DNA of 17,492 bases from Bdellovibrionia bacterium. GTDB lineage: Bacteria; Bdellovibrionota; UBA1018. Position 1 is the stretch's first letter; every line of letters begins with the position of its first letter. The position numbers and the translations under genes were made by a program. The notes under the pieces were generated by a model, which saw only the letters and a list, made by a program, of their open reading frames with translations, had not been told where the DNA came from and did no database searches. Location: positions 1 through 17,492 of the forward strand of contig JBJMMA010000059.1 in NCBI GenBank assembly GCA_045805065.1. The letters run 5' to 3'. Of this stretch, positions 1 through 17,492 are shown piece after piece.

Positions 1-1
1 C

Positions 2-556
2 GTCATAGACGCCACTTGCACCGGAGTAGGTGAATTTGATGGAAGCATTCAAGGCATCGCTCGTAATGACGGGGCTTGAAATACTGGTAGGCGCAGGCGT
101 TGGGCTTGCGACCACTGAGCTGATGACTTCCGTCACGACGGCAGAAGTATCCATAGGCGAGCTCACTTGGGCTATGAGCAAAATCTTGCTTGGGGAGCCA
201 AGGTCTGTCTTGAGAAGCGACGCGTTTGCAACACCATTGGCAGCTGACCAGGTGATAGCCTTGACAAAGGTCCATTGCCAGGTGGTCTTTGTGCTGCCTG
301 AGAACTTGTAAAGATTTCCGTTCTCAATCAAGTAATTTGCGCCGATTCCAGAGATGCTGTAGCCACTCGATGCATTCGCATCCGTATCCAGAAAAAACTG
401 GAGCTGGGTTGGAGTCCCGGCGTAGTTCATTCTGTAGTAAATCTTGGTCGAGTCATTCGACGCAGTCGGCGCGGTCAGCGCCATGGCGTCGAGCGACGAA
501 ATTGCTCCAAGTCCAATAAGACCTAATTTGAGGCCAACGTGCTTCATTTTACCCAT
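2..556 (-). CDS. Secreted protein, N-terminal part (runs off the left edge); probable carbohydrate-associated beta-sandwich domain(s)
   Basis: Not in the ORF track because it has no stop in the window. Manual translation from ATG 556 (GGGGG upstream) gives MGKMKHVGLKLGLIGLGAISSLDAMA-LTAPTASNDSTKIYYRMNYAGTPTQLQFFLDTDANASSGYSISGIGANYLIENGNLYKFSGSTKTTWQWTF..., open to position 2. It has a signal peptide, a DTDxN..GY....GAxYLIEN..LY motif of the kind seen in accessory domains of secreted glycan-active proteins, and an SPTPAPT linker. Confidence 0.8.
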   Translation of the reverse strand, partial: MGKMKHVGLKLGLIGLGAISSLDAMALTAPTASNDSTKIYYRMNYAGTPTQLQFFLDTDANASSGYSISGIGANYLIENGNLYKFSGSTKTTWQWTFVKAITWSAANGVANASLLKTDLGSPSKILLIAQVSSPMDTSAVVTEVISSVVASPTPAPTSISSPVITSDALNASIKFTYSGASGVYD

Positions 557-828
557 GATACCCCCAGCATGTAGAAGACTCAGCGGACAGCAAGTGGTGA
601 AGTTTTGCTTTGAGCGAATTCAGAGTGCACCATGCCCCGTGCACTCAAGGCTCACTTTTAGATGTTTGCTGTATTGAAAGGTTAACTAGTCCCACCACGC
701 AGTTCAATACGTGTCAGGAATGACTAAGTTTTTATAATTTTTTAGTTTAATAAACGAAAAGTAAATAGAGCCGTTTTATAGGGCTTATTTAGCGAAATAA
801 AATTTGAATGTGTGTCGACAGAGACACT

Positions 829-1464
829 TCAGGGTCTTTCGACGGCGAATTGGTAAGGACCTGAACCATCCCAGCTGACATCACGGACTGAGCCTGGGAC
901 AATTCGAGTAAAGCCAAGTCGTGCTCGTATCTTATAGGCAGGCGTTTCTAGAATTGCTGCTTCCACGTTTTTGCCTCGATTAATGGCGGCGTATAAGACA
1001 CTGTCATTGTCTTCAGCGAGCACCGTTCGGATTTGTTTGATCTGAGGATTGAGTCGGATGACTTCCTCGAACAATGTTGAGCCGAGTCCTATACGTCGAT
1101 GGTTGGAATCTACTGTCATCCGATTAATGATCAGGACATCGCGATCAATGTAGTAGTCGAGACTTCCTAGTTTGGTTCCGGATTCATAGATCACGGCGAT
1201 GGTCGAGTGCTTACCCGGATACTCGATCATCGGTCGGCCAGGTTGAACTTCCATTTGCAGAAGCGGGGCGCGGTTCAGCGCTTTTTCAAGCTTGAGACGA
1301 GTCTCTTTTGCCCATGCGCCTTCAGGAGTGAACCGTCCTTGAAGATGCAGGCTGACCGAGTGGGCGATACAAGAGTCAGTGGCCCAAGCGCGCGAGGTAT
1401 TGAAATTTAATCCGACCACAGCTGTTAAAATCGCGAGAAGCGATATCTGGCGGAAGTGGTTCAT
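829..1464 (-). CDS. GNAT-family N-acetyltransferase-like protein with N-terminal signal peptide
   Basis: 211-aa ORF. The GNAT motif A-like segment INRMTVDSNHRRIGLGSTL carries R-x-x-G-x-G. The hydrophobic N-terminus ends in AWA. Confidence 0.7.
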   Translation of the reverse strand: MNHFRQISLLAILTAVVGLNFNTSRAWATDSCIAHSVSLHLQGRFTPEGAWAKETRLKLEKALNRAPLLQMEVQPGRPMIEYPGKHSTIAVIYESGTKLGSLDYYIDRDVLIINRMTVDSNHRRIGLGSTLFEEVIRLNPQIKQIRTVLAEDNDSVLYAAINRGKNVEAAILETPAYKIRARLGFTRIVPGSVRDVSWDGSGPYQFAVERP

Positions 1465-1719
1465 GACATCGAGTTTAGCATGAGAGATTGAAAAGCCAGG
1501 GTCTGCTTCGGAGGGCGTTTGTATATTGATTCAATGTAACAAGTAAAATAGTTGCATTGTTTAGGAATTGTGAAGGCTCGTCATAATTAATTGTTTTTCT
1601 TATATAATTATAATTGAGCGAGGGCTATTAAGTTACTGAAATTACTCCGATAATATAAATACGACAGGCAGCTTTGTTGTGCTTTGAACTTCTTCGTCGT
1701 GAAAACGGGAGTAGTGCAG

Positions 1720-3789
1720 ATGAGAATCACAACTAAAGCAGGGGGTTTGAGCACGATTCGTTTCGTGCTGATATTTAGTGCGGTTGTCATTTCTGCTTTC
1801 TCATCTCCTCAGTTGTTTGCGTTTTCTGAAAATGCTCAAACTTTCACGTATCAGGGCCAGCTGCTCAACAGCTTGGGCAATCCTCTGCTCGACCACACCG
1901 TGGTCCTCGTTCTCTCCATCTACAATCCAGGCAAGACCTGTCTTTTGTACGAAGAGACTCAAACGGTTGATACCTATGCTTCGGATGGAATGTTCTCCGT
2001 TCAAGTCGGACAATCAACGACCACAGGCGGAAAGCGCACTGCAAGCGATCCAGGCCTGAGAATGGCGACGATCTTCAGAAACGATGGATCGCAAGTGCGC
2101 GCTGCGGGCACAAACTGCGCGGGCGGATACACCGCAACCGCAGGCGATACTCGAGTGATGGCCGTGAAAATCACGCCAAGCACCACTGGCATTCAGGTCT
2201 CGCTGACTCCGGATGAAACCATTGATTCGGTTCCACAAGCGTGGTCCGCAGAAACTCTTCAAGGCATCCCAATTGGTAACTTCATTCAGCTCTCCGGCTC
2301 CGACGCTGTGGTGCCGACAGGCTACGGCGTCAAGGTCAATGGATCTGAAGTGATTGATTCGAGCGGTCATTGGGTGGGATCAAGCTCTGGTCTCGCGGGT
2401 CCTACTGGCGCTACGGGTGCCGTTGGCGCAACGGGTGCGACAGGTCCGACTGGTGCCGCTGGTGCAACCGGTCCTACGGGTGCGACGGGTAGCGCGGGTC
2501 CAACTGGATCGAACGGCGCTACTGGTGCGACCGGTGCGACCGGTGCAACGGGATCTGCAGGCTCAGCGGGCTCAACTGGTGCTACGGGTGTTACCGGCGC
2601 TACTGGAGCGACTGGCGCCACGGGCGCTACAGGTACGAATGGTACAAATGGAACAAACGGTGCGACTGGAGCGACGGGTGTTACTGGCGCCACGGGCGCA
2701 ACCGGTGTCACTGGAGCAACGGGTGCTACCGGCGCAAACGGCGCTACTGGAGCGACAGGCGCTACAGGCACGAATGGAACGAATGGAACAAACGGGGCGA
2801 CTGGTGCCACGGGTGCGACAGGCGCAACTGGCGATACCGGAGCCACTGGCGCTACTGGAGCCACTGGTGCTACAGGCGCTACAGGCGCGACCGGTACTAA
2901 CGGTACAAATGGAACCAACGGCGCGACTGGAGCGACGGGTGTTACTGGAGCGACGGGCGCTACTGGTGCCACAGGATCGAACGGCACCAACGGTACGAAT
3001 GGTTCAACAGGCGCGACCGGTGCTACGGGTGCAACAGGTGCCACGGGTGCAACTGGAACGAATGGTACAAATGGTTCGACGGGCGCCACAGGCGCTACGG
3101 GTGCCACTGGCTCGACAGGAGCGACGGGAGCAACTGGCGCAACAGGTGGAAGCCCATTTACGGTGAGCGGATCAGATGCTTACTTCACGGGTGGTAATAT
3201 GGGAGTAGGGGTGACCGGACCCAACACTTCGCTGGATGTGTCTGGTGCAGTTTCGGTCCGTGGAGTGGCTGCGCCTTCGCTTTCGCCTGCAGGCCAGGGT
3301 CGCATCTATTTTGATTCCACACTCAATAAGTTCCAAGTTTCAGAGAATGGCGGTGCGTTTTCAGATCTCAGACTGTGGACGCTCTCGGGATCTTCTGTTT
3401 ATTACGCCAACAGTGTCACGATCGGAAATCAAGCCACACGAACGACTTCATCATCGCGTGGACAGCTTGCGCTCTCGTCGACTTACAGCCAAACGCAGGC
3501 TAGCGCGGCAACGGTGGATTGGAACGTCGGAAATATCCAGGAAGTGGCGTCGTTTGTTTGTAATGGAACCAATACGATCACATTTACCAATATGGCGGAT
3601 GGAGGCGCGTACACTTTGCTTTTAAGTGGCACTGCTGCGCACTCAGGCAATTGTGTTTTCAGTGCGAGCGGATTGACCTTTAAAACATCAGCTGGGGCGG
3701 CTGCGCCGACGGCAAGCAAAGATGTCCTCTTTACCTTTGTTCGAGTCGGCAGTACCGTCATTTACAATATGAGCGACAATTTGCAGTAA
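1720..3789 (+). CDS. Secreted trimeric fibre/adhesin with collagen-like stalk (Bdellovibrio-type phage-tail-fibre-like protein)
   Basis: ATG 1720 follows GGGAG; 689 aa. Signal peptide, then an N-domain [16 protein letters not shown]...[17 protein letters not shown] typical of Bdellovibrio fibre proteins, then Gly-X-Y repeats. Fibre-like motifs [19 protein letters not shown] and [19 protein letters not shown] follow, and a C-terminal beta domain VDWNVGNIQ...[17 protein letters not shown] ends the protein. Confidence 0.85.
2398..3144 (+). repeat. Collagen-like coding repeat: 83 uninterrupted Gly-X-Y triplets (mostly GAT, with GTN blocks)
   Basis: 747 nt of 9-nt period, in frame with the fibre gene. 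GTN/GSN blocks start at 2632, 2767, 2893, 2974 and 3055. Confidence 0.95.
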
Positions 3790-3826
3790 CGCTGATTTGA
3801 GCCATCCTTTAAAAGGAAACTGTCGA

Positions 3827-4123
3827 ATGACCAAGAAAAAATTTCTCTTATTCAACCCGACTAACGGCCTCCATACTTCCTATAACACTCTGCAGGAACT
3901 TCATGCGGCTCGTGAAAAACTTTTACAAATCGAGTTAGAAAAACTTCGCCCGCAATACAGGATCCTGGAAGAGGTTTTTTACGAGAATGGCGATTCGGAG
4001 ACCAGGCCACTTGCAGAAGATCATCCGCACCAAACCGGTGCTCACGTGCAGATGAATTACTCTCACGTCACGCCTTCGATTTCTGAACCTCATCCCTTAA
4101 TCAAGAAAACGGAAACCCTATAA
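3827..4123 (+). CDS. Hypothetical protein (98 aa), no signal peptide; second gene of the fibre operon
   Basis: ATG 3827 follows AAGGA. Its stop overlaps the next start (TAATG at 4121-4125). Confidence 0.7.
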   Translation: MTKKKFLLFNPTNGLHTSYNTLQELHAAREKLLQIELEKLRPQYRILEEVFYENGDSETRPLAEDHPHQTGAHVQMNYSHVTPSISEPHPLIKKTETL

Positions 4124-4710
4124 TGAAACTAGGCGAAGGCGTTTTTTGTCAGAACCTGGCTGAGTTCCCAGAGCTCAATCTTGCGATCACCGTGACGGTT
4201 TTTAAACCGGGTGCGGCCTGTCAGGTGCTTTGGGAAGATCCAAGTCAGCCGATGAATCTCCAAACTTATTTTCGTAGCCATGTTCCGCTGACGGGACCTT
4301 TTAGAATCACGCAAAAGTTTCAAGATGCTCCGGATGAAGATGTGATTGTCGAGCAAGGAGGCCTCTGGCCTCATCAAGAAATCCGCGCGGGCTTTAGGGG
4401 AGTGATTGCGAGACCTCTCCATGGTGAAACCACGGGTGAGCATTTTTGCATTGGACCCATCGATGTCAAAAAACATTCGATGGTCTATCAGAAGCATGAT
4501 CTCAAAGAAGGCAGCTCACTCATAGTGCAGCCTGGAAACTTGCTCCTCGCGTGCGGGAAAAATTACCTGATCAACGGCAAGCAACGATCCTCAAGTGATA
4601 GCCCCTGGAGTATTACAGCTTGCCAGAAAGAGCGAGCTCATGTGCAGGCGATCGAGCCCTGCCGGATTTTGACCTATCAAGCGGTTCCTCATTCGCGAAT
4701 GAAGGTGTAG
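4123..4710 (+). CDS. Hypothetical beta-rich protein (195 aa), no signal peptide; third gene of the fibre operon
   Basis: Translationally coupled to the upstream gene (TAATG) and ends 6 nt before the next ATG. No family recognised. Confidence 0.75.
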   Translation: MKLGEGVFCQNLAEFPELNLAITVTVFKPGAACQVLWEDPSQPMNLQTYFRSHVPLTGPFRITQKFQDAPDEDVIVEQGGLWPHQEIRAGFRGVIARPLHGETTGEHFCIGPIDVKKHSMVYQKHDLKEGSSLIVQPGNLLLACGKNYLINGKQRSSSDSPWSITACQKERAHVQAIEPCRILTYQAVPHSRMKV

Positions 4711-4716
4711 AGTTAA

Positions 4717-5751
4717 ATGAATCGTCGAGCATTTTTACAAATACTCGGATCGTTTTTGCTGCTTTTCACCGAAAAAGCGTTCGGGTTTTTTAATGTATTG
4801 ATGTTCAAGAAAAAGGCGAGCGGATGCACGCCGTCTGTCGTCAACCTCACGATTTCTGCCAATACTCTGAAGTATAATATTTTTACTGCGGCAGGATCTC
4901 CATCCTCATGCGTGACCGTCAATCTGACGATCGATCCTGGGGTCTATGTCTGGAGTGATTCGACGGCAACGGCCGCTATCGAGTTTGGAGCGCTTCCCGC
5001 TGGCTCTACTGTAACCATTACGAACAATGGGTACATCATGGGGATGGGGGGCAAGGGTGGTTCGTGTTTTAATGGCACCGGTAATCCTGGGCCTGGGGCA
5101 GCAGGTGGGCCCGCAATACGATTGACCTGTCCTGCAACGATTAATTCTCAAACCGGTTATGTCCTGGGCGGAGGTGGGGGCGGGGGCGCTGACGGACCAG
5201 AAATGGGTGGCGGTGGCGGTGCGGGTGGCGGTGCTGGGGGTGACGCGGAGAGTACGTCAGGACCAGTGCATTCTTATGGTGGTGCGGGCGGTGCCGTTGG
5301 TTCATCGGGTGCCGCCGGCCAGTATGGGACTGTAGGAGCTGCCTATTACTGTGGAGGAGGGGGCGGCGGAAGAGTCGTACCTAGTACTACAACAGCAGGT
5401 CCCGCACCCACCACAGCCCCAGTCGCTGGCACCGGGGGCTCCGGAGGAGGAACCGGTGCTGCTTATTATTCGACCGACTCGAAGTTTGGCGGGACTGGCG
5501 TGGGAGGGTCGGGCGGAGGACCGGGTGTTGCCGGTGGTAACGCAAGCTCGACGACATCAGGCTCATCGGGTGCGGGAGGCGGAGCCGGTGGTGGCGGCGG
5601 GGGTTATGGAGCCGCGGGTGGAACGGGTTCTTGGAAAGGAGCCGCCGGATTCGCAGGGGGAGCTGGAGGCAACGCGGTTGTACTCAACGGCAAATCCGTG
5701 ACCTGGGTAGGCGGATTAGGCGCCAACAAAGTCTACGGCGCGATTTCCTAA
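4717..5751 (+). CDS. Glycine-rich protein resembling the T-even phage gp38 receptor-binding adhesin, with a twin-arginine (Tat)-like signal peptide
   Basis: 344 aa. The N-terminus MNRRAFLQILGSFLLLFTEKAFG matches R-R-x-F-L plus a hydrophobic core and an AFG cleavage site. The motifs GYIMGMGGKGG, GAAGGPAI, GYVLGGGGGGGA, CGGGGGGR and C-terminal GGAGGNAVV...TW...VYGAIS follow the order I recall for gp38. Confidence 0.75.
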   Translation: MNRRAFLQILGSFLLLFTEKAFGFFNVLMFKKKASGCTPSVVNLTISANTLKYNIFTAAGSPSSCVTVNLTIDPGVYVWSDSTATAAIEFGALPAGSTVTITNNGYIMGMGGKGGSCFNGTGNPGPGAAGGPAIRLTCPATINSQTGYVLGGGGGGGADGPEMGGGGGAGGGAGGDAESTSGPVHSYGGAGGAVGSSGAAGQYGTVGAAYYCGGGGGGRVVPSTTTAGPAPTTAPVAGTGGSGGGTGAAYYSTDSKFGGTGVGGSGGGPGVAGGNASSTTSGSSGAGGGAGGGGGGYGAAGGTGSWKGAAGFAGGAGGNAVVLNGKSVTWVGGLGANKVYGAIS

Positions 5752-5766
5752 ATAAGGCTCAAAAAC

Positions 5767-5819
5767 AAAAAGCCCAGGTCGCATTCCGTTTTACCGGAGA
5801 TTGCGCCTGGGCTTTTTTT
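5767..5819. terminator. Bidirectional rho-independent terminator between convergent genes
   Basis: AAAAAGCCCAGG (5767-5778) pairs with CCTGGGCTTTTT (5806-5817). Inner pairs CGCA/TGCG and TCCG/CGGA extend the stem. There is an A-tract on the left and a T7 tract on the right. Confidence 0.9.
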
Positions 5820-5839
5820 AGGTCAGAAAGAGTGATCGC

Positions 5840-7597
5840 TTATTGGTAGTCGCACTCTTTGGCAGTGCCAACGATCGGATCACCGAACGTTGCATTGTTG
5901 CATGCGATGCTTCCGGTAGCAGTCTTGGTGTACCACTTGGTGCCTGCGCCGTAGCGTACCGTCTTGGTCCCGCTGAAGCTGCAGGTGCCGCCTTCAGTCG
6001 CGCACATGGTCCAGGTGTTCGTCGGAGCGCTGCTCATGTCGATGTCGCACTCCTTGGTGTAGCCATAAGCCGGGTCACCAAAGGTTGAGTTGCTGCAGGC
6101 GATGCTTCCCGTTGCAACCTTGGTCGTCCAGCTCGTGCCTGTGCCGTAGCGGATGGTGTAGGTTCCGTTGAAGGTACAAGTGCCATTCTCGGCTGCGCAC
6201 TTCACCCAATTAGATCCCGTTGATGTTGGGCTCGGAGATGGAGTGGCAGTCGCCGTAGGCGTTGGAGTTGGAGTAGCAGTGGCCGTTGGCGTAGGCGATG
6301 GGGTGGTGGACGACATGTCGACGTCGCATTCCTTTGCGGTGCCTACGATTGGGTCACCAAATACCGAGTTGTTGCAGGCGATACTGCCGGTCGCGGTTTT
6401 GGTGGTCCAGCTGGAGCCCGCGCCGTAGCGAACCGTGTGGGTTCCGTTGAAAGTGCAGGTGCCACTCTCACTCGCGCACTTCACCCAATTGGATCCCGTC
6501 GCAGTTGGCGACGGAGAAGGGGATGACGTTGCAGTTGGAGTCGGAGTCGGAGTTGCGGTCGCCGTTGGGGTTGGAGTAGGCGTCGCCGGAGTGCCTGCGC
6601 TTGGCAGGTAAGGAAACGCTGGCATTCCTGCCGCTGCACGGCTTGCATACGTGGTGTTGGACGACGTCGCACCTGCGTTGGAGATGGCGTCAGGTCCAAT
6701 GAACTTGTTGCCACTGATGGAAATCGAAGATGGCTGATTGTAGAAATCAACCGCCGGGCCGTTTCCGCGATCTTCGATCACCGTCGTTCCCGTCATGGTG
6801 AACGTATGAGTGTAAGCGCTGTTGAGGCCTTCTGGTCCATATCCGATCAGATCGTTGTTCTGAGAGTTTGGACCTTTTTCAATCACGCTGTTGGTGATCG
6901 TGACTTGACCGCCGTTGGAGATGTCCAAAGAGCGGCTGTCTTCGCCATCGACAGTAGCGATCACGCTTCCATCGACAATGGTCTTGGCGGCGCGGCTCTT
7001 GAGCGCGTGACCGCCGAGCTTTGCGTGCAGGCTTTGGCTGTTCCGGAAAGTGAAAGAAGCAGACCCACCGATGTACATGTTGTGAGCCATGCCGCTGCCA
7101 GCGTTCATGCCGTTATTATAAAATTTGCTGTTTTGAATGAGGAGGGTGTCACCCGAGGCGCTTGAGAGAAGTCCGTCATCGTTATCGTGGATGTAGACGT
7201 TATCAAGAGTCAGGTTGGAGCCCGCTGCATCATGGCGAATGCCTGCGTAATTCTCATTGTCGGAGGCGCCATAAAGCTCCAGGTTTCTGATGACAGCGTT
7301 TTTTCCAGCCGTCACGATGATGCCCTTTTGACCGCAGACCTTACCGGTCATGGCAGGCATGGTGCCGGTGCCAACGACCGTGATATTGTCCTTAGTAATG
7401 TACATACAGTCATTGTAGGTACCTGATGCGATGGAAATGGTATCTCCCGCAGCAGCTGCGTTCAGTGCCTGGCTTGGCAAAGAGTAGGCGCATCCGCTTT
7501 GGCAGACGTTCAAAGTTGCTGCCATCGCAGGCGTGGACAGTGCTCCTGCCGCACCCAGAGCGATGAGGCTCAACTTTTGAAATCGAAAATAAGTCAT
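5840..7597 (-). CDS. Secreted right-handed parallel beta-helix protein (pectate-lyase-like fold) with Pro/Thr linkers and three Cys-containing lectin-like repeats
   Basis: ATG 7597 follows GGAG; 585 aa. The signal peptide ends AMA. ALNAAAAGDTISIASGTY and the Asn-ladder pattern (NVYIHDNDDG, NSKFYNNG, HNMYIG) indicate a beta-helix. Two PTPTPTATAT linkers and three WxxCAxExGTCxFxG...RYG...CxNxxFGDPxxGxxKECD units follow. Confidence 0.85.
   Translation of the reverse strand: MTYFRFQKLSLIALGAAGALSTPAMAATLNVCQSGCAYSLPSQALNAAAAGDTISIASGTYNDCMYITKDNITVVGTGTMPAMTGKVCGQKGIIVTAGKNAVIRNLELYGASDNENYAGIRHDAAGSNLTLDNVYIHDNDDGLLSSASGDTLLIQNSKFYNNGMNAGSGMAHNMYIGGSASFTFRNSQSLHAKLGGHALKSRAAKTIVDGSVIATVDGEDSRSLDISNGGQVTITNSVIEKGPNSQNNDLIGYGPEGLNSAYTHTFTMTGTTVIEDRGNGPAVDFYNQPSSISISGNKFIGPDAISNAGATSSNTTYASRAAAGMPAFPYLPSAGTPATPTPTPTATATPTPTPTATSSPSPSPTATGSNWVKCASESGTCTFNGTHTVRYGAGSSWTTKTATGSIACNNSVFGDPIVGTAKECDVDMSSTTPSPTPTATATPTPTPTATATPSPSPTSTGSNWVKCAAENGTCTFNGTYTIRYGTGTSWTTKVATGSIACSNSTFGDPAYGYTKECDIDMSSAPTNTWTMCATEGGTCSFSGTKTVRYGAGTKWYTKTATGSIACNNATFGDPIVGTAKECDYQ
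5849..6487 (-). repeat. Three 55-aa (165-nt) coding domain repeats
   Basis: Units lie at 6323-6487, 6044-6208 and 5849-6013, each with four conserved Cys. Confidence 0.9.
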
Positions 7598-7805
7598 TCG
7601 TACTTCTCCAATTCTTAGTGTGAACTCGTCTTGATGATTCTGTTCTCCATCAGAGAACAGAAGTCGAAGTACTGTAAACACTCTAAAAGTTCAGTACAAT
7701 GAGGATTTATTCAATACGGCAAGTTTATTCATTGCCGCATGGTTGAGAAAGGCGAGAGCGAGCAACAGTAAGGGTGCGGTCTGGGATTTGCGAGATGGAG
7801 CGATC

Positions 7806-8816
7806 ATGGCACGATCAACCGCACGAAAAACGAAATCATCAGCAAAACAACTCGCACGCAGAAACAGTACCGCTCTCCGCGGCCGAAACATTCAGGCCCG
7901 TCGCGACGCCTTGGATCGCGCCAAGCAAGGGAAGCCTAAACGCGATGAGCAAAAAGCCGACCGTGCGACTGGCACTTCTGCTAAGCAACATTTGAAAAAG
8001 CCAGGTCTTGAGAAAGACATGGTTCCACGGCCGCATTATCAGGCTCCTTCTTATAAAGGATCCGAAAAACTCAAAGACAAAGTGGCACTTATTACGGGTG
8101 CGGACTCAGGCATTGGCCGCGCGGTTGCTATCCTTTATGCCCGCGAAGGCGCGGACATCGCCATCGTGTATCTCAATGAGGATGAAGATGCGTTTGAGAC
8201 TGCGCAGGAAGTTCGCAAGGAAGGACGCCGAGCGATTCTGATTCCGGGCGATGTTACGGATTTTGATTTCTGCCAGAACGCGGTCGAGCAGACGCTTCAG
8301 GAATTTGGAAAGCTTGATATTCTGGTCAACAATGCCGCGTTCCAAGAGCATGTGGATTCGTTTGATGAGCTTTCCATTGAACAGTGGGATCTGACTTTCA
8401 AGACCAATATTTATGGTTACTTCTATATGGCCAAGGCCGCGCTTCCTCATATGAAGGAGGGAGGGGCGGTCATCAATACGGGCTCTGTGAATGCTTTTCG
8501 TGGAAATAAGAGCCTGATTGATTATTCAGCAACCAAGGGCGCCATTCATGCTTTCACCAAATCTCTTGCGATGAGTCTGGTCGAAAAGAAAATCCGGGTC
8601 AACTGCGTGGCGCCAGGCCCTGTATGGACGCCGTTCATTCCATCGGACTCGCCCGAAGTCAGTCTGGATGAGTTTGGAAAGTCGGTTCCCATGGAGCGCG
8701 CGGCGCAGCCTGAAGAGGTCGCTCCGAGCTTTGTGTTTTTCGCGGCTGAGTCCGATTCAAGCTACATTACTGGCGAGGTCTTGGGTGTCTTAGGTGGCGA
8801 GCCAATGGGAGCTTAA
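7806..8816 (+). CDS. Classical SDR NAD(P)-dependent oxidoreductase, YghA/YdaD (general stress)-like
   Basis: ATG 7806 follows GGAG; 336 aa. Motifs: YKGSEKLKDKVALITGADSGIGRA, NNAA, catalytic YSATK and VNCVAPGPVWTP. The N-terminal extension is Lys/Arg-rich. The stop overlaps the convergent gene's stop (TTAA 8813-8816). Confidence 0.92.
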   Translation: MARSTARKTKSSAKQLARRNSTALRGRNIQARRDALDRAKQGKPKRDEQKADRATGTSAKQHLKKPGLEKDMVPRPHYQAPSYKGSEKLKDKVALITGADSGIGRAVAILYAREGADIAIVYLNEDEDAFETAQEVRKEGRRAILIPGDVTDFDFCQNAVEQTLQEFGKLDILVNNAAFQEHVDSFDELSIEQWDLTFKTNIYGYFYMAKAALPHMKEGGAVINTGSVNAFRGNKSLIDYSATKGAIHAFTKSLAMSLVEKKIRVNCVAPGPVWTPFIPSDSPEVSLDEFGKSVPMERAAQPEEVAPSFVFFAAESDSSYITGEVLGVLGGEPMGA

Positions 8817-9283
8817 AGTGAAGGCACTTTTGAGCTTTCGCACTCTTGTTTGGTGATGGCATATGCGGCTAAGGCTTCGTCATCTGTCATGGGAGCCATC
8901 ATGTCTGCCCAGGTAGCATCGCTACGAAGATTCGGATTTTGAATGTCGAAAGAAACTTGAAATGGAGTTGCTTCGGTCACGGTCTCGCTTGAGAGGAGCT
9001 GGCCCCAGCAGTTGTAGGTATTGTATCGAACCGTTTCCGTGACTTCGGCTTGCCGCTGGTATTGGCCTTGCCAAAACTCCGCTACGTAGTTTCCGAAAGA
9101 AAAGCTGTGAGAGCCTCGGGTCAAAGTGAGCTCCACCGACACTTGACAGGCATTAGAAGTATAAGCCATGGAGCGCGCGAGAACCGTGCGGTAGTGGAGC
9201 GGCCTGTCGCAGTGATAATGTTCGGCGAATGCGGCAGAAGTACTAAGAGCGCAGATGAGGGTTACAAGGGTAGAGTATTTCAT
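8813..9283 (-). CDS. Secreted hypothetical protein (156 aa)
   Basis: ATG 9283 follows GGAG. Signal peptide MKYSTLVTLICALSTSAAFA; four Cys in the mature part. Confidence 0.75.
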   Translation of the reverse strand: MKYSTLVTLICALSTSAAFAEHYHCDRPLHYRTVLARSMAYTSNACQVSVELTLTRGSHSFSFGNYVAEFWQGQYQRQAEVTETVRYNTYNCWGQLLSSETVTEATPFQVSFDIQNPNLRSDATWADMMAPMTDDEALAAYAITKQECESSKVPSL

Positions 9284-9315
9284 ATATTCTCCAGAAAGTA
9301 TTGAAGACTTCATTG

Positions 9316-10410
9316 CTAGAAGTTCAGCAGTAAATGGCCACCTTCAAAAAAGCCACCTGGTCTGCAATCTACTTTGTCGGTCTCAAGAAGGTGTACTGGG
9401 CAGTCCATGAGCCTTCTGATGACAGATTCTGTTTTGAAGAACAGCTCATCATGGACGGCGACGACTCCCTCGGCATTAGGTCCGGTACCGCTACCGCTTT
9501 GACCAATGTAACCTACGACTTTGTCCTGATGAACGAGGCTTTCTGCTATCTTTTTGAAGATCATGGATTTCGGATACTTGGCTCTGAGACTATTGATGTT
9601 TTTTCGGAAGTAGATGTCGCATGGCTCGATTGCCCAGCTGTAATTGTATCCGGCGAGCGGGATCAAACATTTGATATATTCTTCGCCATAGAGCTGGGAA
9701 AGGGGGAACTCACCGCGCTTGTTGACAAAGCCATTTAAGTTTCCCTGAGCCAAGTCCCATTTGGCAAGCGCGTAAACTCCTTTCAGATGGGATGCTCCCA
9801 CTCGAGTGACAAAGTCATAGGCCGCCGCATAATTGTTCGGTTGAGAGAGCACAGCTTGAAATGCCATTTCGGCGCTCACCACCTGGTTGTAAGTCGATTC
9901 AGGGTGAACAATCCAATAGGCCTCGTGAAATAGGATCGCCATCTGGTCATTGTGGCTGAGTTTCTCAAATCCTGGCAAAAGGTAGGTGGTCTTTTGAGGG
10001 ATATCCGTCAGTGCAAAGAGCTGAAGATTGGCGGGGTCCACACCGGTGACGCGCTGAAACTCTGCCATGAGACGCTTGTAGATCTCGGGTGTTAGTTCTT
10101 GAGGTGAGGCCGTGTGATATTGTCTCACGGGTGTGGGCAGAATCGCGTTCAGGAAGTCCGTTCTCACTTTCGTGTCAATCAGCTCAAGGCCTGCGATGTA
10201 GTCAAACAATTCATTGAGAACAGGGATTTGTTCAGGCAGTCCGGAAATGGATTCTTCAGGCTCCACATAAAGTCCTGCGCTATAGAAAGTCATGTACCGG
10301 CCGTTTTTTACTACGCCGCCACCTCCGCCAACACCTTCTCCGCCTTTTCCCGCGTAAGCGGAGGCGAGAGTGGTTAAAAACAACAGGACAGAAATAATCG
10401 TACTTTTCAT
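9316..10410 (-). CDS. Secreted hypothetical protein with N-terminal GGEGVGGGGG motif and HE motif (Bdellovibrionota-type)
   Basis: 364 aa. The signal peptide ends SAYA. Contains ILFHEAYW. The start overlaps the upstream stop (ATGA, 10407-10410). Confidence 0.8.
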   Translation of the reverse strand: MKSTIISVLLFLTTLASAYAGKGGEGVGGGGGVVKNGRYMTFYSAGLYVEPEESISGLPEQIPVLNELFDYIAGLELIDTKVRTDFLNAILPTPVRQYHTASPQELTPEIYKRLMAEFQRVTGVDPANLQLFALTDIPQKTTYLLPGFEKLSHNDQMAILFHEAYWIVHPESTYNQVVSAEMAFQAVLSQPNNYAAAYDFVTRVGASHLKGVYALAKWDLAQGNLNGFVNKRGEFPLSQLYGEEYIKCLIPLAGYNYSWAIEPCDIYFRKNINSLRAKYPKSMIFKKIAESLVHQDKVVGYIGQSGSGTGPNAEGVVAVHDELFFKTESVIRRLMDCPVHLLETDKVDCRPGGFFEGGHLLLNF

Positions 10411-11219
10411 ACGGACTCCTCATTGGATTTTGAAACGGGGGATTTTGAAACGGGATAAAGTTGAAGGGTGAAATTATAGACACGCGTCTGGTTGCCATCT
10501 TCGAGCAAGGCGCAAAGATCGCGACGAAAACGCTGAATGAGCTTTCGCGCCTGATCCAGTTTGGTCTCATCGATTGCCATCGTGATGGAGGTGATGTCTT
10601 TTTCCTCGGGCTGGCATTCGTCCACGGCGATCAAGGCTTTATGAATGAGCTGACGCTGCAGCTCGCGGTGCGCGCTGCTTGTGTTCACTGCGGACTGATT
10701 CGTGTGAAAGCGCGCAGACTTCACCAGCGATTTGTTTTCTACGAGTAGCAGGCCTAATCTTTTAAGGCGCTCAATGGCGGCCTTTGCTTCTTCCTTGGTG
10801 ATCGAGAGCTGACGGGCGATCCAGAGTGGATCGGCCCGAAAGCCGCTGACAAACGTGAGCTCCAGGATGGCGTAGTGGTACCAATCCGATATCGCGGTAA
10901 ACTCGTCGAGGCTGACCTGGTAAAAATCTGGGTTACTGTTTGGGCTGGATTCAATCAAACCAAAGGCTTTGAGGTCGGCAGGTGCCGCGGATAAGCGCTT
11001 GCAGATGGTCAGGATGCCTTTTTTGGAAATCGGACGCTTACCACTTAAGATCTGAGAAAGAGACGAGGCATCTAAATCCAGAGCCTTGGCAAAGGCCCGA
11101 AGCGAGTAGCGCGGGTTGCGTTTGCAACGTTCAGTGAACTGACGCTGCAACCAGAGCCGAAAGTTTAAGCGCTCGGTCTCTTTTGAATGGATCGTTTCCT
11201 GGCCTGTTCCCAATAGCAT
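10407..11219 (-). CDS. TIGR02147/DUF4423-family protein with N-terminal HTH (putative transcriptional regulator)
   Basis: RCKRNPRYSLRAFAKALDLDASSLSQILSGKR, ISDWYHYAILEL and EEKDITSITMAID...VYNFTLQLYP are hallmark motifs of this family. Confidence 0.9.
   Translation of the reverse strand: MLLGTGQETIHSKETERLNFRLWLQRQFTERCKRNPRYSLRAFAKALDLDASSLSQILSGKRPISKKGILTICKRLSAAPADLKAFGLIESSPNSNPDFYQVSLDEFTAISDWYHYAILELTFVSGFRADPLWIARQLSITKEEAKAAIERLKRLGLLLVENKSLVKSARFHTNQSAVNTSSAHRELQRQLIHKALIAVDECQPEEKDITSITMAIDETKLDQARKLIQRFRRDLCALLEDGNQTRVYNFTLQLYPVSKSPVSKSNEESV
10425..10454. repeat. Perfect 15-bp tandem duplication in the 3' end of the TIGR02147 gene
   Basis: GGATTTTGAAACGGG at 10425-10439 and 10440-10454 encodes PVSKS-PVSKS. 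Confidence 0.9.
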
Positions 11220-11226
11220 GGGTCGG

Positions 11227-11255
11227 CTTATAGCGGGCAGGTGCCCAGGAGTCTA
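11227..11255 (-). promoter_or_regulatory. Candidate sigma70-type promoter for the TIGR02147 operon (possibly leaderless)
   Basis: On the minus strand TAGACT (11250-11255), 17 nt, TATAAG (11227-11232), 7 nt, ATG. No Shine-Dalgarno sequence. Confidence 0.4.
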
Positions 11256-11260
11256 GCAAA

Positions 11261-11291
11261 AGTGCCACAATGTGTGGCAGTCGAGTGCCAC
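11261..11291. promoter_or_regulatory. Palindromic operator-like site upstream of the TIGR02147 gene
   Basis: TGCCACA-ATG-TGTGGCA (11263-11279), plus AGTGCCAC repeated at 11261 and 11284. Confidence 0.5.
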
Positions 11292-11293
11292 GG

Positions 11294-13825
11294 CTATGAG
11301 GCCATTCTTTCTTTAGAGTCGGAGGATTCATGAGAATCCATGGACTCAATAAGAACCTGAGACTCTTCAGGCGATGGATTGCGCGACACTTTTCTACCAC
11401 TCCAGATGAGGCCGCTCAGGCCCGCCAGGAACGATCCCAGAATATATGCGAGATAAGCGCTATCTTTAACAGATGCCGCAGCCGAATCGCTGGAGAGGAA
11501 GCTTCCATTGATTCCTGGCAGAGCGCCTTTCACGGCATCGAGCAATGGATGCTTCTGAGGCTGATCCGGTTGATAGTCCTGACCCAGCTCCCAGAGTGAG
11601 ACGCCACCCACTTGATAGTCTCGAACGACCCGAGTTTTTGCGGCCACGGATTGTTCGTTATCGTAAGTGATCCAGCCATCCGATGTTCTGATCCACGGGA
11701 CTTGAGCGGTGCTATCAAAGTTGATCACGTTGGGCGCACGCGAGTAAGTGGCCATGATGTCGGCAAAGCGAATCTGTCCCCGCTTGTTCGGATCAGCGTT
11801 CTTGTTTCGAGGCTGATTTGGGCCCGTGCTTCCATCCCAAAATCTCCATCCGTAGAAGGGGATGCCAAGATTGATTTTGCTCAGTGGCGCACCCGCTTGT
11901 TGATACTGCTGCAGTGTCCAGAGATACGATGAGGTTCCTTGAAAGGCGGCATTGTGCCAGGTGAAATCGCAGCAACTGACATTATCGTAGACCATGACGT
12001 TGAATCGATCGACGTAATTGAACGCGCCGCTTTTCACCCATTGTGAAGCTTGAGACGGAAACGCATCCGTCGTGAGGAGCTTATTTCCGAGTCGTGCTCG
12101 GAGCGCTGCCATCAGCGAGATGATCACGTTTCTTGTGTCCGCATCGTCAATGGATTTTGACCATTCCCAATCGAGATCCAAACCATCGTAACCGTATTGC
12201 GTGAGTGCATCGACAATACGCTGTGCCTCGCGATCGGCACCATCTCGTTTGACGGCGTTGACAAGATTTGCGCCTGAGGTTCCCGCATCCGGGACAAGGT
12301 CATTCACCCAAAGGAGAAGCAGGACTTTGACATTGCGAGCGTGAGCCGCTTGAATGAACTCCGCTTGATCATTGGCAAGATTTCCCCAGCCTGCGTTCAG
12401 ATTGATGCTTCCATCGGTATTGAAAGCCGCGCAGCAGTGAATGGCGTGAGTGAGGCCTGTCCAATCAATTGCAGACACGGGAGTGCCATCGGCAGGGTAG
12501 TAGGATCCCAAGCTCCATTGATCAATCGAGGATGTTGGATAAATCTCAAAAGGTTTCACTGCGCCTGAGTCCGTGCCCAAAGAGATGGTTTGATAGTAGC
12601 GCTTGAGATTCCAACCCATGGCGTCGGACATCGTTGAAATGCCATTCCAGGAGGACCAGCCTTTGTCGGTAGAAACCCAGCACTCCATGCCAAAGGCCCC
12701 GCGGCCGCAAACATCAGCTCTTCCATCACCATTGATATCGGCCAGGCGAATGGTTTGATAGTATTCAGGCACGCCCCATCCCATGGCGTCAGACATCGTT
12801 GTAATGCCGTACCAGGGCGTCCAGCCGCTACCAGATGAAATCCAGCAGTAGAGTCCTGCAGCGCCACGTGCGCAGAGATCGGCTTTGCCATCCCCATTGA
12901 TGTCGGCAAGCTGAATGGTTTGATAGCCCACCGGGCTCGTCCATCCACCCGCATCCGAAAGTGTAGGAATGCCTGCGACTCGAACCCATCCACTGTTAGT
13001 GGACGTCCAGCACTCAATGCCTCCGCCGCCGCGCCCGCAAAGGTCAGCGCGTCCGTCTCCATTGATGTCAGCCATCTGGATCGTTTGATAGTACTGAGGC
13101 TTGTTCCACCCCATGGCATCTGACATCGTTGAAATTCCGTACCAAGGAACCCAATCCGTGCCCGTTGAAATCCAGCACTCAAGACCGTATCCGCCGCGTC
13201 CGCAGAGATCGGCTTTGCCATCGCCGTTGATATCAGCAAAATGAATCGTTTGGTAATACTCCGGGCGATTCCAGCCCATAGCATTGGAGAGTGTTGGGAT
13301 CCCTTTGTGAGGAATCCATCCCGAGGCGCTCGAGGTCCAGCACATGAGTCCGCCTGCGCCTCGGACGCAAACGTCGGCTCTGCCATCGCCATTGATGTCA
13401 GCAAGGCGAATCGTCTGATAGTACTCAGGCCTGAACCAGCCTGCGGCATCGGACAAAGTTTGAATCGAAAAGGTCGGGCTCCAACCGCCCGCGTCCCAGA
13501 GCCAGCAAAGAAGACCTGCGGAACCGCGTGCGCAGACATCCGCTTTGCCATCTCCATTGATGTCAGCGAGCTGAATGGTTTCGTAGCCTATGGCCTGATT
13601 CCATCCGCCTGCATCCGAGAGAGTGGGGATTCCTGCAATCGATGTCCAGCCTGAAGGGCTTGCTGTCCAGCATTCAAGACCGTATCCGCCGCGTCCGCAA
13701 AGTTTTGTGTCACGGCTGCTCAGGAGTGCGCTTCTGGAGGAACTGGATCCTTGATCAACGACAAGACAGCCTTGAAATAACGTGGCCATCAAAAGCGCGA
13801 GAGCGGCATGGCGAATCAACATCAT
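11294..13825 (-). CDS. Putative lipoprotein: FG-GAP/VCBS-like 7-repeat beta-propeller + GH18 (chitinase-like) domain + C-terminal hydrophobic helix
   Basis: 843 aa with an LFQGC lipobox-like site and six ADINGDG[KR]AD motifs at 55-aa period. GH18 motifs: IDWTGLTHAI, DGLDLDWE (DxxDxDxE intact), VMVYD, KINLGIPFYG, WITYDNEQS, GGVSLWELGQD. The tail contains YLAYILGSFLAGLSGLIW. Confidence 0.9.
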   Translation of the reverse strand: MMLIRHAALALLMATLFQGCLVVDQGSSSSRSALLSSRDTKLCGRGGYGLECWTASPSGWTSIAGIPTLSDAGGWNQAIGYETIQLADINGDGKADVCARGSAGLLCWLWDAGGWSPTFSIQTLSDAAGWFRPEYYQTIRLADINGDGRADVCVRGAGGLMCWTSSASGWIPHKGIPTLSNAMGWNRPEYYQTIHFADINGDGKADLCGRGGYGLECWISTGTDWVPWYGISTMSDAMGWNKPQYYQTIQMADINGDGRADLCGRGGGGIECWTSTNSGWVRVAGIPTLSDAGGWTSPVGYQTIQLADINGDGKADLCARGAAGLYCWISSGSGWTPWYGITTMSDAMGWGVPEYYQTIRLADINGDGRADVCGRGAFGMECWVSTDKGWSSWNGISTMSDAMGWNLKRYYQTISLGTDSGAVKPFEIYPTSSIDQWSLGSYYPADGTPVSAIDWTGLTHAIHCCAAFNTDGSINLNAGWGNLANDQAEFIQAAHARNVKVLLLLWVNDLVPDAGTSGANLVNAVKRDGADREAQRIVDALTQYGYDGLDLDWEWSKSIDDADTRNVIISLMAALRARLGNKLLTTDAFPSQASQWVKSGAFNYVDRFNVMVYDNVSCCDFTWHNAAFQGTSSYLWTLQQYQQAGAPLSKINLGIPFYGWRFWDGSTGPNQPRNKNADPNKRGQIRFADIMATYSRAPNVINFDSTAQVPWIRTSDGWITYDNEQSVAAKTRVVRDYQVGGVSLWELGQDYQPDQPQKHPLLDAVKGALPGINGSFLSSDSAAASVKDSAYLAYILGSFLAGLSGLIWSGRKVSRNPSPEESQVLIESMDSHESSDSKERMAS
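12575..13705 (-). repeat. Seven 55-aa coding repeats (propeller blades)
   Basis: CxRGxxGxxCW...W...IxT[LM]S[DN]AxGW...YxTI occurs seven times. Boundaries are approximate. Confidence 0.9.
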
Positions 13826-13925
13826 TTACCCCGGTTATGAGCTTCATTATTTCAGAACTCATATTGGGGAGGAATGCGTCATTTCGGACCTGGGGCGGCT
13901 TCACTTTTATGGTTTCACAGATGCC

Positions 13926-14450
13926 CTAAGAGCAGAAATGATCTCTGCACATACTGGATCCCATGCACTCGCTTGAAGAGTTGCAATGACCGCCTGGAGG
14001 GATATTGTTGATCCCGGGGTCGGTGCAGTAGTTGTCACGACACATGCTGGCTCCCTGGCATTCGCTTGAGTGCTCGCAGCGACCCCCGGGAGGAACGTTG
14101 TTGGTGCCTGGGTTAGAGCAAAAGCCATTGTGGCACATGCTGGCTCCCACGCACTCGCTCGAGGAGTCGCAATGACCTCCAGGAGGGATGTTGTTGACCC
14201 CGGGATCTGAGCAATAACCATTACGACAGAAGCTGGCGCCGCAGCAATCGCTGGAGTATGAGCAAACGACTCCAGGGTCTCGACATCCACTTGCGGCAAA
14301 CGTATTGAGCTCATTGCGGTCAAAGAGCTCTTTGCTTTTTTTGAGAAGCGAGTTTGCAGCCGGGTTGGTCGAGCAGTCAGACGCGATGCTGTTTCCAGCA
14401 AATGAGCAAAGCGATAGAGCCAAGAGTACTAGCGAGAGAAACGTTCTCAT
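13926..14450 (-). CDS. Secreted Cys-rich protein with four C-x5-C-x5-C-x4-C modules
   Basis: 174 aa; AAGGA upstream; signal peptide. Three 31-aa repeats of type DPGxNNIPPGGHCxSSSECxGASMCxxxFCS (13929-14207) plus one shorter unit (14208-14279). Confidence 0.8.
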   Translation of the reverse strand: MRTFLSLVLLALSLCSFAGNSIASDCSTNPAANSLLKKSKELFDRNELNTFAASGCRDPGVVCSYSSDCCGASFCRNGYCSDPGVNNIPPGGHCDSSSECVGASMCHNGFCSNPGTNNVPPGGRCEHSSECQGASMCRDNYCTDPGINNIPPGGHCNSSSECMGSSMCRDHFCS

Positions 14451-14486
14451 CTTGTTATCCTTTCAAAGTAGGTTCAGGAAAAGGTT

Positions 14487-15239
14487 TTATTGAGACTTCC
14501 TGCACGAAGGATGGCTTGGGTTGTTCTCGCAGAGATCGCCAGATGGCTTGCAATCCGAGGAGTAGGGGTTAGCTTTGCAGTAAGGGACGCTACCTTTACA
14601 GTCCGAGGTGTAGGGATTGGCTTCGCATTTTGGAAGAGAGCCTTTGCAGTCGGAAGTATAAGGATTGGCTTCGCACTTAGGGAGTGAGCCTTGGCAATCC
14701 GAGGTGTATGGGTTTGCTTTACACTTAGGTAGCGAGCCTTGGCAATCTGACGTGTAGGGATTGGCTTCACACTTTGGAAGAGATCCTTTGCAGTCAGAAG
14801 TGTAAGGGTTGGCTTGGCACTTAGGAAGGGATCCTTGGCAATCCGAGGAGTAAGGATTTTGTTCGCACTTTGGGAGAGAGCCTTTGCAATCGGATGCGTA
14901 TGGATTTTGTTCGCAGTACGGCAGAGATCCTCTGCAGTCAGACGCGTACGGGTTTTGTTTGCAGTAGGGGAGTGATCCTTTGCAGTCTGAAGAGTAGGGG
15001 TTTGCTTCGCAGGAAGGGAGCGATCCTTTGCACTCGGATGCATAAGGGTTTTGCTCGCAGTGAGATTTGGTTTTACATCGAGAGTCGGATGGATTGACTC
15101 GACAGAAAGCATCGGTGCCCGCGCACTCGGCCGCAGTTGGGTTTTTATCGCAGCTTTTGTAATCGGAGGCTGCGAAGCTGCTTCCGGCGAAACTGCAGAG
15201 CGATAGTGCAAACAATGCCAGCGAAAGATACGGTCTCAT
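14487..15239 (-). CDS. Secreted Cys-rich protein with tandem 16-aa CxxNPYxSDC[KQ]GSLP repeats
   Basis: ATG 15239 follows AAGGAG; 250 aa; signal peptide. Eleven well-conserved units plus three degenerate CxxNPxxxxC units. Confidence 0.85.
   Translation of the reverse strand: MRPYLSLALFALSLCSFAGSSFAASDYKSCDKNPTAAECAGTDAFCRVNPSDSRCKTKSHCEQNPYASECKGSLPSCEANPYSSDCKGSLPYCKQNPYASDCRGSLPYCEQNPYASDCKGSLPKCEQNPYSSDCQGSLPKCQANPYTSDCKGSLPKCEANPYTSDCQGSLPKCKANPYTSDCQGSLPKCEANPYTSDCKGSLPKCEANPYTSDCKGSVPYCKANPYSSDCKPSGDLCENNPSHPSCRKSQ
14532..15059 (-). repeat. 11 x 48-nt coding tandem repeat
   Basis: The 48-nt period holds throughout, and variation is mostly at synonymous positions in the Cys-rich frame. 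Confidence 0.9.
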
Positions 15240-15424
15240 TTTGATCTCCTTCAATTTGGAGATCTGCGCATCGCAACCTATGTACCACGGTGAAGTGCCG
15301 CTATATTTGAGATCGCCTCATCGCACTCTGCGTTAATGGTGTCGTTGTGGCTAATGCTGGTGGAGAAGGGCACCATTTCTTCTGCTGGGAGAAGATATCT
15401 GATGCCCAACGGCACACGTGCTTT

Positions 15425-15766
15425 TCAATGTACGTAATTACAAGTGGTCATAGAGTAATCCACTTTCAGGTCAGACGTAATGACTGCCACCTTTCCTGAG
15501 CATCGCTGTAGAGTCCAATGGGGTGGGACACCTTGTTCATCTCTTCCTGTATCAACATACTGTTGACCGATGATTGTGAAAACGATTCGGGCAGCGTTCG
15601 CGGTTTCCTGAATTTCAATGGGTGTCACTTGCCACTGTCCTGACCGGTGCCCTACAACCAGTTGTTCGGCCATTTGAACAGCCCATCGGTCGTTACCGTT
15701 TATGGGTCGAGCACTGACAGTACTAGCGAGAAGGAGAGATGTTAGGAGGGCTAATTTGTAATTCAT
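15425..15766 (-). CDS. Small secreted hypothetical protein (113 aa)
   Basis: GAGG upstream; signal peptide MNYKLALLTSLLLASTVSA; one Cys pair. Confidence 0.7.
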   Translation of the reverse strand: MNYKLALLTSLLLASTVSARPINGNDRWAVQMAEQLVVGHRSGQWQVTPIEIQETANAARIVFTIIGQQYVDTGRDEQGVPPHWTLQRCSGKVAVITSDLKVDYSMTTCNYVH

Positions 15767-15849
15767 TGAATACCTCTTTGGTTACATTTTTCAGGAGCCC
15801 GGATCACTTTTGAGCTTCCGCTCAGGGCCCCGTATTGTATCGTTACAGT

Positions 15850-16251
15850 TTATTCGAATCCAATGGCTTTGTTTCGGCACATCACTTGGAACTGGAAGTC
15901 TTCGTCAACCGTGACTGTGCCATAGATAATGCCGCTATTGCCTGCGACGAGAGTGCCCCATTGTTCGCCATCGCGGTCGCGAAAGCTCAGCTTATTGGCC
16001 GAAGCTCCGATCATGATGGTATACGTTTGAGGCGCTTGCATGACTTCGGTCGCAGGATTTACTGGACGAAACGAAAGAGTTTCGATGCCAAAGCTTCCGA
16101 CTTTTCCATTTAATGCGACTTGTGTGAGGCAGTGATTGAGCCCTCGCGAAGCGTAAAGGCAAGGTTGCTTTGGAATACACTCGAGATGAACGTTCCCGTT
16201 AGCAAAGGCTTGCGTTGCAAAAAAAGCAGAAAGTAAAATAAACATTTTCAT
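15850..16251 (-). CDS. Small secreted hypothetical protein (133 aa)
   Basis: AAGGAG upstream; signal peptide MKMFILLSAFFATQAFA; four Cys. Confidence 0.75.
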   Translation of the reverse strand: MKMFILLSAFFATQAFANGNVHLECIPKQPCLYASRGLNHCLTQVALNGKVGSFGIETLSFRPVNPATEVMQAPQTYTIMIGASANKLSFRDRDGEQWGTLVAGNSGIIYGTVTVDEDFQFQVMCRNKAIGFE

Positions 16252-16273
16252 ATAAACTCCTTGTTTCTATTCA

Positions 16274-16684
16274 TTAGTGAAGCGATTTCACTGTATTGCC
16301 ATTAACCTCGAAGGTTTCGACCCAGGAATGATCCGTTCCCACTCCAATTAGGGAAAAGAAACGTTTCATGTGAGTGGCGTTTTCCTTGTGATCCACCATC
16401 ATGGCTTTTTCGCTTTTCCAGATTTCGTGGAAGACGAATCGATTGGTCGGCTTCCCTTGCTGATCGACCACCTGATAGGCCTCGTAGCTGATGTTTCCAG
16501 TCTCTTTGCGAGTGGGCCCAATAATATCGTGCACCGCTTTTTCAAAGTCGGAGACTCTCTCGGGCTTAATGACCAGGATCGCGGAGCCCTTAAATACCGT
16601 AAAATCTGTTGTGACTGGTGACGCCCAGGCTGGCGTAACCATTGCTCCCAATAAGTAAACAACGGTTTTGTAAAGTGGTTTCAT
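16274..16684 (-). CDS. Antibiotic biosynthesis monooxygenase (ABM)/putative quinol monooxygenase family protein with signal-peptide-like N-terminus
   Basis: IKPERVSDFEKA...PTRKETGNISYEAYQ...NRFVFHEIWKSE...DH fits the ABM pattern. GAGAGG upstream; the N-terminus ends PAWA. Confidence 0.8.
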   Translation of the reverse strand: MKPLYKTVVYLLGAMVTPAWASPVTTDFTVFKGSAILVIKPERVSDFEKAVHDIIGPTRKETGNISYEAYQVVDQQGKPTNRFVFHEIWKSEKAMMVDHKENATHMKRFFSLIGVGTDHSWVETFEVNGNTVKSLH

Positions 16685-16779
16685 AGTTCAAGTCCTCTCT
16701 CTCAATCGGTTTGCGGTTTGTGCGGCGACATATACGTTGATTTGTTGGAAGAAATAATACACAAAGAAATCAATATTCT

Positions 16780-16796
16780 ATTTCCTATAAGGAAAT
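16780..16796. promoter_or_regulatory. Probable LysR recognition site (T-N11-A within a palindrome)
   Basis: ATTTCCT-ATA-AGGAAAT is a perfect inverted repeat with T16782-N11-A16794. It lies 20 nt before the LysR start in the AT-rich divergent spacer. Confidence 0.7.
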
Positions 16797-16816
16797 TATT
16801 GAGAGTGAGCGAATTT

Positions 16817-17492
16817 ATGAAGATTCGAGATTTGTCAGTTTGGGAGTCGTTTTATTGGGTGGCAAAAGAAGGGAACTTTACTCGAGCTGCAAAACGACAG
16901 GGCCTCGGTCTTCCTCATTTGAGTAAGAGAATCGGCAAACTGGAAAGCGACCTCGGCGTTCGTCTCTTTCAACGATCGACCAGAAAAGTGAGCCTTACTC
17001 ATGAGGGAAGGGGACTTTTCCCGCTGGTTCGGTCTTTTCTTGAAGACGCGCAAGGTCTTGAGGAGAGATTCGAGGCAAAGGAAGAGATTTCAGGAACGAT
17101 TCGTCTCAGTTGCGTCACTGCGTTTGCTCATCGGAGAATCGCTCCTCTGATTGCTAAGTTCAATGAAACCTATCCTAAAGTCCGGTTTGAATTGGAGATC
17201 ACCGATAGCCTCATTGATATCATCGACAATCAAATCGATCTTGCCATCCGTGTCCAAGAGCCTGCGGGCTCTGATTTCGTCTTTAAGAAGCTCATACCCA
17301 ATGAGCTCGTTGTGTGCGCCTCACCTGGATATCTCAAGAAGGCCAAAAAGATACGCACTCCGGAAGATCTTTTGTCACACCGGGTTTTAACCCTTCAAGT
17401 GTACGAGGATTGTAGATTTAGCGGTTCTAAATTGAGTGTCGGTGATTTAATGAAAGCCCGCTCGATTTACTGTGAAAATGGCCTATTTTTGA
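16817..17492 (+). CDS. LysR-family transcriptional regulator (CrgA-like), truncated by the right edge
   Basis: Not in the ORF track. Manual translation: MKIRDLSVWESFYWVAKEGNFTRAAKRQG...LSKRIGKLESDLGVRLFQRSTRKVSLTHEG...GTIRLSC...FNETYPKVRFELEITDSLIDIIDNQIDLAIR...VVCASPGYL, open to the end of the window. Confidence 0.95.
   Translation, partial: MKIRDLSVWESFYWVAKEGNFTRAAKRQGLGLPHLSKRIGKLESDLGVRLFQRSTRKVSLTHEGRGLFPLVRSFLEDAQGLEERFEAKEEISGTIRLSCVTAFAHRRIAPLIAKFNETYPKVRFELEITDSLIDIIDNQIDLAIRVQEPAGSDFVFKKLIPNELVVCASPGYLKKAKKIRTPEDLLSHRVLTLQVYEDCRFSGSKLSVGDLMKARSIYCENGLFL

Follow-up and report, generated by a model that had tools for sequence, protein, structure and literature searches.

A collagen-stalked MAT-family fibre gene and a gp38-type adhesin gene in one putative operon of a Bdellovibrio-like soil bacterium

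We analyzed a 17,492-nt stretch of DNA (the window) from a Bdellovibrio-like soil bacterium and found one operon of four co-oriented genes at positions 1720–5751, encoding a collagen-stalked fibre, two small proteins (g2 and g3), and a glycine-rich protein (g4) whose predicted structure is that of a phage gp38-type adhesin. We put the chance at about one in two that the four genes represent a fibre-tip kit domesticated from a phage, in which g4, helped by g2, would be exported by the Tat pathway and would cap a fibre of the MAT family. An earlier note on this DNA knew of no description of such an arrangement, and our literature search likewise found none of an operon combining a collagen-MAT fibre with an exported gp38-type adhesin.

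Layout of the locus

When the gene spacing was rechecked, the values were identical to those given previously: 37 nt between the fibre gene and g2, a 1-nt overlap (TAATG) between g2 and g3, and 6 nt between g3 and g4. The single terminator proposed for the end of the operon was also found; its hairpin folds with −33.2 kcal/mol (z −5.2), none of 200 shuffled sequences being as good, and with A and T runs on its flanks it is common to the operon and a convergent gene (5840–7681). A simple terminator scan overlooked this hairpin because its loop is long, and it detected nothing terminator-like between the fibre gene and g2 or at either of the other junctions. The tight spacing, together with one terminator at the end and none in between, makes co-transcription of the four genes plausible.

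Each of the four reading frames is unbroken, and their coupling is tight. As previously stated, capsid, portal, and integrase genes are lacking nearby: none of the 13 other ORFs scanned in the window gave such a match, and no further phage gene was seen in the 17.5-kb contig. The locus is supported as cellular and not a prophage.

Table 1. Positions of the operon genes, their predicted parts, and the terminator.
Feature	Position	Strand	Description
Fibre gene, 689 aa	1720..3789	+	Sec-type signal, MAT N-terminal domain, collagen-like stalk, neck, C-terminal tip domain
Predicted Sec signal peptide, residues 1–34	1720..1821	+	By inspection
MAT-family N-terminal beta-rich domain	1816..2295	+	NF053851, residues 33–192
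Collagen-like stalk	2389..3153	+	85 uninterrupted Gly-X-Y triplets, residues 224–478
C-terminal tip domain, 134 aa, proposed docking platform	3385..3786	+	Homologues in own genome and in phage fibre genes
g2, 98-aa cytoplasmic protein	3827..4123	+	Of a small-protein family found immediately downstream of gp38-like genes
g3, 195-aa cytoplasmic bicupin-like protein	4123..4710	+	AF2 model; without conserved metal site
g4, 344 aa, gp38-type adhesin with twin-arginine leader	4717..5751	+	Beta-helix plus polyglycine-II sandwich (predicted structure)
Predicted Tat signal, residues 1–23	4717..4785	+	RR at residues 3–4; by inspection
Candidate docking element, short hydrophobic-then-basic peptide	4786..4815	+	Start of predicted mature g4; inferred
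Bidirectional intrinsic terminator	5771..5819		Hairpin ~5771–5813, then T run to 5819

The fibre gene

The fibre gene starts with an ATG, and a longer TTG frame begins at 1684. Its leader, examined by eye, shows an n-region of basic character and then a hydrophobic core, and is probably cleaved after the last residue of the predicted signal, in keeping with the Sec-signal collagen fibre described before. The N-terminal domain matched the NCBIfam model Bdello_MAT_N with 97.8 bits (cut-off 60), which bears out the suggested link to the Bdellovibrio MAT proteins. The genome encodes 16 proteins with this domain, that is, the fibre and 15 paralogues, every one above the cut-off, and no such gene was found in 14 control genomes. 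Judged from its sequence, the fibre belongs to the MAT family of Bdellovibrio.

The stalk (Pfam Collagen, E 5.9e-38) consists chiefly of Gly-Ala-Thr triplets and contains four Pro and no Lys, and the neck motif resembles that of Bd2133 (8OND, 3.2e-6). There was no Peptidase_S74 match to the fibre in the Pfam scan, and the fibre would therefore be of the non-S74 type. A trimeric fibre at the cell surface is expected from its MAT family membership, and the collagen repeat also implies a trimer. The tip domain is present in six copies in the genome, and its close homologues sit on stalks other than collagen. Our search found no solved structure related to it by sequence.

Predicted gp38-type fold of g4

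Mature g4 contains 31% glycine, with four runs of five to seven residues. When its AF2 model (pLDDT 89.2, pTM 0.86, from 114 sequences) was compared with the PDB by Foldseek, only three matches had E ≤ 0.001, all of them gp38 (9v85 at 2e-7 and 6f45_D at 4e-5), and the first match of another kind had E > 2. Structural alignment gave Z 21.9 with S16 gp38 (6f45_D; 209 aligned residues, rmsd 4.5 Å) and Z 21.1 with 9v85_A (204 aligned, rmsd 2.4 Å), the next structure reaching Z 6.9; the sequence identity to the gp38 structures was 25–29%. S16 and PP01 gp38 were the only significant PDB matches. The model thus supports a gp38-like protein at the level of the fold, as had been claimed for the tip protein.

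In the g4 family, conserved glycine runs alternate with variable segments. The search gave 272 relatives, and the precomputed tag PF05268 was present on all of the 120 listed. A Pfam rescan of seven homologues listed GP38 for each of them, with only P0075 (34.4 bits) over the 25-bit cut-off, and g4 itself was assigned to none of the Pfam families at a limit as loose as E 10, so that the gathering threshold of PF05268 was not reached. A fused form was seen at the Oligoflexia locus L009, where a secreted, repeat-rich protein of 1092 aa has a gp38-like domain as its C-terminal end.

In phages of the T2/S16 type, a single gp38 monomer caps the trimeric fibre. The N-terminal helical domain of gp38, with conserved tryptophans, plugs into gp37 (part of PMC6851490). 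We found no counterpart of this three-helix attachment domain in g4: the structural match covers residues 32–249 of the 6f45_D chain, the g4 model before residue 36 has low confidence and shows the signal helix only, and the first Trp is residue 79. Since g4 is devoid of the tryptophan attachment domain, it cannot dock in the way gp38 docks on gp37.

The claim of a Tat-signal polyglycine protein was upheld by the glycine runs, by an RR-x-F-L motif with a hydrophobic core and then an A-F-G site after it (by eye), and by the TatC encoded in the genome (218 bits); the RR type of leader also occurs in the g4 relatives P0002–P0004 and at L019. g4 was not matched by a Tat-signal profile in the Pfam or NCBIfam scans, and short leaders often escape such profiles. 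The ten-residue hydrophobic/basic peptide after the signal is conserved among secreted relatives, and short hydrophobic N-termini are also present on the phage gp38-like proteins encoded after tip-domain fibres. Objective motif tests on this peptide gave mixed results. The test for a docking peptide common to the partners was negative: with an unsupervised motif derived from the N-termini of 17 partners, g4 came only 505th among 4,696.

The small partner proteins g2 and g3

Neither g2 nor g3 has a hydrophobic N-terminus as judged by eye, in agreement with the two signal-less small proteins of the earlier note. A phmmer search with g2 gave matches at L132 and L090, and the iterated g2 profile recovered 20 segments in 18 loci, 17 of them viral and one the Oligoflexia locus L019. 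Every one of the 20 lies on the same strand as a gp38-like gene and directly downstream of it, with a start −9 to +250 nt from the gp38-like stop (within 20 nt in 16 of 20). The profile had no match in control loci (197 kb) and found only the window's own g2 over 15,952 genome segments. Gene order and profile matches indicate that gp38-like genes have in g2 a partner conserved in phages, and that the small proteins are not bystanders.

The AF2 model of g3 (pLDDT 90.5) resembled the bicupin 1rc6_B (Z 10.7, 168 aligned, rmsd 4.5 Å) and 6uts (Z 10.5), with 49 chains at Z of at least 8. Cupin enzymes have a double-stranded beta-helix with a metal-binding His/Glu motif; among seven members of the g3 family there was no invariant His, Asp, or Glu, and g3 had no Pfam match. 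In the viral locus L138, a gp38-like gene is followed, two genes on, by one g3 relative (3.5e-9).

Pairing of the tip domain with gp38-like genes in phages

The tip-domain profile was searched against 98 loci containing gp38-like genes (12,199 segments, E ≤ 0.01). The results showed four matches, all viral: two in L100 (2.7e-6 and 7.2e-6), one in L135 (1e-4), and one in L095 (5e-3). In each of the four, the domain is C-terminal and the ORF stop is at most 21 nt from the start of the gp38-like match; at this threshold the domain was absent in 58 of 61 viral loci. A further case was found in the cultured Microcystis phage Mel-JY34 (PP438425.1), where the tip domain stands at the end of an annotated putative tail fibre protein (3.5e-6). 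The gene of this protein overlaps with the beginning of a gp38-like gene (2.2e-40), the product of which is labeled hypothetical in the record. We found no experimental studies of these pairs in the literature.

The phage pairs resemble the operon in joining this fibre C-terminal domain to an adhesin of the g4 family and in the short hydrophobic N-termini of the adhesins. L095 has a g2-like gene as well, placed consecutively after the fibre tip and gp38-like genes. Unlike in the operon, where g2 and g3 intervene, the fibre and adhesin genes of the phages abut or overlap each other, the helper comes only after the adhesin, and there are no export signals.

Proposed mechanism and alternatives

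Because the tip domain and g2 join gp38-like genes in phages, the operon has the look of a domesticated phage module that unites a docking domain, an adhesin, and a helper. The fibre gene would produce a trimeric MAT-family surface fibre exported by the Sec pathway, and g4 a single-chain receptor-binding protein with the T2/S16 gp38 fold. This fold normally forms inside the cytoplasm of a phage-infected cell. Correspondingly, g4 would fold in the cytoplasm with the aid of g2 and perhaps g3, and would be exported in folded form through the Tat pathway. Beyond the cytoplasm it may cap the fibre through the C-terminal domain, as suggested by phage fibre genes that end in the same domain and abut gp38-like genes. 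The contact would probably be made by the short hydrophobic N-terminal peptide of g4, since the helical attachment domain of gp38 is absent, and the glycine-sandwich loops would select the prey or surface receptor. Thus, the docking of the tip on the fibre C-domain proposed earlier gains support from the phage genes, but not in its gp37/gp38 mode. Similarly, of the proposed domesticated gp37/gp38 design, the gp38-type fold and the cellular locus stood, whereas the fibre is not gp37-like and the attachment domain is missing.

It is also possible, although we regard it as rather doubtful, that the fibre is independent of the g2–g3–g4 cassette and that g4 is a secreted binding protein, either free or anchored otherwise, e.g. 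by an uncleaved Tat leader or by the hydrophobic N-terminal peptide. The genes would then be close to each other only through clustering and co-regulation of surface or predation genes. The distribution among cellular relatives speaks against the proposed kit and in part for such independence, and the conserved linkage expected from the earlier note was not found there. In a survey of 116 genomes of the order, g4-like genes occurred in two and the tip domain in five, both together only in the present genome, and a genome of the same genus contained neither with these queries. What comes after the other tip-domain paralogues of the genome is an ABC ATPase gene, nothing notable, or another fibre gene. 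No gp38-like gene was present in 23 metagenome tip-domain loci or, by inspection, after the tip ORFs in seven loci of the order, and 36 genome loci with g4 relatives contained no fibre N-domain, tip domain, g2, or g3 (tblastn, 1e-3). The three nearest cellular g4-type loci (L009, L019, and L007) have no adjoining fibre gene, and a post-signal peptide similar to that of g4 is found on an NHL-repeat protein (G000 C251) with no fibre nearby. The missing attachment domain and the self-contained cassette that g2-like and gp38-like genes form in 18 loci point in the same direction.

Against independence, the tip domain abuts gp38-like genes in four of four viral-contig matches and in Mel-JY34, which is difficult to account for if the two parts do not cooperate, at least in phages. 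Moreover, only 37 nt and no terminator separate the cassette from the fibre gene. Both P0002, which is the closest relative of g4, and P0134, a close homologue of the tip domain, are recorded on two contigs, the longest of 83,199 nt; this suggests that both are on one contig, which would be a possible second cellular case of the tip domain with g4.

It is improbable that g2, g3, and g4 instead serve to assemble the fibre, in the manner of T4 gp38 and gp57A with gp37, and are absent from the finished structure. Chaperone genes commonly follow phage fibre genes, T4 gp38 being one of them (parts of PMC12032242 and PMC6851490), and the MAT fibre is without an S74 intramolecular chaperone. However, the predicted fold of g4 is of the T2/S16 adhesin type, the sequence of which is markedly unlike that of T4 gp38 (part of PMC6851490). 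The fibre also has a Sec-type signal, and its folding would therefore occur outside the cytoplasm, whereas g2 and g3 are signal-less. In addition, g2-like genes trail gp38-like genes regardless of the type of fibre, even where the fibre has its own S74 domain (L132).

A decaying prophage tail-fibre remnant with no present function is very unlikely: although the closest relatives or look-alikes of g2, g3, and g4 are in viral contigs and the distribution among relatives is patchy, the frames of all four genes are unbroken and in tight coupling, the N-domain of the fibre is of the cellular MAT type with 15 paralogues, both exported proteins carry leaders for which a phage virion protein has no use, and the contig holds no other phage gene.

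Comparison with known systems

Like gp38 of T2, T6, S16, and PP01 (PF05268; 6F45, 9V85), g4 is predicted to consist of a beta-helix plus a three-layer polyglycine-II sandwich, and, as in the gp37–gp38 system, it is encoded in one operon with a fibre gene. Unlike in Straboviridae gp38, the helical attachment domain is replaced by a Tat-type leader and the ten-residue hydrophobic/basic peptide. The operon further differs from gp37–gp38 in its cellular locus, in a fibre unrelated to gp37, and in the two helper genes between the fibre and adhesin genes.

In the MAT fibres of Bdellovibrio bacteriovorus, a beta-rich domain of ~130 aa directly follows the signal peptide, and HD100 has 21 MAT paralogues (part of Caulton et al. 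2024, PMC10769870). The present fibre shares this domain order and belongs to a similarly large paralogue family (16 members). MAT fibres have mosaic C-terminal tips, and the present one would be of the non-S74 type; unlike those of B. bacteriovorus, it has a long collagen-like stalk, a separate gp38-type protein, and helper genes. PMC10769870 mentions neither collagen nor gp38 nor polyglycine.

A long Gly-X-Thr-rich triple-helix repeat on a secreted protein is also known from Scl1/Scl2, BclA, and Lcl, and the matches of the fibre to bacterial collagen-like proteins (NCBIfam, PDB) were all under the family cut-offs. Unlike these proteins, the fibre has neither an LPXTG anchor nor a BclA-type C1q-like head, and its two ends are of the MAT and phage-fibre types.

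Gene organization of the putative adhesion operon

The window is one entire 17,492-nt contig of a genome of 4.2 Mb (262 contigs, 94% complete). The fibre gene is followed on the same strand by g2, g3 and g4, with a spacing of 37 nt, a 1-nt overlap and a spacing of 6 nt, respectively. On the 3' side of g4, we observed a hairpin with a T run (-33.2 kcal/mol, z -5.2) that was equalled by none of 200 shuffles. A consensus terminator scan found nothing terminator-like between the fibre gene and g2 or at the two other junctions, and it also missed the hairpin after g4. The spacings and the hairpin agree with the earlier note, which had described four tightly linked, co-oriented genes ending at one terminator. 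In four soil DNA runs of one study, identity to the window was confined to short pieces, none of which spanned a gene junction.

Positions of the features in the window, in other contigs of its genome and in related loci
Feature	Sequence	Position	Strand	Description
Fibre gene	window	1720-3789	+	689 aa, ATG at 1720
Tip domain	window	3385-3786	+	C-terminal 134 aa of the fibre
g2	window	3827-4123	+	98 aa
g3	window	4123-4710	+	195 aa
g4	window	4717-5751	+	344 aa
Peptide of g4	window	4786-4815	+	ten residues, hydrophobic then basic
Hairpin and T run	window	~5771-5819		3' of g4
Beta-helix protein gene	window	5840-7681	-	613 aa, secreted, convergent
EB-module protein gene	window	13926-14450	-	174 aa
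Fibre-downstream protein	contig C83	18910-21090		726 aa, secreted
Fibre-downstream protein	contig C90	4984-6549		521 aa, secreted
NHL-repeat protein	contig C251	30420-33116		898 aa, secreted
Duplicated pair	L100, viral contig	1064-8196		tip domain/gp38-like, in tandem
Stand-alone gp38-like gene	L009, Oligoflexia MAG	7941-8978		Sec signal
Fused stalk and tip	L009, Oligoflexia MAG	9262-12540		1092 aa

The fibre belongs to the MAT family and ends in a shared tip domain

Residues 33-192 of the fibre scored 97.8 bits (cut-off 60) with NCBIfam NF053851, a profile for the N-terminal domain of Bdellovibrio mosaic adhesive trimer (MAT) fibres, and this places the fibre in the family that the earlier note had named. 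The same genome contains 16 NF053851 genes, every one above the cut-off, and none was found in 14 control genomes. B. bacteriovorus has 21 MAT fibres, all with a beta-rich domain directly after the signal peptide, according to PMC10769870; in contrast with the present fibre and its operon, gp38, polyglycine and collagen do not appear in that paper.

The collagen stalk (residues 224-478; Pfam Collagen, 5.9e-38) consists of 85 unbroken Gly-X-Y triplets, chiefly Gly-Ala-Thr, with four Pro and no Lys. It is followed by a neck that carries a widespread fibre motif and matches Bd2133 (PDB 8OND, 3.2e-6), and by the 134-residue C-terminal domain. This tip domain is present in six fibre genes of the genome; elsewhere it occurs at 57-70% identity on very different stalks, part of them non-collagen, and its named homologues are from Pseudobdellovibrionaceae and Bacteriovorax MAGs, which points to a Bdellovibrionota-like organism.

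g4 is predicted to adopt the gp38 fold

When g4 was compared with Pfam, no family was found even at E 10, and its PHROG matches were weak (9.5e-12 to a family of unknown function and 1.2e-6 to a tail-fibre family). The protein collection contained 272 relatives, and all 120 of those listed carried PF05268 (GP38) as a precomputed tag; on rescanning seven of them, GP38 was listed for each and exceeded its cut-off in one. The AlphaFold2 model of g4, based on 114 sequences, had a pLDDT of 89.2 and a pTM of 0.86. At E <= 0.001, Foldseek retrieved three PDB chains, all of them gp38 (two of PP01, 9V85, and chain D of S16, 6F45), and a second structural aligner superposed 209 residues on chain D of 6F45 (Z 21.9, rmsd 4.5 A) and 204 residues on 9V85 (Z 21.1, rmsd 2.4 A). 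Since only gp38 chains were significant, the next candidates being at E 2.8 and Z 6.9, the assignment of the modelled g4 to the gp38 fold is firm, and at the level of the fold the gp38-like protein postulated earlier is upheld. A search of cultured phages with g4 returned one match, the low-complexity filter probably being limiting. Many marine alphaproteobacterial genomes (loci L010-L032, mostly Rhodobacterales) match the first ~100 residues of the beta-helix domain of g4, possibly in prophages or in tail genes of gene-transfer agents.

The N-terminus of g4 differs from that of phage gp38

Phage gp38 is described as having a three-domain layout (PMC12032242), and S16 gp38, by the account of those who solved its structure, grips gp37 via an N-terminal three-helix bundle with a conserved Trp tipping each helix (PMC6851490, section 2.7). 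This attachment domain is absent from g4: the alignment to 6F45 begins at chain residue 32, the first Trp of g4 is residue 79, and residues 1-35 form a low-confidence part of the model in which the leader helix stands alone. In place of the helical attachment domain of S16 gp38, g4 has an RR-x-F-L leader, an A-F-G site and a ten-residue peptide. The same type of leader and a similar peptide are common to the closest relatives of g4 (P0002-P0004) and a gene in the Oligoflexia MAG locus L019, and a relative in L009 has a Sec-type leader. Signal peptides were assigned by eye. TatC is encoded in the genome, and the curated Tat-signal profiles of Pfam and NCBIfam did not match g4; the motif makes its leader a candidate Tat signal.

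Most viral members of the gp38-like family carry an N-terminal module of ~55-65 residues, some members have a signal and a fibre neck, and a minority have a short hydrophobic N-terminus only. The large protein of L009 has a signal, many ~80-aa repeats and a C-terminal gp38-like domain, so that stalk and tip are one chain. A separate gp38-like gene precedes it.

g2-like genes accompany gp38-like genes

With g2 alone as the query, we found at least three small ORFs among the 61 viral loci listed with gp38-like genes (E 7e-4 to 6.5e-3). After two iterations, the g2 profile matched at least 20 segments in at least 18 loci (17 viral and L019) among the 98 loci with gp38-like genes, the E-values being inflated at this stage by the scoring of members against their own profile; an independent check comes from where the matches lie. 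Each of the 20 segments listed shared its strand with a gp38-like gene and began between -9 and +250 nt relative to the stop of that gene, 16 of them within 20 nt. Loci lacking gp38-like genes (197 kb) gave no match to the profile, and its only match among 15,952 genome segments was the g2 of the window. These results mark the g2-like family as a steady companion of gp38-like genes and as a candidate folding helper.

g3 is rare, with six representatives among 1.84 billion proteins and one near copy (82% identity), which lies on contigs of 4,851 and 2,434 nt. Its model (pLDDT 90.5) is bicupin-like, with Z 10.7 to 1rc6_B and 49 chains at Z >= 8, and its best viral structural look-alikes are uncharacterised phage proteins, some of them from the T4-like cyanophages P-HM1 and P-HM2 (Foldseek E 1e-6 to 5e-5). 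The g3 family lacks an invariant His, Asp or Glu, which argues against a metal enzyme. A relative of g3 (3.5e-9) lies two genes after the gp38-like gene of the viral locus L138; a 180-aa protein of the locus L132 was rejected as a relative on comparison. Pfam, PHROGs and NCBIfam gave no family name for g2 or g3, and the ESM Atlas leads for both had scores below 0.9.

The tip domain precedes gp38-like genes in some phages

The 98 loci with gp38-like genes were searched at E <= 0.01 with a non-iterated tip-domain profile of 32 distinct copies, an iterated version having been set aside because its envelopes drifted. The results showed at least four matches (two in L100, one each in L135 and L095), all at the extreme C-terminus of an ORF whose stop is no more than 21 nt from the beginning of the gp38-like match. 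Of the 61 viral loci listed, 58 had no match at this threshold. Of the two pairs in L100, the second has a ‘fibre’ of 125 aa, barely more than the tip domain, and resembles a bare adaptor; in L095, a g2-like gene follows the adhesin gene. The cultured Microcystis phage Mel-JY34 has an annotated putative tail fibre protein that ends in the tip domain (3.5e-6), and its gene overlaps a gp38-like gene (2.2e-40) annotated as hypothetical. Adhesins paired with tip-domain fibres have short hydrophobic N-termini, whereas those behind S74-type fibres (L132 and L138) have a long module. Comparison of a narrow five-sequence tip alignment with the L100 proteins by hhalign was weak (probability 0.2-1.3%).

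Linkage of the two parts in cellular genomes

Among the 116 genomes of the order, this one included, g4-like genes were found in two and the tip domain in five, both together occurring in this genome only. A genome of the same genus shares only ~70% DNA identity with this one, and its nearest fibre copy is cut short by a contig end. In a tblastn search, the 36 genome loci that contain relatives of g4 yielded no fibre domain, g2 or g3, and the g3 profile likewise found none. No gp38-like gene was present in 23 metagenome tip-domain loci or, by inspection, after the tip ORFs of the order-level loci. The earlier note had called for a survey of the neighbourhoods of the fibre C-domain; among cellular relatives, linkage to gp38-like genes was not conserved, with 0 of 23 metagenome loci positive and both parts in 1 of 116 genomes.

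A same-strand ORF of at least 150 aa lies closely downstream of 20 of 28 tip ORFs, and three of ten such partners scanned with Pfam were matched (TIG; fn3 and a glycine-rich domain; LamG). Behind the five other tip-domain copies of the genome stand genes for two related secreted proteins (C83 and C90), one for an ABC ATPase, a further fibre gene and, in one case, nothing notable. The two related proteins are large, have no Pfam family and directly follow MAT fibres with the same tip domain. The closest relative of g4 (P0002) and a close tip-domain homologue (P0134) each occur on two contigs, the longest being 83,199 nt, and seem to lie together on that contig.

The main rival explanation has to be set beside these counts, namely that g2-g3-g4 form a self-contained secreted-adhesin cassette merely neighbouring the fibre gene. 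The pairs of tip domain and gp38-like gene in phages stand on the other side, and we regard this explanation as rather unlikely, though stronger than the other alternatives.

A short hydrophobic N-terminus recurs in the downstream proteins

In many proteins encoded downstream of tip-domain fibres, a few bulky hydrophobic residues are grouped near the N-terminus: behind the signal peptide in cellular proteins, and at the extreme N-terminus in those of phage-like contigs. A profile from six gp38-family peptides ranked the fibre-downstream protein of C90 third of 15,952 genome segments, yet with E 9, and in another genome (G114) it ranked the partner eighth of 2,783. When a motif was derived, unsupervised, from the N-termini of 17 partners at other loci, g4 ranked 505th, the C90 protein 929th and the C83 protein 2,314th of 4,696. 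We therefore claim no defined motif, and a shared docking sequence motif was dropped; the recurring feature is the short hydrophobic N-terminus, and a shared docking peptide is a lead only. The secreted NHL-repeat protein of C251, which has no fibre gene near it, carries a post-signal peptide like those of g4 and the C90 partner; such a peptide may mark proteins of this lineage for sorting or anchoring instead of serving for docking.

A two-part fibre as the preferred explanation

We favour the explanation that the fibre and g4 make up a two-part fibre, a phage module in cellular use, with a probability of about 0.5; it draws directly on the predicted folds, on family membership, on the order of the genes, on the linkage of g2-like to gp38-like genes, and on that of the tip domain to gp38-like genes in phages. 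According to this scheme, g4 would fold in the cytoplasm, aided by g2 and perhaps g3, be exported by Tat in the folded state and dock on the C-terminal domain of the fibre via its mature N-terminus, and its sandwich loops would choose the receptor. A complex prediction with three copies of fibre residues 540-689 and g4 residues 36-344, a g4 fragment that omits the candidate docking peptide (residues 24-35), scored 0.00, a result that weighs neither for nor against this scheme.

More tentatively, a predatory-type bacterium could have adopted the whole phage kit of docking domain, gp38-type adhesin and folding helper, and combined a Sec-exported fibre with a pre-folded, Tat-exported adhesin into a two-part prey-recognition fibre. 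The tip domain would then perhaps act, in phages as well as predators, as a general socket for interchangeable binding proteins encoded downstream; the partners in the present loci are gp38-like, LamG, TIG and glycine-rich bodies, each opening with a short hydrophobic peptide. A chaperone-only role for g2-g4 is improbable, fitting the signals and folds poorly.

In full-text literature searches, no cellular exported gp38 homologue appeared in the titles and abstracts, which dealt with phages and with modelled PE_PGRS proteins of mycobacteria. To the extent of these titles and abstracts, the arrangement is undescribed, as the earlier note had supposed. What is new is that a MAT fibre is paired with a gp38-type protein predicted to be exported and with the candidate helper of that protein.

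The gp38 adhesin is known from T-even phages, and its range is now widened to cellular genomes. To our knowledge, MAT fibres are the current lead on prey choice by Bdellovibrio-like predators. If the two-part fibre is real, an exchangeable gp38-type tip with a gene of its own would add another means of changing specificity, and it would be a receptor-binding candidate that can be tested. A need of the polyglycine sandwich for cytoplasmic folding is suggested as a possible reason for the use of Tat, and the g2-like family, as a candidate helper, could be of use to anyone expressing such adhesins.

Other genes of the contig

The remaining genes of the 17,492-nt contig include no phage hallmark, consistent with the absence of nearby phage genes reported before, and a dead prophage remnant, which also fits the signals and folds poorly, is very improbable. 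They encode, among others, a GNAT acetyltransferase, a secreted beta-helix protein, a short-chain dehydrogenase, a DUF4423 protein, a GH18/FG-GAP protein and a LysR regulator. The beta-helix protein is right-handed (Pfam Beta_helix, 4.5e-8) and has three C-terminal Cys-containing repeats of ~60 aa with Thr/Pro/Ser linkers between them; its gene and g4 use one bidirectional terminator. A further protein matches the EB module (Pfam EB, 6.5e-14) and other cysteine-rich families, which is unusual in bacteria.
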